Of a stretch of 64,000 bases of DNA, positions 1 to 64,000 are shown one piece after another. The translations under genes were made by a program, and so were the position numbers. Position 1 is the first letter of the stretch. Every line of letters begins with the position of its first letter. A model generated the notes under the pieces. It ran no database searches, was not told the origin of the DNA, and was given only the letters and a program-made list of their open reading frames with translations. Source of the stretch: an uncultured candidate division Zixibacteria bacterium (GTDB lineage: Bacteria > Zixibacteria > MSB-5A5 > UBA10806). The stretch spans positions 2,463 through 66,462 of the forward strand of contig CAWDFP010000002.1 of the NCBI GenBank assembly GCA_963801605.1, read 5' to 3'.

Positions 1-1
1 T

Positions 2-166
2 CGCCTTCGGCCAGATATCCTGGTCAAGGGAGCTGATTACAAACTCGATGAGATCGTGGGGGCAAGGGAGGTCATGAGCTGGGGCGGGGTCGTCAGACGG
101 GTCCGTTTGGTCAAGGGAAAATCGTCAAGTCGCATAATAGCCAGCCTTCAGGCCGATGGTAGCTAA
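2..166 (+). CDS. 3' end of an HldE/RfaE domain II-like heptose-1-phosphate adenylyltransferase (cytidylyltransferase fold); 5' part lies outside the window
   Basis: Frame 2 is open from the window edge to TAA at 164-166. The translation RPDILVKGADYKLDEIVGAREVMSWGGVVRRVRLVKGKSSSRIIASLQ follows the conserved C-terminal end of E. coli HldE ([23 protein letters not shown].V.......STT.II). Confidence 0.7.
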   Translation, partial: RLRPDILVKGADYKLDEIVGAREVMSWGGVVRRVRLVKGKSSSRIIASLQADGS

Positions 167-361
167 GTATCAATAATATAGTAACTTACGGCGAAATAGT
201 CCGAAATCGGGATAAATTTAATTGACTTTACGGTCAATTGCTCGTATGTTTTTGGCCTTGAAATAGGTACGCGCTGAGGGAGCGCGGAATATTTGAAGCG
301 GCAGACGATATTGGGGGGTAAAACGGTTGCCGATTAAACTTGAATAAAATTTGCAAAATAG

Positions 362-925
362 ATGATAAGAGACGATAAAAATTATTTATCACCTTTTGAA
401 ATTGACCAGTTGGGCAAATCAGGGGATTTGCGCGAGGCCTTAAATTTCGCTTTGCACGAAATTCGGGAAGGTTCGCGTGATGTCCAGCTTTATTTCCTGG
501 CAGCGACCCTGGCTTATGATCTGGGAGATATCCAGAAGGCGGAGCAGCTCGCCAAGCTTCTCCTGGCGGCCGATCCGGAACATATCAATGGATGGCTGCT
601 TTTTGGCAGAATCAACCGTCGCAAAGGTGACCAGGCGCGGTCTGCTTACGGCATCGGTAGAGCCGAGGAAATCTTTCCAGCGCTTATGGAGTATGACCTT
701 CTAAATAATCTCAGAGAGCCAAAAGCGGAAAAGAAAAATGATTACTCGGCGACATCCGATCCCTCCAGCTTTGAAACCAGAACCTTCGCCGATATTTGCA
801 TTAAACAGGGATATTATAACAAAGCCCTGAAAATTTACAACGAGCTTAGTGAAAAAATGCCTGATGACCCTGAGATTGGCCAGAAGATCGAAGAAATAAA
901 AAGGAAAATGGGCAAAAATGAATGA
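362..925 (+). CDS. TPR-like helical repeat protein, function unknown
   Basis: 187-aa ORF with helical-repeat character (LYFLAATLAYDLGDIQKAEQLAKLLL, ICIKQGYYNKALKIYNEL). It overlaps the next gene by 8 nt (ATGAATGA), which suggests translational coupling. Confidence 0.6.
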   Translation: MIRDDKNYLSPFEIDQLGKSGDLREALNFALHEIREGSRDVQLYFLAATLAYDLGDIQKAEQLAKLLLAADPEHINGWLLFGRINRRKGDQARSAYGIGRAEEIFPALMEYDLLNNLREPKAEKKNDYSATSDPSSFETRTFADICIKQGYYNKALKIYNELSEKMPDDPEIGQKIEEIKRKMGKNE

Positions 926-1988
926 CCAAAGGTTAAGAAAAGCCGCCGGCCTGCTGAAGAAAAATAACCTCAATGTTCTGATTGTTACCGAAATCAATCA
1001 TGTCCGCTATCTTTCGGGATTTACCGGTTCCAATGGGATTGTCGTTATTGCTCCTCAGAAAGCTTTTTTTCTAACCGATTTCCGCTATACCGTCCAATCG
1101 CAAAAGGAAGTCAAAGACTGCAAGGTAATAATCGCCAGCCGTCAGTTGGTAACAGAACTTCCCAAATTGCCGGTATTTTCCAAAGGATGCCGCGTTGGTA
1201 TTGAAGCCGATTTTGTCTCGGTTAATTTCCTCGCCAAGCTGAAAGAGCTGTTGCCCGATGTCGAGTTCAAGCCAACCACGCAATTGATAGAATCGCTTTC
1301 GATTGTCAAAGACAGCGAGGAGATAAGACGGGTAAAAAAAGCGGTTCGTATCGCAGATAAGGCCTTTAGCGATATCCTGGGTTCGATTAAACCCGGCGTG
1401 GCGGAATGCGATATCGCCCTGGAGCTCGAATACAATATGCGTAATCTTGGCGCCGAAAATGTATCGTTTGAAACGATTATAGCATCAGGGCAGAGATCGG
1501 CCATGCCCCACGGACGGGCCTCCGCGAAGAAGCTTCGCAAGGGTGATTTTGTGACTCTTGATTTCGGTTGCCTATACGAGGGCTACGCCTCGGATATCAC
1601 CCGAACCGTGGTATTAGGTAAAGCCACCGAGAAACAGAAGAAGATTTACGAGATCGTTTTGGCGGCCCAGAAAACAGCCTGCAAAGCGGTCAAGCCGGGC
1701 ATTCCCTGCAATCGCCTGGATGCTGTAGCTCGAGATATGATCATGAAAGCGGGCTATGGCGACAATTTTGGACATGGGCTTGGTCATGGCATCGGGATGC
1801 TTGTCCATGATCGGCCGGTAGTGAGCTCTCAATCCGCCGACGTTCTCGAGGCCGGTATGATCATAACGATCGAGCCGGGCATTTATATTTCCAACTGGGG
1901 CGGCGTAAGGATTGAGGATGATGTGTTGGTCACCTCCAACGGGGGACAGATTCTGAGCAAATCGCCCAAGAATCTGATGGAGCTTTAG
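918..1988 (+). CDS. Xaa-Pro aminopeptidase / M24B family metallopeptidase
   Basis: 356-aa ORF with a creatinase-like N-domain and a pita-bread core. Metal-ligand motifs are DFGCLYEGYASDITRT, HGLGHGIG, IEPGIY and RIEDD. Confidence 0.9.
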   Translation: MNDQRLRKAAGLLKKNNLNVLIVTEINHVRYLSGFTGSNGIVVIAPQKAFFLTDFRYTVQSQKEVKDCKVIIASRQLVTELPKLPVFSKGCRVGIEADFVSVNFLAKLKELLPDVEFKPTTQLIESLSIVKDSEEIRRVKKAVRIADKAFSDILGSIKPGVAECDIALELEYNMRNLGAENVSFETIIASGQRSAMPHGRASAKKLRKGDFVTLDFGCLYEGYASDITRTVVLGKATEKQKKIYEIVLAAQKTACKAVKPGIPCNRLDAVARDMIMKAGYGDNFGHGLGHGIGMLVHDRPVVSSQSADVLEAGMIITIEPGIYISNWGGVRIEDDVLVTSNGGQILSKSPKNLMEL

Positions 1989-2014
1989 GTGAAGTCTGAC
2001 ATGAAACGGAGAGT

Positions 2015-2509
2015 TTGATTATGAGACCGTCAAGAATACGAATGCTTATTAAGCTGGTTGAGGAATCTAACATTGGTGAATTAGAGGTCTCAAGCTGGGG
2101 GCAAAAAGTTTGCATAAGAAAAAAAGCGGGCTCCAACGGAGATAACCCTCATCATAACCCGGCGAATCTCGCCAATGTAATATTGCCATCGGCGCCAACT
2201 GCGTTGCGGGTTGACCAGCTGGAGATCGCCACCCAGCAGGGTCCGAAAACCCCCATGACCAAGACCGCTCTTATCGAAATAAAATCGCCCATGGTTGGCA
2301 CATTCTATAAGGCCCCCGCGCCTGACGCCAAGCCGTATGTCGAAATTGGCCAGATTATCAAGGCCGGCCAGGTGGTGTGTATCGTTGAGGCTATGAAATT
2401 GATGAATGAGATCGAGGCTGAGACAGCCGGGCGAATCGTTGAAGTTCTGGTGGAAAATGCCAAACCCGTACAATTTGGCCAGCCGCTATTTTTAGTCGAA
2501 CCGGCCTGA
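2015..2509 (+). CDS. accB: Acetyl-CoA carboxylase biotin carboxyl carrier protein
   Basis: Biotinyl-lysine motif VEAMKLMNEIEAE, a Pro/Ala-rich linker and a length of about 160 aa. No accC follows it. Confidence 0.9.
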   Translation: MIMRPSRIRMLIKLVEESNIGELEVSSWGQKVCIRKKAGSNGDNPHHNPANLANVILPSAPTALRVDQLEIATQQGPKTPMTKTALIEIKSPMVGTFYKAPAPDAKPYVEIGQIIKAGQVVCIVEAMKLMNEIEAETAGRIVEVLVENAKPVQFGQPLFLVEPA

Positions 2510-2616
2510 TTTCCCCCCAAAGTTTCCCATAATTCTGCCGATACCTATTCTGGTGTGCATCGGAAGGTGCAGATATGCCTTTTCGAAACGATGTCTATCT
2601 CAGGTAGGAGTGTGCG

Positions 2617-3756
2617 ATGACATTTAAGCAAATGATGCAGGAAATGCAAAACCGGCATTCTTCAGACATGCATTTAAGAGTCGGTTTAAGGCCAACGGTT
2701 AGAGTCGACGGCAGATTGGTTTATATCGACGACCAGATTCTGATGCCCGATGATATCGATAAGATACTGGCCCAAATTCTGAGCTCTGAACAGAAAGACC
2801 GCTTTCATCAGAAACGAGAAATGGACCTGGCGCTGTCGATCTCAAAAATGGGCCGATTCCGTATCAATCTGTATAAACAGCGCGGTACGGTTGGTATCGC
2901 TATCAGGCAGGTAAACACCAAGGTGCCCGGCTTTGCGGAATTGAATCTACCCGAGGTAATTAAAGATATTTCCGAGGCCAAGCGCGGATTGATCATTGTC
3001 ACCGGTACCACCGGATCAGGCAAATCGACGTCCCTGGCCGCCATGGTAGAGCATATCAACAGCAACCGGGCGGAAAATATTCTGACCATTGAAGATCCCA
3101 TTGAATATATCTATCGCGATAAAAAGTCGATCATCTCCCAGCGTGAGGTTGGCGGCGATACCGAAAGTTTCGCGGCCGCCCTGCGTCATGCGTTCCGTCA
3201 GGACCCCGATATTATCCTGATCGGTGAGATTCGCGACTCGGATACCATGGGAATCGCGCTGACTGCCGCCGACACCGGCCACCTGGTCCTGACCACTTTG
3301 CACACCTTAAATACGATCGAGACCATTTCGCGAATTATTTCATTTTTCCCGCCGCATCAGCATACGCAGATCAGGCTGCTATTAGCGGGCACACTCAAGG
3401 CTATCGTTTGTCAGAGACTGCTGCCGCGTATCGACGGTCCCGGCCGAATCCCGGCGGTCGAGGTTTTGGTTTCAACGGCGTCAATCCGCGAGGCGATCGT
3501 TGACCCCTCCAAGACAAATTCGATTATGGAGCTCGTGGAGCAGGGGGCTATTCAATACGGCATGCAGAGTTTCGATCAGTCGATCATGCGGCTGTATCGG
3601 TCCGGCTTTATCAGCTATGAGGAAGCCATGAGCCAATGCAGCAACCCTGACGATTTCGACCTGCGTGTCAAGGGGATTACCTCGGCCTCGGATCGCGGCT
3701 GGAACGAATTTGACGTTAAGAATAATCCCAAGCCTAAAGAAAAATTATCGTTTTAA
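2617..3756 (+). CDS. pilT: Type IV pilus retraction ATPase PilT family
   Basis: Walker A GTTGSGKST, Walker B PDIILIGEIRD and His-box GHLVLTTLHT. At 379 aa it has PilT/PilU size and layout. Confidence 0.9.
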   Translation: MTFKQMMQEMQNRHSSDMHLRVGLRPTVRVDGRLVYIDDQILMPDDIDKILAQILSSEQKDRFHQKREMDLALSISKMGRFRINLYKQRGTVGIAIRQVNTKVPGFAELNLPEVIKDISEAKRGLIIVTGTTGSGKSTSLAAMVEHINSNRAENILTIEDPIEYIYRDKKSIISQREVGGDTESFAAALRHAFRQDPDIILIGEIRDSDTMGIALTAADTGHLVLTTLHTLNTIETISRIISFFPPHQHTQIRLLLAGTLKAIVCQRLLPRIDGPGRIPAVEVLVSTASIREAIVDPSKTNSIMELVEQGAIQYGMQSFDQSIMRLYRSGFISYEEAMSQCSNPDDFDLRVKGITSASDRGWNEFDVKNNPKPKEKLSF

Positions 3757-3778
3757 GATCGCTGCCATCACATCCCTA

Positions 3779-3817
3779 AAATGCCCTGATGATTTTGCAT
3801 CGGGGCATTTGCTTTTA
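3779..3817 (+). terminator. Rho-independent terminator after pilT
   Basis: 8-bp stem AAATGCCC (3779-3786) / GGGCATTT (3803-3810) with a 16-nt loop, followed by GCTTTTA. Confidence 0.55.
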
Positions 3818-4195
3818 TGATTATATTAATGCAGTCAAGTTCAAGAACCTGACTGCTGTATGCAGGTATGGTTAGGATGATTCATAACGGGTTTTAGCGG
3901 GGTAGGAGGAGTATTATTAGGATTACCTATAGCAGTCTGCCAAAACAGTTGATGATTATGTTTATATCGGGTATATTAATCAGGCGCATTTTGCGGGCAA
4001 AAAATCAATTAAGTTTAGCGGGATTTAGCTATGAAAAGAGATTAAAGAGCTTCGCGAATTTGATCCGATTTTAAGCGAAAATCAAAATTTATAAAGGCAG
4101 GTATAAGTAGGCCAGGAAGATGCTCGCGGGGAGATATAAAATAGAACCTTTTGAAGGGATAGAACTCAGGATTAAAATCGCGAGGGTGGTTAATA

Positions 4196-4756
4196 GTGTT
4201 TGAGCTCCTGTTGTTAAAAATTGCCGCCAAACTTCAAAAGCTTAAGATCGACTACATGATTGTTGGGAGTCAGGCCGGGCTACTCGATGGAGAGCCAGGT
4301 TTGACCAAAAATATCGAAGTTACATTAGCCATTGAAAATGATCGTTTGCCCGAAATCCTTAATTTTTCGAAAGAACTTAAATTAAGGGTACTTGCAGATG
4401 ATCCTGATGACTTTACTAAAAAAACAAAAGTTCTTACGATGACGGAAAATACAAGCGGAATTCGAATTGATTTTATTTTCTCCTCTTCAGAATATGAGAG
4501 AATTGCTATTTCTCGAGCGGTTTCCATAAATTTTGGCAAGGCGGCAGTAAGATTTGCATCGTTAGAAGATTTGGTAATTCACAAAATAATCGCAGGCAGG
4601 CCAAATGATGTTGAAGAGGTAAAATCAATTTTATCCAGGAATTTTGAGTATGATAAAAAGTATATAAAAAAATGGCTCGGCGAATTCGATAAGGCTCTCA
4701 ATACATCTTATGTGGAATCATTCAAATCTGTAATAAGACAATTAACTGAAAGTTAA
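4196..4756 (+). CDS. Nucleotidyltransferase-fold protein (DUF6036/MNT-like) with a degenerate catalytic motif
   Basis: 186-aa ORF with a GTG start. It has the pattern IDYMIVGSQAGLLDGEPGLTKNIEV where minimal NTases carry G-S...D-x-D. It also has a third acidic strand IRIDFIF and a C-terminal helix ASLEDLVIHKIIAGRPNDVEEVKSIL typical of this fold. Confidence 0.5.
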   Translation: MFELLLLKIAAKLQKLKIDYMIVGSQAGLLDGEPGLTKNIEVTLAIENDRLPEILNFSKELKLRVLADDPDDFTKKTKVLTMTENTSGIRIDFIFSSSEYERIAISRAVSINFGKAAVRFASLEDLVIHKIIAGRPNDVEEVKSILSRNFEYDKKYIKKWLGEFDKALNTSYVESFKSVIRQLTES

Positions 4757-4771
4757 TTTATTAACCTTGAG

Positions 4772-5434
4772 ATGATAAAACCTCTCGTTCTAATACCAGC
4801 GCATAACTCATTTAATTTTCTCGGCAAACTGATCCCCGAGGTAAAAAAGTATAGTTCCGATATCCTCGTTGTCGATGATGGCTCAACCGATGCTACCTCG
4901 GAAATGGCGGAAAGCTCAGGCGTGCATATCCTGCGGCACTTTTCCAACCGAGGGAAAGGGGCGGCTCTCAAGACGGGATTTGAATATATGCTGCGAGAAG
5001 GTTTTGATGTGGTTTTAACTCTCGATTCCGATGGCCAGCATGACCCCCAATATATCCCCGAATTCCTGAAAGCTTATAACGATACGCAAGGTGACCTGAT
5101 TATCGGGTCCCGTATTCACGATAAAGCCGATATGCCCTGGGACAGGCGCTTTTCAAATTGGACGACGTCGCATCTCATATCGCTTCTTTTAAGAGCGAAG
5201 ATCGAGGATATTCAATCCGGATACCGTCTTTATTCGCGTCGGATTCTGGAAACAATCCATCTGGAATCGGATCGCTTCGAGCTTGAAACCGAAGTCGTCA
5301 TCAAAGCGGTCCAATCCGGAATGACGCCTCATTTTATCCCGATAAAGGTGGAGTACGGCTATGGATTTCCCAGTCATATGAGCCGGTTCTCTGATACTTT
5401 TAGATGGTGCCGTCGGGTGCTGGAGCTTATTTGA
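4772..5434 (+). CDS. Glycosyltransferase family 2 (soluble GT-A, DPM1/GtrB-like)
   Basis: VVDDGSTD and LDSDGQHD (DxD) motifs, plus GSR...FSN...QSGYRLY, which is typical of polyprenyl-phosphate glycosyltransferases. 220 aa. Confidence 0.85.
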   Translation: MIKPLVLIPAHNSFNFLGKLIPEVKKYSSDILVVDDGSTDATSEMAESSGVHILRHFSNRGKGAALKTGFEYMLREGFDVVLTLDSDGQHDPQYIPEFLKAYNDTQGDLIIGSRIHDKADMPWDRRFSNWTTSHLISLLLRAKIEDIQSGYRLYSRRILETIHLESDRFELETEVVIKAVQSGMTPHFIPIKVEYGYGFPSHMSRFSDTFRWCRRVLELI

Positions 5435-5477
5435 TTTTGCTTGCAGAAAAGTCTATCAAGCCCTTAATTCAACCATA

Positions 5478-6236
5478 ATGCTAATTCTGATTTCCAACGA
5501 TGATGGTTACATGGCTGACGGTATCAAGGCCCTGGCAGCCAGCCTTAAAAAGCTGGGACGGGTCGTTATTGTGGCGCCTCAATGGGAGCAGTCCGGAACC
5601 GGCCATTCGCTGACCCTCTATCGTCCTCTGCGCACCAAGAAGATTGCGCCTGATATCTACGCCGTATCCGGAACCCCCACCGATGCTGTCATGATCGCGG
5701 TTTATTGTCTCCTGAAAACCAAACCGGATATTCTGGTTTCAGGTATCAACCACGGGCCTAATATGGGGGATGATATTACCTATTCGGGTACCGTCGCCGC
5801 CGCCATGGAAGGCACCATGCTCGATATCCCATCGATAGCAGTTTCGCTGGCGGTATCTAATCATACCGAACCGATCAATCGCAAGCGATTTGCAAAGGCG
5901 GCAAATTTCAGCGCCCGACTGGTTAAGGCGGTCATTAAAAATGGTATCCCCAAGAACACTCTTCTGAATGTCAATGTACCCGATACAACTACGGTCAATC
6001 CGCGTCAGCATATGATCACCAAGCTTGGCAAACGCGAATACCGCGATGTAATCACCGAGAAAATAGATCCGCGAGGCGAACCGTATTTCTGGATCGGCGG
6101 GCATTACATCATAACGGATAAAGGACCCGAAACCGACTACGGCGCTATCCAAAATAATCTGATCTCGGTTACCCCGCTCGATGTCGATCTCACGGACACA
6201 CGCATTCTTGGTGAGCTAAGAAAATGGAAGATATAG
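5478..6236 (+). CDS. surE: 5'/3'-nucleotidase SurE
   Basis: ILISNDDGY, SGINHGPNMGDDITYSGTVAAAMEG and a C-terminal ISVTPL motif. 252 aa. Confidence 0.95.
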   Translation: MLILISNDDGYMADGIKALAASLKKLGRVVIVAPQWEQSGTGHSLTLYRPLRTKKIAPDIYAVSGTPTDAVMIAVYCLLKTKPDILVSGINHGPNMGDDITYSGTVAAAMEGTMLDIPSIAVSLAVSNHTEPINRKRFAKAANFSARLVKAVIKNGIPKNTLLNVNVPDTTTVNPRQHMITKLGKREYRDVITEKIDPRGEPYFWIGGHYIITDKGPETDYGAIQNNLISVTPLDVDLTDTRILGELRKWKI

Positions 6237-6341
6237 GGTTACGTCGCTACCCTAAACCGAAAAATCAGGGGACATTTTAAAGGAAACCTCGGTATTGTTA
6301 TTTTCGTATTTATAAAGGGATAATTTACTGGGAGCGGATCC

Positions 6342-7805
6342 ATGAAATATCGCAAAATTATTTTGATAGTATTCATCGTTCTGGTTGGGGTATCACTGAT
6401 TTATGCCCTGATGGATCAGAGAACGGTGACAACGTCATCTGAGAAAGCATATCAGGCTTATCTTAGAGGCGAGGATTTGATATATAGATTTTATCAGCGG
6501 GAGGCTCTTCAGGAGTTTGAGAACGCCACCAAACTCGATCCGAATTTTGCGATGGCTTACGCCCGCATGGCCATGCTCTATAAGAATTTCGATCGTCAAA
6601 AGGATTACTTAGACGCTAAGACTCGGGCCTTATCTCTTTTAGACAGAGTTAAGGATAAGGAAAAGATTATTATTAATTTGGATTTTGCCCAGGCCGACGA
6701 AAGAAAGGCCGATATCGATAAATATACCAAGGAACTCGTCGATAAATTTCCCGACAGTTTTGATGCTCACGAGTTTCTTTCAACTAAATATCTCAGCGAA
6801 CAGAATTACGATAAGGTTATCGAGGAGAATCTAATTCTCCTTAAGAAAAAGCCCAATTATATGCAATCATATAATCTTTTGGGTTACGCCTATTTTTATA
6901 AAGGCGATTACGATAAAGCTTTGGAGAATATCGGGAAATATTCCGATATGGCTCCCGATCAGGCCAACCCCCATGATTCCCACGGTGAGCTTTTGCTCAA
7001 CATGGGGCGTTATGATGAGGCGTTAGCTCAATTCCGAACGGCCGACAGCATAAAGTCCGGGCTTTATTTCGTGGTAGCCCATCTTGGCGATACGTATGCC
7101 GCCAAGGGAATGTACCGAGATGCAATAGGCGCTTATTTAAAGGCGAGAGATCTCAGCCCCAATGATAGAATGAAAGCCCAAATGGATGCCAATGTCGCCA
7201 TGTGTTATGTATATAGCAATCAGCCCGAAATGGCGATTGGTATTTTACAGGAAGCCCTGGCTAAAGTGCCGGATGATCTTAAATGCAACGCGATTTTGGG
7301 CGCAATTTACTCCCGTAACGGGAAAATGGATGATGCTCTGGTTCAATTAGGAGTCGTTAAAGGTATCGTGGCAAGGTTTAAGATACCGCCAAATACGACC
7401 GATAAAAACCTCCTGGCGACCTTAGGAGCGGAAAAATATCTGGCTGGCGCGATTGCTATGGATAAGGGAGAGTACACCACGGCGGCCACCAATTTTGATT
7501 GCGTTTACCAGACTGCAATGAGTTCTGATAAGATTCTTTTTTCGTCATTTTTGGGCAACGCACTATTGAAAGCGGGATTATCCGATAGCGCTATAACCGT
7601 TCTTACCAATGCCTTGAAATTAAATCCCAATTCGTCGTTTTGCCTGCATTCATTGGCCGCTGCCTACGGGGCGGTCGGTCAAAAAGCGGCTCAGCGTGAC
7701 GTTCTGATGCGTTATTTATCGGTAATGAAAGACGCTGATGATGGCAATTCGAATGTCGATGAAGCATCCGCTCAGCTCGAGGAATTGAATCGCAAAAACC
7801 TGTAG
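6342..7805 (+). CDS. Membrane-anchored TPR repeat protein
   Basis: N-terminal TM helix IILIVFIVLVGVSLIYAL followed by many 34-aa TPR-like units (AYARMAMLY..., LGYAYFYKGDYDKALE..., HLGDTYAAKGMYRDAIGAYLKA...). Confidence 0.8.
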   Translation: MKYRKIILIVFIVLVGVSLIYALMDQRTVTTSSEKAYQAYLRGEDLIYRFYQREALQEFENATKLDPNFAMAYARMAMLYKNFDRQKDYLDAKTRALSLLDRVKDKEKIIINLDFAQADERKADIDKYTKELVDKFPDSFDAHEFLSTKYLSEQNYDKVIEENLILLKKKPNYMQSYNLLGYAYFYKGDYDKALENIGKYSDMAPDQANPHDSHGELLLNMGRYDEALAQFRTADSIKSGLYFVVAHLGDTYAAKGMYRDAIGAYLKARDLSPNDRMKAQMDANVAMCYVYSNQPEMAIGILQEALAKVPDDLKCNAILGAIYSRNGKMDDALVQLGVVKGIVARFKIPPNTTDKNLLATLGAEKYLAGAIAMDKGEYTTAATNFDCVYQTAMSSDKILFSSFLGNALLKAGLSDSAITVLTNALKLNPNSSFCLHSLAAAYGAVGQKAAQRDVLMRYLSVMKDADDGNSNVDEASAQLEELNRKNL

Positions 7806-7873
7806 ATATAGTCTGTTGGCGTTAGAATAGCTATTTAATCAAAATCGATTTTCTATTTTAATTCTGTCTTTGG

Positions 7874-7896
7874 AAGATATTTTCAATATCTTTTGA
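7874..7896 (+). terminator. Weak AT-rich hairpin after the TPR gene
   Basis: AAGATATT-TTC-AATATCTT (8-bp stem) followed by TT. The low GC content makes it a weak candidate. Confidence 0.3.
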
Positions 7897-7941
7897 GCGA
7901 TAAGATCGATTTCAAAATTTGATTTAGAGCTACAATTTGAA

Positions 7942-7969
7942 TTGACATCGGCAATTGCACGATTATATT
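7942..7969 (+). promoter_or_regulatory. Sigma70-type promoter for tRNA-Glu
   Basis: TTGACA (7942-7947), a 16-nt spacer and TATATT (7964-7969). The mature tRNA 5' end lies 13 nt downstream. Confidence 0.5.
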
Positions 7970-7981
7970 TGGCATGCAGAC

Positions 7982-8056
7982 GTCCCCATCGTCTAGCCCG
8001 GTCTAGGACATCGCCCTTTCACGGCGACGACAGGGGTTCAAATCCCCTTGGGGACG
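7982..8056 (+). tRNA. tRNA-Glu (anticodon TTC)
   Basis: GTCCCCATCGTCTAGCCCGGTCTAGGACATCGCCCTTTCACGGCGACGACAGGGGTTCAAATCCCCTTGGGGACG. The acceptor stem is GTCCCCA/TGGGGAC, the anticodon loop is CTTTCAC and the T-loop is GGTTCAAATCC. It is close to E. coli tRNA-Glu. CCA is not encoded. Confidence 0.95.
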
Positions 8057-8624
8057 CTTTATTATTTCCGGACGTATCCTCGACAAATAGCAAATCGACA
8101 GTCGCTATTTATCACGACAAATCGTCTACGGCAGTAATGCCCCAATAATAGGCAACATTGCCACTTTTTGGGTTCGAAATCTTTTGCCAATTCGTTTTTA
8201 ATGATTATTTCTGCTTAAGATTTTGGCTATATTTTCCTATTACCTTTTGTTCTGCAACTATAATAGGAAATTGAACTTGACAATGCCAATGGCGTCAATA
8301 TATTTAATTTCGGGATGACGGGTAATAGGTTCCTGCCGAAAATTCGCGCGGGTTTTCCTATCCTTGCGAGAAATTAGCATAATACCTTCAATCGGATGCG
8401 CCGCGTTTTTTAGGAATCCATTCCCGTGTTGAGAGATCTGCAATTTCTACCTCAGGGTAAAATAATTAATTGACAAGTTAAGCAGAGGAGGTGATGGGGG
8501 AGAGCGCAATTGGTAACGAATCGTCACTAATATTTTGCGAAAATCTTAAAATCAACACAAGGAAATCAAACCGTTTTTGTTTGTCAGTATTATCTAAAAA
8601 ATTATGGTTTAATTGGAGAGAAAT

Positions 8625-10151
8625 ATGAAGAAAACTCTTCTAATAATCCTGGCAGTCATACTGCTTGGTTGGAGTATGGCATCGGCGGGTGTTCCCACAG
8701 CGACAGGCAGAATTAAAGCCTCTGCAAAGGTCGAGAAAGCGGAACCAAAAGCCGAGGAGTCCTCCCGTAAGGTTGTGAAAGCCGAACAGCCGGCTATCGA
8801 AAACCGCACCGGCGCGGTGAGAAACGAGAAGGCCGAGAAAAAGGCGGAACCTGCCGAAAATACATCCACTGAACGAAAAGAAACAGTTCAGAAAAAGCAG
8901 GAAGTTAAGATCGATCAAGCTCTTTTAGAGGCGCAGGCTGAAGCGGCAAAGCTTCTGCAAGAGCAGGCGGTTGCGAAACAGGAAGCCGTTTTGCAGGCCA
9001 ACGAGACCGCCGGCAAGAAGGACCTGATCCCGGAAGAGATACCGATGAAAAACGGTATCCCGCAAACCGCTAAATCGGACCCCGCCCAATTTATCACCAC
9101 TCCCGCGGGGATAGTCAACGCCCCTGGTATTGGAGATAATCCACCGGTTATCACGGATATCTTCTTTACAGAGGATTTTGAAACCGGCGCCCTTCCAGAT
9201 GGTTGGAGCGACGTTCCGGGAACCCTTCCCTGGCTTTATGACGGTGGCACAGACCACGGCCCCAATGCCCCACACGGAGGCAGCTATGCCGCATACTTCA
9301 ATATTTATGATTATGCCGCCGGAACTATCGACTCCTTGATTACCCCCAGTATCGATCTCTCAGCACATAGCGGCAGCTATATGCTTTCCTACTGGAGCTG
9401 GCACAGTTCCGGTACCGATTCAATGGTCGTATTCTTATCGGAGGCCGGTGTAAATACTCGCATTCATAGAATGCCAAATACCGCATCCTGGAATCAGAAT
9501 TTGATCATGTTCAATTCTTCGTCTGCCGATGCCAGAATACTTTTTGTTGGATACAGCAGATTCGGCTCATATAATATCTATATCGATGATATTGAAATCC
9601 GGGATGCTCCAACGCTCGGACGATGCTGCTACGGCGATCCCGTGACGCCAAGCTGCGATGATAATTCGTCAACGGATTGCGCGGCTCTGAACGGAACCTG
9701 GAATCCACTTCAAACCTGCGCCGGCGAGGCATGTCCAGCGGTTGTCCGCGGCGAAAACTGCGTTGCGCCGTTCATCATTGAATCTTTGCCCTATACCGAT
9801 ACTCAGAACACTGCCAATTGGCAGAACGATTACGGTCATAGCGGACGGGACGTAGTCTATGAACTTACGATTACTGAGCGTACACTGGTAGATATTACAA
9901 CCTGCAATTCACCCGATCCAACATTCGACGACTACATCGGTGTCTGGGGCCCGGGTCAATGCGGGTCGACTACGTATTTAGCCTCCACCGATGGAGGGTG
10001 TGATACCCAGCTTGATCTGGCCCATATTTCGGATTTGATGCTAACCCCCGGTACCTACTACATACTTGTCGAAGCATATTTTTCGAGCTCCGATGGCGAG
10101 TATGTTCTGGAAATCACGGGTACGCTCCATACCGCCCACCAATCCCGGTGA
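8625..10151 (+). CDS. Giant modular surface protein, N-terminal fragment: signal peptide, K/E/A-rich coiled region, choice-of-anchor-J/MAM-like domain, Cys-rich linker and first PPC-like domain
   Basis: GGAGAG RBS then ATG at 8625, and signal peptide MKKTLLIILAVILLGWSMASAG. The last domain (GENCVAPFIIESLPYTDT...YYILVEAY...EYVLEIT) is the same type as the first domains of the next ORF. The frame is lost at 10118-10137. Confidence 0.8.
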   Translation: MKKTLLIILAVILLGWSMASAGVPTATGRIKASAKVEKAEPKAEESSRKVVKAEQPAIENRTGAVRNEKAEKKAEPAENTSTERKETVQKKQEVKIDQALLEAQAEAAKLLQEQAVAKQEAVLQANETAGKKDLIPEEIPMKNGIPQTAKSDPAQFITTPAGIVNAPGIGDNPPVITDIFFTEDFETGALPDGWSDVPGTLPWLYDGGTDHGPNAPHGGSYAAYFNIYDYAAGTIDSLITPSIDLSAHSGSYMLSYWSWHSSGTDSMVVFLSEAGVNTRIHRMPNTASWNQNLIMFNSSSADARILFVGYSRFGSYNIYIDDIEIRDAPTLGRCCYGDPVTPSCDDNSSTDCAALNGTWNPLQTCAGEACPAVVRGENCVAPFIIESLPYTDTQNTANWQNDYGHSGRDVVYELTITERTLVDITTCNSPDPTFDDYIGVWGPGQCGSTTYLASTDGGCDTQLDLAHISDLMLTPGTYYILVEAYFSSSDGEYVLEITGTLHTAHQSR

Positions 10152-10947
10152 AACATGCGAACTTCCGCTCGTAGTAAACATTCCGGCAGAAGCGCCATAT
10201 ACAAACACCAATACCACGTGCGGCATGTTTAACGATTATGCAAATACCTGCCTTGGCACGTATGATTTTGGCGAAGATATCATCTATCAGATTAATATAA
10301 CTCAGGATGGATGCTATAATTTCACACTTGATCCTGGCGTAACCGCCAATACCGGATTCGCTCTTGACGATGCCTGCCCGATGGATCCGACAAGTTGTGT
10401 GGCCTCGCATACATCATCAACTGCTGCTCCTCATAGCTTCCGGGCATCGGTAAGCGCGGGCACTTACTACCTGATTATCGACAGCGGTTCTCCCACTACC
10501 TGTATCCCTGAGTACACCTTAACAATCGATGTTTGCCCGCCTCCACAACCGGGTGAAAATTGCCTTTCTCCGATTTTTGTCAACATTCCGGCCGAACTGC
10601 CTTATACAACCACGGGTACTACTTGCGGAATGTTTAATGACTATAGTAACTCCTGTCTGGGCAACTATGATGGCGGCGAGGATATTATCTATGAACTCAC
10701 CGTCACTGAGGCCGGCTGCTACGATTTCGAGCTCGATCCCGGCAGCTCTACCTGGACTGGTATCGCGATTCAGAGCGCCTGCCCAACGGATACATTAAGC
10801 TGTGTCGCCAAACACACCCTGACCGGATCGGGAGTGCATGGTATATACGGCCAACCGTTGGAAGCCGGTACCTACTATATCATAATCGATACCTGGCCTT
10901 CACCTGATTGCATTCCGAGTTTCACTTTTTCGATCAGCGATTGCGCT
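9750..10947 (+). repeat. Three tandem copies of a roughly 400-nt coding repeat (domain type A: G-E-x-C ... LPYT ... C-G-M-F-N-D-Y ... G-T-Y-Y-[IL]-I-[IV]-D)
   Basis: Copies start near 9750, 10147 and 10552. Protein-level similarity is clear and nucleotide similarity is partial. Confidence 0.7.
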
Positions 10948-13900
10948 CCTCCTCCAGCTAACGATGATTGCGTTAGTGCCGAGCAGATCGGAGACGTGAC
11001 TGATTTACCATGGCAAACCCGCTCAGCCAGCCACGATGGCCCGGGCACCTATATCACCAGCAACAATATCTGGTATATATATACTCCTACCTGCACCGGA
11101 GTAGCCCACATCAGTCTGTGCGGCTCTTCGTTCGATACCAGATTGGCGGTTTATGACGGCGCCACCTGCGATCCGTTGCCTGCCGAACTTGCTACGGATG
11201 ATGATGCTTGCGATCCCGGGATGCAGTCGTTTGTTGATGTTCCTGTAATTTCGGGAAGTCAATATCTCATCGAAATTGGCGGATATCAAAGTTATTCCGG
11301 TTCAGGCGTCCTCACCACTTCATGCCAGATTCCTCCGGCCAATGACGATTGTGCTAATGCGACTTTAATCGGTGATGTGACCGATGAGCCGTTTTCAACG
11401 CTCGCAGCCACGTTTGACGGTTACGGCACTTATATCACTACGCCGAACGTTTGGTTTATTTATACCGCTACCTGCACGGGAATGGCAAAAATCGACCTCT
11501 GCGGTTCGTCGTTTGATACCAAGCTCGCTGTTTACGACGGAGTTGATTGCAATTATCCGATTGAACTCGGAACTAATGACGATGGCTGCGGTACTTATGG
11601 GGGCCCGTCGTTGCTTTATGTTCCCGTAATTCAGGGTAATCAGTACTTGATTGAAATCGGCGGCTCCGGCACGGGCGATGTGGGAGAAGGTTTACTTGCT
11701 ACATCCTGCTCTCCACCCCCGGCTAATGATAACTGCGCCCAGGCAATTGCAATTGGCGATGTAACCGATCTACCATGGTCAACGCTGGCAGCGTCATTCG
11801 ACGGCGGCGGAACATATATTACATCACCCAATATCTGGTACTTGTACACGCCGCCGATGAGCGGTACTGCGATTATCAGCCTGTGCGGTTCGTCGTTCGA
11901 TACCAAGCTGGTTGTTTATGATGGAGCTACCTGCGATCCGTTGCCCGCTGAATTGGCTCGCGATGACGATGATTGCGATCCCGGACTCCAATCTGTGATA
12001 ATGGTCCCCGTAGTTGGAGGAAGCCAATATCTTATCGAAGTCGGCGGATACGGCTCAGCCATAGGTGAAGGTGTTATATCTACATCAACTCATATAGCTC
12101 CTCCCAATGACAATTGCGCGGAGACAACTCCACAAGCGCTAATCATCGATTCACCTCTAATTATAACGGGTGATAACAGCTATGCTTCTCAGGATTGTCC
12201 GCTGAATACTTATGCCGAAACCTGGATTGTCTTCAGCACAGCCGAGTGTATGGATGTGGCGATAACTTCCTGCGGGACGTCACCGGTTCTTGAAAATGCC
12301 GGTACCAGGATATATGAGGCTTGCCCATGCGATAACAATTACATATATCGCGCCAGCCTAAATTGGACCGATTGCACCGACGGCAACTGGACAGCATATT
12401 TCCAAAGCGTGCCCGCTGGAACACACTATTACGCCTTCATATCTGATCCGAGCAATGATCCCACCGGTCCTTACACTATTACTGTTACCGGTACGGCCTG
12501 CCCGCCGCCTCCAGTTCCCGATTTCACCGTTACCGCCCCTGGTTCCTGGGCTGACGGCAACACTTGCGGCGCCGGAGACGATAATCGTCTGCGCGCCGGC
12601 GAAGATCAGGTTTGGGCAATTACAATCCCGACCGACGGTCGTTGGATATTCTCATTGTGCGGCGGCAGCACTGTGTGGGATTCCTATATCTACCTTGGCA
12701 CTCAAACCTATTTGGGTGATTTAGGCGCAATCGATGGCGGTTGCGGTGGTTCGATGCTTTCAAAATTAGTCGTTGAAGTAACGGCCGGCACATACTATCT
12801 GGATGTTGAGGGTTGGTACACGGATGATTGCGGTCCTTATACTCTCGACGTGTTGCCAGCTCCACCGCCTGCCGAAAATGACGAATGCGTTAATGCATTA
12901 GCAGTCGGTAATATTACTGAAGTACCGTTTACAACGGCCTACGCCACTCATGACGGCCCCGGCACATATATGACCGGGCCGAACATCTGGTATCTTTATA
13001 CCGCTCCTGCGTCCGGCGATGTTGAAGTCAGCCTCTGCGGTTCAAGCTATGATACCAAAGTAGCCGTTTACGATGGACCCACCTGCGATCCGCTGGATCC
13101 GCTGCTTGCGAGCGACGACGATGCCTGCGATCCGGGACTCCAGTCGTTTGTTACGATTCCTGTGATTCAAGGCAATCAATATCTTATCGAGGTTGGTGGC
13201 TATTCCACTAATGTCGGCGATGGTGTTATTTCGATATCTCCGCCGCCTCCTCCGCCGGCGAATCAGTGCGAAAGCAGTACGCTTATTTATACTAATGGCG
13301 GACCTACCACGGACAATATCATGGCCAGCCAATGCGATCCAATCTACCCATTTGCGGGCGGCCTGGCCGACGATTTTGTTCTGCCCGGAAGCGGCGAAAT
13401 CACAGCAGCCAACGTAGTAGCGTATCTCGGCTTCTGGAGCGATTTGACTCCGGCCACTCCTCTCGATTTGACGGCAATAGTTGTTACCATTTACGCTGAT
13501 AACGCCGGTTCTCCCGGCGGACAACCGATCGATGGCGATCCGAACTGCGCTCACCAGGAGCTGATCGGCGGCGGCATAGTAACATCCCAAACCATATATC
13601 CGGAATCATATACTTATGATGAGTATATGACGGGCATCTGGCAGGTGGTGCTGCCAATATCGCCGACCAATTTAAGTGCCGGCACAACCTATTGGCTGGA
13701 GGTAGAACCTATTCTCGATTTCACCAATTTGGGTCAATGCGGAATGGTTACGACCGGTGCAATTACCGGTTCAGCCGCCATGCTGTATTTCCCGTTGGCC
13801 GGTATTAATTCCTGGCAAATACCTCCGGATCCCTGGGTGCCCGCCGATGCCGCGTTTTGTCTGCTAAGCGCTCAAGGTACCATCGATGGTATTGTTTATA

Positions 13901-14475
13901 ACACCGATGGTATAACGCCATTGGCAGGCGTTCATGTTATTACCCATGATGCCAGCGAAACAGTAGTAGGCGACCAATACTCTTTGCCTAATGGCACCTG
14001 GACGCTCAATCTGCCACCCGGCACTTACCATGAACATCTCACCATGATGGGTTTTGTCGATTATACCATAAACAACATCGTGGTTACATCCAACGGAGTT
14101 ACCAATCTCAGCGCCACAATGCAAATTGCCACCGGCGGCTGTCAGTATATAGTCGGCGATGCCAATACCAGCGGCGTCTTTAATGGGCTGGATGTTACCT
14201 ACAGCGTGGGATACTTCAAGGGCGGACGTCCGCCTCAGTATCAGTGCGAGTGCACCCCCGGACATACCTGGTATGTGGCCGGTGATGTTAACGCCTCATG
14301 CTCATTCAACGGACTCGATGTTACGTACATGGTATCGTTCTTTAAGGGCGGTCCCATGGTACATGGATGCGCTGATTGTCTCCCGATCGGACTACTGGCT
14401 CCGCCAGATCCGGATGTAGCGCCTCGAATAATGCCGTTGATTAAGTCAAACGGCAATATTCAATCAACTGATTAG
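10066..14475 (+). CDS. Giant modular surface protein, C-terminal fragment: about 9 PPC-like beta-sandwich domains, a CarboxypepD_reg-like domain and a dockerin-like tail
   Basis: The real coding part starts near 10120 (IPPTNPGETCELPL...). It has repeated Pro-rich linkers (CPPPQPGENC, CAPPPANDDC). The C-terminus has two EF-hand-like dockerin repeats, GDANTSGVFNGLDVTYSVGYFKGG and GDVNASCSFNGLDVTYMVSFFKGG. Confidence 0.85.
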   Translation: MSKHIFRAPMASMFWKSRVRSIPPTNPGETCELPLVVNIPAEAPYTNTNTTCGMFNDYANTCLGTYDFGEDIIYQINITQDGCYNFTLDPGVTANTGFALDDACPMDPTSCVASHTSSTAAPHSFRASVSAGTYYLIIDSGSPTTCIPEYTLTIDVCPPPQPGENCLSPIFVNIPAELPYTTTGTTCGMFNDYSNSCLGNYDGGEDIIYELTVTEAGCYDFELDPGSSTWTGIAIQSACPTDTLSCVAKHTLTGSGVHGIYGQPLEAGTYYIIIDTWPSPDCIPSFTFSISDCAPPPANDDCVSAEQIGDVTDLPWQTRSASHDGPGTYITSNNIWYIYTPTCTGVAHISLCGSSFDTRLAVYDGATCDPLPAELATDDDACDPGMQSFVDVPVISGSQYLIEIGGYQSYSGSGVLTTSCQIPPANDDCANATLIGDVTDEPFSTLAATFDGYGTYITTPNVWFIYTATCTGMAKIDLCGSSFDTKLAVYDGVDCNYPIELGTNDDGCGTYGGPSLLYVPVIQGNQYLIEIGGSGTGDVGEGLLATSCSPPPANDNCAQAIAIGDVTDLPWSTLAASFDGGGTYITSPNIWYLYTPPMSGTAIISLCGSSFDTKLVVYDGATCDPLPAELARDDDDCDPGLQSVIMVPVVGGSQYLIEVGGYGSAIGEGVISTSTHIAPPNDNCAETTPQALIIDSPLIITGDNSYASQDCPLNTYAETWIVFSTAECMDVAITSCGTSPVLENAGTRIYEACPCDNNYIYRASLNWTDCTDGNWTAYFQSVPAGTHYYAFISDPSNDPTGPYTITVTGTACPPPPVPDFTVTAPGSWADGNTCGAGDDNRLRAGEDQVWAITIPTDGRWIFSLCGGSTVWDSYIYLGTQTYLGDLGAIDGGCGGSMLSKLVVEVTAGTYYLDVEGWYTDDCGPYTLDVLPAPPPAENDECVNALAVGNITEVPFTTAYATHDGPGTYMTGPNIWYLYTAPASGDVEVSLCGSSYDTKVAVYDGPTCDPLDPLLASDDDACDPGLQSFVTIPVIQGNQYLIEVGGYSTNVGDGVISISPPPPPPANQCESSTLIYTNGGPTTDNIMASQCDPIYPFAGGLADDFVLPGSGEITAANVVAYLGFWSDLTPATPLDLTAIVVTIYADNAGSPGGQPIDGDPNCAHQELIGGGIVTSQTIYPESYTYDEYMTGIWQVVLPISPTNLSAGTTYWLEVEPILDFTNLGQCGMVTTGAITGSAAMLYFPLAGINSWQIPPDPWVPADAAFCLLSAQGTIDGIVYNTDGITPLAGVHVITHDASETVVGDQYSLPNGTWTLNLPPGTYHEHLTMMGFVDYTINNIVVTSNGVTNLSATMQIATGGCQYIVGDANTSGVFNGLDVTYSVGYFKGGRPPQYQCECTPGHTWYVAGDVNASCSFNGLDVTYMVSFFKGGPMVHGCADCLPIGLLAPPDPDVAPRIMPLIKSNGNIQSTD
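10948..12096 (+). repeat. Three tandem copies of a 381-384-nt coding repeat (domain type B: PPANDDC ... LCGSSFDT[RK]LAVYDG ... DDD.CDPG.QS ... QYLIE[IV]GGY)
   Basis: Copies start at 10948, 11332 and 11713. There are long near-identical nucleotide runs, for example CTGTGCGG(C/T)TC(T/G)TCGTTCGATACCA and GCGATCCCGG. Confidence 0.85.
12862..13238 (+). repeat. Fourth, dispersed copy of the type B coding repeat
   Basis: PPAENDECVNALAVGNITEVPF...LCGSSYDTKVAVYDGPTCDP...DDDACDPGLQSFV...QYLIEVGGY. Confidence 0.8.
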
Positions 14476-14497
14476 ATTAGTCTAAAATTGGGGAGAT

Positions 14498-14530
14498 GGG
14501 CCGCTCAGAAATGGGCGGCCCTTTATTTTA
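14498..14530 (+). terminator. Rho-independent terminator after the giant surface-protein gene
   Basis: GGGCCGC (14498-14504) / GCGGCCC (14515-14521) stem with a 10-nt loop, then TTTATTTTA. Confidence 0.65.
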
Positions 14531-14918
14531 GCAGAACTTTATTTCCTCAATTAATTCATATGCGGAGTGTCCAATTCGAAATGATATACGAGATTTTTTT
14601 AATTATATCGAGGTAGATATCAATTTAATTATTCAGTCTTAACGCCCAATATAATTATGTCAATTTTGAGTATTTTTTGACGATAATTATTAAGGAGTAC
14701 CATTTATGGTATTTATCTCGAATAATTCGAGAGTTTTTATTTATTTAGATAGTGAATAAATTTGCACATTTGGCTGGCCAGTGCTCATCGTTAACATACC
14801 AAACCAGATGGATTAAGGTATAATAAGGCCGCATTAAAAAATAGGTATTCCGCTATACCGCAGCAAGTTAGGTATAAAAAGAATTAACGCCATGCAAGTG
14901 ATACTAATTTATTCAAGG

Positions 14919-14947
14919 TTGACACGACTTTCTAATTGAATTATATA
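14919..14947 (+). promoter_or_regulatory. Sigma70-type promoter for the T9SS-cargo gene
   Basis: TTGACA (14919-14924), a 17-nt spacer and TATATA (14942-14947). A GAGAGG RBS and the ATG at 14972 follow. Confidence 0.5.
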
Positions 14948-14971
14948 TTGATTCAAATGAGAGGTGTACCA

Positions 14972-17638
14972 ATGTTTTTAAGAAGACAACCAAGGGAAAA
15001 GAAGCTATTGACGCGAATGCTCGGGATGATCTTGCCGGTCATTATGATTATGGCATTCGGTCAAAAATCGGAGGCGGCCAAACTAGATCATATCAGGACG
15101 GCCTGCATGAATTACGAAACAGGCGATTCGGCGACTGGTCACTGGATCGGCGAGCATTTCGACTATTCCAATGGAGGATATTCGACCAGGTTGAGAGGAA
15201 TACGCGCGGCCAGTCTGCCGACAATGGTGCTGCAATATACAGCGTCGTCGTCATTTTACTGCGAACAGGGATATCATGACTGCGATTCTATTGCCGCATT
15301 TTGTGCCAGAAATGGTTATAACGTTGATTCAATGTATCTTCATTGCGCCCGGGATTCGGTCAACATCTTGGATTATGATGTAGCCGCATCGCCATGCGTT
15401 GTGGGCCATGTCAACAGGCACGGAGCGGGCGATCAGATTAGAATTTGCGAATTTAACACCTGGCGAGCCATGCCCAATTACGCCTACCGCGGCGTCTGGG
15501 CATATTTGAAAAAATACTACGGCGAAACGATGCGTACCCATAACGGCGTTATCGAGGATTATGCGGCGGAATGGAGCCGTCCGGCTTACCCGTATAGATG
15601 GGGGTACACGTCATATCCGTGGGGGACTCCTCAATGGCTGGATACCAGCCAGGTTCGCAATATCGCGGGTTGGACAGCAGGGGGATTGAATGGCCGGCAA
15701 ATTGCCGATAGCCTTATACAGATAAAGCGGAACCACTGGTTGCCGATGATTCTCGACACGATCAGGACCGTAACCGGAGGAAATAACTATTTCACCAACG
15801 GATCGGGTTACGGCGATTTAGGCTGTGATTTATTCGAGGATTGTATCAGAACAGGCGCCAGTATGATCATCGGGGAATATGTTTGGATATCCAATGGCAT
15901 CAACTGGCCGGGAGTCTGGGCAGAACCGTCGATGCCGTGGGCAATGATGGATTCGGTCCGTCAAGTTCATAACGGCGCCAAGATACAATTATGGGTAACC
16001 GTATTTCCGCAGGACTCCGTAATTCTGGGTTCCTGGGCGCGGTCTTATATGGAACGCTTATGCTTCTACTACATGGCCGCAGATACGGGACATACAATAT
16101 TCTTATTCAGCAATTCGACGACATCAGCTCATGGCCCTAACCAATTTTATGCCAGCGATACTCTTTTATTGTGGCAGAAAGCCCTGGAACGCAATATCGG
16201 CCAACCGACGGCTGAAAGAACATCTCAGAATATAAGCGGAGCGACGGTCTATCGTCGGCCGTACAGCAGAGCTCTGGTATACTGGCGGCAGGCGTCCGGA
16301 GGGACAGGCGGCAATTACGGACCATCATCCGCTGTGACTTTCGACCTTGGCGGCACTTTTCGGGAGCTTTACGCCGATAATACACTTGGCCCGGCTACCA
16401 CTACCGGCCAAATAAGAAATTGTGAAGGAAAGATTTATGTATCGGCATTAGGAGATTCAATATCCCCGTCCGGGATTCATGATCTGGGATCATCTCGAAA
16501 TGAGCAAGGACAATCTATTCTGACATGGACCGCCCCCGGTGATGACGGAGATATTGGCACTGCAGATCATTATTCAATCAGATACTCCACGGATTTTATA
16601 TCTGACAACAACTGGTCGTTGGCAACGATAATGCCGAATCCGCCAATGCCGCTTCTTTCGGGTCAGCATCAGGAAGCTATTGTCAGCGATCTGAGCTACG
16701 GTGAGAAATATTATTTCGCGATAAAGGCATTCGATGAAGCGGGCAATGAATCATCACTCTCCAATGTTGATTCCCTGCTCGGCGGAATCAGCGCCCCGGT
16801 ACCGTTATCAACTGTGATCGATACCTCGGGGGGACAGGTAACCTTGTATGCAGGAGCGGTTCATTCAAGTTTGCCCCTGTATTACGAATTTGCCCTGGAT
16901 ACCACGCTCACTTTGCCATCTCCCGAAATACAGATATCTATGGCGTCGGATACGGCTGTATCATCGACTTATGGAGACCTGGAACGTCAAAGGTCGTATG
17001 TCTGGCGCTGTCGTGCCAGATGTAGTTCGCCAAATGACTCCAGCCAATGGTCAGCGGCAACAAGTTTTTTTATGCCCCAATCGCCCGCCCCGCTGGCAGC
17101 GGTCGATTGTATTTATCCGCCAGCCGGAGCTACAATTAATACGGCGACTCCCGAGCTAATATCAAACGGGCACAGCGGTATAACTCAAATTTATTTTGAG
17201 ATAGATACGACCTCGAATTTTTTATCGGGGCTGAATTCAGGCGCGATCTCGGTGGAATCATCGGGATCCGCCTCCTGGCAAGTCAGCTCGCTGCTGCAAA
17301 ACGGAGCCAAATATTACTGGCGCGCCAGTTCCGATAATCAGTTATGGACGGCGCCCAGTCATTTTTTCGTGACACTTTCGATTCACGCCTTTCCCAATCC
17401 ATTCAAAAGCTCGGATAATCACAGCGTTATTACATTCACGAATTTACCCCAAAATTCAAATATTACGATTGCCACAATTTCAGGGGCAATTATCAAACAG
17501 GCTCACAATGTCGGTCCCGGTGACTGGATATGGGACCTTAAAAATTCCGATGGTGATTATATATCATCCGGCGTATATTTAAATTCGGTTAATTACGCAA
17601 CCGGATCGAGTTATGGAAAGATAGTTGTGATCCGGTGA
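14972..17638 (+). CDS. Secreted T9SS cargo protein: large N-terminal domain of unknown function (possibly glycoside-hydrolase-like), FN3-like modules and a T9SS C-terminal sorting domain
   Basis: The likely start is ATG 14972; the ORF-track start at 14936 is TTG. Signal/TM segment LLTRMLGMILPVIMIMAFG. FN3-like module TWTAPGDDGDIGTADHYSIRYS...YYFAIKAFDEAGNESSLSN. The C-terminal about 80 aa (FPNPF...ITF...ISG...WDLKNSDGDYISSGVYL...GKIVVIR) form a typical type A T9SS CTD. Confidence 0.85.
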   Translation: MFLRRQPREKKLLTRMLGMILPVIMIMAFGQKSEAAKLDHIRTACMNYETGDSATGHWIGEHFDYSNGGYSTRLRGIRAASLPTMVLQYTASSSFYCEQGYHDCDSIAAFCARNGYNVDSMYLHCARDSVNILDYDVAASPCVVGHVNRHGAGDQIRICEFNTWRAMPNYAYRGVWAYLKKYYGETMRTHNGVIEDYAAEWSRPAYPYRWGYTSYPWGTPQWLDTSQVRNIAGWTAGGLNGRQIADSLIQIKRNHWLPMILDTIRTVTGGNNYFTNGSGYGDLGCDLFEDCIRTGASMIIGEYVWISNGINWPGVWAEPSMPWAMMDSVRQVHNGAKIQLWVTVFPQDSVILGSWARSYMERLCFYYMAADTGHTIFLFSNSTTSAHGPNQFYASDTLLLWQKALERNIGQPTAERTSQNISGATVYRRPYSRALVYWRQASGGTGGNYGPSSAVTFDLGGTFRELYADNTLGPATTTGQIRNCEGKIYVSALGDSISPSGIHDLGSSRNEQGQSILTWTAPGDDGDIGTADHYSIRYSTDFISDNNWSLATIMPNPPMPLLSGQHQEAIVSDLSYGEKYYFAIKAFDEAGNESSLSNVDSLLGGISAPVPLSTVIDTSGGQVTLYAGAVHSSLPLYYEFALDTTLTLPSPEIQISMASDTAVSSTYGDLERQRSYVWRCRARCSSPNDSSQWSAATSFFMPQSPAPLAAVDCIYPPAGATINTATPELISNGHSGITQIYFEIDTTSNFLSGLNSGAISVESSGSASWQVSSLLQNGAKYYWRASSDNQLWTAPSHFFVTLSIHAFPNPFKSSDNHSVITFTNLPQNSNITIATISGAIIKQAHNVGPGDWIWDLKNSDGDYISSGVYLNSVNYATGSSYGKIVVIR

Positions 17639-17671
17639 TCGCCCAAAACAACGAACTCGGGGGTGGTTGAG

Positions 17672-19288
17672 ATGTGCAGGTCAGCGTTAAGCGCGTCAAT
17701 TATTAAAATAATCGGTTTTTTACTGTTTATCATATTTATTTTTCAGGGTGCTTGCCCTGAAATTTTCGCTCAGCAAATTTCGCCTCCGATATTGGTAGCC
17801 TCTCCGCAAGTGGACGGTTCCACGCTGGGGATTCCCCGCTGGAAAGGATATATGTCCGAATCCGACCCCAATAGCTTCTGGCTGAGTTATGCGAACGCGA
17901 CCAGCGCGGGCGGCAATATCAGCTATACTACCGATGGCGGAACGACCTGGAACAGTAATGTTATCCAGATAGATCAAACCGGCTGGATGGATTACCATTT
18001 ATCTCTGTTTGGGAAAAATAATACACTCAACTATACCTGGCCGGGCGCCTCCAACGCGATTTGCTTTCGGAAATTTAACCCACCGGCTCACAGCAACAGT
18101 GATAGGGGTCCCACAATCTCTTTTTCGGGAACCAATAATACTTTCAGGTCAAATATATCAGTCCAGGATAATGGGCGAATATGGGTATTTACACGCGTAA
18201 CCGGTGATGCCAGTCAGAATGTCCGCTATCAATATTCAGATGATAACGGCAGTACCTGGGTACCGGGCCAGGCCGTCGCAACGGGATCGACGTCGATAAG
18301 AATCGGCTCGATGCCTTATGTAAATGGCAGCACGGCGTTAATAGTATTATATATGAGCAATAATCGCGGCTTTGAATACTATCTCTGGAACGGGACCTCA
18401 TTCGAGGCCAGAAACGATCACTCGATTTATCCCGTCAATATGAACGAGGAAAGAGCCTTTACCCATAATGTAGTGAATGATTCGTCACTGCACCTGATAT
18501 TCAGCATTGGAGTGAATCTACATCATTGCTGGAAATATTTTAATGGCGGCAATGGCGCCTGGAATCATGAGATAATAGACAACTGCCCCAACAATCTCGA
18601 AAATGAGTACTACCCAATATCCACTGTTCAGGGTGATAATCTCTACGTATTTTATTGCAAGAAGTCCGATGCATCATTTGCTTCATCAAAAATATACTAC
18701 AAGAAATGGTCGCAGAGCACCCAGACATGGACTCCGGCGGTTTTGGTTTCCGATGTCCTGCCGGGAAACAGAGATCCTAATACTTGTTTCAGAGTTCCGG
18801 CTCAGTCCAATTATATACCCGTGTTCTGGAATAATTATGACGGCAGTACGAGAAGGGTATATTTTTCGAAAATTATCAATCAAGTACAGCCGCGGGATAC
18901 CATACCTCCAGGCAGAATTATGGATTTGGGTGGAGTTCCCGGCGCTGTCGGGCAGATAAATCTAACCTGGACTGCGCCTGGCGATGATGGAAACCAGGGA
19001 GGGGAAGTCGTTGCCTATGAAATAAGATATTCCCAAAGCGGACTTAATGAATCGTCATGGGGGCAAGCGGAACTTTTTCCGTATCCTCCCGTCCCGCAAG
19101 CACCGGGAATAACTCAATACTGCGCTGTAACCGGACTTGAAGCCGGCTTTTCATATTACCTGGGCGTAAAAAGCTATGATGATGCGGGAAATATATCCGA
19201 TTTATCGAATATTGCCTTGTCATTTAGCGGAGGGAGAAGGCAGCGCGATGTGGTTCGATCATCGATATGGTCGCAGTTAATCAGATAA
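17672..19288 (+). CDS. Secreted BNR/Asp-box (sialidase-fold-like) protein with a C-terminal FN3-like module
   Basis: The likely start is ATG 17672, after GGGGGTGG. Signal peptide IIKIIGFLLFIIFIFQGACPEIFA. Asp-box motifs YTTDGGTTW and YSDDNGSTW. The FN3-like module LTWTAPGDDGNQGGEVVAYEIRYS...YYLGVKSYDDAGNISDLSN is shared with the upstream gene. There is no CTD. Confidence 0.8.
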   Translation: MCRSALSASIIKIIGFLLFIIFIFQGACPEIFAQQISPPILVASPQVDGSTLGIPRWKGYMSESDPNSFWLSYANATSAGGNISYTTDGGTTWNSNVIQIDQTGWMDYHLSLFGKNNTLNYTWPGASNAICFRKFNPPAHSNSDRGPTISFSGTNNTFRSNISVQDNGRIWVFTRVTGDASQNVRYQYSDDNGSTWVPGQAVATGSTSIRIGSMPYVNGSTALIVLYMSNNRGFEYYLWNGTSFEARNDHSIYPVNMNEERAFTHNVVNDSSLHLIFSIGVNLHHCWKYFNGGNGAWNHEIIDNCPNNLENEYYPISTVQGDNLYVFYCKKSDASFASSKIYYKKWSQSTQTWTPAVLVSDVLPGNRDPNTCFRVPAQSNYIPVFWNNYDGSTRRVYFSKIINQVQPRDTIPPGRIMDLGGVPGAVGQINLTWTAPGDDGNQGGEVVAYEIRYSQSGLNESSWGQAELFPYPPVPQAPGITQYCAVTGLEAGFSYYLGVKSYDDAGNISDLSNIALSFSGGRRQRDVVRSSIWSQLIR

Positions 19289-19541
19289 TACCGGCAATTA
19301 CACCCCCGTGAATAAATTTCATAGCCATAAAGTTGAGATCAGGGGTAACCCTGCCGAGTTTTTTTATGTCTGGCAAAACAGGAAATTTTACGTTATGTAA
19401 TAAGAAAGATCAGCGGCAGGCGCGCTATCTGGAAATACCGGTTATGGTTTTATCAAATCTTTGGCGACAAGAGGACCAATCGTCAGTATAATGAAAAAGG
19501 CAGTTCTTTAATTACGATACCATGTTTTCTATGTATTTGAA

Positions 19542-20945
19542 ATGAAAGAAAATCTCGAATTCCAAACATTCAATCGTGACATTGCCGGCGAAGGTTTTAT
19601 CAAGTCCCGGCATATTGCATACGCGCTGTTTATACTGGCTACAATCGTTCTGGCGGCGGCCTTAGCGTTATTCAATGATATTATAATTATAGCCCTGATC
19701 GGGGCGGTCATAGTCACCCTGGTAATATTTATATATCCATCGTTCGGGCTGGCGCTTTTTATATTACTGAGCTTTCTTCGCCCCAGCGACCTGATACCGT
19801 CTCTCGAAGGATTGCCCCTGGCGAAAGTTGTGGGAGGCGCAACTTTATTCGCGATAATTATCAAGTATATTCGAAACAGGAACTATGTTTTTAACTACAG
19901 GCAAACCTATCTTTTGGCGGCATTTACCGGAGTGTTATTTATATCGATACCTTTATCCGTATGGGCAAGCGAATCCAGCACCGTCGCATTGGATTTTGTC
20001 AAAATGCTTCTGTTTTTCCTTATATTTATTAATATATGCCGGGATTTAAAGATGTTTCGCGTCATGACGCTTATAGCGCTGGTGTGCGCTATCGTTTTGT
20101 GCATATCGACAATCCAATCATATTTTGGAGACGTGGAACGCGCCGGAGCGACGATCGGAGCCAAATTGTTCGGCGATGCCAATGATGCGGCTCTGCTATT
20201 CGTAACAATTCTGCCATTTTCGGCACTATGGATGAGCGGCAAGAAGTTTCGATTCGGCAAACTATTCTACGGCCTCAGCATGGTAATCTTAATAGCGGGA
20301 GTTATTCTGACTCAGTCTCGCGGCGGATTTTTGGGACTGCTGACGGTTCTGTTTGTTATGTATTTTCGAGGCAGAAATAAGTTAAAGGCCGTAATAAGTC
20401 TGGCGGTGATTGCCCTGGCAATTCAATTACTATTACCATCGAAAATTAGCGAACGTTATAGCACGATTGGGACTTATCAGGAAGATGCCTCTGCCATGGG
20501 ACGAATCGCAGCCTGGAAAGCAGGCGTAAAAATGATGGCTGCCAGGCCCCTGACGGGAGTTGGAATTGGCTGTTTTCGGGTAGCTTATGGAACTCAATTT
20601 GGCTCTGGGGGCCGATGGATGGCACCCCATAATACTTTTATCCAGGTTGGCGCTGAAACCGGATTAATAGGGCTGGCTATTTTTATACTTCTGCTGTCAA
20701 CATCAATTACTCAACTGAGACGAATAAAGAGTCCTGATCCTGACCATGAAGATGATGAAATATTTAAGATCCGAGACATGATTATTGCAAGCATCTTAGG
20801 TTTCATCATGTGCGCCTTTTTCCTAACTCAAGCGCTGAATTTTATGCTCTATTATTTGATTGCGGCGTCAGTAAGTATAAGCTATATATTTTCCAAATAC
20901 GAATTTTTCGTTGAGAAACAAAAGGAAAACTTGACTGATCTATGA
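19542..20945 (+). CDS. O-antigen ligase / Wzy-type polymerase family membrane protein
   Basis: 467 aa with at least 10 hydrophobic helices. It has the loop motif TQSRGGFLGL and a large periplasmic-type loop, typical of the Wzy_C/O-antigen ligase family. Confidence 0.8.
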   Translation: MKENLEFQTFNRDIAGEGFIKSRHIAYALFILATIVLAAALALFNDIIIIALIGAVIVTLVIFIYPSFGLALFILLSFLRPSDLIPSLEGLPLAKVVGGATLFAIIIKYIRNRNYVFNYRQTYLLAAFTGVLFISIPLSVWASESSTVALDFVKMLLFFLIFINICRDLKMFRVMTLIALVCAIVLCISTIQSYFGDVERAGATIGAKLFGDANDAALLFVTILPFSALWMSGKKFRFGKLFYGLSMVILIAGVILTQSRGGFLGLLTVLFVMYFRGRNKLKAVISLAVIALAIQLLLPSKISERYSTIGTYQEDASAMGRIAAWKAGVKMMAARPLTGVGIGCFRVAYGTQFGSGGRWMAPHNTFIQVGAETGLIGLAIFILLLSTSITQLRRIKSPDPDHEDDEIFKIRDMIIASILGFIMCAFFLTQALNFMLYYLIAASVSISYIFSKYEFFVEKQKENLTDL

Positions 20946-21036
20946 GTGTTCCTATTGAGGATATAACCGGCGTAATCGAAAATATGCGTTTTGCCGTAAA
21001 TATGGATGGTAGAATAATTACCGCAAAGGCACCGGC

Positions 21037-22215
21037 ATGATGATGACTATTCCACCGGTAGGAACCCGAATCAGTTGGAGCTCTATATTTTCCGGAGGCG
21101 ACAGTTCCGCCGTACCATTCGAAAAAGAACTAAAAGAATTATATAATTGTCAGGTCCGTTTGACCAATTCAGGCAAAGCCGCGATATATCTGCTCTTAAA
21201 AGCGGCTAAACTAATATATCCCCAAAAAACTGAAGTTATAATCCCCAATTATACATGCTGGTCGCTGCCATCGAGTATCGTTAAAGCCGGTTTGAAGGTG
21301 GCGATTGCGGATAATGATTTGGATACTTTCGGGATATTAAATTCATCTGTTATTAATGCAATTAGTCCCAGGACGTTGGCAGTGATTTGTCCTCACCTGT
21401 TTGGGATTCCGGGCAAAGTAAACGAACTCCAAACAATCTGCCGCGACAAAGATGTATTCCTCATTGACGATGCGGCCCAGGCGTTAGGGGCGTCGCTGGA
21501 TGATAGGCCTGTCGGTTCGTTCGGAGACGCCGGAATTCTTAGCTTTGGTAGAGGTAAGAATATCACTACCAATTCGGGCGGGGCGGCGCTTATCGGAAAC
21601 GATGAATTGAAGACCGCTGTGGAAGATATTTATAAATCCGAATTTACGCCGATGGGACAAAGCAAAACGAAAGATATAATCCAAATGACAGCTTATAAGC
21701 TGCTATTTCCGCGCTACCTTTATTGGATCCCGGATTCAATTCCGCAATTAAATATTGGTTCTACAATCTATAATCCGGAATTTAGTCTTCAGGGATTTTC
21801 GGAATATCGACAAGGATTGGGGTCGTCATTACTAAAAAACCTTAAAACAATTAATATTAATAGAAATAAAATAGCCTTCAGGTATCAGGAATTATTGCAG
21901 GAGGTTAAAGCCCTTAAGATTCCCGGTTGGCCGGATAGGGCAAAGCCCGCGTTCCTGAGATACCCAATTTTGCTCAAAAATCCGGATAAAAAGCGTCTGA
22001 TACTCGATAAAGGTCATAACCTGGGGATATCCGGTATGTATCCCGATACAATCAATAATATTCCGGCTCTTAAGAATATATTGATTAAGGATAGTTCTAA
22101 TTGTCCAAACTCGGAGCAAATATCCAAAAGATTGGTGACTCTTCCGACACATCATAGTGTAAAAGAAAAAGATATATTGAGGATTGTCGGATTAATAACT
22201 AAAATGGGCTGTTAA
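21037..22215 (+). CDS. DegT/DnrJ/EryC1/StrS family sugar aminotransferase
   Basis: TNSGKAAIYLLL, IDDAAQALGA and ILSFGRGKNIT (PLP-lysine context). 392 aa. Confidence 0.8.
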   Translation: MMMTIPPVGTRISWSSIFSGGDSSAVPFEKELKELYNCQVRLTNSGKAAIYLLLKAAKLIYPQKTEVIIPNYTCWSLPSSIVKAGLKVAIADNDLDTFGILNSSVINAISPRTLAVICPHLFGIPGKVNELQTICRDKDVFLIDDAAQALGASLDDRPVGSFGDAGILSFGRGKNITTNSGGAALIGNDELKTAVEDIYKSEFTPMGQSKTKDIIQMTAYKLLFPRYLYWIPDSIPQLNIGSTIYNPEFSLQGFSEYRQGLGSSLLKNLKTININRNKIAFRYQELLQEVKALKIPGWPDRAKPAFLRYPILLKNPDKKRLILDKGHNLGISGMYPDTINNIPALKNILIKDSSNCPNSEQISKRLVTLPTHHSVKEKDILRIVGLITKMGC

Positions 22216-22257
22216 TAATCATCTGATATTTTCGATAAATAATACAGGACGGGAAAT

Positions 22258-22830
22258 ATGCCAGAAATGATTCCAATAGTTGAGTATCGAAAGAGGCGAC
22301 CGAAAATGCAGTCGGTGCTGAATCCGCTTAATAAGATATTGAATAAACTGACGCGAGATTGGGCGTTTGGATGGCGTTTGAGGCTAAAATTATATCGAAT
22401 TATGGGCGTGCAGATCGCACAGGACGATCACGAGATATTTATAGGCCGCGAAAATTGGATAGACGATAATTTTCCGGAACTTGTCAGGTTTGATGAAGGA
22501 GTGGCGACTGGATGGCGGTGTGTGTTTCTGGTCCATAATGCCTGTATGATGCCGCCATCGGTGGGGCCCATTGTAATTGGGAAAAAGGCTATTCTGGGTG
22601 TCGGAGTAACCGTTATGCCGGGAGTAACGATAGGAGAGTATGCTCAGGTGGGAGCCTGCGCGCTAGTAACCAAGGACGTTGAACCGTATATGGTAGTGGC
22701 CGGTGTACCCGCGAAACCTATCAGGAAAATAAACGAAGACGAAATCGCGCTGCGTAATATTCCGGTTAAGGAATTAGGTGATTATCTAAAAAAGCGGCAA
22801 ATTTTAAACGAAGACGGAACGTTTCAATAA
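22258..22830 (+). CDS. Left-handed beta-helix (hexapeptide) sugar O-acetyltransferase
   Basis: Hexapeptide repeats IGKKAILGVGVTVMPGVTIGEYAQVGACALVTKDVEPYMVVAGVPAK. Confidence 0.8.
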   Translation: MPEMIPIVEYRKRRPKMQSVLNPLNKILNKLTRDWAFGWRLRLKLYRIMGVQIAQDDHEIFIGRENWIDDNFPELVRFDEGVATGWRCVFLVHNACMMPPSVGPIVIGKKAILGVGVTVMPGVTIGEYAQVGACALVTKDVEPYMVVAGVPAKPIRKINEDEIALRNIPVKELGDYLKKRQILNEDGTFQ

Positions 22831-22888
22831 ATCGAATATTTTGAATAATTCAATCACTCGATCTCGCGATGTATAAGAGGCTTTTTCG

Positions 22889-24103
22889 ATGAAGATTCTG
22901 TTCATTACTTTTTTCGTTCCATATCCGCCTACCGCCGGCCACACTCAGAGAGACTTCAATATTATCCGTCAACTGGCCAAAGATAATGAAATATTTCTCC
23001 TTTGTTTTAATCAAAAAATACTGATTCCCAATAAGGCCGAGCTTGATAATTCAATTAAGCATCTTAGCCAATACTGCTCCTATATAAAAGTTTTCAAAAT
23101 ACCCACAGATTATAGCGCTTTAAAGTGGTATTCATATCTGTTTTTCAACCTGTTTACGATAACGCCCTTCACTGTCTGGAAATTTGGCTCCAAAGAATTA
23201 CGACGGGAATTAAAGGCGCTTCGGGCCAACAACTGTTTTGATCTTGTTCACATAGATACCGTCGAACTGGCGGGATATGCGAAATTGCTCGAAAATACGC
23301 CGAAGTTATTGAATCATCATAATGTTGAATCCAGATTGATATTCAGAAGAGGCGCCAACGCCGCCAATCCGCTGGCAAAATTATATCTTTATCTTCAAGG
23401 ATTAAAGCTTCAGCTGTTCGAAAAAAGAATGCTCGATAAATTCGATATGAATGCCTGCGTTTCGGAAAACGACCAGGAATACCTTGCCGGCATTTCACCA
23501 AAAGCCAGGTTTACGCAGGTGCCTAATGGCACCGATATTGATTATTTCAAGCCGTCCGGCGAAAAGTTGCAGCAGAGTCTCGTCTTTGCGGGAAGCATGA
23601 GCTGGTATCCAAACGGCGATGCGATGATATATTTTTGCAGCGAGGTATTGCCCCTTATAAAAAAGGAATTTCCCGATATACGATGCGATATCATTGGCAG
23701 TCATCCGCCGTCACGGTTACAAACGTTGGCGGCCAGAGATAAATCGATTCAGCTTCATGGTTATGTCGATGACGTCAGAAAATATATTGCGAAAGCATCG
23801 GTTTATATCGTGCCAATCCGGGTTGGCGGGGGGACAAGATTAAAAATACTCGACGCTTTTGCGTCGGGAAAAGCGGTTGTTTCCACATCGATCGGCTGCG
23901 AAGGATTGGCGGTCACCAACGGCGAGAATATAATCATTGCGGATAAACCGGACGAATTCGCCAAGCAAGTTATGGAGTTATTGAAAAATGAGACGTTACG
24001 AAAGAAATTAGAAATCAACGGTCGAAAGTTAGTTGAAAAGCAATATTCGTGGGAAATAATTGTTAATAAATTAAATCATATTTACAGGCATCTGCGGGCA
24101 TAA
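22889..24103 (+). CDS. Glycosyltransferase family 4 (GT-B)
   Basis: MKILFITFFVPYPPTAGHTQR N-terminus. The C-terminal half has GGGTRLKILDAFASGKAVVSTSIGCEGL (E-x7-E-type region). Confidence 0.85.
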   Translation: MKILFITFFVPYPPTAGHTQRDFNIIRQLAKDNEIFLLCFNQKILIPNKAELDNSIKHLSQYCSYIKVFKIPTDYSALKWYSYLFFNLFTITPFTVWKFGSKELRRELKALRANNCFDLVHIDTVELAGYAKLLENTPKLLNHHNVESRLIFRRGANAANPLAKLYLYLQGLKLQLFEKRMLDKFDMNACVSENDQEYLAGISPKARFTQVPNGTDIDYFKPSGEKLQQSLVFAGSMSWYPNGDAMIYFCSEVLPLIKKEFPDIRCDIIGSHPPSRLQTLAARDKSIQLHGYVDDVRKYIAKASVYIVPIRVGGGTRLKILDAFASGKAVVSTSIGCEGLAVTNGENIIIADKPDEFAKQVMELLKNETLRKKLEINGRKLVEKQYSWEIIVNKLNHIYRHLRA

Positions 24104-24154
24104 ATTACGGCGCCTGGGGTATAAATATTTATTGGGAATAGAAGTCTGGTAGAT

Positions 24155-25336
24155 TTGGGATCTGAAAAACAAGAGCCGACGGATAAGGGTAAGGGTATCA
24201 CCAATTTGCCGTCGTCAAAAATAGTGGTGATGCATCTTATCGCCGCGATGGATATAGGCGGCGCCGAAAAGGTTGTTTTGAATCTCGTATCCCAAAAAAA
24301 TAGTTCAAATTATGATATCAGAGTTGCCGGATTTGTGCGGGCATCCGATGGTTCCGGCAATGAATTCCTGAAGGCCGTGACAGAATTGGGCGCGGTTATC
24401 GACAAGATTCCGATCTATAAACGTTTCGATCCTGGCGATATTTGGAAATTAATCAGGATTATAAAATGTCATAATGTCACGATACTTCATACCCATGGTT
24501 ATAAATCGGATATTGTAGGCGTCATTGCCGCAAAAATAACCGGGATAAGGGTGGTTGCCACGGCGCACGGATTTGTCAGCGTAGATTCCAAGCTTAGATT
24601 TAATGAAAAGCTAGGAATATATTTTCTGAGGTTCGCAAAGCGGGTTATATGCGTTTCCGAAAATATCCGGAGCAGGCTAATTGCCTCGGGCTTAAAAAGC
24701 GATAAGTTGATAATTATCCCCAATGCAGTGGATTTTGGGGGATTTGAGAAATCATCACAACGAGATTTTAGAAAGGAATGGAATGTAAGCCCGGAGGAGG
24801 TATTAATTGGTTCCGCAGGGCGGTTTTCACCGGAAAAGGGACATGTAAATTTGGTTAAGGCCGTTTCCAACTTTCCCGAAAATATGAAAAAACGGATCAA
24901 GATCGTGATTGCCGGTGATGGGCCGCAGAAAACGGCAATCGCCAATGAGGCCCAGGTCGCCGGACTACATGAAAGGCTGATTCTTCCCGGTTTCGTTGAC
25001 GATATGAATTCATTTTACAAATCTCTCGATATCTTTTGCCTGCCATCGCTAACCGAGGGATTACCGCTGACAGTTTTGGAAGCGGCAGCATCGGAAAAGC
25101 CGATTGTAGCATCCGATGTGGGTTCAATCGGGAAATTAATACAGGACGGTGATGACGGCTTGATTGTTCCGCCGGGTGATATCGATAAGCTTTCGACCGC
25201 GCTGGCGATGTTAGTTGAATCGAAGCAGTTAAGGCAGGATTATGGCTGCAAGTTAAAAGCGAAACTTCGTAAATCGTATGATATAAAGGATTGGGCAAAC
25301 AGTATTTTCAATATATATAAAGAGGCATTGGAATAA
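24155..25336 (+). CDS. Glycosyltransferase family 4 (GT-B)
   Basis: MDIGGAEKVV and PSLTEGLPLTVLEAAASEKPIVASDVG. The true start is probably at the GTG/ATG at 24224-24230 rather than the TTG at 24155. Confidence 0.85.
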   Translation: MGSEKQEPTDKGKGITNLPSSKIVVMHLIAAMDIGGAEKVVLNLVSQKNSSNYDIRVAGFVRASDGSGNEFLKAVTELGAVIDKIPIYKRFDPGDIWKLIRIIKCHNVTILHTHGYKSDIVGVIAAKITGIRVVATAHGFVSVDSKLRFNEKLGIYFLRFAKRVICVSENIRSRLIASGLKSDKLIIIPNAVDFGGFEKSSQRDFRKEWNVSPEEVLIGSAGRFSPEKGHVNLVKAVSNFPENMKKRIKIVIAGDGPQKTAIANEAQVAGLHERLILPGFVDDMNSFYKSLDIFCLPSLTEGLPLTVLEAAASEKPIVASDVGSIGKLIQDGDDGLIVPPGDIDKLSTALAMLVESKQLRQDYGCKLKAKLRKSYDIKDWANSIFNIYKEALE

Positions 25337-25367
25337 ACCGGGTATTCTCGAATTCTAAAATAATTAT

Positions 25368-25742
25368 ATGATACTACTGATTCTATTTTGGATGGCATTG
25401 GGTCTTATATTCTGGACTTATTTTGGCTATTTTGCATTTCTGGTCGTATTAAGCCGGTTGCGCTCCAAAAAGACCGTCAAAAAGGAATATCGTCCTTTAG
25501 TAAGTATCGTGATAACCGCCTATAACGAGGAAAATAATATTAAAAATAAGATCGAAAATTGTCTGGCGCTGGATTACTCAAAGGATATGCTGGAAATTAT
25601 TGTAGTGTCCGACGGTTCGTCTGATAAAACCGGAGATATCGTTCGATCCTTCGATGAGGGCAAAGTTCGGCTTTTAGAAGTTCCGGTAAGAAGGGGTAAG
25701 GATTATTGCCAGGGGCCAGGGAACAGCCTTAGCCAACGGTGA
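25368..25742 (+). pseudogene. Glycosyltransferase family 2, fragment 1 of 3; the whole gene spans 25368-26507 and is broken by two homopolymer frameshifts
   Basis: N-terminal TM helix, VSIVITAYNEE, VVSDGSSD and RRGK. The frame is lost in GGGG at 25712-25715. Removing one G gives RRGKDYCQGQGTALANGDIIVYTDV. Confidence 0.8.
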
Positions 25743-25782
25743 TATTATCGTTTATACCGATGTTACAACCAGGCTCGATCGC

Positions 25783-26361
25783 ATGGCCGTTCGCGAAATT
25801 GCTGATAATTTCGCCGATCCGCAAATTGGCTGCGTTTCGGGATACGATCAAGTGGAGGATTCATCGGCGGGCGGCGCCGGAGAGGGCGCTTATGTACGGT
25901 ATGAGATGGCTCTAAGGGATATGGAAAGCTCAGTTAATACGCTGGTGGTTGTCAGCGGCTGTTTTTTTGCAATTAGAAAGAAGCTCTGCCAGAATTGGCA
26001 TCCCGATCTTACCAGCGATTTCTATCTTCCAATAATCAGCTATATGAAGGGATATCGCGCGATAATCGACAAAAAGGCGATTGCGTCTTACAACGTTATT
26101 GACGACCCTCAAAAGGAGTTTCAACGCAAGGTCAGGACTGTCGTCAATGGCCTTTCCGTGTTGTTCAGATTTGCCGGGTCGATGAATATATTTCGCTATG
26201 GACTGTTTTCAATGCAGATAATCAGCCATAAGCTGATCAGATGGTTGGTTCCGTTTCTAATGCTGATAGCGCTAATTACAAATATGTTTATTATTAAATT
26301 TCGGGACAGTTCTATCTGGCGGTTATTATTTTACAGGCTATATTTTATATATGCGCTTTAA
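25783..26361 (+). pseudogene. Glycosyltransferase family 2, fragment 2 of 3; the C-terminal fragment continues in another frame to the TAA at 26505-26507
   Basis: FADPQIGCVSG...VSGCFFAIRK, the GT2 catalytic core. After a second break near TTT 26299-26301, the frame reading SGQFYLAVIILQAIFYICALSAYLLKPL...WIRYFAGEKHTIWEPTKR gives the expected C-terminus. Confidence 0.8.
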
Positions 26362-26518
26362 GCGCTTATTTATTAAAACCTTTAAGAAGCATGGTAATAT
26401 TTAAGATTCCGCTGTTTTTCAGCCTCGTTAACCTCTCGATCCTGGTGGCCTGGATACGTTATTTCGCCGGGGAAAAACATACTATCTGGGAACCAACCAA
26501 ACGGTAAAAGGGAGTATT

Positions 26519-27334
26519 TTGGGAAACAGGCTTTTTACTATTTCAAAATCAATACTCTCCGGACTATTCTTTCGGCCCCGGTATGTACAGCCAACCTGGC
26601 CTGACGGGCACTCATTTGCTTTTACCGTTATTGACGACACGGACCAGGCGACGGTTGAAAATATCAAGCCGATTTATGATTATCTTTGTAAGATAGGACT
26701 CAAGACGACCAAGACCGTATGGGTTCTACCCACCAATAATCCTGAGCATCTGCCTAATCAAGGTATGACGCTGCAAGACACATTCTACAGGGAATTCGTT
26801 TTGAATCTTAAATCGAATGGTTTTGAGATTGCATTGCATGGGGCGCGAGGGGGAAGCAGCAAGAGAAATGAGATATTGCAGGCGATTGAAACATATAAAG
26901 AAATTATAGGTGAATATCCGCGAATTCATATAAATCATTCAGCGAATAAAGATAACCTGTATTGGGGAATCCATAAGCTCAACTTTTCACCCATCAAGAT
27001 GCTCTACAAGCTCCAGCAGCACGAAAGCGAATTTGAGGGACAATTGGAAGGCTCGGAGTATTTTTGGGGCGATATTGCGCAAAAGCATATTACTTATGTC
27101 GTTAATTTCAGCTTTTTCGAGACTAATATATTAAAGGTGTATTCCGGGTTTCCTTATCATGATAATAAGCGGCCGTATGTGAATCACTGGTTTCATTCAT
27201 CCGATGGCGGCAACGTTAATTCATTCCTAGAGCTATTAAGCACGAAGAATCTGGACCGTCTGGAAAAGGAAGAAGGGCCTGTGTATCGTTTATACTCATT
27301 TTGGCAAGGGATTTTGTCAAAAATGGGGAAATAA
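26519..27334 (+). pseudogene. Polysaccharide-deacetylase-like / uncharacterised EPS-locus protein, fragment 1; the gene spans 26519-27510 and is broken by two +1 insertions
   Basis: WPDGHSFAFTVIDDTDQAT and EIALHGARGG. The frame is lost at GGG 27275-27277. Confidence 0.65.
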
Positions 27335-27510
27335 TCAGCGCGATCAGGGATCGTCTGGATGATGTCGCCTCCAGAAATGGCTGGTTTGTTCCCGCGAGCG
27401 AAATATTGGGCTATCTTCAAAAGCAAAATGACGCTACAATAGGAAATTGGGATAAAGCCTATCTCGATTTGCGATGGGCGTTGGAAAAAATCTTTTATGG
27501 CGCATCGTAA
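27301..27510 (+). pseudogene. C-terminal fragment of the 26519-27510 gene
   Basis: Removing one G (27275-27277) and one T (27312-27315) joins three frames into EKEEGLCIVYTHFGKGFVKNGEIISAIRDRLDDVASRNGWFVPASEILGYL. Confidence 0.65.
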
Positions 27511-27528
27511 TAAGGAAAACAAAGCGCT

Positions 27529-28641
27529 TTGAAAAAAATATCTGTCCTGCATATCGTACTTTCAACACTTACGGGCGGAATGGAAAACGCTATTTATAAT
27601 TTGTGCGCCAATAGCGATCGCGGCAAGCTCGATATTCAGGTGGCCTGTATAGAGGAAATTGGGGCGCTTTCGGAAAAATTTAAAGCGCTGGGTATCGAAA
27701 CCGTGCTGATTCCGAAAATGGTATCGGGTTTCTCGCTTTTATATCCTCGAGAGCTCATTCATTTTATCGAGCAGAGTAAATGCGATATAGTGCATACGCA
27801 TTCCGGATGCTGGACAAAGGTAGCGTCAGCAATTGCTCATTTACCAAATGTGAAACTCGTTTATACGGAGCACGGCAGAACTTTTCCCGACCCGAAACTG
27901 GGGCTGGTGCTGGACAGAATTGCCGGCCTTGCCACCGATAGGGTCGTTGCGGTAGCCGATACGTTGAATCAATATTTAATCGAAAAAGTAGGCGTATCGC
28001 CTAAAAAGGTAATCACAATCAGGAATGGAATAGATACTGAACGCTTTAAGAGATCGGAAATAAGCAGAAGTGAAGTCAGAACCGAGTTAGGGTATTCCCC
28101 CGAAAATATTATTATCGGGATAGTTGCCCGTCTGGCGCCGGTGAAAAACCATGAATATCTATTTCGCACGGTTAAGATTGTATTCGATGAAAATCCGCAA
28201 AGTAGATTGCTTGTCATAGGTGATGGTGAATTGCGAGGATCGCTTGAAAGCTTAGCTCAATCTACAGGATTGGCAAATAAGATAAAGTTTATCGGAGATC
28301 GTCCTGATGTTTCGCGGCTGTTATCGGGAATTGATATTTTGACTTTAAGTTCGCTAAGCGAGGGGACCAGCTTGACTTTGCTTGAAGGAATGTCGTGTCA
28401 ATTGCCCGTTGTAGCGACAAATATTGGCGGCAATCCAGGTGTAATTAAGAACGGGCAAACCGGCTTTTTGGTCGATTTAGATAAACCGGAACTTTATGCC
28501 GACAGTTTCAAATCCTTAATTAATTCGAAAGAGCTACGGCAAACTATGGGCGAGAAGGCTCGAAAGGATATCGAGCTGTACTGGTCTATTGCGGCCTGTG
28601 TTAAATCATATCAGGAATTATACGAAGAGTTAGTAAAATAA
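27529..28641 (+). CDS. Glycosyltransferase family 4 (GT-B)
   Basis: TTG start. ISVLHIVLSTLTGGMENA, and SSLSEGTSLTLLEGMSCQLPVVATNIGGNPGVIKNGQTGFLV. Confidence 0.85.
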   Translation: MKKISVLHIVLSTLTGGMENAIYNLCANSDRGKLDIQVACIEEIGALSEKFKALGIETVLIPKMVSGFSLLYPRELIHFIEQSKCDIVHTHSGCWTKVASAIAHLPNVKLVYTEHGRTFPDPKLGLVLDRIAGLATDRVVAVADTLNQYLIEKVGVSPKKVITIRNGIDTERFKRSEISRSEVRTELGYSPENIIIGIVARLAPVKNHEYLFRTVKIVFDENPQSRLLVIGDGELRGSLESLAQSTGLANKIKFIGDRPDVSRLLSGIDILTLSSLSEGTSLTLLEGMSCQLPVVATNIGGNPGVIKNGQTGFLVDLDKPELYADSFKSLINSKELRQTMGEKARKDIELYWSIAACVKSYQELYEELVK

Positions 28642-28642
28642 C

Positions 28643-29644
28643 TCAGGACAATAACTTTCGTTTCAGATATTCTAAACCACAGATATATTGCTTGAACCAG
28701 ATAATTCCGTCCGGAATGGCAAACCGGGGAATTCGAAACGGATCATTTTCACTCTTGGTATTATAAAATCCGGAAACCCCGATTACGGCGGCAATATAGC
28801 CGGCCGATTTTAATATCGATATAGTATCTTCGGTAAAATCGCCATAATCACCGTTGGGATAGCAAAAGATGTCTGCCTTCGATTTAAGTTTATTTTCGAT
28901 AATGGCTTTAGCAGTTATCAATTCATCTTTTTGCTGCTCGACTGACGAATTCGACAGGATTGGATGAGTTTTGGTATGAGGGTGAAACTCAATTCCGTGC
29001 TCTTTCATTTCGCTGATTTCCGACCACGATAGCGGCGCATATATTCCATTCGGTTGGGCGCTGATATCGACGTTCAACAATCGAACCAACTGCTCAATCA
29101 TCGAGAGCTTATCGGCGTTGGGCACCTTTTTAAGGCGCGCGATTGTTTGGGAGGCGTATTTTGTCTTATCATTTGAATTCGTTAACGTTATCTTATTCAA
29201 ATCCAATTGCGGGAAATCGAGCATTTCGACTTTTGTTTCATTGAATATATACTCAACCGTATCCCACCAGAAAAATAGCTTATTTTCTATGAAATCACTG
29301 GTTAAAAATATAGCGGCAGAATATCCATATTTCTTAAATACCGGATAGGCATGAAGATAAAAATCCCTGTAACCATCATCAACTGTAAAAACAACCGCTT
29401 TGGATAAATCCTCATGATTTATTAAAACCTTTACGTAATCGGAAAGAGAAATGACATTATACCGGTGCTTTTTTAAATATCCCAAATACTGATCCAATAT
29501 TGCTGTAGAAAGGGCGCCTGCTCTGCGATTAATGCCATCATCGATATGGTGCAGCATAAAGATAGTTGCCGTATTTTTGGTGAAAGCGTTAAAAAGCGGA
29601 TAAAGCCGCAATAGATCGACAAATTTAAGTAATAACTCTTTCAA
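28643..29644 (-). CDS. Polysaccharide deacetylase (CE4 / NodB homology domain)
   Basis: VFTVDDGYRDFY (Asp-Asp motif), EFHPHTKTHP (His-His motif) and FCYPNGDY. It is convergent with the upstream GT4, with only 1 nt between the stops. Confidence 0.85.
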   Translation of the reverse strand: MKELLLKFVDLLRLYPLFNAFTKNTATIFMLHHIDDGINRRAGALSTAILDQYLGYLKKHRYNVISLSDYVKVLINHEDLSKAVVFTVDDGYRDFYLHAYPVFKKYGYSAAIFLTSDFIENKLFFWWDTVEYIFNETKVEMLDFPQLDLNKITLTNSNDKTKYASQTIARLKKVPNADKLSMIEQLVRLLNVDISAQPNGIYAPLSWSEISEMKEHGIEFHPHTKTHPILSNSSVEQQKDELITAKAIIENKLKSKADIFCYPNGDYGDFTEDTISILKSAGYIAAVIGVSGFYNTKSENDPFRIPRFAIPDGIIWFKQYICGLEYLKRKLLS

Positions 29645-29668
29645 GCGATCCCCCTAAGGCAGTTGATT

Positions 29669-30292
29669 TCAATCGGTTCTAAGCGGACCCTCGCCGCTTT
29701 TGACCATAGCCGAATAGCCGCCTGTAATATAACCAGGGCCATTTTCGAGAAGAGCCAACATCTCCCCCATGGTTTCCGGATTCAAATATTGAAGGCTGTA
29801 TTTCGAATAAGGAAACTGCGGTGAATTTTGCATTTTGTTACGATGCTTACCCAGATATTCGGACATGGTACAGATAACTTTGGCAGGGTTGCCCGCCGCC
29901 ACCGAATCGGGCGGAATATCTTTAATAACGACCGAATTCGATCCCACAATAGAGCGAGGGCCGATAGTAACCCCCGGCATTATTATCGTTCGCATACCGA
30001 AATGGCAGGATTCGTGGATAGTCACTTTTCCAATTTGGGTGGCGTCGAGATATTCGTTGGGCATAGCGTCATGAGCGAGTATGGCGCAATCCTCACCAAA
30101 ACCGCAATTATCGCCAATGGAAATGAGGAAACAGTGCGAGGTGTCGATCCAGGTTGACATGGGAAGATTAACACCTTTGCCGAGATGCATACCGAGTTCC
30201 CGCAGGTTTTTCCATCGCCTTTTTAATCGGTAGACCGAAATCTTGCCCTTAAGTTTCGATAATAATTTCAGGACGATCCCAAACATAAACAT
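29669..30292 (-). CDS. Hexapeptide-repeat O-acetyltransferase (maltose/galactoside acetyltransferase-like)
   Basis: IGDNCGFGEDCAILAHD...IHESCHFGMRTIIMPGVTIGPRSIVGSNSVVIKDIPPDSVAAGNPAK. Confidence 0.8.
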   Translation of the reverse strand: MFMFGIVLKLLSKLKGKISVYRLKRRWKNLRELGMHLGKGVNLPMSTWIDTSHCFLISIGDNCGFGEDCAILAHDAMPNEYLDATQIGKVTIHESCHFGMRTIIMPGVTIGPRSIVGSNSVVIKDIPPDSVAAGNPAKVICTMSEYLGKHRNKMQNSPQFPYSKYSLQYLNPETMGEMLALLENGPGYITGGYSAMVKSGEGPLRTD

Positions 30293-30293
30293 G

Positions 30294-31679
30294 CTACTTT
30301 CTTTTGTTGGTGATGGTGACTTCGAAAAGATCCGCCAATCTTTTCGTAAGCCGCCGACGATTGTATTGATTTATATAATCCCAATTGGGTTTATATGGAG
30401 TTCGTCCCCGGATTTTATCCTGGAGATATTCTTTTAGCGCTCTGGCAATATTATCCACGTCATTATAAATAATGAAATTTCCCAGGCCGCTTTGCTTTAT
30501 TATGCCGGCGGATTCCCCATCCCAGCCGATCATAAGTATCGGCCGTCCGGAACGGATGTATTCGAAGGTTCTGCCGGCCACGATCTTATCGCTCATGCGC
30601 TCGTCTCCTTTAGGTATCAGAAGCAATAGCAGATCGGCTTTGGCCATACAGGCGACCGCCTCATTATGCGGCCTAAACCCGGCGATTGTTATAAAGGGTT
30701 TGAGATCGGGCCTGGAAAGCAATTCCCTACAATTATCCGACTGTTCGCCAAGTAATATCAATTTAGCTTTTTCGGCGAATGTTGAGTCTTTTAGGGCCAG
30801 GGAAAACCCCTCGATAAAATATTCAAAGGCGGTATCCGGATATATGAAACCGATACTGGCCATATTGAATTTCCCATTCTCGATGATGCGGCTTAGATCG
30901 GGGGAATCAGGGAGATTGAAATCGTCTTCATCATAACCGTTGAAAATTACATGATGCTTGTGTGCATCGATATTAAGAAAGGCATCTTTGACCAGCGCCG
31001 CGCGCCCCTCACCGGTGTGTATGATGATGTTCGCGCGGGCGAGCACCTGGCGTTCCAGTTTTTTCTCTTTTCGGGTTCTGAAAGCGTTCAATCCCTGCCT
31101 GGTGTAATGTGTAGTCCAGGGATCGCGGAAATCGGTAACCATCGGAAGACCGCTTAGTTTTGACAGCAACCGGGCTACCAGATGAACGGTTTCGGGAGGA
31201 GACGTTGACAATATGATATCTATTTTTTCTTTCCGGATGGCCCTTAAGCCAGTCCAGACCGCCAGCGGAATCCAGCCGATTTTTGTATCAGGGACGTGAA
31301 TATAATTTTCGACAAATCGATGCAAAGGCAAAAATAGCATTCGTTTTATCAGCGATGGGGAAGAGGCCGTTTTAGCTTCCGCATTTGGAGCTGTTGACGG
31401 CATAGCCGCATCAGAACTGCTTCTGTTGTTATATAGTTTCTTAATAAGCCAATTTTCAAACCGCTCAAATTCGAAGGAATAAGCTCGATAAATCTTTATA
31501 TCGCCCGGTAATTCGTTTAGCAGGGTGCTGTCGAGCGTTTCCCGAGGGTAATTTTTGACAGTTAAAATAACGGGTGTCCAACCGAATTCTGGCAGGTATT
31601 TGGCAAATTTGACCGGCCTGTAAACGCCGCCGGTTCTGGCCGGTGGAAAATCATAGGCTATTATTAAAGCTTTCTTCAT
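30294..31679 (-). CDS. Glycosyltransferase (GT-B, GT4-like)
   Basis: MKKALIIAYDFPPARTGGVYRPVKFAKYLPEFGW N-terminus, typical of EPS-locus GT-B enzymes. 461 aa. It starts 1 nt after... rather, its stop lies 1 nt from the next gene's start. Confidence 0.7.
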   Translation of the reverse strand: MKKALIIAYDFPPARTGGVYRPVKFAKYLPEFGWTPVILTVKNYPRETLDSTLLNELPGDIKIYRAYSFEFERFENWLIKKLYNNRSSSDAAMPSTAPNAEAKTASSPSLIKRMLFLPLHRFVENYIHVPDTKIGWIPLAVWTGLRAIRKEKIDIILSTSPPETVHLVARLLSKLSGLPMVTDFRDPWTTHYTRQGLNAFRTRKEKKLERQVLARANIIIHTGEGRAALVKDAFLNIDAHKHHVIFNGYDEDDFNLPDSPDLSRIIENGKFNMASIGFIYPDTAFEYFIEGFSLALKDSTFAEKAKLILLGEQSDNCRELLSRPDLKPFITIAGFRPHNEAVACMAKADLLLLLIPKGDERMSDKIVAGRTFEYIRSGRPILMIGWDGESAGIIKQSGLGNFIIYNDVDNIARALKEYLQDKIRGRTPYKPNWDYINQYNRRRLTKRLADLFEVTITNKRK

Positions 31680-31715
31680 TAAAGTATCTAATTCCTCAAT
31701 TCGCCGAAAGAATCA

Positions 31716-33605
31716 TCAACGCTTAAATACGGGAGGAGCATCTTTATCGATAAAATACCTGTTAAATAGCTCGAATGTCGTCAGGCTCGCTATGACGGCG
31801 AAACCGTTGGAGCCTCGGGACTCTTTTGTGAGCAGCGTTTTTACGGCCTCGGGATTGAAATATCCTCGATTCAAGGTCCTGGAATCAAGCAATATATTTT
31901 CAAAGAATCTTCTATTGGCGGGATATTGCCGGTACCATTGATCGGGCTGCGTATAGTTATGGTAATTATAAAGATTGATCTTTCCAAGGGATAAACGGCC
32001 AAGATAGTATCGCACTAGGTCTTTTTGGGATTTAATCCATTTCATTCGGGATGACGGTTCCCGGTAAAGATTCAGGCCGGTTTTCTGATATTCAATTTTG
32101 GCCATTTCAGGCATCAATTTATAAAACATATTTTTGTATACTGCCCGATTTACCTTCAGGTTCAGAGGCAGGGTTACGTATAATTTAAATAATTCATCAT
32201 CGACCAATGCATAATGGTCATGGTAGAAATATCTGTTTAGATCGAATTGTGCCGAGAGGCGCAGGATGCGAGTTTCGAGCATGAAATGATCTAACTGGCT
32301 GATAAAATATCTTCCGGCATATTCATATTTGGAAAATTCAGCCAGCAAATGCGAATCGAACGACGCCTTTATTTTATCCTTATATTCACCGGAGAATAAA
32401 TCAACATAGTCCTCGCCGAAATATTGGGCGCCGTAAATTTCCCTGAGGCGATTTAGTTTAGCCGCGGGCGACAGGTTATTCGTAACGTCGATCTGATCGC
32501 CAAAAAGGCATGCGAAATTCAGCGTTCCCGAAAAGATGGAATTTATAAATTCGAATTCAAGAGGATTTTCAGTATACGATTTTACTACCGATGGGAGATA
32601 GCATGGTCCCAGATCGATCATGCCATCGGTTAACCAGGTGGACCAGGCGCCCATATTAGCGTAACATTCAGGATCGCCGCGCAATTCACGAAATTTATCA
32701 GTGATTCCCAATTTGTCAGCCACAGTTTTGGCGATAAGAACATCAGCGCTTTTGGATTGACCATGAGCATAATAAACCACATTCTTACTGGTGCGAGAGA
32801 TGAGGTGAGCCAGGCCTCGGGAATCCATTCCGCCGGATAAGCCTATGATAAAATTGTCGTGATCCCCCAACTGACGATCAAGCGTATCCCGGGCGCTTTC
32901 GTAAAGGGTCGATGCGAGCTTGTCGGCATCACCATTAAGCTCCTCATCGAAACTGTAGCTCCAATATCGTTTATTACTAATGTTGAAACTGCCATCGATT
33001 TCAATTTGAGTGGCGGGATATATATGTTTAATATTTTTAATGAGCGTTCGTCCGCAGATCAGGAAAGCATAATTGAAGAAATCCGCCATACCGTCGATAT
33101 CGATTTCAGGACGGTAGCTGTCCAGCGCCATAAAGGCTTTTACTTCGGGGGCAAACGCAATATAATTATCATCTTCATAAAGGAATAAATTTCGATATCC
33201 CAACCGGTCCTTACTCAAATACAAATTATTGGTTTTATTATCGTAAATGGCCATAGAAAATGATCCATTAATCATCGCCGGAATATCCGATAGGGGAAAG
33301 TTGCTATCCAAAGGTATCGAAAGGGCAGGGTCAGGCGACATTGAACGATTCTGAAATCCCGAAATTCTCCAGCCGTAAATGTATCCATCGAATACGAAAC
33401 CGCGTCCGGTTGATTCATCTTTTCTTGAAAAACCATAGCCGCGATAGGGGATTCCGATTCTGCCAATTGAAAATGTCGGGGTTAATATTTTATCGATTTT
33501 ATAATAATCGAAATGACTCAGGAGTCTCGCCATAACGTCGAATTGAGCCGATAAAGATTCTTGTGAGGCGCGTTTTTTGGGTATAATTCCGAAAATTCCC
33601 GGCAT
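31716..33605 (-). CDS. Asparagine synthetase B-like amidotransferase; the N-terminal nucleophile Cys is replaced by Pro
   Basis: PP-loop GLSGGMDSRG. The Ntn-domain remnants are VFDGYIYG and INGSFSMAIYDNKTNNLYLSKDRLGYRNLF...FAPEVKAF. The N-terminus is MPGIFG instead of MCGI. Confidence 0.8.
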   Translation of the reverse strand: MPGIFGIIPKKRASQESLSAQFDVMARLLSHFDYYKIDKILTPTFSIGRIGIPYRGYGFSRKDESTGRGFVFDGYIYGWRISGFQNRSMSPDPALSIPLDSNFPLSDIPAMINGSFSMAIYDNKTNNLYLSKDRLGYRNLFLYEDDNYIAFAPEVKAFMALDSYRPEIDIDGMADFFNYAFLICGRTLIKNIKHIYPATQIEIDGSFNISNKRYWSYSFDEELNGDADKLASTLYESARDTLDRQLGDHDNFIIGLSGGMDSRGLAHLISRTSKNVVYYAHGQSKSADVLIAKTVADKLGITDKFRELRGDPECYANMGAWSTWLTDGMIDLGPCYLPSVVKSYTENPLEFEFINSIFSGTLNFACLFGDQIDVTNNLSPAAKLNRLREIYGAQYFGEDYVDLFSGEYKDKIKASFDSHLLAEFSKYEYAGRYFISQLDHFMLETRILRLSAQFDLNRYFYHDHYALVDDELFKLYVTLPLNLKVNRAVYKNMFYKLMPEMAKIEYQKTGLNLYREPSSRMKWIKSQKDLVRYYLGRLSLGKINLYNYHNYTQPDQWYRQYPANRRFFENILLDSRTLNRGYFNPEAVKTLLTKESRGSNGFAVIASLTTFELFNRYFIDKDAPPVFKR

Positions 33606-33635
33606 ATAACAATCCTTAAAGGGCAGTCGAATGAA

Positions 33636-35111
33636 TTAATCAAAACTAAGCTTCCTGGTAGCGATTATCTGTTTGATTTTACTCATTTCACCTTCATCGA
33701 AAAAGCGCATAAAATAAAGGATAAAGGGATAACTTAAGCCAATCAGCGATTTTGCAATTATGTTTATTACAATAGACGAATTATTAATAAACATGCCCGA
33801 AAAATAGAGCACAAAGGCAGTAATGAAAAGAATTGAAATTCGAGTCCATTCCATGTGAATAGGATGCAGACGATTGGCAAAATATAGCGTTAATGAGACC
33901 TTGAATATCATACAAATCAGGGTGACGATCGCCGCTCCCCAGACCGAAAAATATCGAATTAGAAAATAGTTTAATACCAGGTTAATGACGCCGGTGACAA
34001 TATTAACATAAGCAATATACTTGGTGGCATTTTTCATCATAATGCCGACATTGAAATGAAAATGAAATGAAAAGATTATATAGGAAAGAGTAATTATCGG
34101 TACAATTTTGTGTGCCGGCCAGAACGATTCCGCCGCCACCAGTTGAATCGCTTCTTTGGACAGGAGCGAGATGAACAATCCTCCGAATAAGCACAGGACG
34201 GTAAAATAGGTAAATATTCGAGCATAAATCTTTTCCGAATTTTCCTTCTGAAAATACTCAAACCGTCGCGGTCCCCAGATCTGGATAAAAGGGGAGGTCA
34301 CAAACTGATTTATTAATGTCCCGAATTTATATCCCAGAGAGTAAAGACCGGTGGTCGTTAGATCGGCGTAACTATTGATAAAGTAACGATCTGATGCTTG
34401 AACAACGTAGGCGGATATATTGGATGGAATCAGAGGCAGCCCGAAACTAAGCATTTTGCCCAATATTTTAAGATCAATCTTTATACCGCAATTTTTAAGG
34501 ATGTAATACGTCACAAATACCGTTACAGCGGCATTGGCAATTAAAGTAGATAATAATATGCCGGTAACGCCCTTATGCAGAAAGACTATTAAATAGATAT
34601 TAAGACTTAAAGCCAGCACGGTTCTGGAAATGGATAGAATCAGCATTAGAAGCGATTTTAGCTGCGCCCTGATATACGAATAGGCTATTTGAATGAACAT
34701 ATCCAAGGCCATGGCTATTAGAGCGATAATAAAATAGTAAGTATATTCAGGTTTGCCCAGGATATAGGTTGCCATCAATTTCGAAAAAGGCAATACGACC
34801 AAAACACCCAAGACTATAACAGCGCCGTATCCAATGAATGCGGTACTAACCACCTTTTTACGGTTTTCATCATCGGAAAATTCGAAGTAATAACGACTTA
34901 CGGCTGATTGTATTCCGATACCAATCACCATGCTTAATAAATTGGTGGTAGTAAAAATAAGCTCCATAACTCCGTAATCAGCCGGAGTCAGGAATCTCGT
35001 ATAAATGGGGAGCATTAAAAAGCCGATGACGCGATCAAGTACGTTTGACAGGCCGTAAATCAAGGAATGCTTGGTTATGACTTTTACTTCTCCGCCTACT
35101 GATTGCGCCAT
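33636..35111 (-). CDS. Oligosaccharide flippase (Wzx / MOP superfamily)
   Basis: 491 aa with about 12-14 TM helices. The N-terminal HSLIYGLSNVLDRVIGFLMLPIYTRFLTPADYGVMELI is typical of the Polysacc_synt family. Confidence 0.85.
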   Translation of the reverse strand: MAQSVGGEVKVITKHSLIYGLSNVLDRVIGFLMLPIYTRFLTPADYGVMELIFTTTNLLSMVIGIGIQSAVSRYYFEFSDDENRKKVVSTAFIGYGAVIVLGVLVVLPFSKLMATYILGKPEYTYYFIIALIAMALDMFIQIAYSYIRAQLKSLLMLILSISRTVLALSLNIYLIVFLHKGVTGILLSTLIANAAVTVFVTYYILKNCGIKIDLKILGKMLSFGLPLIPSNISAYVVQASDRYFINSYADLTTTGLYSLGYKFGTLINQFVTSPFIQIWGPRRFEYFQKENSEKIYARIFTYFTVLCLFGGLFISLLSKEAIQLVAAESFWPAHKIVPIITLSYIIFSFHFHFNVGIMMKNATKYIAYVNIVTGVINLVLNYFLIRYFSVWGAAIVTLICMIFKVSLTLYFANRLHPIHMEWTRISILFITAFVLYFSGMFINNSSIVINIIAKSLIGLSYPFILYFMRFFDEGEMSKIKQIIATRKLSFD

Positions 35112-35202
35112 GCGCCTATTTTACATTAAAATATGGATATTATCAATAGAGAAAGACTGCAGAATTCCGTCGAAAAATGAAGGGTAAGGGGCTTGATTTG
35201 AT

Positions 35203-36138
35203 TCAGGCGTTCATGAAGGGATGAGCCGCCGTCGAAGCGCCAAAATTGATATGATTAAAGCGTTCCTGGCCGGTCATTTCCGGCTGTTCGGGGAAATCAA
35301 ATAGCTTTCCAAGAGTGTATTGAACCCGGACATGATTCGGCATGAGATTAAGAACCTGAATATAAGCATTTTGAACCATTTCCGAATCGGCAATCCCATT
35401 AAGATGCACTCCCGGATTGTACAAAGTTTTTATTAAATCGGGCTGAATTTTTATGGCGGTTTTGAGAGATTCAGCCGCTTCGCGAACAAGCCCGAGCTTG
35501 ATATAGATTTTGCCGAGATCAAAATAGGCGTCGGCGCATTTTGGCCGGGTTTCGATGGTTCGTTTTAGAAGAGTGACGGCATCATCATACCGTCCCACTT
35601 TTTCATACACTAAAGCCAGGTTACAGCTGGCCTCCGGGCAATCGGGGTATGTCTCGAGAAGTAAGGTAAAGCAGGCGGCGGCCTCATGCAATTCCCCAAG
35701 TTTGGTAAAGGCTATACCCAATCCTAAATGAGCTTTACCGTATTGATTATTTATACTAAGTGATTTTTGGAATGCGGTTACAGCATCGAGATAATGGCCG
35801 AGCTGGATATAGGATAAGCCCAAACTGCAATAAGCCTTAAAATGAATCGGGTTCAGGCGAATTGTTTTTCTGAAAGATGATATCGCCTCGAGTTGCAGGT
35901 TAAGCTGGCCGTAAGATAACCCCCGGTAATAATATGCCTCGGCATCAAACGGGTCCATGCGAATGATGATATCATACATCCTCACGGCATCGTTATGCCG
36001 CCTCAGTTTGGCATAGGTTACGCCGAGGTTGAAATAGGAGTTAATGTTGTCTGATTCGGAATCGATATCGTCAGTCAAATGTGGGATCTGCGTTTTCTCA
36101 TCACCCATCTGTTTACCGGAAGTCTGTTTGATCGTCAT
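35203..36138 (-). CDS. TPR repeat protein
   Basis: The likely start is ATG at 36138, preceded by AAGGGGA; the ORF-track start at 36195 is GTG. It has at least 7 canonical TPR units (YFNLGVTYAKLRRHNDAVRMYDIIIRMDP...). Confidence 0.8.
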   Translation of the reverse strand: MTIKQTSGKQMGDEKTQIPHLTDDIDSESDNINSYFNLGVTYAKLRRHNDAVRMYDIIIRMDPFDAEAYYYRGLSYGQLNLQLEAISSFRKTIRLNPIHFKAYCSLGLSYIQLGHYLDAVTAFQKSLSINNQYGKAHLGLGIAFTKLGELHEAAACFTLLLETYPDCPEASCNLALVYEKVGRYDDAVTLLKRTIETRPKCADAYFDLGKIYIKLGLVREAAESLKTAIKIQPDLIKTLYNPGVHLNGIADSEMVQNAYIQVLNLMPNHVRVQYTLGKLFDFPEQPEMTGQERFNHINFGASTAAHPFMNA

Positions 36139-36764
36139 GATCGTTCCCCTTTTTATTAAGGCCAAGCTTCCTCGACAAGAACCAATGAAATTCACAGATA
36201 CTTATTAGTATCGATGTAATGCCATTTACAGATTGTAATTCGGCGACTCAATCTAAGTCGTCCGAGCTTTTCGATATTTGATCTATATGATTGAATAAAA
36301 CGCTTCAAATATCGAACAATCGCCAATATTCGCGAAAATCATGGAATTAAAATTTTGGCACGATATACTATTGGTAGGGTAAAAATTTTACAGGAGCTTG
36401 TCAAGAGAATTCTATAATTGATATTGTAAACTGGAGAGAACTTCCTGTCTCAGTTTAATTTATGTGAATTTTAATGGGTGTATATAGGCGAAAACCAAAA
36501 CAGGACTCTGGTCCTGCTCAATTTATTAATCGTAAATTATTAGTTATTTCAGGAGCGTCAGTTTGGCGCTGGCTATCTGATTTCGAGTTGGAGATTTGAA
36601 TTCAAATATTCCTATATTTTCCATGTTTATCGAAAAAAATGCTTGAAAATCATCGCAAATATTCGATATTACGGGCGAAAATGATGAAAGCCCCTCGATA
36701 AACCTCCTCAAGGTAATAAGAGCCTTGATGAATCGAGGAACAGGAAAAATCGAAAGGAGTATCA

Positions 36765-36950
36765 ATGAGAGTCACAATAGACAAAGATCTATGCACCGGA
36801 GATCAAATCTGCGTTGATCTTTGCCCCGAGGTGTTTGAGATGGATGGCGATACCGCTAAGGTTATCGTGGATGAAGTGCCGGCCGAGTTCGAGGATGTCT
36901 GCAAGGAAGCATCAGAAAGCTGCCCAGCCGAGTGCATTAAGATACACTAA
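36765..36950 (+). CDS. Small single-cluster ferredoxin (Pyrococcus/Thermotoga type, C-x2-D-x2-C ... C-P)
   Basis: 61 aa with CTGDQICVDLCP and a later SCPAEC. AAAGGAG RBS lies 5 nt upstream of the ATG. Confidence 0.85.
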   Translation: MRVTIDKDLCTGDQICVDLCPEVFEMDGDTAKVIVDEVPAEFEDVCKEASESCPAECIKIH

Positions 36951-36990
36951 AATAATGTAATTGCGCGGTTAAGAAAAATCGCGGAATATT

Positions 36991-37029
36991 AAGGCCCTGG
37001 AGATAACAGCCGGGGCCTTTTAATTTTTA
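36991..37029 (+). terminator. Rho-independent terminator after the ferredoxin gene
   Basis: AAGGCCC (36991-36997) / GGGCCTT (37013-37019) stem, extendable by GG/CC, followed by TTAATTTTTAT. Confidence 0.7.
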
Positions 37030-37165
37030 TGGCCCGGCTTGAAATGAACTGCTATAATCCTAAAATTATTCGGTAATCGTAGAGCAAACGAAACTGAATA
37101 CCATGAATTGCAGTTAATATCATGATAAAAGCGTCCTAAGAATGACGTTTAACAGGAGTGGTGTG

Positions 37166-37873
37166 ATGTACAGCGGCGAATATAAGAAGCTTTATAGAAT
37201 CGACCTGGGCAGGACTCATTACCAGGATGCCTGGGATTTTCAGAAAAAACTGGTGACTTTACGATCCGAAAAAAAAATACCGGATTGCCTTGTTTTTACC
37301 GAACATGAACCCGTTATCACCATGGGGCGGGCATCATCTCCGAAGAATCTACTCTGTTCCGCTCAATATCTGGCAGAGCATCATATCGATTCGTTCGAGA
37401 TCGAGCGCGGCGGCGATATCACCTTTCATGGTCCTGGGCAGTTGATCGCCTACCCGATTATCGATCTCAACTCGCACGGCCGCGATCTTCATCGCTACCT
37501 TCGTGATCTGGAAAATCTGGTCATTGTCACATTATCCGACCTGGGACTCGAAGCCGGTGTTAAGAAGGGGCTGACGGGTGTTTGGATCAAGGATACTAAG
37601 TTAGCGGCGATCGGAGTAGCCGTTTCGCGCTGGATAACATATCATGGGTTGGCGCTCAATGTGAATACCGATTTAGACTATTTTAAGCTGATCGTCCCCT
37701 GCGGTATCTCGAAATACGATGTCAGTTCGATTGCTAAACAACTTGGCAGAGAAACTGATCTGGCGATAGTCAACGATTTAATGGCTGCCAATTTTGCGCG
37801 AATATTTGGCTACGAAATTGAAGTTATTAAAGATATAGATTCAATAATCACCGAAATAGCAACTGTGGAATAA
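37166..37873 (+). CDS. lipB: Octanoyltransferase LipB
   Basis: ERGGDITFHGPGQL, KLAAIGVAV and IVPCGI catalytic motifs. The ATG at 37166 has an AGGAG 7 nt upstream; the ORF-track start is ATG 37142. Confidence 0.9.
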   Translation: MYSGEYKKLYRIDLGRTHYQDAWDFQKKLVTLRSEKKIPDCLVFTEHEPVITMGRASSPKNLLCSAQYLAEHHIDSFEIERGGDITFHGPGQLIAYPIIDLNSHGRDLHRYLRDLENLVIVTLSDLGLEAGVKKGLTGVWIKDTKLAAIGVAVSRWITYHGLALNVNTDLDYFKLIVPCGISKYDVSSIAKQLGRETDLAIVNDLMAANFARIFGYEIEVIKDIDSIITEIATVE

Positions 37874-37892
37874 CTGATAAATAAAGGTGCTT

Positions 37893-38519
37893 ATGCAAAT
37901 AACTGAGCCCCGGATTAACGAATATATCCATAGCCTGCTGCCGTCAAAGGACAAGGTACTGGCTCAAATGGAAGCTTTCGCCAGAAAGAATAATTTTCCG
38001 ATAATCGGCCCGCTTGTCGGCCCTATTCTAAGGCAATTGGCGATAGTCTCGGGCGCGAAAAAAATCATCGAATTGGGTTCCGGTTACGGCTATTCGGCTT
38101 ACTGGTTCGCCGGGGGCCTGATAAAAGGCGGCAAAATTATTTGTACGGATAACTCTGAGGAAAATCGCGTTAAGGCCCTGGCGTATCTAAAAAGAGGCGG
38201 TTTTGGTTCGATGATCGATTACAGGGTTGGAGACGCTCTCGAAATACTTTCCAATCTCAAGGGACCTTTCGATATCATCTTTAATGATATCGATAAAAAA
38301 GATTATCCGAAAGCGTTGGAACTGGCAATTCCTCGGCTCAGGCCGGGTGGACTTTTTATTACCGATAATGTCTTATGGTCAGGACGAGTAATCGGCACTA
38401 AACCCGACGCTACGACGAAAGCTATTCTGGAATTCAACCGTAAGCTATTCAAAAGCAAACATCTGCTATCATCAATTATCCCTATCCGTGACGGTCTGGC
38501 TGTCGCAGTGAAGCTATAG
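37893..38519 (+). CDS. Class I SAM-dependent O-methyltransferase (caffeoyl-CoA OMT / YrrM-like)
   Basis: Motif I IIELGSGYGYS, with FNDIDKKDY and GGLFITDNVLW. The likely start is ATG 37893; the ORF-track start is GTG 37887. Confidence 0.85.
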   Translation: MQITEPRINEYIHSLLPSKDKVLAQMEAFARKNNFPIIGPLVGPILRQLAIVSGAKKIIELGSGYGYSAYWFAGGLIKGGKIICTDNSEENRVKALAYLKRGGFGSMIDYRVGDALEILSNLKGPFDIIFNDIDKKDYPKALELAIPRLRPGGLFITDNVLWSGRVIGTKPDATTKAILEFNRKLFKSKHLLSSIIPIRDGLAVAVKL

Positions 38520-38547
38520 TATCCTGATAGCAAATTCGCAGGTAATG

Positions 38548-38673
38548 CGGCCGGGGTTCCGTTCTCGACCAAAGGTCGAGCAGAAATCCGATTGGGGCGA
38601 GTAACCATTATCAGAATGCCCCAATCGGATTTCTCCTTTGGTCCCCCAGGACCAAAGGGCGGAACCCCGGCCG
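38548..38673. repeat. 126-nt nested palindrome that folds into a perfect four-helix cloverleaf (candidate structured RNA or REP/MITE-like element)
   Basis: P1 is 38548-38561 / 38660-38673 (14 bp). P2 is 38564-38570 / 38574-38580 (7 bp). P3 is 38582-38598 / 38618-38634 (17 bp). P4 is 38635-38644 / 38649-38658 (10 bp). All pairs are Watson-Crick and the linkers are 0-2 nt. Confidence 0.7.
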
Positions 38674-38748
38674 AGCGCAATCAAGACCACAATTGAAAAG
38701 GGCGCTCCGGATGGAACGCCCATAAGATCGCTAATTTTGGCTATCGAT

Positions 38749-41010
38749 CTATATAAACAGCGGCGCCAGCACCAATGTGATTGTCGAAAGAAGTTTGATT
38801 AGCACGTGAAGCGACGGCCCGGCGGTATCTTTGAACGGATCACCAACCGTATCGCCAACAACAGCGGCGCCATGAGTCGGGTTTTTATATTTTTTACCGT
38901 TGGCGTCAGTAAGATATTTTCCGCCATGAGCGCCAGTTTCGATATACTTTTTGGCGTTGTCCCAGGCGCCACCGCCGTTATTCAGCACCAGGGCCATCAG
39001 GATGCCGGCTATGGTCCCAACCATCAGGAAAGCGGCAACAGCCTCAGCAGCGATCAAGGGATCATCTGTGCTCCTGAAAACCTTAAAGATTATACCAACC
39101 GAAATCGGGGCCAGGACAACCAATAACCCGGGTAAGATCATCTGACGTAAGGCCGCCTTGGTAACGATGTCCACGGAGGTTCCATAGTCTGGTTCGAAAT
39201 TGGCCGGGAACTGAATCATATCGTTTTCGCGGGGGAGAGGCGCATATTGGCGACGCACTTCCTGAATGATCGATTGGGCGGCCCGTCCCACGGCGCGGAT
39301 TGCCAAAGAAGAAAAAAGAAAGACCAGCATGGCGCCCAAAAGCGCTCCCACAAATACCACCGGTTTCGAAAGATCCACTCTAAATAGATATTCCGGCGCC
39401 AGACCGGCGTACTGCTTGACCTCATCCATATAAGCCTGGAAAAGCAGAAATGCCGCCAGGGCAGCCGAGCCGATAGCGTAGCCTTTGGTCAGGGCTTTGG
39501 TAGTGTTGCCTACGGAATCGAGTCGGTCCGTCTTTTTACGAATATCCTCCGGCTGTTGAGACATTTCCACAATACCGCCGGCGTTATCCGTAATCGGTCC
39601 GAAAGTATCCATTGCCAGAATATAAGCGGCGGTAGCGAGCATTCCCATGGTGGCAACGGCAGTACCGAACAGCCCGCCAACGGGAAGACCGTTAACATCA
39701 TTAATTCCACTGGCTCTGCCCAGGAAGAAAGAGGATAAAAGAGCCGCACCCATAACCAGAACCGGCAGGGCGGTGCATTCGAACGCCACCGAGATTCCGG
39801 AAATGATATTGGTAGCCGGGCCGGTTACTGATGCCTCGGCGATCGATTTTACCGGCCGATATTTATATTCGGTGTAGTATTGAGTGATATATACGAAAGC
39901 TACCGAAGTTAACACACCCACAATTCCGCATAAGAAGAAATGCCACCAGGCCTGAGGCGCCTGCGGGGTGTAAAGGAGCCAGCGCGTGGCCAATCCGAAG
40001 CCTATCATTGCCAGAATAACTGCCACATAATAGGCGCGGTTCAAGGCTGTCATAGGATCCATCTTTTCTTCTTTATCCAGCTTGACCGCCATTATCCCAA
40101 TTATCGATGCAATAATACCGAAGGCACGCGCGATCAGGGGAAACATGATAACCCCGATAATTCCCATTGAAAACACCATGCCTGCTCGTTGAGCCACAGC
40201 CGCCAGAGTAGCGCCCAAAATCATCGCGCCGATATTTTCAGCAGCCGTTGATTCAAACAGGTCCGCTCCACGGCCGGCGCAGTCACCCACGTTATCACCC
40301 ACCAGATCGGCAATCACCGCGGGATTACGCGGATCGTCCTCAGGTATGCCAGCCTCGACTTTGCCTACCAGGTCAGCGCCAACATCGGCGGCCTTGGTGT
40401 AAATACCTCCGCCAAGTTGAGCGAAAAGCGCCACAAACGAGGCTCCAAAGCCATAACCAACGATGAGCAGCGGAATACGCGAGGGATCGATTCCGCTAAT
40501 GTAATGAACCAGAGTGTAGAGGCCCGCCACGCCGAGAAGGCTCATGGAAACTACCAGCAAGCCTGAGACAGCCCCGCCTCGAAGTGCAATGCGAAGGGCA
40601 TCGTTGAGGCTGGAAATGGCCGCATGAGCGGTGCGGATATTACTTCTGATAGAAATCCACATCCCCACATACCCCGCGAAAACGGAGCATAGCGCGCCAA
40701 AAATGAATGAAACAGTAATCCAGGCCGCCAACTCCAGAGGATTATCCACCGGGTCAAAGCTATGATGAGACCTAAATACTCCGTAGCCCAAGAATAGGAA
40801 AGCCGCCAAAACCAGCGCCAGTAAAATAATCGTGCGGTTCTGCCGTCTCATGAAGGCCTCGGCGCCCGATTTGATGGCGTTGGATATTTTTTGCATCGCC
40901 TCACTTCCAACTCCGTGGCGCAGTACCCATCGGGAAAGATAAGCTGCAAATCCAAGCCCAAATAAGCTGATGGCGAGGACGATAATGATCAATTGAACTA
41001 ACTCATTCAT
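38749..41010 (-). CDS. hppA: Membrane-bound proton-translocating pyrophosphatase, K+-independent type
   Basis: 753 aa and polytopic. Motifs are GGGIYTKAADVGADLVGK, DNVGDCAGRGADLFE, GGAWDNAKKYIE and GDTVGDPFKDT. GNTTKA carries Lys at the K+-dependence determinant. Confidence 0.95.
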   Translation of the reverse strand: MNELVQLIIIVLAISLFGLGFAAYLSRWVLRHGVGSEAMQKISNAIKSGAEAFMRRQNRTIILLALVLAAFLFLGYGVFRSHHSFDPVDNPLELAAWITVSFIFGALCSVFAGYVGMWISIRSNIRTAHAAISSLNDALRIALRGGAVSGLLVVSMSLLGVAGLYTLVHYISGIDPSRIPLLIVGYGFGASFVALFAQLGGGIYTKAADVGADLVGKVEAGIPEDDPRNPAVIADLVGDNVGDCAGRGADLFESTAAENIGAMILGATLAAVAQRAGMVFSMGIIGVIMFPLIARAFGIIASIIGIMAVKLDKEEKMDPMTALNRAYYVAVILAMIGFGLATRWLLYTPQAPQAWWHFFLCGIVGVLTSVAFVYITQYYTEYKYRPVKSIAEASVTGPATNIISGISVAFECTALPVLVMGAALLSSFFLGRASGINDVNGLPVGGLFGTAVATMGMLATAAYILAMDTFGPITDNAGGIVEMSQQPEDIRKKTDRLDSVGNTTKALTKGYAIGSAALAAFLLFQAYMDEVKQYAGLAPEYLFRVDLSKPVVFVGALLGAMLVFLFSSLAIRAVGRAAQSIIQEVRRQYAPLPRENDMIQFPANFEPDYGTSVDIVTKAALRQMILPGLLVVLAPISVGIIFKVFRSTDDPLIAAEAVAAFLMVGTIAGILMALVLNNGGGAWDNAKKYIETGAHGGKYLTDANGKKYKNPTHGAAVVGDTVGDPFKDTAGPSLHVLIKLLSTITLVLAPLFI

Positions 41011-41097
41011 ACCTGTTGGCTCCTCCGGTTAATTAAGGGCGATATGAGTGTTACTAACAAGTACGCCCTCTTGAAATAGGGCGACCTTTAAAAATCA

Positions 41098-41127
41098 TAT
41101 TTAGGACTTCGCGACAATGCCTGTCAA
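41098..41127 (-). promoter_or_regulatory. Sigma70-type promoter for hppA
   Basis: On the minus strand: TTGACA (41127-41122), an 18-nt spacer and TAAATA (41103-41098), about 90 nt upstream of the hppA ATG. Confidence 0.35.
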
Positions 41128-41207
41128 TCGAATAATCGGGCAATTCCAGATTACGAATCCGGAAAAAAAGTCCCTTAGAAATACTCGGAATTATCCGAAA
41201 GAGTTTC

Positions 41208-42338
41208 TTAAATGCTTTCCAGTGACAGGACTTGTCCGGAAGTTATATTCCTTAATAATAATGCTTCTCGTTGTCGAAATGCAAGAAAAATCAGCCGGTC
41301 TCGCGGAATCTCATCAAGGCTTATATCCCCGATATAACGCCATTCCTGCTCTCGGCTCCAGTCGACATCGACTCGGCCCAAGCTTTGAAAGTAAGGCTTA
41401 TCAATATCGGAAAGTGCTTTGTAATCCGCGTCATTCCCATAAATAACGGGCCTGATACCAAGTGAAATGGCGGTTTCTTTCTCGATAGCTATTCCATAAG
41501 GTTCGAAATTCCAATTTACATATTTCGGGCGCCAGCGCATCAGTTTTGTCAGGGCCTGTGATGGGTTAGCCTCGGTAAAACCGATTGCAAAACGTCCTTC
41601 GCGCATTTTATTTGACGACGATCTAATTTTGCCGTCCCTGATAATATTGCCAAGTGTGTCAAAGGCTTGATGAGGATAATTATCTCCGGAAGACAGCAAT
41701 TTCTCGTAAAAATCAGCCTTGCTTTCACCCGGCCAGGGACCGTGGCAGGTTTTGGTCCAATGAGTCAGATAATTCCAATTTTCAAAATCCGAAATAATAT
41801 TGAATTCATAATGTGCGGGGCCCGCCAACGGTTTTTGATATTCGATTTTAAAATCGTTTAAGCACTTTCGGCAAACCTCTTCAACTGAAATAATGGACTC
41901 CAATTTTCCACCGGGACGGATAGATACCGGCACCACTCGCGATGCCAGCTCAATGGCTGCCTGATCCCGTTTTTGCCAGGTATCTTTGGGATATCTGGCG
42001 TCTTCATCAGGCTTGATAAAAATCATGGCTGTTTTATGAGGTTCGAGACGGAACTCCGCCAGCGTTTCGGCAAATACAGTTTCGCCATTTTGATTATCAT
42101 AAATCGGGCTGATGATTACTTGATTTCCGCCAGATTTATTCACTAAATGGATAGTCAATTCCCAGGTCGATAAACCCGCGCTGGTGATAATCGTATAGCC
42201 GGTTTTAACAAGTTCAGGAATAGTTTCTGACGTTTTTCTTACCCAGGAATCGTTGCCGCAGGGGGTTTTTGATTGGCTGCTATTCAGGACAACCGCAAGT
42301 TCATTCGATATTAAGTCTTTATTGCCCTGAATGATCAT
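41208..42338 (-). CDS. Uncharacterised fusion protein: SLOG (Smf/DprA-LOG)-like Rossmann domain plus AbiGi-like C-terminal domain
   Basis: The likely start is ATG 42338; the ORF-track TTG at 42353 abuts the ugd stop. N-terminal motifs are TGYTIITSAGLSTWELTIHLVNKSGGNQVIISP and KRDQAAIELASRVVPVSIRPGGKLESI. C-terminal motifs are YLTHWTK, FAIGFTEANPSQ, EPYGIAIEKETAISLGIRPVIYG and REQEWR. Confidence 0.45.
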   Translation of the reverse strand: MIIQGNKDLISNELAVVLNSSQSKTPCGNDSWVRKTSETIPELVKTGYTIITSAGLSTWELTIHLVNKSGGNQVIISPIYDNQNGETVFAETLAEFRLEPHKTAMIFIKPDEDARYPKDTWQKRDQAAIELASRVVPVSIRPGGKLESIISVEEVCRKCLNDFKIEYQKPLAGPAHYEFNIISDFENWNYLTHWTKTCHGPWPGESKADFYEKLLSSGDNYPHQAFDTLGNIIRDGKIRSSSNKMREGRFAIGFTEANPSQALTKLMRWRPKYVNWNFEPYGIAIEKETAISLGIRPVIYGNDADYKALSDIDKPYFQSLGRVDVDWSREQEWRYIGDISLDEIPRDRLIFLAFRQREALLLRNITSGQVLSLESI

Positions 42339-42353
42339 ACAATGCTGAAACAA

Positions 42354-43649
42354 TCAACTTCTGCCAAAACCTGCGTAGCGGAATCCGGCTTTGCGTGCCA
42401 ACTCGGGTAAATGAATATTGCGCGGGTCCAGCAGAGCATCACCTTTCATAAGATTTTTTAAGGCGGGTAAATCAAGCTCGCGGAATTCATTCCATTCGGT
42501 CATAAAAATCACGATGTCGGCGTCCCGACAGGCATCGTATGAATTTTTGGCGTAATCAATTTGAGGGAAAAGTTTCTTGAAATTGTCCATAGCTACCGGA
42601 TCGTAAGCCGAAACGATACCACCCTCCGCCAACAAGCGCTCAACAACGGACAAACTTGGTGAATTGCGGATATCATCCGTATTGCTCTTAAACGATAAGC
42701 CCAGGATGGCCAAACGCATTCCCTCGATTTTGCCAAGCAGATTATGAGCCTTAGTTATCACAAGTTCCCTTTGGCCATTATTTATGCACTGAACTGCCCT
42801 GGGGATTTTCGGTTCCAGCCCGCATTTTTCCTCCATGGAAATCAGGGCGGCAATATCCTTTACCAGGCAGGAACCACCATAACCTGGAGAGGGGTGCAAG
42901 AACTTGGGCCCGATTCTGCCATCCATGCCCATCGCCTTGGAAACGGTTACAACATCCGCGCCGACGAAATCGCAGATGCCGGCAATTTCATTGATGAAGG
43001 AAATCTTGGTTGCGAGAAAACAGTTGGAGGCATACTTGATAAGCTCGGCGGTAGTATTGTCCGTAACTACTGTAGGAGTTTCGATAAGATATAATCCCCG
43101 ATAAACCTCGCGCATGACCTCCTCGGCTTTTTTCGAGGGAACTCCAAGTATTATCCTGTTGGGAAGAAGAAAATCCTGAACCGCCGAACCCTCACGAAGG
43201 AATTCCGGATTAGAAACAACATCGAATGGCCCTTTAGCGCTGATTTTGATTTTTTCATATACCTGTCGATGAGTCCCGACGGGCACAGTTGATTTTATGG
43301 CAATAACCTTATAATCGGTAATAAGCGCTCCCAGCTCCAGGCTGATATCAAACAGATCACTTAAATCCGGATCGCCATTGTCGCCTTCGGGTGTGCCTAC
43401 TGCCAGAAATATGACTCGACTGGAATCAACAGCCTTTTTCAAATCCGAGGAAAAAGTCAGGCGCCCCTTAACGACGTTTCGTTTCATTATGTCCGAGAGG
43501 CCAATTTCATAGATAGGTATTCCGCCGTTATTGAGGATTTCGATTTTTTGGCGGTCTTTATCGTAGCAAACCACGTCGTTTCCCAAATCGGCCAAACCGG
43601 CTCCGGCTACCAGGCCGACATATCCGGTTCCGACGATACAAATTTTCAC
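42354..43649 (-). CDS. ugd: UDP-glucose 6-dehydrogenase
   Basis: MKICIVGTGYVGLVAGAGLADLGNDV (NAD fold), catalytic GYGGSCLVKD and LGLSFKSNTDDIRNSP. 431 aa. Confidence 0.95.
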   Translation of the reverse strand: MKICIVGTGYVGLVAGAGLADLGNDVVCYDKDRQKIEILNNGGIPIYEIGLSDIMKRNVVKGRLTFSSDLKKAVDSSRVIFLAVGTPEGDNGDPDLSDLFDISLELGALITDYKVIAIKSTVPVGTHRQVYEKIKISAKGPFDVVSNPEFLREGSAVQDFLLPNRIILGVPSKKAEEVMREVYRGLYLIETPTVVTDNTTAELIKYASNCFLATKISFINEIAGICDFVGADVVTVSKAMGMDGRIGPKFLHPSPGYGGSCLVKDIAALISMEEKCGLEPKIPRAVQCINNGQRELVITKAHNLLGKIEGMRLAILGLSFKSNTDDIRNSPSLSVVERLLAEGGIVSAYDPVAMDNFKKLFPQIDYAKNSYDACRDADIVIFMTEWNEFRELDLPALKNLMKGDALLDPRNIHLPELARKAGFRYAGFGRS

Positions 43650-44746
43650 GCTTTAACCTCCTGGATTACCCGCCGATCCTTGCCGTTGGTGCGGGAAAAC
43701 CCGGAACCAACGCCGCTAATGGCTATAAAAATAGCCCCTAATCCCGCGAGCATATAAAAAGTGATAAATCGCCAGGCGCCAATCAGAATAGGTAGGATCG
43801 GGGACGGTACTACGCCGCTGAAAACCAGTCCGAAAGTAATTTCGGCGCCACCTACTGCGCCCGGAGTTGGAATCAGGATCATGGCGCTGAAAACTACCCA
43901 TTGCAAAAGAAAATACAAAGCGAAATCGGGCTGATAGCCCAAACCGAGCACCAGGGCGCTTACGGCCCCATAACGGCAGCACCATCCTAACCCCGAAAAC
44001 AGGGTGCATATACCCAGCGTTAGCTTGCCGTTTCCCACGACAAATTTAAGGGCCGATATGAATTGCTGTCCAAAGTTTTTAAGCTGCTGATTTATTCGTT
44101 CGACGAAATTAAATCGTCCCAAATTTTCAGATGCTTTGTCTTTATCACGTCCCCATTTTCCGAATTTAATGATAAGATATACAATCACCAGAGCAGTTAA
44201 GATCGCAATGACAATCGGCCAGTGTGAAATCAGATGATCCAATGCGAACCTTACATATTTATTGCTCCAGGCCTGGCTTAATATTATTACCAGGGGAAGG
44301 GATATCGCAAAAAATATGGCATCCTCAATCGTACCCAAAAATGTCAGAAGAGCAGCTTCTCCCGGAGTGAAGCCATATCTAATTAAAAAACCGAGTTTAA
44401 AATATCCGCCGCCTGTCGAGGATGGTGTTACGGCGCTTCCAACGTCAGTTACCATAGCAGTCTTTAAGGCTTGAATTGGCTTCAAACCATGAGAAAATAC
44501 TCTGCTCCAGAGAAGAAGCCTGACTGTATGAGTAAACCAGGGCACGATTGCCAGGAACACCGCCAGAATGAGATAGCCGGGATGGATATCAACTACATCC
44601 TTTAGAATGCGAAGTTTGCTTGTAGTCAGGATATAAATAATGTTGACGGCAATCGCAGAAGGTATGAGTATGGCTATCGGCTTAAATAACTTTTCCAGCC
44701 GGAACTCCCTTAGGGAGCCAGGACCATTTTTGGAGGGTTGTACCAT
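43646..44746 (-). CDS. Flippase-like / LPG-synthase-TM (UPF0104) family membrane protein
   Basis: 366 aa with about 8 TM helices. The segment TDVGSAVTPSSTGGGYFKLGFL is typical of the UPF0104 family. It overlaps ugd by 4 nt. Confidence 0.7.
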   Translation of the reverse strand: MVQPSKNGPGSLREFRLEKLFKPIAILIPSAIAVNIIYILTTSKLRILKDVVDIHPGYLILAVFLAIVPWFTHTVRLLLWSRVFSHGLKPIQALKTAMVTDVGSAVTPSSTGGGYFKLGFLIRYGFTPGEAALLTFLGTIEDAIFFAISLPLVIILSQAWSNKYVRFALDHLISHWPIVIAILTALVIVYLIIKFGKWGRDKDKASENLGRFNFVERINQQLKNFGQQFISALKFVVGNGKLTLGICTLFSGLGWCCRYGAVSALVLGLGYQPDFALYFLLQWVVFSAMILIPTPGAVGGAEITFGLVFSGVVPSPILPILIGAWRFITFYMLAGLGAIFIAISGVGSGFSRTNGKDRRVIQEVKA

Positions 44747-44754
44747 AATCAGGA

Positions 44755-45999
44755 CTAATCCACCTGCCTGGGTTTTTGATCTTGCAGTAGTCCATCAAAA
44801 AGTTTGCGGTAAAGTCCGAAAATGCGATCGGGCGCAAATCGGCGAAGAGTATATTCGGCGGCTCGTCCGCGAAGTGTTTCGAGCTTGAGATGATCATCGA
44901 GAAGCGCCATGATGATTCCGAGCATGCCGCCATTATCACCCTCGGGAACACAAAAACCATTTTGGCCATCGGATACCGCATCGAGAATACCCTCAATACC
45001 GGACGCCACCACAGGAACGCCGCGGACGGCGGCCTCCAATACAACCAATCCGAACCCTTCCATATCGCCTTCGACGGTGACGTTGGGCATAATGAACAGG
45101 TCTGCTGCCGCGTAGATATATTCCTTTAGTTCCTGAGAGACTCCGTTGAGATAGAAAATTCGAGGATGAGCGCTCAAGCGCACCAGATCATCATGCATGC
45201 TGTAAGAGCCAGCGGCCAATTGAAGGTATCGATGCAACTTCTCTCCCAAAAGCGGTCTGATAGATCCGAGCCAGACCGGCGTTTTGGGTTTGGGGCCGGC
45301 CACGATATAAATATAATCATCAGGCAAATGAGGGAAAACATCGGTGATAAACCGATCAAATCCCTTGCGTTTGACCGGTCTGCCGATACTTATCAATACT
45401 TTTTTTTGACGAAGGTCTATTCCGATCTCTCGCTGTAATCGGCCATACAGCGCCTCGTTTTTAGGGATATGGGTTGGAGCTTTTTCAGCCGCGGGAGGAA
45501 TGATCTCAATTTTGGAGGGATGGATTCCCCGTCGCTTAACCTGCTCCGCGGTAGCCCGGCTGATTGTGGTGATTTTATCGAGTTTTTCTAAAGCGCTGCA
45601 AAGCTGTTCCTGATACCAGGGGATCGGCAGGATCAAATCCAGACCATGAACCGCGCCGACAACTTTTTTATCCGATGTAGATCGAATTCTCCCGCCTGTC
45701 AAGCAGGTGAAAGCATCGTCACAATGCACCAGGGCGGCATCGCTCCGACTTGTTTTATAGTTGAAAAGCGGAATTGAAAGCGGCATCGCCCAATCAGGGC
45801 CTTTCCAAATTATCTTTCGGATATCGTAGTACCGGGAAAGCCCGTCGATTAATATGGTGCTGAGACGCTGGACGCCTCCGACCCCTGCCGGATTTTGACG
45901 AAGTAAAAAAATTACTTTGGGATTGAGCAGATCAGTCGGGGGTGCGGTTGGAGACTCTGTTACAACTCTATAATTATCGATTAAGATTTTATGCGGCAA
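44755..45999 (-). CDS. Glycosyltransferase family 4 (GT-B)
   Basis: MPNVTVEGDMEGFGLVVLEAAVRGVPVVASGIEGILDAVSDGQNGFCV. Confidence 0.85.
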   Translation of the reverse strand: MPHKILIDNYRVVTESPTAPPTDLLNPKVIFLLRQNPAGVGGVQRLSTILIDGLSRYYDIRKIIWKGPDWAMPLSIPLFNYKTSRSDAALVHCDDAFTCLTGGRIRSTSDKKVVGAVHGLDLILPIPWYQEQLCSALEKLDKITTISRATAEQVKRRGIHPSKIEIIPPAAEKAPTHIPKNEALYGRLQREIGIDLRQKKVLISIGRPVKRKGFDRFITDVFPHLPDDYIYIVAGPKPKTPVWLGSIRPLLGEKLHRYLQLAAGSYSMHDDLVRLSAHPRIFYLNGVSQELKEYIYAAADLFIMPNVTVEGDMEGFGLVVLEAAVRGVPVVASGIEGILDAVSDGQNGFCVPEGDNGGMLGIIMALLDDHLKLETLRGRAAEYTLRRFAPDRIFGLYRKLFDGLLQDQKPRQVD

Positions 46000-46037
46000 A
46001 ATAAACCCTCGTCTCTACCAAAGAATAATCAAAAATA

Positions 46038-47228
46038 TTATAACCGTCGCGCCTTAATAATATTCGGTTCAAATATCGAATCCAAAACCGATTCCGTACC
46101 ATTATTGGATTTACCGTCGGCGATAAGTTCCTCATAGCCGCGGAAGAGCGCTCGGTTAACCTCCCGCCAGCTCCGGCGTGACGCATATTCCTGGGCTTTA
46201 ACGGAAAGAGAGTTTCGTAAAAATTCGTTGGTCAGCAATAGTCCCATTTTTGACGCCAGATCCTCGGCATCTTTAGGAATGGTTTGGAAGCCGGTTTCGC
46301 CATCCTGCACCAAATCCATGACTCCGCCCTCGGCGGCTACCACGCAGGGAAGGCCCGAGGCAGCAGCTTCCAGGACCACATTGCCGAAAGATTCGGTTGT
46401 CGATGGGAATACGAAGATATCGGCTGAGGCATAGGCTCGCGAAAGCTCCTCGCCGCGCATAAAACCGGCCAGGATCGCCTCCGGCAAAACCCTGGCAAGT
46501 TCATTTCTGAGAGGTCCATCACCGACAAACACAAGTTTGAAATCAATTTCTTTTTCTTTTAAGATTCCAAAAGCCTTGATGAGTGTCTCAATATCCTTTT
46601 CCTTAACCAGCCTTCCGGTATAAAGCGCCACCGGGCTACCATCGGGAGACCACTTTTTATGCAATGATGCATCGGCGAAAAGGGGCGAAAAGGATTTCGT
46701 ATCTATGCCGCGTTGCCAGAGGGCTAATCGTTCAAAGCCATGACTTTTCAATTCCTCGATAGTTGCGTTGGATGGTACGAATGTCATCGCCCCTTTGTTA
46801 TAAAACCAGCGTAAGTAATCCCATCCGAACCATTCTATTTTCCCAAAGCCATAATATTTCAAATATGATACGAATCTGGTATGATATGAGTTGACAGCCG
46901 GAATGCCCCGTTCTCTGGCATAGTTGTAAGCGGCCATCCCCATGAAAAAGGGGCTGACGATGTGAACGATATCGGGTTTGAATTTATCCAGTGCAGTTCT
47001 AATATCGTGAAAAACCGGCAAGCCCACGCGGTATTTGGTGTAAAACGGAAAGGGAACCGAAATAACCTCAACTACTTTGCCGCGCCAGCCATCAACACCG
47101 GGTGTGATGGGGGAGAGGAAGAGAAAATCGTGACCTTCATCGGTGAGGGACGCTTTAAGATGCGACAGGGTATGCGTTACGCCATCGATAAAAGGCGGTA
47201 ATACTTCCGTAAAGTAAGCGATTCTCAA
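46038..47228 (-). CDS. Glycosyltransferase family 4 (GT-B)
   Basis: TTG start with an upstream GGAG. MRIAYFTEVLPPFIDGV, and FPSTTESFGNVVLEAAASGLPCVVAAEGGVMDLVQDGETGF. Confidence 0.9.
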   Translation of the reverse strand: MRIAYFTEVLPPFIDGVTHTLSHLKASLTDEGHDFLFLSPITPGVDGWRGKVVEVISVPFPFYTKYRVGLPVFHDIRTALDKFKPDIVHIVSPFFMGMAAYNYARERGIPAVNSYHTRFVSYLKYYGFGKIEWFGWDYLRWFYNKGAMTFVPSNATIEELKSHGFERLALWQRGIDTKSFSPLFADASLHKKWSPDGSPVALYTGRLVKEKDIETLIKAFGILKEKEIDFKLVFVGDGPLRNELARVLPEAILAGFMRGEELSRAYASADIFVFPSTTESFGNVVLEAAASGLPCVVAAEGGVMDLVQDGETGFQTIPKDAEDLASKMGLLLTNEFLRNSLSVKAQEYASRRSWREVNRALFRGYEELIADGKSNNGTESVLDSIFEPNIIKARRL

Positions 47229-47320
47229 TGAAGATTCTCCGTACTAAATCGTTCAAGAATATTCCAGGATATTACCAAATCCCCTGGCAAATGAACCAGC
47301 CAATCCGAATAGAGTAGCGC

Positions 47321-48412
47321 TTATCCTTTCCTTTTTTCAATGCGTTGCAGGACACCCTTTATAAGAAACGCCAATACCGAGGTGGCATCGTCTCTGACTT
47401 CGGCATACTGTCCACCCTCGGATTCCGGTACGAATTTGGCCCATGATACGCCCTCGCGATAAGAACATCCGGACAGGCCACCCCAGTGATCCGGTTCGGG
47501 ACAGATTCGAACGCCGCGCGAATATTTTTTTGGCTTTACGGGCAATCCCTCAAGATACATGATATCGAAAAATGGCGTAATCTGCTGGCCCCAATTGCGA
47601 GGAACTCCGCCGCCAATGGTAAAGATGCTCAAAGAGCCTTGATGATTATAGACGCGCCTGGCGAAATCAAAAACATCGACAAAGGTATTAAATGGCGGCA
47701 CGACCGTTTGCGCAAATGGTTTTTCAAGAAAGGACTTGCTGCTTCGAAGCGCTTTCATCAGGATATCGAGGCTTAATTCGCTATCGGTAAAGGCCGGCAC
47801 ATAGACCGGTACGCCCGCTTTGAAAGCCGACGATAGCATGCCCCGCTGATCCGGATAAAGCTCGGTGAGCAGTTCACCCAATCGTCGGAAAAACTCAGCC
47901 GACCCGGTAACCGGCGATTTGCCGTCGAGAGCGGGTATCAAACGGTCATAGTATTTGGCGATAGTTTTTGAAGTATGCTCAAATGAAACTTCGAGTTCGA
48001 TAGTATCATAAACACGACACATACCTTCCTCATATAGAATAGCATCATCCTTTGAGGGGGCCTTGAAATGCGCCCCTTTCATACCCTCAGTAAGGCCGTG
48101 AGTGACCAGGGCACCCGTTGATACGATAGCATCCACATAACCACGGTCGATAAGTTCGCATATAATTAGGCCCTGTTTGGCGACACTCATGGCGCCGCTT
48201 AAGGTCAGGACCGTAAAATCATTGGGATCGGTAAAAACATCGGTCAGGATTCTGGCAGCCTCTCCGAGCTGCCGTCCGCTAAACGATGTTTTTTCCATGG
48301 CCGCCAGAGCATCGTCGAAATCGTCGATTTTATTGAGATCGATCGGTTCCAGCGGCTCCAGCCCCTCACCTTTGGTAAAGGCTGTTTTTTCTCTCTTTAA
48401 TTCCATTATCAA
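47321..48412 (-). CDS. Deoxyhypusine synthase family protein (bacterial DHS-like, possible homospermidine synthase)
   Basis: SFSGRQLGEAARIL, LTLSGAMSVAKQGLIICELIDRGYVDAIVSTGALVTHGL, IFTIGGGVPRNW and VRICPEPDHWGGLSG follow the DHS fold pattern. Confidence 0.8.
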   Translation of the reverse strand: MIMELKREKTAFTKGEGLEPLEPIDLNKIDDFDDALAAMEKTSFSGRQLGEAARILTDVFTDPNDFTVLTLSGAMSVAKQGLIICELIDRGYVDAIVSTGALVTHGLTEGMKGAHFKAPSKDDAILYEEGMCRVYDTIELEVSFEHTSKTIAKYYDRLIPALDGKSPVTGSAEFFRRLGELLTELYPDQRGMLSSAFKAGVPVYVPAFTDSELSLDILMKALRSSKSFLEKPFAQTVVPPFNTFVDVFDFARRVYNHQGSLSIFTIGGGVPRNWGQQITPFFDIMYLEGLPVKPKKYSRGVRICPEPDHWGGLSGCSYREGVSWAKFVPESEGGQYAEVRDDATSVLAFLIKGVLQRIEKRKG

Positions 48413-48570
48413 TCCATCATTAAAACATTAATAACTTCAAAAAACGCTCAATCGGTTTTCCGTAAATCGAAAATTTACAAGGTAATTATATTAAACGAAT
48501 GTGTTACTATTATCAAGCAAAAAAGGGCTGCGTTTTGCCCCTCGGAATCTTTTAGGCGAAAATCGAGATA

Positions 48571-49929
48571 TTAGGCCCCTTCTCCCATACCGTATTCCTG
48601 AAGCTTGTTGCGCAGAGTACGAGTGGTAATACCAAGCAGCTCGGCGGTTTTGGTGCGGTTGCCGGCATTGGCTTTGAGCGTTTTGATTATCAGCATTTTC
48701 TCGGCATTGCCGATTGTGGTGCCAACATCGAGACCGCCTTTGCTTAGCTCCGCTATACCGGTTGAGATATCGGGCGGGAAATCCGATATCACAAGCTCCT
48801 GGTTTCTCGAAATAACCGTGGTGCGTTCGATAATATTTTCAAGCTCCCGAACATTTCCCGGCCAGGGATAAGTCATCAAGGCCGCAAGAGCCTTCTCAGA
48901 GAGAATCTTTGGCGGGATACCCATCTTTTGCGCAAACTTGCTCAGGAAATATTCGCATAGGAGCGGGATATCCTCCTGCCTCTGCCTCAGGGGAGGAAGC
49001 TCTATTGGAATAACGTTGAGGCGATAGAAGAGATCGTCGCGGAAATTCCCTTTGGCGACCTCATCTTTCAAATCTCTATTTGAGGTGGCAATTACACGCA
49101 CGTTAGTTTTAATGCTCTGTCCCGACCCGATTCGTTCAAACTCACGCTCCTGTAAGACTCGAAGCAGCTTAGCCTGAAGACCCTGACGAATTTCCGAAAT
49201 TTCATCAAGCAGAAGAGTACCGCCGTCGGCAAGTTCGAACCTGCCCCGAGTGGAACGGATAGCGCCCGTAAAGGCGCCCTTTTCGTGGCCGAACAATTCG
49301 GATTCAATCAGCCCTTCGGGCAATGCGGCGCAATTCATCTTGATAAACGGCCCGCCGGCCCGTGACGAGTTATAATGAATGGCTTTGGCTACAAGCTCCT
49401 TGCCGGTGCCGGATTCACCACTGATGAGGATAGTTGAATCGGCAGGGCTGGCCCGCTGAATGAGATCGAAAACCATCCTCATGGGGGCGGCTTTACCGAT
49501 GATATTTTCGTACGAATATTTTTCGCTGATTTCGCGGCGCAGGATTCGGTTTTCAAGCTTGAGAGATTGATACTCTAAGGCTTTAGAAACCACCAACTCG
49601 ATTTGATCCGGGCTCATTGGTTTGGTCAGGTAGTCATGGGCGCCGAGTTTCATAGCTCCGACCGCATGCTCGATAGTGCCAAAGGCCGTAATGATGATGA
49701 CACGGCAATCGGGCCAGAGGCGAGTGGCTTCTTTGAGAACATCCAAACCGGAGATACCGGGCATCTTGTAGTCGGTGATGACCAGATCATATTCGCCGCG
49801 TTCCAGATATTCCAAGGCCTTCTCGCCGCTCTCGACAGTTAGCGGGGCGTGGCCCATACGGATTAGAACCTCGGAAACAAAATCGCGAACGATCGCTTCA
49901 TCATCGACTATCAGTATCTTATGTTTCAC
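48571..49929 (-). CDS. Sigma54-dependent response regulator (NtrC/AtoC family)
   Basis: Receiver KILIVDDE...DLVITDYKMPG, AAA+ GESGTGKE, GAFTGA and ESELFGHEKGAFTGA, and a C-terminal Fis-type HTH AGNRTKTAELLGITTRTLRNKL. The likely GTG start at 49929 overlaps the kinase stop by 11 nt. Confidence 0.9.
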   Translation of the reverse strand: MKHKILIVDDEAIVRDFVSEVLIRMGHAPLTVESGEKALEYLERGEYDLVITDYKMPGISGLDVLKEATRLWPDCRVIIITAFGTIEHAVGAMKLGAHDYLTKPMSPDQIELVVSKALEYQSLKLENRILRREISEKYSYENIIGKAAPMRMVFDLIQRASPADSTILISGESGTGKELVAKAIHYNSSRAGGPFIKMNCAALPEGLIESELFGHEKGAFTGAIRSTRGRFELADGGTLLLDEISEIRQGLQAKLLRVLQEREFERIGSGQSIKTNVRVIATSNRDLKDEVAKGNFRDDLFYRLNVIPIELPPLRQRQEDIPLLCEYFLSKFAQKMGIPPKILSEKALAALMTYPWPGNVRELENIIERTTVISRNQELVISDFPPDISTGIAELSKGGLDVGTTIGNAEKMLIIKTLKANAGNRTKTAELLGITTRTLRNKLQEYGMGEGA

Positions 49930-50230
49930 GCAAATCCCCAACTGTCCTATCCGGTATTTCGATAACGAAGCGCGCTCCACCCTCGGCCTTGTTTTGAGCG
50001 GAAACTTTGCCTCCGTGGAGTTCGATCAGTTTTTTAACAGTAGCTAAGCCTAAGCCCGTGCCGTCGGCCCTGGTAGTGTAAAAAGGAGTGAAGATTTTGT
50101 CAATGGCATCTTTAGGGATACCGGGACCGTCATCGTCCACAATAAGATTTAATTCGCCGGAATTAGAACGCTTGATTGTCAATTTAATATCGCCCGCCAT
50201 TGGGATTAGCCTGCATGGCGTTTTTGACAA
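49919..50230 (-). pseudogene. Sensor histidine kinase, C-terminal (HATPase_c) fragment; the whole gene spans 49919-51174 with two homopolymer frameshifts
   Basis: VDDDGPGIP, FTPFYTTRADGTGLGLATVKKLIELHGG. The frame break is at CCC 50193-50195 (plus strand). Confidence 0.85.
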
Positions 50231-50232
50231 GA

Positions 50233-51174
50233 TTAAATACCACCATCCGGAAAAGCTGGGGATCGAGATTGGCCTGTAAGATGCCTCGAGCTGGATTCAA
50301 CCTTGATTGAATGCGAATGGACTTTCTCCGCAGCCTGCAGATCGGTGACAGCGTCAGAGATCACGGAAACGGCATCAACCTCGGCAATGGATGGCGTAAC
50401 GCTTCGAGTATAATCAAGCAGGCTGGCAACGATGCTGTTTAAGGACGTCACACCCTGGTTGATCTTTTCCACCAGCCTACGGTCCGGGCTGTCTTTATCG
50501 AGATCTCGAAGAAGGAGCGCGGTAAATCCTGCGATTCCCGAAAGAGGATTACGGATTTCATGCGCCACGGTGGCCGCCATTTCGCCCAGCGCGGCCAGAG
50601 TGGAGACCTGTTTGAGATTATCCTCAAGCCTTTTAATTTCGGATAGATTATAGAGGATTATCACCAGCCCCGATTGATCTTCGGAGCTTTCCTGCCGAAG
50701 CCTGGTTATCGAATAGGCCAGAGGCGGTTTGGGGTTATCGGTCGCCAAGAGATTCAATTCGCCGGTGGCGGCTCCATTTTCGCTAATCAGAAGCTCCAAC
50801 GCCCGAAGAGAATTGCCCAGATTGAGAATGCTATCGAGCTTTTGGCCTAGGGCCGATTCGGCCTTTACGCCGGTATATTTTTCGGCGGCGGAGTTGAATA
50901 CGTTGATAGTGCCGGCCTGATCGGTAACAATGACCGCGGAATCGAGGCTTTCGAGAATATTGTTGAGGTAATGGGTCAGACGGTTGCGCTCACAGAGCGA
51001 ACTTCGCAAAAGTTCATTGACCCGCGCCAACCGGGAATTGATATCCTCGTATTGCGCCTCGAGCCTGGTGTAGGAATCGCGCAGTACCTGGGTAAAATTT
51101 CCCATAGTGGAAAAAGATTCTGCGATTTTTTCTAAAATTTCGAGTTCATCGTCTTTGATGCTCATAATATCCAA
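50233..51174 (-). pseudogene. Sensor histidine kinase, N-terminal fragment (coiled region, PAS, HisKA)
   Basis: PAS-like LDSAVIVTDQAGTINVFNSAAEKYTG, and H-box MAATVAHEIRNPLSGI. The frame break is at TTT 50323-50325. The middle piece, SIRIQSRLNPARGILQANLDPQLFRMVVFNLVKNAMQANPNGG, is in the third frame. Confidence 0.85.
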
Positions 51175-51343
51175 TTGTAATACAAGATCACTATCTTTTT
51201 CAACTTAAATCTTGGATAAAGGGATGAATGATTAAAATTAGTACAAATTATTATGATATATAAAGAGTTATAGAATACAATAATTGCAAGGTCCATTTGA
51301 ACATGATCGTCTTGCTTTCAACGGACCAATAAACCAGCGCCAA

Positions 51344-54148
51344 CTATTTATTTCGCACGGCGGCCAGCCAGTCTTTAATCGACCTGGAAATCTCGTCGGG
51401 GGATTTACATCTATACTTTGTTCCGCCGACTGAGTTAAGGAAGGTTCGTCCGAAGCCGCTGGTTTCGACTCGGCTATCGAGCAGCACGACGCAGCCGCGG
51501 TCTTTGGAGGTGCGTATCAACCGTCCGAACCCCTGACGAAACTTCACTACAGCCTCCGGAAGCGATAATTTGGCAAAGGAACTTTCGCCGTTTTTTTCGA
51601 TGCGCTCCAGGTTAGCCTTGAACCATGGCCTGTCAGGCACCGTAAAGGGGAGCTTGAAGAGAATCAGAAGCTCCAGAAGCTCACCGGGCAGGTCGACACC
51701 CTCCCAGAATGTATCGGTGCCGAAAAGTACCGCTCGCCGGGCGGCCTTGAATCTTCGGAAAATTCTATCGGAGCTATGAGAACCATCCTGAAAAAATAAC
51801 TCGATTCCGGCATTCTCCAGAAGACTCCTGAGGCTCTCCGCCGAGTTACGGAGCGACCTGTACGATGTAAACAGCACCATCGATTTTTTGGCCCCGGAGA
51901 GGAGAATTGTCTCCAGCGAAAGATTGGCGGCAGTCTCGAATTCCGCTACTTTCGGCGATGGCAGGAATCCTGCCGAAATCACCGCCACCTGCGAATTGAT
52001 GTCGAAGGGCGAATCGAGGCAGACTGTCATGATCCGCTCTTTGGAGCCGCTATCAAGGCCCAGCCGACGGATAATATATTCGAAACTTTTTTCGATTGTC
52101 AGAGTTGCCGATGTGAAAACCGCCGCTTTGAGGTGATCATAGAAATTTTTATCGAGAAGCTTGCCGACATCGAGAGGGGCTGAAATAAAGCGGGAGGCAT
52201 GTCGGGGTGAGGATGATTTTTCCGCCCAGTAAATAAATTCATCATCGGATGCGAACAGGACATCGCTGGCGACCCTCTTAAAATCTGCGAGGTCGGCGGC
52301 AAAGGCCTCCAAACGCACGATGGATTCGCGCCGTTTTGGGAGGCTTTCCCTGTCGCGAACCGCCTCTGCAAGCTCCTCCAACCTATCTAAAAGGATTCCC
52401 AATGATTCAATCAAATCCTCGCGCTCAGCAATATCGCAGGGATTGTTTTCTGCTGTATACGGAATTTCGCGAGCGTCATTATTTGCCGAACTGATCCTGA
52501 CTGTCGCAAAAAACTGATTCGAAGCTAAATTCACCTTGATAACACCATCGATAGCAGATTCAACCAACGGCAAAAGTTCATCGTCATTGGCGCGATACAT
52601 CAGGACGGCCCGTAGATTTGGCAGAAATCCCGATTGGGTTGGACGGGAGGTGTAGATATCGGAAAGGATGCCATCGAGATTGCGCTTATCGACTGCGCTT
52701 CCCAAATAAGACGCTGCGATCTTTTCGAGATTATGAGCCTCATCGAAAATGATATTGCCCGCGCTCAGAGCCAACTCTCCTCCGGAGGAGAAATCGGCAA
52801 AAGTGAGATGATGGTTGGTCACGACAATTTGCGCGGCCTGGGCCTCACGTCTGATTTTGAGCAGGAAACATTTATCGGCAAAACGGCAGCCCTGCCCCAG
52901 GCAAAAGCTGCCCTCGCATGAAATTCTGCTCCAGAGATAATGGTTATGCGAGGGATTGAATCCGTTACATTCGGAGATATCGCCGGTTTTAGTATTATCC
53001 ACCCAGAGCGATAGAGCGGCCAGGGCTTCCCTGTCGCGCCTCTCGAATGAAATTTCAGCCTCAGGCAGAAGCTCCATATATTTATGAAGACAGATATAAT
53101 TTCCTTTGCCCTTCAGTAATACCGCCTGGAATTTATATCCGACCGCCTGTTGAATTTGAGGCAAATCCTTGTAGAAAAGTTGTGATTGCAGGCTTTTAGT
53201 TTGAGTCGAAATCATCACGCGTTCGTGGTTTTGCGATGCCCACCAACTGGCGGGCAGGAGATAAGCCAGTGATTTTCCAACGCCGGTCGGCGCCTCGCAT
53301 AAAAGGAACTCCGAACGATTGAAAGTTTCTGCCACCCTGACAGCCATCGTCGCCTGCTGGGTGCGATATTCAAAGAAAGGGATCTGCTTTGAGATCAAAC
53401 CGCCCTTTTTGAAACAGTTTTCGACCGCGGCGATATCAACGGGAATGTAATCCTCATACTTTGTTTCCGGCAGTTCTCCAACGACATTGTCGGGATAGAA
53501 GTTGGCCTCGATCTCCTGTTGAGGAGTGGGGGAGACGGTTGGCGGTATTTGAATAGTCTTAATTGCCTTTATCGATTGCCGGAAATAATCGAGATTGTCC
53601 GCTCCAAGGAGGAGCCGTCCGATAGATTCCCTGTCACCGAGGTCAAGCGATGCCAGATGTGTGAGGAGACGCAGATAGATTTCGGCGGTGGCCAGGCAAT
53701 CGTCAAGCGCCCGATGCGCCCTCTTGCGGGAAATCTGAAAATGACCGGCCAGCGATGCCAGGCTGTAACGCGCCAGCCGCGGGAAAAGAATTCTCGAAAG
53801 CGAGCCGGTGTCCATGACCCGCGGTTCGAAAAGCGCAAATTTGCTTTTGGGCATCTGCGGTTTGATAAAACCAAGATCGAATGAAACGTTGTGCCCAACA
53901 ATCCAGGGGGAGCTTTCCAGTATTTTTTGATATTTATCGAAAATGAGACTTATGGGCGGAGATGTTTGAACCATCTCGTTATCGATACCGGTCAGAGCCG
54001 TTATTTCGGAAGGGATGGGTTCGCTCGGGTTTAACCAGTTCGGAGAATTGTTCGACAAGCTCTCCGTTAACAAAACGTACTGCTCCCAATTCGATGATCT
54101 CACAGGAGACGGGATCGAGGCCGGTTGTCTCGAGATCAATAGCGACAA
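51344..54148 (-). pseudogene. dinG: Bifunctional DEDDh 3'-5' exonuclease / DinG-XPD family Fe-S helicase, main fragment; the gene spans 51344-54167
   Basis: Exo motifs HNVSFDLGF and HRALDDC. Helicase motifs EAPTGVGKSLAYLLP, DEAH (IFDEAHNLE) and four Cys (CNG...C...C...C) for an Fe-S cluster. The real coding part of this ORF begins near 54030. Confidence 0.85.
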
Positions 54149-54167
54149 ATGAATCGAAACCGCTCAT
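53979..54167 (-). pseudogene. dinG: N-terminal fragment of the exonuclease-DinG gene (ExoI motif)
   Basis: MSGFDSFVAIDLETTGLDP. Removing one A from the AAA run (plus-strand TTT 54029-54031) joins it to NPSEPIPSEITALTGI in the long ORF. The ATG overlaps the ALDH stop (ATGA). Confidence 0.8.
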
Positions 54168-55600
54168 CGCTCTATGGCGATCATCCTGATGTCGGTCATT
54201 TCTTCGATGGCATATTTGACGCCTTCCCGTCCGAGGCCCGACATCTTGACGCCACCGTAAGGCATATTATCGGCCCGATAGGTAGGCACGTCGTTTATGA
54301 TTACTCCACCCACCTTCAGACTGTAGATGGCCCTATTAATATTGTCGATATTCTTGGAAAAAACGCCGGCTTGCAGGCCGTAAACCGAATCGTTCACCAT
54401 ATTGATAGCATCCCCAAACTCTCGGAAGGGAACCACGCAGACGATCGGCCCAAACGCTTCCCGATTCATTACTTTCATTTCAGGAGTGGTATTTGTCAAG
54501 ATTGTCGGCCAGTAATAAGGGCCCTGCCGGTTTCCACCTACCAGGACCTTGGCTCCAGCCGATAGGGCTTCGTTTACCCACGATTCTATTCGTTTGGCAT
54601 CGGTTTCTGAAATCATAGGACCAACATCGGTTTTCTCGTCAAGCGGACTGCCTGAAACCAGAGTTTTGACCTGCCCGACGAATGCCCGCAGGAATTCCTC
54701 GAAAATTTCCTGTGCGACGAAGATCCGCTGCACCGAAATACAGACTTGTCCGGCATAGGCAAATGCCCCGGTAGCCAGGCGGGGAATGGCGCCAATGAGA
54801 TCGGCTGTTTTATCGACGATGACGGCTGAATTTGAGCCGAGTTCCAGAATCAGGCGTTTGATTCCAGCGTTGCGGGAAATTTCGAGACCAACCTCGGGCG
54901 AGCCTGTAAATGTTATGGTTCTGATATCATTGGATTCAACCAAAGGCATACCGACTTTATCGCCAGCACCATAGATCAAATTAAATCCGCCCGATGGCAG
55001 CTCAGTTTTGGCAATTATTTCAGCCAGGAGAAAAGCCGTTAGCGGCGTGTATGATGCCGGTTTGAGAATTACCGGGCAGCCCGCCGCGATAGCCGGGGCG
55101 ACTTTATGAGCCACCAAATTCAAGGGAAAATTGAACGGCGATATGGCGGCTACGATACCGGCCGGGACTCTCATAAAAAAGCCATATTTCGATTCCGAAC
55201 CGATGGCGGCGTCGAGAGGAATGGAGGAGCCTTCGATATCGAGGGCACAGGAAGCGGCAAATTTGAAGGTCTGCTGAGCGCGTCTGACCTCGGCCAACGA
55301 TTGTTTGATCGGCTTACCGGCTTCGAGCGTGATTGTTTCGGCCAGTTTTTTCTCATCATCGATAAGGAGATTTGATATTTTTTCAAGAATCGCGGCTCGC
55401 TTGTGCGCCGGTAAGGCCTCCATGGGCTCAAGCGCTTCTTTTCCGACGGTGATAGCCATACTGATCAATTCCTCGTCGGCCAGGGGATAGGTGCCAAGCG
55501 CCGCATTGGAATGTTTATTGACCACTTGAAGTTGTGATTCGCCGTCCAGGAAGTGCCCGCCGATATAAAATTTAGCATTAATCATAATATTATCCTCCAC
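54164..55600 (-). CDS. NAD(P)-dependent aldehyde dehydrogenase
   Basis: Catalytic Glu context LILELGSNSA and catalytic Cys context YAGQVCISVQR, with FTGSPEVG and a C-terminal GGVKMSGLGREG. Confidence 0.9.
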   Translation of the reverse strand: MEDNIMINAKFYIGGHFLDGESQLQVVNKHSNAALGTYPLADEELISMAITVGKEALEPMEALPAHKRAAILEKISNLLIDDEKKLAETITLEAGKPIKQSLAEVRRAQQTFKFAASCALDIEGSSIPLDAAIGSESKYGFFMRVPAGIVAAISPFNFPLNLVAHKVAPAIAAGCPVILKPASYTPLTAFLLAEIIAKTELPSGGFNLIYGAGDKVGMPLVESNDIRTITFTGSPEVGLEISRNAGIKRLILELGSNSAVIVDKTADLIGAIPRLATGAFAYAGQVCISVQRIFVAQEIFEEFLRAFVGQVKTLVSGSPLDEKTDVGPMISETDAKRIESWVNEALSAGAKVLVGGNRQGPYYWPTILTNTTPEMKVMNREAFGPIVCVVPFREFGDAINMVNDSVYGLQAGVFSKNIDNINRAIYSLKVGGVIINDVPTYRADNMPYGGVKMSGLGREGVKYAIEEMTDIRMIAIER

Positions 55601-55686
55601 CAGCGATTATATAACGCATTCAGCCGCTCTGCAAGAGATATAAACTTCGCTCGCTTGAATGGCCGAAATTATTTTCAAAATTTGTT

Positions 55687-55723
55687 GAAATAAAAAGGCG
55701 TCAGGAATTTCTGCCCGACGCCT
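55687..55723 (-). terminator. Rho-independent terminator after rplY
   Basis: On the minus strand: AGGCGTCGGG-CAGAAATT-CCTGACGCCT (10-bp stem including one G-U) followed by TTTTTATTTC. Confidence 0.7.
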
Positions 55724-55745
55724 GAATATAACCGAAATAGCGATA

Positions 55746-56468
55746 TTACTTTTTATCGCCTTTTTCCTTTTCGCGCTCGGCTTTACGCTCCTCGGCCTTC
55801 TTCTCGGCGATAACTTCGGGCTCGGCAGGGCCTTCCTCACCGGGAGCAGCAGCGGCGGCAGCGGCGGCGGCTTCGCCTTCAGCGGCTGTCGGAGTAGCTT
55901 CCTTGATGATAGTAGGCGGCACCACCGAGATAATGGTTTCCTCGGGGCTTTCCAGGATTTCGATGTTTTCAACCTTGATATCCCGAACGTGCAATGACTC
56001 ATGGATTTTCAAAAGGGAAATATCCAGCACGAACCGATCGGGGATATTGGCCGGCAAACAGGAAATCTCCACGTCGCGCACCATCCAGTTGACGATTCCG
56101 CCGAAATTTTTCACGCCATCGGGAACACCTTCCAATACAATCGGTATGTGCACTCGAATGTTTTCGGTCAGAGAGATATGCTGAAAATCGATATGAATCA
56201 GAGTTCCCTCAACCGGGTCCCTTTGCACGTCGCGAATCAGCGCCAATTTTTCGGATTTTACGCCATCGATGTTAAGATTGACCAGCAAATTTTCGCTGGA
56301 AGCTTTGCGCATAACGTTGTGGAAATGGCTGTGGTCAAGCTCAATGGCTACCGGCTCTTCGCCCTTGCCGTAAACCACGCCAGGTATCTTTCCGGCAGCC
56401 CTCATTTTTCTGGCAACGCCCTTGCCGGAATCCAGACGGCGCTTTACATCAATCGTTACTTCCTTCAT
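55746..56468 (-). CDS. rplY: 50S ribosomal protein L25 / general stress protein Ctc form, with an Ala/Glu/Lys-rich tail
   Basis: RKMRAAGKIPGVVYGKGEEPVAIELD and the two-domain Ctc layout. The C-terminal tail is AAEGEAAAAAAAAAPGEEGPAEPE...KEKGDKK. Confidence 0.9.
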   Translation of the reverse strand: MKEVTIDVKRRLDSGKGVARKMRAAGKIPGVVYGKGEEPVAIELDHSHFHNVMRKASSENLLVNLNIDGVKSEKLALIRDVQRDPVEGTLIHIDFQHISLTENIRVHIPIVLEGVPDGVKNFGGIVNWMVRDVEISCLPANIPDRFVLDISLLKIHESLHVRDIKVENIEILESPEETIISVVPPTIIKEATPTAAEGEAAAAAAAAAPGEEGPAEPEVIAEKKAEERKAEREKEKGDKK

Positions 56469-56529
56469 GTTTACTCCTATTGTTAAATTATCATATTCTT
56501 CAAATTTTTACCGTAATCACTCCGTATTA

Positions 56530-57468
56530 TTATCCTTCAAAAAGGCTCGAGAGCGATTTTTCTTCGTGAATTCGAAGTATGGCGTCAGCGAATAATCTGG
56601 AAACCGATAGCACCTCTATCTTGGGACTCGTCTTTTCCGCCGGATTATAAATCGTATCCGATACGAACAGCTTTTCGATTGGCGATTTGTTTAATTTTTC
56701 CAGAGCCTGTCCGGAAAGCACGGCATGAGTGCAGGCCGCAATGATTCTTTTAGCACCCCGGTCCCTGAGGACATGGGCGGCCTCGCACAAAGTACCGGCC
56801 GTATCGACCATGTCATCGCGGATAACCACGTTCTTGCCGTCGATATCGCCGATGATATTCATAACTTCAGCTTTATTAATATCGGGACGCCGCTTATCGA
56901 TAATGGCGATACTGAAATCAAGGTCTTTGGCAAAAGCACGGACCAGCTTGATCGAGCCAACATCAGGCGTAACCGCCACGGCGCGGCCGAGGTCGAGTTT
57001 CCTGATATGCTCGTTGAATACTTTCGACGAATAAAGGTGGTCGGACGGACAATCGAAAAAGCCCTGAATCTGGGAGGCATGCAAATCCATCAGCATGACG
57101 CGATCAACTCCGGCGGTGGTTATCAGGTTGGCCATCAACTTGGCTGTAATGGCTACCCTCGGCTGGTCTTTGCGATCCTGGCGGGCATAACCGTAATAGG
57201 GGATAACCGCCGTGATACGTTTGGCTGAAGCCCGACGGCAGGCATCGATCATGATAAACAGTTCCATCAGATTTTCGGCCGGCGGATTGGTGGATTGCAG
57301 TATAAAAACATCCATGCCGCGAATATTTTCGTTTATCTGGAAAAATATCTCACCGTCCGAAAAATGCTTTAACGTACACTGGGAGACTTCCTTGCCGAGA
57401 TGTCTGGCGACTTGTGCCGCCAGAGGCTGGTTGGAACTCCCTGCAAATAATTTAAATTCGTCTACCAT
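56530..57468 (-). CDS. prs: Ribose-phosphate pyrophosphokinase
   Basis: FSDGEI, VIPYYGYARQDRK, DLHASQIQGFF and DDMVDTAGTL (PRPP loop). 312 aa. Confidence 0.95.
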   Translation of the reverse strand: MVDEFKLFAGSSNQPLAAQVARHLGKEVSQCTLKHFSDGEIFFQINENIRGMDVFILQSTNPPAENLMELFIMIDACRRASAKRITAVIPYYGYARQDRKDQPRVAITAKLMANLITTAGVDRVMLMDLHASQIQGFFDCPSDHLYSSKVFNEHIRKLDLGRAVAVTPDVGSIKLVRAFAKDLDFSIAIIDKRRPDINKAEVMNIIGDIDGKNVVIRDDMVDTAGTLCEAAHVLRDRGAKRIIAACTHAVLSGQALEKLNKSPIEKLFVSDTIYNPAEKTSPKIEVLSVSRLFADAILRIHEEKSLSSLFEG

Positions 57469-57530
57469 TCCCTTACCCTGAACCCAGTTTTAGTCTGTTC
57501 GGATACTCCATGATATGCCAATACAAAAAA

Positions 57531-57602
57531 CTGGGGCGCCAGGATTCGAACCTGGGATTGCCAGCTCCAAAGGCTGGTGACTTACCGCTTGTCGACGCCC
57601 CA
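57531..57602 (-). tRNA. tRNA-Gln (anticodon TTG)
   Basis: The reverse complement is TGGGGCGTCGACAAGCGGTAAGTCACCAGCCTTTGGAGCTGGCAATCCCAGGTTCGAATCCTGGCGCCCCAG. The acceptor stem is TGGGGCG/CGCCCCA, the anticodon loop is CTTTGGA and the T-loop is GGTTCGAATCC. Confidence 0.95.
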
Positions 57603-57616
57603 AGGCTTAGCCTTAT

Positions 57617-57644
57617 ATAATATTGAAATTTAACCGATTGTCAA
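57617..57644 (-). promoter_or_regulatory. Sigma70-type promoter for tRNA-Gln-prs-rplY
   Basis: On the minus strand: TTGACA (57644-57639), a 16-nt spacer and TATTAT (57622-57617). The tRNA 5' end lies 15 nt downstream. Confidence 0.5.
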
Positions 57645-57765
57645 GTATGGTATTGATATTAATTTCCAAAACAGTCTCCCTTTTTGGAGGCGTATGCCCT
57701 GATTTTCCCGGTATCCGATAAAGAAGAGGTTGTAGAATTTCCGAAAATAACTTATATAATCATTC

Positions 57766-58743
57766 ATGAAAAATTCGACTTTTGAGCCTGTCGAAGCAGG
57801 CATTGTAGATATCGCAAAGGCGCCTAAACGACGTTTGCCCTGGCTGGATTGGATATTCAGGCTGAGAATTGAGGAGTTTCTGGCCCTGATGGCATCCGGG
57901 CCAATGGTTTACTACACTTTCAAAGCTTATTTTTACTTCAAGGCTCAGGGGCACATCCCCAGACTATTTATGGGCGATATCCAGCGCGTAATTGGGATCG
58001 TTATCGTTGTAGCCATAGCGCTTTTAATAGTCAAATTTAAGCCGCAGTGGCGATTTCTGCGATCGAGCCTGCCGTTTGCTTATTGCCTGGCGATCTATAC
58101 TAATCTTCACGATACAATTCATTTCGTGAATCCCAATGATATTCACTTTGCATTAATAAAGATCGATCAATGGATTTTTGGAGTTCAGGCCTCGGTTTGG
58201 GCTCAACAGTTTATTCATCCCTGGTTAACCGAGGTGTTCTCATTCTGTTATTGGATCTATTTTATCTTGATTCCGCTGGTGGCCGTGATTCTTTATATCC
58301 AGAAAAGATATCCACAGTTTCGCGAGGCGCTGATTTCAACTATTCTGTGCTTCTATGCCGGATATGTCCTCTATCTAATATTTCCGGCGGTGTCACCCAG
58401 CGTCATTTTAAAGGATATGTATACTGTTAAGCTTAACGGTACACCGTTGACCGATGCTACCATGGGAATTGCCAACTCGCTGCCGTCTGATGTCAGAGAC
58501 GCATTTCCGTCGCTTCATGCCGCTATCGCGATTCTTTCCCTTCTATTTGCCTGGAAATATATCCGTTTACTATTTTGGATTCTTCTGCCGGTCTGTACCG
58601 GTTTGGTGCTTTCCACAATCTACCTCAGGCATCATTATGTAATCGATTTGCCCGCCGGATTCTTGCTGGGATATCTGGCTTTTAAATATGGCGGTAAAAT
58701 CGATGCCTGGTGGTGTTCGAAACACCCGGATTTTAACTCCTAA
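57766..58743 (+). CDS. PAP2-superfamily membrane protein (PAP2_3 / inositol-phosphoceramide-synthase-like subgroup)
   Basis: Polytopic and 325 aa. It has the C-terminal motifs FPSLHAA and YLRHHYVIDLPAGFLLG (S-x-H and H-x3-D of PAP2 motifs C2/C3). Confidence 0.7.
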   Translation: MKNSTFEPVEAGIVDIAKAPKRRLPWLDWIFRLRIEEFLALMASGPMVYYTFKAYFYFKAQGHIPRLFMGDIQRVIGIVIVVAIALLIVKFKPQWRFLRSSLPFAYCLAIYTNLHDTIHFVNPNDIHFALIKIDQWIFGVQASVWAQQFIHPWLTEVFSFCYWIYFILIPLVAVILYIQKRYPQFREALISTILCFYAGYVLYLIFPAVSPSVILKDMYTVKLNGTPLTDATMGIANSLPSDVRDAFPSLHAAIAILSLLFAWKYIRLLFWILLPVCTGLVLSTIYLRHHYVIDLPAGFLLGYLAFKYGGKIDAWWCSKHPDFNS

Positions 58744-58744
58744 A

Positions 58745-60034
58745 ATGACCAGAATTGCTTTTGTTTCGGTAGGCTGTAAGCTCAACCGATACGAAATTCA
58801 ATTGATGTCGGAGGCGCTGGCTCCATACGGCATTATAACAGTGCCCTTTTCTCAGCAGGCCGATTGCTATGTTATCAATACATGCAGTGTCACCAGTGAC
58901 GCCGATCTCTCATCGCGGCAGCTAATCAGGCGAGCCAGGCGGCAGAATCCTACCGCAAAGGTTATCGCCACCGGTTGCTATGCGCAGCTTCGCCCTGACG
59001 AGATGAAGGAGCTTGAGCTTGACGCTGTCATCTCAAATCAGGAAAAGGAAAACCTGCCCGAAGTTGTGCTGCAACTGTTTGGCATCGTTGATAAATCGAT
59101 AATTAAGACCGATGATCTGACGATTTCGGGAATGAATGGGATGACGAGAGCCTTCGTAAAGATCGAGGACGGTTGCGATGAGGAATGCGCCTTTTGTACG
59201 ATCTGGATAGCACGCGGGCCGGTGCGCTCAAGAAAAGCCGGTACCATTATCGAAGAGGTAAATAAGCTTTCGGCCAACGGATTCAAAGAGGCAGCGCTAA
59301 CCGGAGTGCATATAGGAAAATATTCATCGGACGCCCTTGATTTTATTGGCTTGCTCAGAGAATTGTTAAAGAAAACCTCGATTCCCCGTATCAGGTTATC
59401 ATCATTAAATCCTCTCGAAATAACGGATGAGCTGATATCTCTGATGGCGATTGAGCCGCGGCTTTGTCCCCATATTCATCTTTCGATCCAATCGGGCGAT
59501 GATGATATCCTTCGAATGATGGGTAGAAAGTACAGCCGTTCCGATATAATTTCGGTCACGAGGCGTCTTACAAACGCTATCCCCGAGATAACAATCGGAG
59601 CTGATATTATCGCGGGCTTTCCGGGCGAATCTATCGAATCGTTCGAAAATACCAGGAATCTTATCGATGAATGCGCCCTGAATCATCTTCATATCTTCCC
59701 ATATTCAGATCGTCCCGGCACCAAATCGTCAACTATGAGCGGCAAGGTCCCGATAGAGGAGAGGCATCGGCGAACGGCTATACTTCGCGACATCGGCCGC
59801 CTCAAAAAGGCGAAACATCTTGAAAAGTTCGTTGGTAAGAGTTTGCAGGTGCTGTTTGAAAACAGGGAACTCAGTAATAAGATGACCGGACTCTCGGGAA
59901 ATTATCTAAGGGTGGATGCTCCTCTCGACAAGCGTTGCCTGGGTGAAATCGTAGAGGTAAAGCTCGCTATGGTCCGAGGCGAAAAATTGATAACAAAATT
60001 CAATACCGAGATATCTCCGGCAAAAAAGGGTTGA
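58745..60034 (+). CDS. mtaB: Radical-SAM methylthiotransferase, MtaB-like (tRNA t6A37 methylthiotransferase)
   Basis: The likely start is ATG 58745, 1 nt after the PAP2 stop. UPF0004 domain IAFVSVGCKLNRYE...NTCSVT, radical SAM CDEECAFC, and a C-terminal TRAM-like domain. Confidence 0.85.
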   Translation: MTRIAFVSVGCKLNRYEIQLMSEALAPYGIITVPFSQQADCYVINTCSVTSDADLSSRQLIRRARRQNPTAKVIATGCYAQLRPDEMKELELDAVISNQEKENLPEVVLQLFGIVDKSIIKTDDLTISGMNGMTRAFVKIEDGCDEECAFCTIWIARGPVRSRKAGTIIEEVNKLSANGFKEAALTGVHIGKYSSDALDFIGLLRELLKKTSIPRIRLSSLNPLEITDELISLMAIEPRLCPHIHLSIQSGDDDILRMMGRKYSRSDIISVTRRLTNAIPEITIGADIIAGFPGESIESFENTRNLIDECALNHLHIFPYSDRPGTKSSTMSGKVPIEERHRRTAILRDIGRLKKAKHLEKFVGKSLQVLFENRELSNKMTGLSGNYLRVDAPLDKRCLGEIVEVKLAMVRGEKLITKFNTEISPAKKG

Positions 60035-60059
60035 CATTCAGCCGGGGGGCGGATATTAT
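60031..60059 (+). promoter_or_regulatory. Sigma70-type promoter for the nuo operon
   Basis: TTGACA (60031-60036, overlapping the mtaB stop), a 17-nt spacer and TATTAT (60054-60059). Confidence 0.45.
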
Positions 60060-60172
60060 TTACGAACCTCCGGTGGAGGTTAAGTCTCTGAAGTATTTGG
60101 TAGATAAGCTCTGTGAGGAGCTTATAATCGGAAATGGAATTGTGAAAAATATCACGCGACTTGAGGCAATAA

Positions 60173-60529
60173 ATGTTTGAAATATATTTCCCGATCGCTC
60201 TGCTGTTTTTCTTCGCGCTGGCAGTGGTTCTGATTATGATCTATCTGCCTAAACTATTGGCGCCCAAGACAAAGGGGCGGCGAATACTATCGCCTTATGA
60301 ATGCGGTATTATACCGGAAACGGACGCTCGCGCCAAGTTTCCCATCAAGTTCTATATGATAGCAATTCTTTTTATCATATTCGATCTGGAGATTGTTTTT
60401 CTATATCCCTGGGCTTTGATTTTACGTCAGCTTAAGATGTTCGCCTTTGTCGAAATGCTGATATTTGTCGGGATTCTGCTTCTCGGTTACCTTTATATCA
60501 TTAAAAAGGGAGCCTTGAAATGGGAATAG
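60173..60529 (+). CDS. nuoA: NADH-quinone oxidoreductase subunit A
   Basis: 118 aa with three TM helices. YECGI and [12 protein letters not shown] motifs. Confidence 0.95.
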
Positions 60530-60999
60530 AAAAATATATACCCGACGGCATATTACTGACCACGGTCGAAAAGGCAGTTAACTGGTCGCGGCGCTCCTCG
60601 CTCTGGCCGTTGGGATTCGGCCTGGCCTGCTGCGCGATAGAGATGATGTCAACATTTGCCTCGCGTTACGATTTAGCGCGATTCGGAATGGAGGTCATGC
60701 GTTCCTCCCCAAGGCAGGCAGACCTGATGATTGTGGCTGGACGAGTGTCGGTCAGAATGGCGCCGGTAATCAGGCAGCTATATGATCAAATGCCCAGTCC
60801 CAAATATGTAATTTCGATGGGCGCTTGCGCCTCCACAGGCGGCGTGTTCAACAACTATGCGGTCGTGCAAGGCGTCGATAGAATCCTGCCGGTTGATGTT
60901 TATGTGCCGGGATGTCCGCCCAGGCCGGAACAATTGATCGAAGGAATTTTGAAGCTAATGGACAAAATCGAGCATCATAAGCTCGGCAGTGAAAACTAA
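60520..60999 (+). CDS. nuoB: NADH-quinone oxidoreductase subunit B
   Basis: [25 protein letters not shown] and VPGCPPRPE (N2 cluster Cys ligands). Confidence 0.95.
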
Positions 61000-61001
61000 A
61001 G

Positions 61002-61541
61002 ATGTCTATTACCGAAGAAAAGCTGAAAAAAGAATATTCCGACAGAGTTTTGGAGATATATACTTACAGAGGCGATCTGAACGTTGTCCTGAAGCCTCAG
61101 GATATTCCTGAAATCTGCCGCTTCTTGAAAACCGATCCCGATCTCAAATATAACTTTCTCTCCTGCATTACCGCGGTGGATTACCTGGGAATTAAAGAAA
61201 AACGTTTTGAAGTTGTCTATATCCTTTTCTCGATTGCAAATAAATATCGTTTGATTCTTAAAACCCGCGTGGACGAAAACGAGGAGATTCCATCGCTTAC
61301 GTCACTATGGGGCACCGCCAACTGGCAGGAACGGGAAGTATTCGATATGTTCGGACTCAAGTTTGCGGGTCATCCCAATCTTACTCGGATTCTAATGGAT
61401 GAGAATTGGATCGGGTATCCGCAGCGCAAGGATTTCCCGTTAACTTACGAAGTCCCCAACTTCAGTTATAATAAAGACGAGGTTGATACTCGAAAGAAGT
61501 CGCCCTGGAGAGGAGACGAGTGGCCGCCAGAGAAACAATGA
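61002..61541 (+). CDS. nuoC: NADH-quinone oxidoreductase subunit C
   Basis: [30 protein letters not shown], the 30-kDa subunit signature. Confidence 0.95.
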
Positions 61542-62692
61542 TGCTCAACATGGGCCCTCAGCATCCTGCCACCCACGGCGTGCTGAGGATAGAGCTTGAG
61601 CTTGACGGCGAAACCGTTGTCGAGGCCAGGCCGGTAATCGGCTATCTCCATACCGGTATCGAAAAGAACATGGAGGACAAGACTTATCTCCAGGCCCTCA
61701 CCATGACCGACCGCATGGACTACCTGGCGCCGCTATCGAACAATCTCGTTTATATCGGCGCGCTGGAAAAGCTCATGGAAATCGAGGTGCCGCCAAGAGC
61801 CGAATATATTCGAGTCATTCTAACCGAGCTTACCCGGATAAATTCGCATCTGGTTTGGGTTGGTACACATGCTATAGATATCGGGGCCATGTCGATGCTT
61901 CTCTATGCTTTCAGGGAGCGCGAGAAAATCACCCAAATGTATGAGTTTGTGTCCGGAGTACGCATGATGGCCTCATATTTCCGGTTGGGCGGCCTCACTC
62001 AGGATGTACCATCCGGATTCGAGGAACGAGTTCGGGATATTCTCGATACATTGCCCGCTAAAATCGATGAATATGAAGGACTGCTAACTGAAAATAAGAT
62101 CTGGCGCAATCGCACGATTGGTGTGGGCGTAATTTCCGCTGATGATGCTGTCGATGCCGGCCTATCGGGCCCCAGTCTTCGGGGAAGCGGCTTAGCCTGG
62201 GATATTCGCAAATCTAATCCTTATTCATATTACGATAAATTCGAATTCGATATTGCGGTCGGCAAAAACGGCGATTGCTATGACCGTTATCTGGTCAGGC
62301 TCGAGGAGATGCGTCAGTCGCTTCGCATTATCAGGCAGGCAATCGACGGTCTTCCCGGCGGACCGGTGCGCGTGGAGAATGGCAAAGTTACGCCGCCGCC
62401 TAAAATCGAGGTTCTGACCGGGATGGAGCAGCTTATTCACCACTTCAAGTTGGTGGTTCACGGCATATTGCCGCCGGTCGGCGATGTTTATTTCGCGATT
62501 GAATCCCCCAAGGGAGAGATTGGCTGCTACCTGGTATCTGATGGTTCGAAAAAACCGTACAGGGTGCATTTCAGGCCGCCGTCATTTGTTAATATATCGG
62601 CATTCAACAAGTTAGTGGCAGGCCGAATGATAGCCGATGTTATCGCCTGTATCGGTTCGCTCGATATCGTGCTTGGAGAGATCGATAGGTAA
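61520..62692 (+). CDS. nuoD: NADH-quinone oxidoreductase subunit D
   Basis: [21 protein letters not shown] and RIEEM-like LEEMRQS. The start may instead be ATG 61538, in an ATGA overlap with the nuoC stop. Confidence 0.95.
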
Positions 62693-62706
62693 TCGGGAGC
62701 TATAGG

Positions 62707-63204
62707 TTGGAAAAGACAGGAAAACTTTCGGATTCATCGATAAAGGAGATTCAGCGGCTCAAGGGGCTTTATCCCCGGCGCAATTCTGCCATATTGATGG
62801 TGCTGCATGCTGTTCATCGTCAATTTGGTTATTTAGATCGCGTGGCATTGAAAGAAGCCTCCGAAATAATGGAACTCCCTTATATAGATTTTGAGCAAGC
62901 CGCCAGTTTTTATACTCTGTTTCCCAATAAGCCCGTCGGGAAATATCATATTCAGGTTTGCCGAACTCTTTCCTGTCAACTTCGCGGAGCGGAGGAGTTA
63001 ACAGCGATGCTAAAGGAAAAGCTTGGCATCGGAATTGGTGGAGTAACAGAAGACGGATTATTTTCGCTGGCCGAAGTGGAATGCCTGGGTTCCTGTGGTA
63101 CTGCGCCCATGATGCAGATCAATGAAACGTATTATGAAAATCTGACCCGCGAACGCGTCAATCAAATTCTGGATGAACTTAGGAAAAAAGCACAGCATGG
63201 CTGA
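62707..63204 (+). CDS. nuoE: NADH-quinone oxidoreductase subunit E
   Basis: 2Fe-2S ligand pattern VCRTLSC ... [12 protein letters not shown] start. Confidence 0.9.
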
Positions 63205-64000
63205 GTTCGAGAAGATACTATTCAAAAATATTAATTTTCCCGGCCAGGACCGAATTGATACTTATATCCAAAACGGAGGGTATCAGGCGCTTGAAAAGGC
63301 TGTCACCGGGATGAAGCCAGAGGAAGTGATTGACGAAGTAATCAAATCTGGCCTTCGCGGACGGGGAGGCGCCGGATTTCCCACCGGCCGCAAGTGGTCG
63401 TTTTTACCCAAAGGAGTCAATAAACCGGTTTACTTAACAGTCAACGCCGATGAATCTGAGCCGGGGACATTCAAAGATCGTCAACTCATGGAATTTGAGC
63501 CGCACCTGATACTCGAAGGTGTCCTGATTTCGGCCTATGCCATTAATTGCAAAATTGCATTTATATATATCAGAGGGGAATTTGCCTACGCCGCGGCGCA
63601 GCTTAACCGTGCGATTGAAGAAGCCCGCGCTAAAGGATTCTTAGGCAAAAATATTTTCGGAAAAGGTATAGATATCGAAGTGGTTGTTCATCGCGGCGGC
63701 GGGGCGTATATCTGCGGCGAGGAAACGGCCCTTTTGACATCGCTTGAAGGCGGCATGGGATATCCCAGAATCAAACCACCATTTCCTGCGATCGCCGGGC
63801 TTTACGGCTGCCCAACGATTATCAATAATATCGAGACTCTGGCCAATGTCCCCCATATCATTAATCGCGGGGCACAGTGGTTTGCATCGATAGGTACGCC
63901 CAAATCGACCGGCAGCAAGATTTTTTGCATGTCGGGGCATGTCAATAAGCCGGGAAATTACGAGCTTCCGATGGGCGTTTCGCTCAGAGAATTAATATAT
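63197..64000 (+). CDS. nuoF: NADH-quinone oxidoreductase subunit F; 3' end lies outside the window
   Basis: ATG 63197 overlaps the nuoE stop. [16 protein letters not shown] (FMN site), [13 protein letters not shown] and [12 protein letters not shown]. The frame is open to the window edge. Confidence 0.95.

Follow-up and report, generated by a model that had tools for sequence, protein, structure and literature searches.

What is the 126-nt cloverleaf that lies between two convergent genes at positions 38548-38673 of the window (the whole 64,000-nt stretch of Zixibacterial DNA under analysis), and does it belong to those genes? The upstream neighbour is an O-methyltransferase gene (37887-38519, + strand; Pfam Methyltransf_3, 8.9e-33), whose stop lies 28 nt before the element. 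The downstream neighbour is hppA, encoding an H+-translocating pyrophosphatase (38749-41010, - strand; Pfam H_PPase, 1.7e-250). A sequence-only reading of this DNA had described a nested four-helix palindrome with 48 Watson-Crick pairs, and both the sequence and RNAfold agree with it exactly; a single T·G pair is added at the inner end of P1. The outer stem P1 is formed by 38548-38561 and 38660-38673 (14 of 14 positions complementary). The 'S' side hairpin P2 (38564-38580, CTCGACC-AAA-GGTCGAG) pairs 38564-38570 with 38574-38580 in a perfect 7-bp stem. In the central stem P3, 38582-38598 pairs with 38618-38634 over 17 bp, leaving a 19-nt loop (38599-38617), and the 'W' side hairpin P4 (38635-38658, CCTTTGGTCC-CCCA-GGACCAAAGG) pairs 38635-38644 with 38649-38658 in a perfect 10-bp stem. 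The linkers are 0-2 nt long and the four-way junction forms on either strand. The arms of P1 and P3 were each picked up separately by a repeat finder (I12 and I1).

The predicted fold is exceptionally stable. RNAfold puts the RNA minimum free energy at -91.2 kcal/mol; 200 dinucleotide shuffles give -47.3 +/- 3.5 and none of them is as good (z = -12.5). With DNA parameters the + strand folds at -57.8 kcal/mol (z = -14.2) and the - strand at -57.1 (z = -11.5). Such a statistically exceptional fold is what a locus-specific structured RNA would show, be it riboswitch-, ribozyme- or sRNA-like, acting on the O-methyltransferase/hppA pair through a two-fold switch. The motif GACCAAAGG does occur twice, as the sequence-only reading had noticed, and on paper it provides the alternative pairing. 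However, the switch-like fold, computed under hard constraints, falls short of the cloverleaf by 11.4 kcal/mol as RNA and by 9.4 kcal/mol as DNA, and it depends on a chance likeness of the two hairpins that is absent from the other copies of the element described below. No Rfam family reaches its gathering threshold for the window copy (38300-38900 searched at E <= 10): the best score belongs to mir-4667 (18.5 bits where 68 are required, E 1.6) and all six matches have E >= 0.8. The proposal that this is no canonical intrinsic terminator, made from the missing U-tract, is borne out by a terminator scan, which found neither a terminator at the element nor a T-run behind it. The scan's sole hit is the terminator of hppA (38700-38721, - strand; a 9-bp stem followed by TTTTCAATTG), which is separate from the element, and in the same scan no terminator belonging to the O-methyltransferase gene appears ahead of the element.

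The element is one of 23 copies in this 3.06-Mb genome (G000). BLAST with the element as query found a dozen partial matches in its genome; each of these loci folded into the same architecture, and a census anchored on the motifs brought the number to 23. All are intergenic and none lies within a long ORF. A covariance model built from 21 of the 23 copies recovers 21 loci and misses the two with the longest inserts; it matches the window copy at C2:41011-41134 (window 38549-38672) with 69.5 bits and an E-value of 2e-10. The earlier statement that the window holds no second copy is literally true, as the sole match on contig C2 is the element itself, but it is misleading with 22 more elsewhere in the genome. 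Simple ORF calls place 8 copies between convergent genes, 4 between divergent genes and the rest in co-directional contexts, and by the same calls many lie 2-90 nt past a stop codon. The copies show no orientation bias relative to neighbouring genes, with 4 in the same and 4 in the opposite orientation in co-directional contexts. Two decayed relics are also present, at C6:1529601 and C7:66270.

All 23 copies have the same four-helix architecture, with two inverted REP units around a variable spacer. The outer stem is always built on the invariant GGGTTCCGC/GCGGAACCC and the central stem always begins GAAATCCGAT/ATCGGATTTC. Among the 21 aligned copies the P1 core GGGTTCCG is unchanged in every one while the distal pairs covary (CG/GC/UA), and the P3 base GAAATCCGA is kept in 20-21. 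The side hairpins vary in sequence from copy to copy with essentially perfect pairing in intact copies. Nearly every copy has one GC-rich hairpin (GCCCCGAC, CGTCCCGATC, CGTCCAATTGGACG or CTCGACC) and one T-rich hairpin (CTTTCGGTC, CTTTTGTCCC, CTCCTGACCC or CCTTTGGTCC). The spacer together with the distal central stem ranges from ~6 to ~130 nt; this part is not alignable and has no sequence conservation.

A dispersed, intergenic family whose copies are 105-225 bp long, have terminal inverted repeats of 9-18 bp and are patchily distributed among relatives could also be a conventional MITE, that is, an element that arose by deletion from a DDE-type IS, is moved in trans and leaves target-site duplications. 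Comparison of the 40-nt flanks across the 23 copies revealed neither a target-site duplication nor a dinucleotide conserved beside the element. Moreover, the whole element is self-complementary and not its ends alone. A search for end-motif pairs up to 500 nt apart found no longer element with the same ends and a transposase in the genome, and none of the longer pairs had the central motifs. As shown below, the halves of the element share homology with GTAG REPs, and the transposase that these bracket is an HUH Y1 and not a DDE enzyme. A conventional MITE is thus very improbable. Since target-site duplications are missing, the match is with REP/REPIN elements, which are associated with an HUH transposase and ssDNA hairpins, and not with a TIR/TSD MITE. 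The sequence-only reading had listed a REP/BIME- or MITE-like element among its candidates, and the REP part of that suggestion was right. It had also named many dispersed copies with target-site duplications as the finding that would identify a selfish element: the dispersed copies are there (23 in this genome and at least 17 in the sister species), the duplications are not.

The pairing itself is under selection, on both strands. The sequence-only reading had suggested a check for covariation in homologues, and this gave a clear result: of the cells in the model-fitted alignment, 97.4% are paired; both partners have changed in 16 of 26 pairs, and none of 500 shuffles was as good. When the partner is slid by one column, pairing falls to <=59%. 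One-sided changes of the G·U type make up ~1% of cells. The mean folding energies of 45 copies are nearly the same for the two strands (+ strand -90.1, - strand -88.7 kcal/mol). Strand symmetry and the rarity of G·U pairs suggest a constraint at the DNA level and not on one RNA strand, so the comparison of copies points to DNA-level constraint on the structure of the element. Together with the 23 copies beside unrelated genes, the equal folding of both strands, the perfect helices with almost no conserved unpaired nucleotides, and an orthologous copy with other hairpins and another spacer (see below), this leaves a locus-specific novel or riboswitch-like RNA with next to no likelihood.

The nature of the halves became apparent from a second set of repeats. 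A looser scan for half-element patterns, which otherwise returned mostly noise, brought to light ~24 singlet REPs in this genome. They have the form GTAGGTCGGGTTCCGAG-(GTCCC..GGGAC)-GAGAAACCCGACA, carry GTAG, and share the layout of one cloverleaf half. One REP unit is arm a (GGGTTCCGC), a small private hairpin and arm a' (GAAATCCGAT...). In the window, the left unit (38548-38598, + strand) consists of the outer arm CGGCCGGGGTTCCG, the GC-rich 'S' hairpin and the inner arm AGAAATCCGATTGGGGC. The right unit is inverted (38618-38673, - strand), with inner arm, T-rich 'W' hairpin and outer arm in the order of the + strand. Read on the - strand it is CGGCCGGGGTTCCGC-(CCTTTGGTCC..GGACCAAAGG)-AGAAATCCGATTGGGGC, the layout of the left unit with another private hairpin. 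The spacer at 38599-38617, which forms the loop of P3, separates the two units.

In two other genomes (G022 and G019) the halves of doublets have exactly the sequence of the singlet unit of this genome. In more distant Zixibacteria the doublets end in GTAGGTCGGGTTCC...GGAACCCGACCTAC, and those of G188, G157 and G057 are bounded by GTAGGTCGGGTTCCG...CGGAACCCGACCTAC, with GTAG at both outer ends. The arms of these distant GTAG doublets are homologous to those of the family to which the window copy belongs (family 1). Because the halves of the window copy match singlets and the halves of GTAG doublets in layout, the cloverleaf can be read as two inverted REP units, and the element at 38548-38673 as an inverted, REPIN-like REP doublet. 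The two private hairpins differ (GC-rich and T-rich) and cannot pair together, so both protrude and a four-way junction results. The element is in all likelihood a REPIN or REP doublet, i.e. a head-to-head GTAG-REP heterodimer.

The distribution of the family in the phylum is patchy. Copy counts from the phylum scan are lower bounds, as only 10 candidates per genome were scored, with strict filters. With model R1 the sister species (G001, Ca. Zixiibacteriota UBA10806) has at least 17 copies, G002, G004, G019 and G022 have 1-2 each, and the other 35 relatives have none. With model R2, a second model in which diverged copies were included, relatives of the family appear in 25 of 285 Zixibacteria genomes belonging to six families; G002, for example, has 1 copy by R1 and 3 loci by R2. 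The exact family-1 pattern is repeated only in Ca. Zixiibacteriota UBA10806; in the rest of 185,579 species it turns up only as single chance matches. In other genera compensatory changes preserve the four-way junction, as seen in the outer stem (GGGUUCCGG/CCGGAACCC), the central stem (GAGAAACCCGACA/UGUCGGGUUUCUC) and the P3 base (GAAACCCGA/UCGGGUUUC). The hppA 3' flanks of G002 and G004 are without the element, but synteny with the methyltransferase is lost there and the comparison is uninformative.

The relatives also provide the link to a transposase. Within the class, genes for Y1 HUH transposases are common. On contig C384 of G022 (locus L078; locus coordinates) a cloverleaf doublet at 1664-1819 is followed by a GTAG-headed REP at 1979-2027, a RAYT gene of 159 aa at 2038-2517 (Pfam Y1_Tnp, with HFH and YIHYNP motifs), and at 2529-2634 by a degenerate forward REP and then an inverted one. 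The RAYT gene is therefore bracketed by REP in inverted orientation, with the cloverleaf doublet ~220 nt upstream. Its orthologues are found in 185 of 285 Zixibacteria genomes. Among 30 orthologous RAYT loci from 30 genomes, the 11-mer TAGGTCGGGTT adjoins the gene in 27, where ~0.05 would be expected by chance, and it brackets the gene in ~20: the upstream copy is 40-70 nt away on the + strand, the downstream copy 35-120 nt away on the - strand. Cloverleaf doublets stand beside the RAYT gene in 7 of the 30 loci by model R2, on both sides in G190 and G268. REP bracketing of a RAYT gene is the defining arrangement of REP/REPIN-RAYT systems.

The subfamily in the window is a derived one, without GTAG heads and without a cognate RAYT in the 87%-complete assembly. 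GTAG is absent from the ends of the window copy and of other family-1 copies, which are flanked by variable sequence. No orthologue of the REP-bracketed RAYT was found in the MAG assemblies of G000 (86.9% complete) or G001 (69% complete), and a tblastn search of G000 with the G022 protein gave at best 33% identity, to an unrelated RAYT at C6:524710. Three resident genes were considered as mobilisers and rejected: the RAYT genes at C6:524629 and C6:211222 are flanked by other, unrelated REP types, and the RAYT-like ORF at C7:362094-362624 has no HUH motif and no family REP adjoining it. The missing GTAG of the subfamily, the missing RAYT orthologue and the unrelated REPs borne by resident RAYT-like genes count against a REPIN.

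Mobility of the family is inferred from how many copies exist, from their patchy distribution and from differences in presence or absence. By analogy with known systems, spread driven by a RAYT is most likely. On ssDNA, or on an RNA copy, the outer stem would arise from pairing of the first arm a with the last a-complement, and the central stem, which encloses the spacer, from pairing of the inner arms, with the private hairpins protruding. The RAYT, a domesticated IS200/IS605-type HUH Y1 transposase, would recognise the units as ssDNA hairpins. Going by what is proposed for such families, it would cut and rejoin the units at the replication fork, and further copies of the doublets would thereby arise at new intergenic positions. 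The mostly static state of the window subfamily would follow from its loss of GTAG and of the RAYT. As a side effect, incidental to its origin, the window copy, which begins 28 nt past the O-methyltransferase stop, may also act as a 3' barrier or stabiliser of that transcript, in line with the stabilising 3' UTR element among the candidates of the sequence-only reading. Beyond such a probable 3' structure the copy has no specific regulatory meaning for the gene pair.

Comparison with the sister species suggests what happened in that state. When the 17 G001 copies are compared with orthologous G000 sites, 11 sites have an intact copy, 2 a decayed relic and 3 no element, and 1 is undecided. The flanking coding identity between the two genomes is ~68-90%, mostly 70-78%. 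The sequence-only reading had regarded conservation in relatives with the same gene pair as informative, and the sister species indeed has a copy in the same O-methyltransferase/hppA spacer. There, the unusual outer-stem variant CGGCCGGGGTTCCG and the central GAAATCCGATTGGG are common to both species. P2, P4 and the spacer are wholly different and the hairpins still pair perfectly: the counterpart of P2 is the perfect stem GCCCCAAC-GAA-GTTGGGGC, that of P4 is CTTTCGCTCC-ATT-GGAGCGAAAG, and 59 nt lie past the first 17 bp of the central stem on each side.

In 5 of the 11 orthologous pairs the GC-rich and T-rich hairpins have swapped sides with respect to the flanking DNA, with lineage-specific outer-stem variants retained. 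For example, the outer-stem variant CGGCCCGGGTTCCGC is kept at C6:1149535 and at the G001 locus L055, and a near-identical TTTCGACCC hairpin is found on opposite sides at C6:957627 and L064. Reversal of the hairpin order while the outer stems stay implies that the interior inverts between the outer inverted repeats. The G001 copy L056 aligns to C6:949680-949860, where the element is absent and the spacers are too diverged for its boundaries to be placed. Because of this divergence of orthologous spacers, neither an excision nor an insertion event is definable, and the same holds for a target-site signature and for an exact empty site. The comparison indicates that copies are mostly inherited vertically with turnover by occasional inversion, decay and loss.

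Persistence of this kind is also compatible with domestication, in which the host would keep a non-transposing junction as an RNA 3' structure or as cruciform DNA, whether as a barrier, terminator or stabiliser at mRNA 3' ends or as a site bound by a protein that recognises junctions or hairpins. Eleven of 17 positions are common to two species whose flanking genes are ~70-78% identical, and the arms GGGTTCCG and AAATCCGA have changed hardly or not at all, in contrast to the spacer and the side hairpins, which have turned over. The GTAG head is missing, as is a cognate RAYT from both assemblies. Distances of 2-90 nt from a preceding stop codon are frequent among the copies, 8 of them stand between convergent genes, and the O-methyltransferase gene lacks a separate terminator ahead of the element. 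A role as 3' structure, however, does not agree with random orientation to the upstream gene and flips in 5 of 11 pairs, nor with the 4 copies between divergent genes, where there is no 3' end. Equal folding of both strands and avoidance of G·U speak against selection on a single RNA strand. Elsewhere in the genus and family, genomes have few or no detectable copies, which means that no conserved host function depends on them, and copies decay, as the relics at C6:1529601 and C7:66270 demonstrate. Domestication is therefore considered unlikely.

The strong conservation of the arms across two species that lack the RAYT, which speaks against a REPIN, could mean recognition by a host factor. A more specific proposal is that an obligate four-way junction, resembling Holliday-junction DNA, is kept by selection without a transposase in this genus. 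It draws on arms that are invariant at orthologous sites, hairpins that turn over by paired changes and interiors that flip, and it is judged to be a rather long shot. If true, a host junction- or hairpin-binding protein or the replication/repair machinery would read the sites as fixed chromosomal landmarks of mobile-element origin, e.g. in the management of supercoils, in fork pausing or at domain boundaries.

To our knowledge, REP/REPIN-RAYT systems have been studied almost only in Proteobacteria. The REP/REPIN class of the element is itself known. New are a REP/REPIN-RAYT system for the uncultured Zixibacteria, with a phylum-wide RAYT clade (185 of 285 genomes) and its cognate GTAG REP, and the doublet form that keeps different private hairpins and thereby makes a four-way junction. 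Annotators gain a model for an element that otherwise resembles a spectacular novel RNA. The 11 orthologous pairs, with their arm conservation, hairpin turnover and flipped interiors, form a data set on the persistence of palindromic repeats after loss of the transposase.

Among known systems, the inverted terminal repeats (ITRs) of parvoviruses and AAV offer an analogy only. These T-shaped hairpins too have an outer palindrome around two small, different inner palindromes, and an interior found in either orientation (flip/flop). However, the ITR is a three-way junction and the terminal replication origin of a linear viral genome, and there is no evolutionary relationship.

The BIMEs of E. coli and their TnpA-REP are closer, with two distinguishable REP types in inverted orientation and short linkers; the corresponding pair in nearly every copy of this genome is one S and one W hairpin. 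The E. coli RAYT, TnpA-REP, is a Y1 HUH enzyme that acts on ssDNA hairpins, recognising a hairpin plus a 5' tetranucleotide on ssDNA (Ton-Hoang et al. 2012, PMC3333891; Messing et al. 2012, PMC3479197), and its cleavage requires the GTAG tag (PMC3733652, PMC3333891). BIME REPs differ in being simple imperfect hairpins of ~35 nt, and binding of IHF, gyrase and Pol I is known for BIMEs but putative here.

The GTAG REP head-to-head (HH) heterodimers described by Di Nocera et al. 2013 (PMC3733652) have their counterpart in the doublets of G188, G157 and G057, which carry GTAG at both ends. Partners with different stems, variable spacers of 20-100 bp and coexisting singlets are further points of likeness to those dimers. 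The survey did not include this phylum or this REP sequence. The window copy differs from GTAG dimers in having (T)GGCCGC/GGCCGG in place of the GTAGGTC head.

REPINs, a term of Bertels and Rainey, were described as inverted REPs with a less conserved spacer and compensatory changes, with RAYTs flanked by REPINs (PMC3116915). Vertical co-inheritance has been reported for REPIN-RAYT systems. The Zixibacterial family departs from them in its fold, a four-way junction in which each unit keeps a non-matching hairpin, whereas classical REPINs are drawn as a long hairpin. It also departs from them in its host phylum, in its modest copy number (23) and in a subfamily without the GTAG head or a RAYT in the assembly. 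What the family shares with REPINs are inverted REPs around a less conserved spacer, an extragenic and dispersed location, compensatory changes in the hairpins, long vertical persistence and, as seen in the relatives only, a cognate HUH Y1 transposase gene bracketed by REP/REPIN.

The Zixibacteria assembly (G000) contains about 24 singlet REPs built as GTAGGTCGGGTTCCGAG-[GTCCC..GGGAC]-GAGAAACCCGACA, none of them in the window. Examples lie on four contigs (C6:1552748-1552777, C6:1559131-1559160, C7:352776-352805, C11:24763-24792, and C13:2872-2901). All of them form hairpins that contain tandem G·A mismatches, and the copies occur in both orientations and at times as tandem pairs. Several further GTAG-headed palindromic repeat types lie close to the singlets (C11:24800-24950, C6:1535570-1535700, and C13:2905-2960), for example GTAGGTCAAGACCCCC..GGGTCTTGAC, GTAGGGGCACATCTCGATGTGCCC, GTAGGTCAGGTGCCCCGGCACCTGAC, and CCGGGTGGCATGCTT..AAGCATG.

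The singlet is the cognate REP of one clade of RAYTs, the HUH Y1 transposases associated with REPs. This clade is present in 185 of 285 Zixibacteria, but the cognate RAYT is absent from the G000 assembly. A RAYT-like ORF of 176 aa (C7:362094-362624) retains the C-terminal tyrosine motif YLHNEPVRRG, has LLPSILYAV at the expected position of the HUH motif, and is not flanked by REPs of the family. This ORF may encode a Y1 transposase that has been inactivated or repurposed.

For its genome size, G000 appears unusually rich in REP families. Within the window, the sole GTAGG-headed stable hairpin is GTAGGAAAGCATATAGCTGCCGCTATGTGCTG (9353-9392, minus strand, -14.3 kcal/mol). Another hairpin, the hppA terminator GGGCGTTCCATCCGGAGCGCCC (38700-38721), has a T-run on the hppA side only. 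The O-methyltransferase transcript would thus run first into the 126-nt cloverleaf and then into the hppA terminator hairpin, and would itself have no U-tract.

Some cloverleaf copies carry a second, unrelated REP (GTTATGCCTCAGG...CCTGAGGCATAAC and variants) inside the spacer: C6:1183238-1183401 in G000, and loci L056 (1299-1462) and L058 (220-372) in the sister species (G001). REPs therefore nest in the loop of other REP doublets. The nested type is the same as that flanking a RAYT-like gene at C6:211222 in G000.

Comparison with the sister species also uncovered decayed relics in G000 at sites where G001 has intact doublets. At C6:1529601-1529713 two direct copies of CCCA(G/A)TCGGATTTCTCTATCAAT are left and the outer stems are missing, while at C7:66270-66330 the right half alone is found (CCCAATTAGATTTCC together with CTTTCG..CGAAAG). 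Among 11 orthologous G000/G001 pairs, five have the element interior (hairpin-centre-hairpin) inverted relative to the flanks, as in C6:957627 versus L064, C6:1149535 versus L055, and C6:173384 versus L052. Lineage-specific outer-stem variants are retained in pairs with a flipped interior. This inversion is reminiscent of the flip/flop of parvoviral terminal repeats.

Follow-up and report, generated by a model that had tools for sequence, protein, structure and literature searches.

The locus and its gene

At the end of a co-oriented run of genes on the minus strand of the window, the 64,000-nucleotide stretch of Zixibacteria DNA that was analysed, lies a gene for an uncharacterised, widely conserved two-domain protein that belongs to a large unnamed family (Table 1). 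This open reading frame is a real gene rather than a chance one, because it has 377 full-length homologues at E<=1e-3 (identity down to 35 %), its C-terminal domain alone is represented by 2,077 clusters at 50 % identity, and AlphaFold2 models the full protein with confidence (mean pLDDT 90.4, pTM 0.87). Every peptide quoted in the original prediction is found in the translation of the minus-strand frame, namely LAVVLNSSQSK, TGYTIITSAGLSTWELTIHLVNKSGGNQVIISP, KRDQAAIELASRVVPVSIRPGGKLESI, YLTHWTK, FAIGFTEANPSQ, EPYGIAIEKETAISLGIRPVIYG and REQEWR.

The frame can be read from a TTG (41208-42353) or from an ATG (41208-42338; 376 aa plus stop). Since the homologues begin at the same alignment column as this ATG (MI[IV]QGN...), we place the start at 42338 and not at the TTG at 42353. 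The gene had been described as abutting the stop codon of ugd (42354-42356), which is correct for the alternative TTG and incorrect for the supported ATG, located 15 nt beyond that stop. Its placement as the last gene after GT4-GT4-UPF0104-ugd agrees with the order found by Pfam, which adds a deoxyhypusine-synthase-like gene further upstream and identifies the downstream neighbour as an H+-PPase. A scan of the operon for promoters and terminators gave counts not clearly above shuffled expectation, with weak hairpins only after the stop codon. The GT4 genes of the operon also touch the Pfam 'GT4-conflict' model, at scores far weaker than their generic GT4 matches.

The family comprises at least 1,154 clusters at 50 % identity, none of them named; every homologue that has an annotation name is labelled 'hypothetical', there is no Pfam model for the family, and a PHROGs scan gave nothing informative. 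In a literature search whose scope did not include the SLOG paper of Burroughs et al. (2015), no paper was found that describes a fusion of a SLOG/DprA domain with an ADP-ribosyltransferase (ART)-like domain, in agreement with the original prediction, which knew of no characterised protein that joins SLOG and AbiGi. Residue conservation, as given throughout, was counted over 117 diverse members of the family.

Table 1. Coordinates of the two-domain gene, its domains and motifs, and the co-oriented genes upstream.
Feature	Coordinates	Strand	Basis
Two-domain protein, CDS	41208..42338	-	376 aa plus stop at 41208-41210; ATG start at 42338
N-terminal domain, residues 1-158, truncated DprA-type SLOG Rossmannoid	41865..42338	-	Foldseek, hhalign, BLASTP
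N19-S20-S21, counterpart of DprA motif 1 (G-[STA]-R), loop after first strand	42276..42284	-	Alignment of 117 members
W121-Q-K-R124-D125, counterpart of DprA motif 2 ([FLY]-x-x-R-[ND])	41964..41978	-	Alignment of 117 members
Inter-domain linker, residues 159-185	41784..41864	-	Sequence and length vary among homologues; alignment and model secondary structure
C-terminal domain, residues 186-376, probable ART fold, H-Y-E(xE) type	41211..41783	-	Foldseek and sub-threshold HMM matches
H193-W-T195, candidate ART motif I (H-x-T), first strand	41754..41762	-	H193 117/117, T195 113/117; model strand 190-194
F278-E279-P-Y281-G, candidate ART motif II block	41493..41507	-	E279 117/117; Y281 106/117, F in 10 more
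Y300 (PVIYG), invariant tyrosine on next strand, alternative or second candidate motif II tyrosine	41439..41441	-	117/117 members
E330-Q-E332-W-R334, candidate ART motif III (E-x-E), strand start	41337..41351	-	E330 116/117, E332 117/117, R334 117/117
Upstream co-oriented genes	42354..48412	-	Pfam
ugd (UDP-glucose dehydrogenase)	42354-43649	-	Pfam
LPG_synthase_TM/UPF0104	43646-44746	-	Pfam
GT4	44755-45999	-	Pfam
GT4	46038-47228	-	Pfam
Deoxyhypusine-synthase-like	47321-48412	-	Pfam

The N-terminal domain is a truncated DprA-type SLOG fold

The first domain is a cut-down DprA-type SLOG Rossmannoid that keeps counterparts of both motifs of the DprA base pocket. In Foldseek searches with the full-length model, DprA structures are matched at probabilities of 0.99-1.0 (4ljr at E 2.3e-5, as well as 3uqz and 3maj), and further matches in this probability range include ShosA (8zva, E 7.7e-4), LOG proteins (1t35, 5wq3), ThsA and a MoCo carrier protein. 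The model (pLDDT 90) accordingly presents the three-layer alpha/beta Rossmannoid, superimposable on both DprA and LOG, by which the SLOG superfamily is recognised.

At the sequence level, Pfam DprA (PF02481) gives no match to the window protein even at E<=10, far from its gathering threshold, and the relationship is instead visible through longer relatives in the family that carry a complete DprA region (hereafter long forms). Specifically, the Pfam model DNA_processg_A matches eight of the ten long forms scanned at E<=0.01, and one of these, P0243, passes its gathering threshold (E 4.1e-11, 42.9 vs 29.6 bits). When only the N-terminal domain is compared with the DprA-positive long forms, hhalign aligns them at 99.6 % (E 1.5e-24), and BLASTP against P0243 reaches E 2e-45. 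Given that P0243 passes Pfam DprA and that the N-terminal domains align at 99.6 %, we regard the window protein as a divergent, truncated offshoot of DprA. A PADLOC scan of family members furthermore returned the DprA-related ShosA (1.4e-10) and PsyrA (3.3e-8). Other searches contributed little: the family profile against E. coli Smf gave an hhalign probability of 0.1, uninformative because a one-sequence template is too weak; phmmer of P0243 against PDB sequences found nothing; and the viral structures of BFVD yielded weak DprA-like phage proteins only. The SLOG/DprA-like character proposed for the N-terminal half is thus borne out by Foldseek (probability 1.0, across DprA, ShosA, LOG and ThsA), by the alignment to Pfam-DprA-positive relatives and by the retained counterparts of the DprA motifs.

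DprA grips ssDNA via a single-base pocket built from two motifs, G-[STA]-R and [FLY]-x-x-R-[ND], the second of which shapes the base-binding pocket of HpDprA (PMC3950713). In the wider family, motif 1 reads x-S-R, with S20 in 115/117 members and arginine at position 21 in 98/117; the window protein has serine at this position and, in its clade, serine replaces what in HpDprA is the 'switch' R52. Motif 2 is nearly invariant, R124 being present in 116 and D125 in all 117 members. Aligned with the long forms, the short form proves to be missing the SAM-like N-terminal extension as well as the segment that follows the S-G motif, and with it the last beta-alpha-beta found in canonical DprA. It is thus without the full extended Rossmann domain and the SAM-like and/or winged-helix accessory domains that characterise DprA itself. 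With the last beta-alpha-beta and the SAM domain missing, ssDNA binding may have been lost or altered.

Membership of the LOG clade was considered for this domain and rejected. The PGGxGTxxE motif of LOG (PF03641) is not conserved, as the window protein has RPGGKLES, of which G144 alone is kept family-wide, and Pfam Lysine_decarbox matches neither the window protein nor the family members; the affinity of the domain is with the DprA clade.

The C-terminal domain is a probable ADP-ribosyltransferase

The C-terminal half is probably an ART-fold domain of the H-Y-E clade, which, judging from the structure model and its sequence motifs, would be nearest to AbiGi, DUF2971 and DarT. As the full-length Foldseek search is dominated by the N-terminal domain, residues 160-376 were modelled separately (pLDDT 89). 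DarT accounts for each of the five best PDB matches of this model (E 3.7e-3 to 1.7e-2, probability 0.75-0.97), with TM of 0.35-0.45 and large rmsd, and other ART folds (Arr, ParT, Tpt1) appear among its non-significant matches. For the window protein alone, Pfam, NCBIfam and PADLOC gave weak AbiGi matches only: 13.5 bits against a cut-off of 22.4 for Pfam PF10899, 11.5 bits against 300 for NCBIfam AbiGI (NF042957), and E 6.4e-4 for PADLOC PDLC02331. Across the family, AbiGi is the sole recurrent Pfam/PADLOC family for this half (15/36, 11/117 and 25/117 members; best E 2.6e-5, from PADLOC), and DUF2971 (PF11185) is a second recurrent match, likewise below threshold (4/36 and 4/117 members, best E 0.007). 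No ART was retrieved when full-length and C-terminal profiles were searched against PDB sequences with HMMER, which returned chance matches only (UL131A, HisF), and Pfam scans of the window protein and of family members gave no match to DarT (PF14487). With Foldseek E-values of ~4e-3 or worse and all HMM matches sub-threshold, the ART assignment is not statistically secure.

Support for the assignment comes from the arrangement of conserved residues. The candidate H, Y and ExE positions fall on or at the start of strands in the model (190-194, 282-286, 299-301 and 332-336), together forming an H-Y-E signature. The AbiGi profiles align over the candidate motif II block (Pfam over residues 279-312, PADLOC over 278-304), and NCBIfam AbiGI aligns around candidate motif III (residues 325-345). 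AbiGi and DUF2971 have both been classed as ART-superfamily families bearing Y and ExE motifs, DUF2971 being described as having a histidine that varies, a strict Y, an ExE and, separating beta-1 from beta-2, a large helical insert (PMC12522546); in DarT, the H-x-T triad H13-I14-T15 contacts the NAD+ ribose (PMC9967889). Because H-x-T, Y and E-x-E-W-R are all intact, the domain is a putative active enzyme, and not a degenerate 'antitoxin', as far as its sequence can tell. The likeness to AbiGi that had been proposed for this half stands only at the level of the superfamily: the AbiGi matches recur but stay below threshold, and the best structural matches are DarT. Membership of the AbiGi family itself was rejected, every curated threshold having failed and an AbiGii partner being absent.

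Genomic behaviour across homologues

We surveyed the neighbourhoods of homologues at 80 loci by clustering all flanking ORFs de novo. All 80 loci come from different assemblies, with one copy per genome, and no conserved partner gene emerged, the most frequent neighbour family being present in at most 13 of the 80 loci. Pairs of loci share at least two neighbour families in 69-100 % of cases at >=50 % protein identity, versus 0 % at 30-40 %. A single copy whose synteny tracks divergence looks vertical, and neither patchy nor mobile. In Zixibacteria and in related uncultured lineages the gene is thus chromosomal, inherited vertically and present once per genome, and it has no obligate partner. 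Where neighbours could be annotated, they are housekeeping genes (LptF/G, LpxC, PurL, TsaD and others). In one sub-clade small neighbours without a Pfam match recur, others being TsaD, YbbR and FG-GAP proteins.

The survey also places the glycosyltransferase operon of the window in perspective. Glycolipid genes are linked to the homologue in 14/80 loci, all in the closest clade and only two of them with ugd (the window not counted); the remaining 66 loci, which are all those at protein identity of ~45 % or less, have no GT4, UPF0104 or ugd neighbour. The position at the tail of GT4-GT4-UPF0104(-ugd) is thus peculiar to one clade and does not mark the function of the family, and the upstream genes are context only, forming no conserved system with the fusion protein. 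It could still be proposed that the protein is an accessory enzyme of a glycolipid or EPS operon, co-transcribed and translationally coupled with GT4-GT4-UPF0104-ugd, that processes nucleotide sugars or modifies a lipid-linked intermediate. The close spacing of the ATG to the ugd stop codon would fit this, as would a homologue that overlaps its UPF0104 gene by 20 nt (locus L001), the preservation of the GT4-GT4-UPF0104-X order in 14 species-level genomes, and the established activity of LOG-type SLOG domains as nucleotide N-glycosidases (PMC9503650). Yet most of the surveyed loci have none of these genes beside the homologue, the N-terminal domain falls in the DprA and not the LOG clade, and Foldseek shows no likeness of either half to enzymes that modify sugars or lipids. 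We consider such a role highly improbable; the glycolipid or nucleotide-sugar alternative raised in the original prediction does not hold as a property of the family.

A role in defence, which had been the other suggestion, deserves more weight, as each domain has relatives in conflict systems (ShosA, PsyrA and the SLOG of ThsA for the N-terminal domain, AbiGi and DarT for the C-terminal one) and as the pairing of an NAD+-using effector with a SLOG domain is an established theme (ThsA; PMC7272460, PMC9503650). The protein could then be a stand-alone anti-phage or abortive-infection effector of ThsA or DarT type, whose SLOG domain would sense an infection-derived nucleotide or phage ssDNA and switch on a toxic ART; the contact of the operon's GT4 genes with the 'GT4-conflict' model may be added, although these matches are far weaker than the generic ones. 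The behaviour of the gene argues otherwise. No AbiGii gene adjoins it, either in the window (neighbours ugd and H+-PPase) or as a conserved neighbour family among the 80 loci; no TIR neighbour was found, and PADLOC ThsA and ThsB gave no match; annotated neighbourhoods contain neither macro nor NADAR genes, and annotated contexts are not defence islands. Furthermore, no matches were found among plasmids (PLSDB), GenBank phages or IMG/VR viral contigs. Taken with the vertical, single-copy pattern above, these results make a defence function unlikely.

Long forms and a possible link to DNA uptake

The long forms offer a different perspective on the origin of the family. At five of the seven long-form loci examined, several of them from related lineages, the gene adjoins PilD (4/7), ComEC (3/7) or MSHA pilus genes (1/7). 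Because these relatives with a complete DprA adjoin PilD and ComEC, machinery for the uptake and processing of DNA is the probable origin of the family.

This raises the question of whether the protein is simply a divergent DprA orthologue, that is, a non-enzymatic recombination mediator that shields incoming ssDNA and loads RecA, with the C-terminal domain serving as a structural or DNA-binding substitute for the winged helix. The long forms, with their passing Pfam DprA scores and their competence and pilus neighbours, speak for such a role, as do the conserved pocket motifs. However, the invariant H, Y and E-x-E-W-R set of the C-terminal domain is typical of catalysis, and the short forms have neither the SAM domain nor the C-terminal portion of the Rossmann fold of DprA. 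Moreover, no competence genes lie near the short forms at any of the 80 loci, and in one of these genomes (L057) a distinct gene of the DprA family lies 7 kb away from the fusion gene. We therefore judge a purely DprA-like function to be rather improbable.

Proposed function

Our preferred reading, to which we assign a probability of roughly 0.55, is that the protein is a cytoplasmic two-domain enzyme, an ART whose target we infer to be a nucleic acid or nucleotide. In its pocket the DprA-like domain would bind either a nucleotide ligand or nucleic acid, ssDNA being the most plausible, and the ART domain would then transfer ADP-ribose from NAD+ onto the bound substrate or onto a recruited target. 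The leading candidate for this reaction is a DarT-like modification of a base or an end of ssDNA. If the protein modified DNA as DarT does, however, toxicity would be expected, since no dedicated reversing hydrolase lies nearby; this argues for a target that is different or tightly regulated.

Perhaps the family represents an undescribed class of chromosomal, partner-less nucleic-acid ARTs, in which a DprA-derived ssDNA module feeds a DarT-like catalytic domain and ADP-ribosylation of ssDNA has a regulatory or housekeeping part in how Zixibacteria and allied phyla take up, recombine or replicate DNA, outside toxin-antitoxin systems and defence. We offer this as a speculative proposal that is doubtful as it stands; under it, the substrate of the long forms would be the incoming transforming DNA beside ComEC and PilD. 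To our knowledge, bacterial DNA or RNA ADP-ribosylation has so far been described only where a toxin or defence system brings its own reversing enzyme (DarTG, DarT-NADAR). The family described here contrasts with these in being large, vertical, single-copy and partner-less, with an intact ART-like signature joined to a putative DprA-type ssDNA or nucleotide pocket, and the proposal, if true, would bring ADP-ribosylation to the central nucleic-acid metabolism of phyla about which little is known. In the long forms, the surroundings with PilD and ComEC provide a concrete, testable tie to natural transformation. Defining the family would clear the label 'hypothetical protein' from more than 1,000 protein clusters. 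The case also counsels caution in annotation: weak AbiGi matches, SLOG likeness and contact with 'GT4-conflict' do not turn a gene into a defence gene if its genomic behaviour is of the housekeeping type.

Comparison with known systems

In AbiG, the abortive-infection pair of lactococci, AbiGi is the first gene. Its HMM alignments cover the FEPYG...PVIY and DW..E.EWR blocks of the fusion protein in collinear order; the fusion differs in scoring below the cut-offs, in having an additional DprA-like domain, and in occurring as a single, vertically transmitted copy without an AbiGii neighbour and away from plasmids and phages. DUF2971, a predicted ART of the H-Y-E clade, has a layout of Y, ExE and helical insert that matches our model (PMC12522546), whereas its matches are weak (best E 0.007), its histidine is variable where that of the fusion family is invariant, and its domain architecture and phyletic range are different.

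ThsA of Thoeris (SIR2-SLOG) likewise has a SLOG on the same chain as a domain that consumes NAD+, and weak structural matches to its SLOG were obtained (7uxt, 8wc0). In the fusion, however, the two domains come in the opposite order, NAD+ would be used by an ART-like domain and not by SIR2, the SLOG lies in the DprA clade and not that of ThsA/YpsA, and the gene stands outside defence islands, without a ThsB/TIR partner.

With DprA/Smf (PF02481, which includes the defence antitoxins ShosA and PsyrA), the fusion protein shares the SLOG Rossmannoid fold, homology via the long forms, counterparts of both ssDNA-pocket motifs and, in the long forms, adjacency to competence and pilus genes. It departs from DprA in its missing Pfam match, SAM-like N-terminal domain, winged-helix C-terminal domain and last beta-alpha-beta, in the serine that replaces the motif 1 arginine in the window clade, and in its ART-like fusion, which no characterised DprA has. 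Unlike ShosA and PsyrA, it is not accompanied by a ShosT or PsyrT PRTase partner.

DarT is the ssDNA thymidine/guanosine ADP-ribosyltransferase of the DarTG toxin-antitoxin systems. The fusion differs from it in showing no sequence-level match and only a modest TM; it belongs to no toxin-antitoxin pair and lies outside defence islands, with no DarG macro or NADAR antitoxin nearby. As far as we know, the E-x-E-W-R motif and the invariant E279 of the fusion family are not features of DarT. Nevertheless, DarT provides the best structural match to the modelled C-terminal domain, accounting for the top five PDB structures, and the two appear to have the arrangement of H-x-T, Y and catalytic E in common (PMC9967889). 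An ssDNA substrate like that of DarT would, moreover, suit a catalytic domain fused to an ssDNA-binding, DprA-like one.

The fusion protein and its family

The gene under study encodes a real, conserved protein, in which every peptide quoted in the original prediction was found; its ATG is taken as the start because homologues begin at the same alignment column with MI[IV]QGN. A word-indexed search returned 377 homologues, and among the 120 matches listed most are full-length at ~375 aa, all named ones are 'hypothetical' and the named organisms are Zixibacteria MAGs. An alignment of 36 sequences has 29 invariant columns distributed across both halves, and the AlphaFold2 model built from it reached pLDDT 90.4 and pTM 0.87. 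A profile of the C-terminal domain retrieved 2,077 clusters at 50 % identity with E≤1e-3 (1,154 of these with E≤1e-30); most measure 350-400 aa with the domain C-terminal, the short architecture of the window, and cluster look-ups give 'hypothetical protein' only. No Pfam or NCBIfam model covers this large, unnamed, chromosomal family, which is single copy: one genome was scanned for each GTDB species, relatives turned up in 140 genomes, and the 80 loci retained come from 80 different assemblies.

Coordinates of the features discussed
Feature	Sequence	Position	Strand	Remarks
Fusion gene	window	41208-42338	-	from ATG, 376 aa; 41208-42353 from TTG
ugd stop codon	window	42354-42356		
Deoxyhypusine-synthase-like gene	window	47321-48412	-	Pfam DS E 9e-54
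Two GT4 genes	window	44755-47228	-	
Antisense ORF	window	41117-41446	+	109 aa
Weak hairpins	window	41184-41199; 41064-41083	-	T-containing tail after each
MshE/T2SSE-type ATPase match	window	~3064-3432		
LipB-like/O-methyltransferase pair	window	37142-38519	+	
Long form	L089	8001-9695		long forms: 470-560 aa, full DprA domain, same C-terminal domain
Long form	L091	4310-5893		
Long form	L093	4764-6272		
Long form	L094	6001-7584		
Long form	L088	8001-9476		
Separate DprA-family gene	L057	2705-3718		337 aa; G-P-R and variant A-M-G-R-N motif; same contig, ~7 kb upstream of the fusion homologue

A DprA-like domain joined to a probable ADP-ribosyltransferase

In the predicted structure, the N-terminal half is a Smf/DprA-LOG (SLOG) fold: Foldseek matched it in the PDB to DprA (4ljr, E 2.3e-5; 3uqz; 3maj) and further to the DprA-like antitoxin ShosA (8zva), LOG proteins, the MoCo carrier protein and the ThsA SLOG domain, all with probability 0.9-1.0. 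PADLOC scans of family members gave ShosA (1.4e-10) and PsyrA (3.3e-8), and the window protein has no match to Pfam DNA_processg_A even at E≤10. The C-domain profile search also retrieves longer relatives (470-660 aa). Eight of the ten long forms scanned match DNA_processg_A at E≤0.01, P0243 above the gathering threshold (E 4.1e-11), and P0001 and P0243 align along the full length of P0001 (E 2e-45). With hhalign, the N-domains alone of 36 short and 10 long forms align at 99.6 % (E 1.5e-24), which together with the structural matches bears out the SLOG/DprA-like reading first made for this half. Two motifs are proposed to form the ssDNA pocket of DprA, G-[STA]-R and [FLY]-x-x-R-[ND] (PMC3950713). 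Across 117 family members, each ≤39 % identical to the query, the first has the counterpart x-S-R (S in 115, R in 98; S replaces R in the window's clade) and the second W-x-x-R-D (R in 116, D in all). Next to the long forms, the short form is missing two segments, an extension at the N-terminus and the final beta-alpha-beta of DprA's Rossmann domain. Judged from the long-form link, the motif counterparts and these missing segments, the N-domain is a truncated, divergent DprA-clade SLOG domain with a strongly constrained ligand pocket.

The rest of the protein is a second conserved domain. Because whole-chain Foldseek did not reach it, residues 160-376 were modelled alone (pLDDT 89.2); DarT structures (7omv, 7yk3, 7omy, 7omx) fill the top five PDB ranks at E 3.7e-3 to 1.7e-2, probability 0.75-0.97 and TM 0.35-0.45, with Rifampin ADP-ribosyltransferase, ParT and Tpt1 among the non-significant ones. 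AbiGi was the only recurring HMM family for this half (Pfam, 15/36 and 11/117 members; PADLOC, 25/117, best E 2.6e-5), and DUF2971 ranked second in recurrence. Neither reached curated cut-offs in the Pfam, NCBIfam and PADLOC scans, and sequence searches of the PDB with family profiles found no ADP-ribosyltransferase (ART). A published survey counts AbiGi as a known ART family and assigns DUF2971 to the H-Y-E clade, where its H varies, its Y is strict, an ExE motif is present and helices are inserted behind beta-1 (PMC12522546). In our family, H193-x-T195 (117 and 113 of 117), E279-P-Y281 (117, 116 and 106), Y300 (117) and E330-x-E332-W-R334 (E330 116, E332 and R334 117) fall within consecutive model strands or at their beginnings, and the first strand is followed by an insert of two helices; the DarT residues in corresponding roles are H13-x-T15, Y71 and E160 (PMC9967889). 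Given the DarT matches, the AbiGi/DUF2971 recurrence and the conserved H/Y/ExE residues, the C-domain is probably an ART capable of catalysis and akin to AbiGi, DUF2971 and DarT, though the statistics are weak. The AbiGi-like half of the original prediction is thereby borne out at superfamily level only; lying below curated cut-offs, the protein is not an AbiGi member. Membership in AbiGi, DarT, LOG or ThsA was considered and rejected, the protein falling outside these families as they are delimited.

Could the protein instead be a non-catalytic DprA orthologue? The invariant catalytic-type residues of the C-domain and the shortened DprA domain speak against this, as does locus L057, whose separate DprA-family gene means that at least one genome carries both.

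Long forms and a possible link to DNA uptake

In four of seven long-form loci, the prepilin peptidase gene PilD lies directly downstream on the same strand (overlapping by 4 nt in L094), with ComEC divergently upstream in three of these four; in a fifth locus, L088, genes for MSHA-type pilus biogenesis come after the long form. The other two lack PilD, ComEC or pilus neighbours, as do the short forms. The arrangement shared among L089, L091, L093, L094 and L088 runs ComEC (divergent), RodZ-like HTH protein, 113-aa ORF, long form, PilD, with the MSHA-type genes instead in L088. This suggests a link of the wider family to competence or the type IV pilus, and because long forms adjoin such genes, the family appears to derive from DprA proper, some lineages being still embedded in DNA-uptake loci.

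Genomic context and inheritance

Upstream of the fusion gene, Pfam identifies on the same strand a deoxyhypusine-synthase-like gene, two GT4 genes, LPG_synthase_TM (UPF0104) and UDP-glucose dehydrogenase (ugd), whose stop codon places the ATG 15 nt past it; an H+-pyrophosphatase gene follows on the same strand. The window is assigned to Candidatus Zixiibacteriota from its nearest relatives and from its flanking genes, which are 64-92 % identical to L008.

Several further observations concern this region. The deoxyhypusine-synthase-like gene, an odd partner for a glycolipid operon, heads the cluster here and keeps its position in 10 of 14 syntenic genomes. Both GT4 genes match Pfam 'GT4-conflict' (40.8 and 26.1 bits; cut-off 26), probably through cross-family overlap and no evidence of a conflict system, since generic GT4 models score far higher. 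The antisense ORF overlapping the 3' end is probably not a gene, because such shadow ORFs of other loci cluster together only through overlap with the conserved coding sequence. Two weak hairpins, located past the stop codon and before the H+-pyrophosphatase gene, may mark the operon end, the scan being not above shuffled expectation. A tblastn match to a secretion ATPase (42 % identity over 125 aa) lies ~38 kb away. The LipB-like/O-methyltransferase pair, 3-4 kb from the gene, recurs 7-10 kb from the homologue in L007, L018, L021 and L026, all four without GT4 operon linkage, consistent with residual regional synteny under vertical descent and local rearrangement.

The survey of homologue neighbourhoods proposed earlier, ugd/GT4 against defence islands, found the order GT4-GT4-UPF0104-fusion only in the 14 closest of 80 loci (protein identity ~46 % or more), ugd intervening only in L008, L012 and the window, and no defence islands in four Pfam-annotated short-form contexts (LptF/G, LpxC-LpxA, PurL, DNA polymerase III alpha and similar). 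Linkage to the glycolipid genes is confined to one clade: the operon is missing from 66 of 80 loci, which disfavours an accessory enzyme of that operon and leaves the nucleotide-sugar or lipid alternative unsupported as a family trait. Other sub-clades keep their own housekeeping neighbours, such as TsaD, YbbR and cystathionine enzymes. When every flanking ORF was clustered de novo, no genuine neighbour family exceeded 13 of 80 loci; the gene has no conserved partner. In one sub-clade of 12 loci (L019, L020, L022, L034, L042, L045, L046, L050, L053, L056, L063, L066), a ~160-aa protein with zinc-ribbon-like CxxC...CxxC motifs and no Pfam match lies directly downstream, convergent on the opposite strand.

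Synteny falls smoothly as the protein diverges, with 69-100 % of pairs sharing at least two neighbour families at ≥50 % identity, 27 % at 40-50 % and 0 % at 30-40 %. Searches by tblastn of 72,556 plasmids and 50,697 phage records found no copy, and IMG/VR contains no relative. Housekeeping contexts, synteny decay and these absences mark the gene as chromosomal and inherited vertically, and not as a mobile defence gene. A stand-alone effector, ThsA- or DarT-like, is disfavoured by this context, distribution and inheritance, and with no conserved partner either, the defence framing behind the original interest is not supported.

Comparison with known systems

For the fusion of a DprA-clade SLOG domain to a probable ART, we propose that the DprA-like pocket would hand the ART domain a substrate, be it ssDNA, some other nucleic acid or a nucleotide, to be ADP-ribosylated in an NAD+-dependent manner. 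No description of a DprA-ART fusion was found in the searchable literature, whose coverage leaves out the 2015 SLOG paper, and named homologues are all 'hypothetical', in keeping with the original prediction that no characterised protein is known to combine SLOG and AbiGi-like domains. The fusion defines a real, large, uncharacterised family that yields a sharp testable hypothesis, its ART assignment being still provisional. Its relation to DprA is that of a truncated offshoot only. In the NAD+/ADPr network, enzymes that use NAD+ occur together with SLOG domains (PMC9503650), and by analogy the fusion protein would work like a member of that network.
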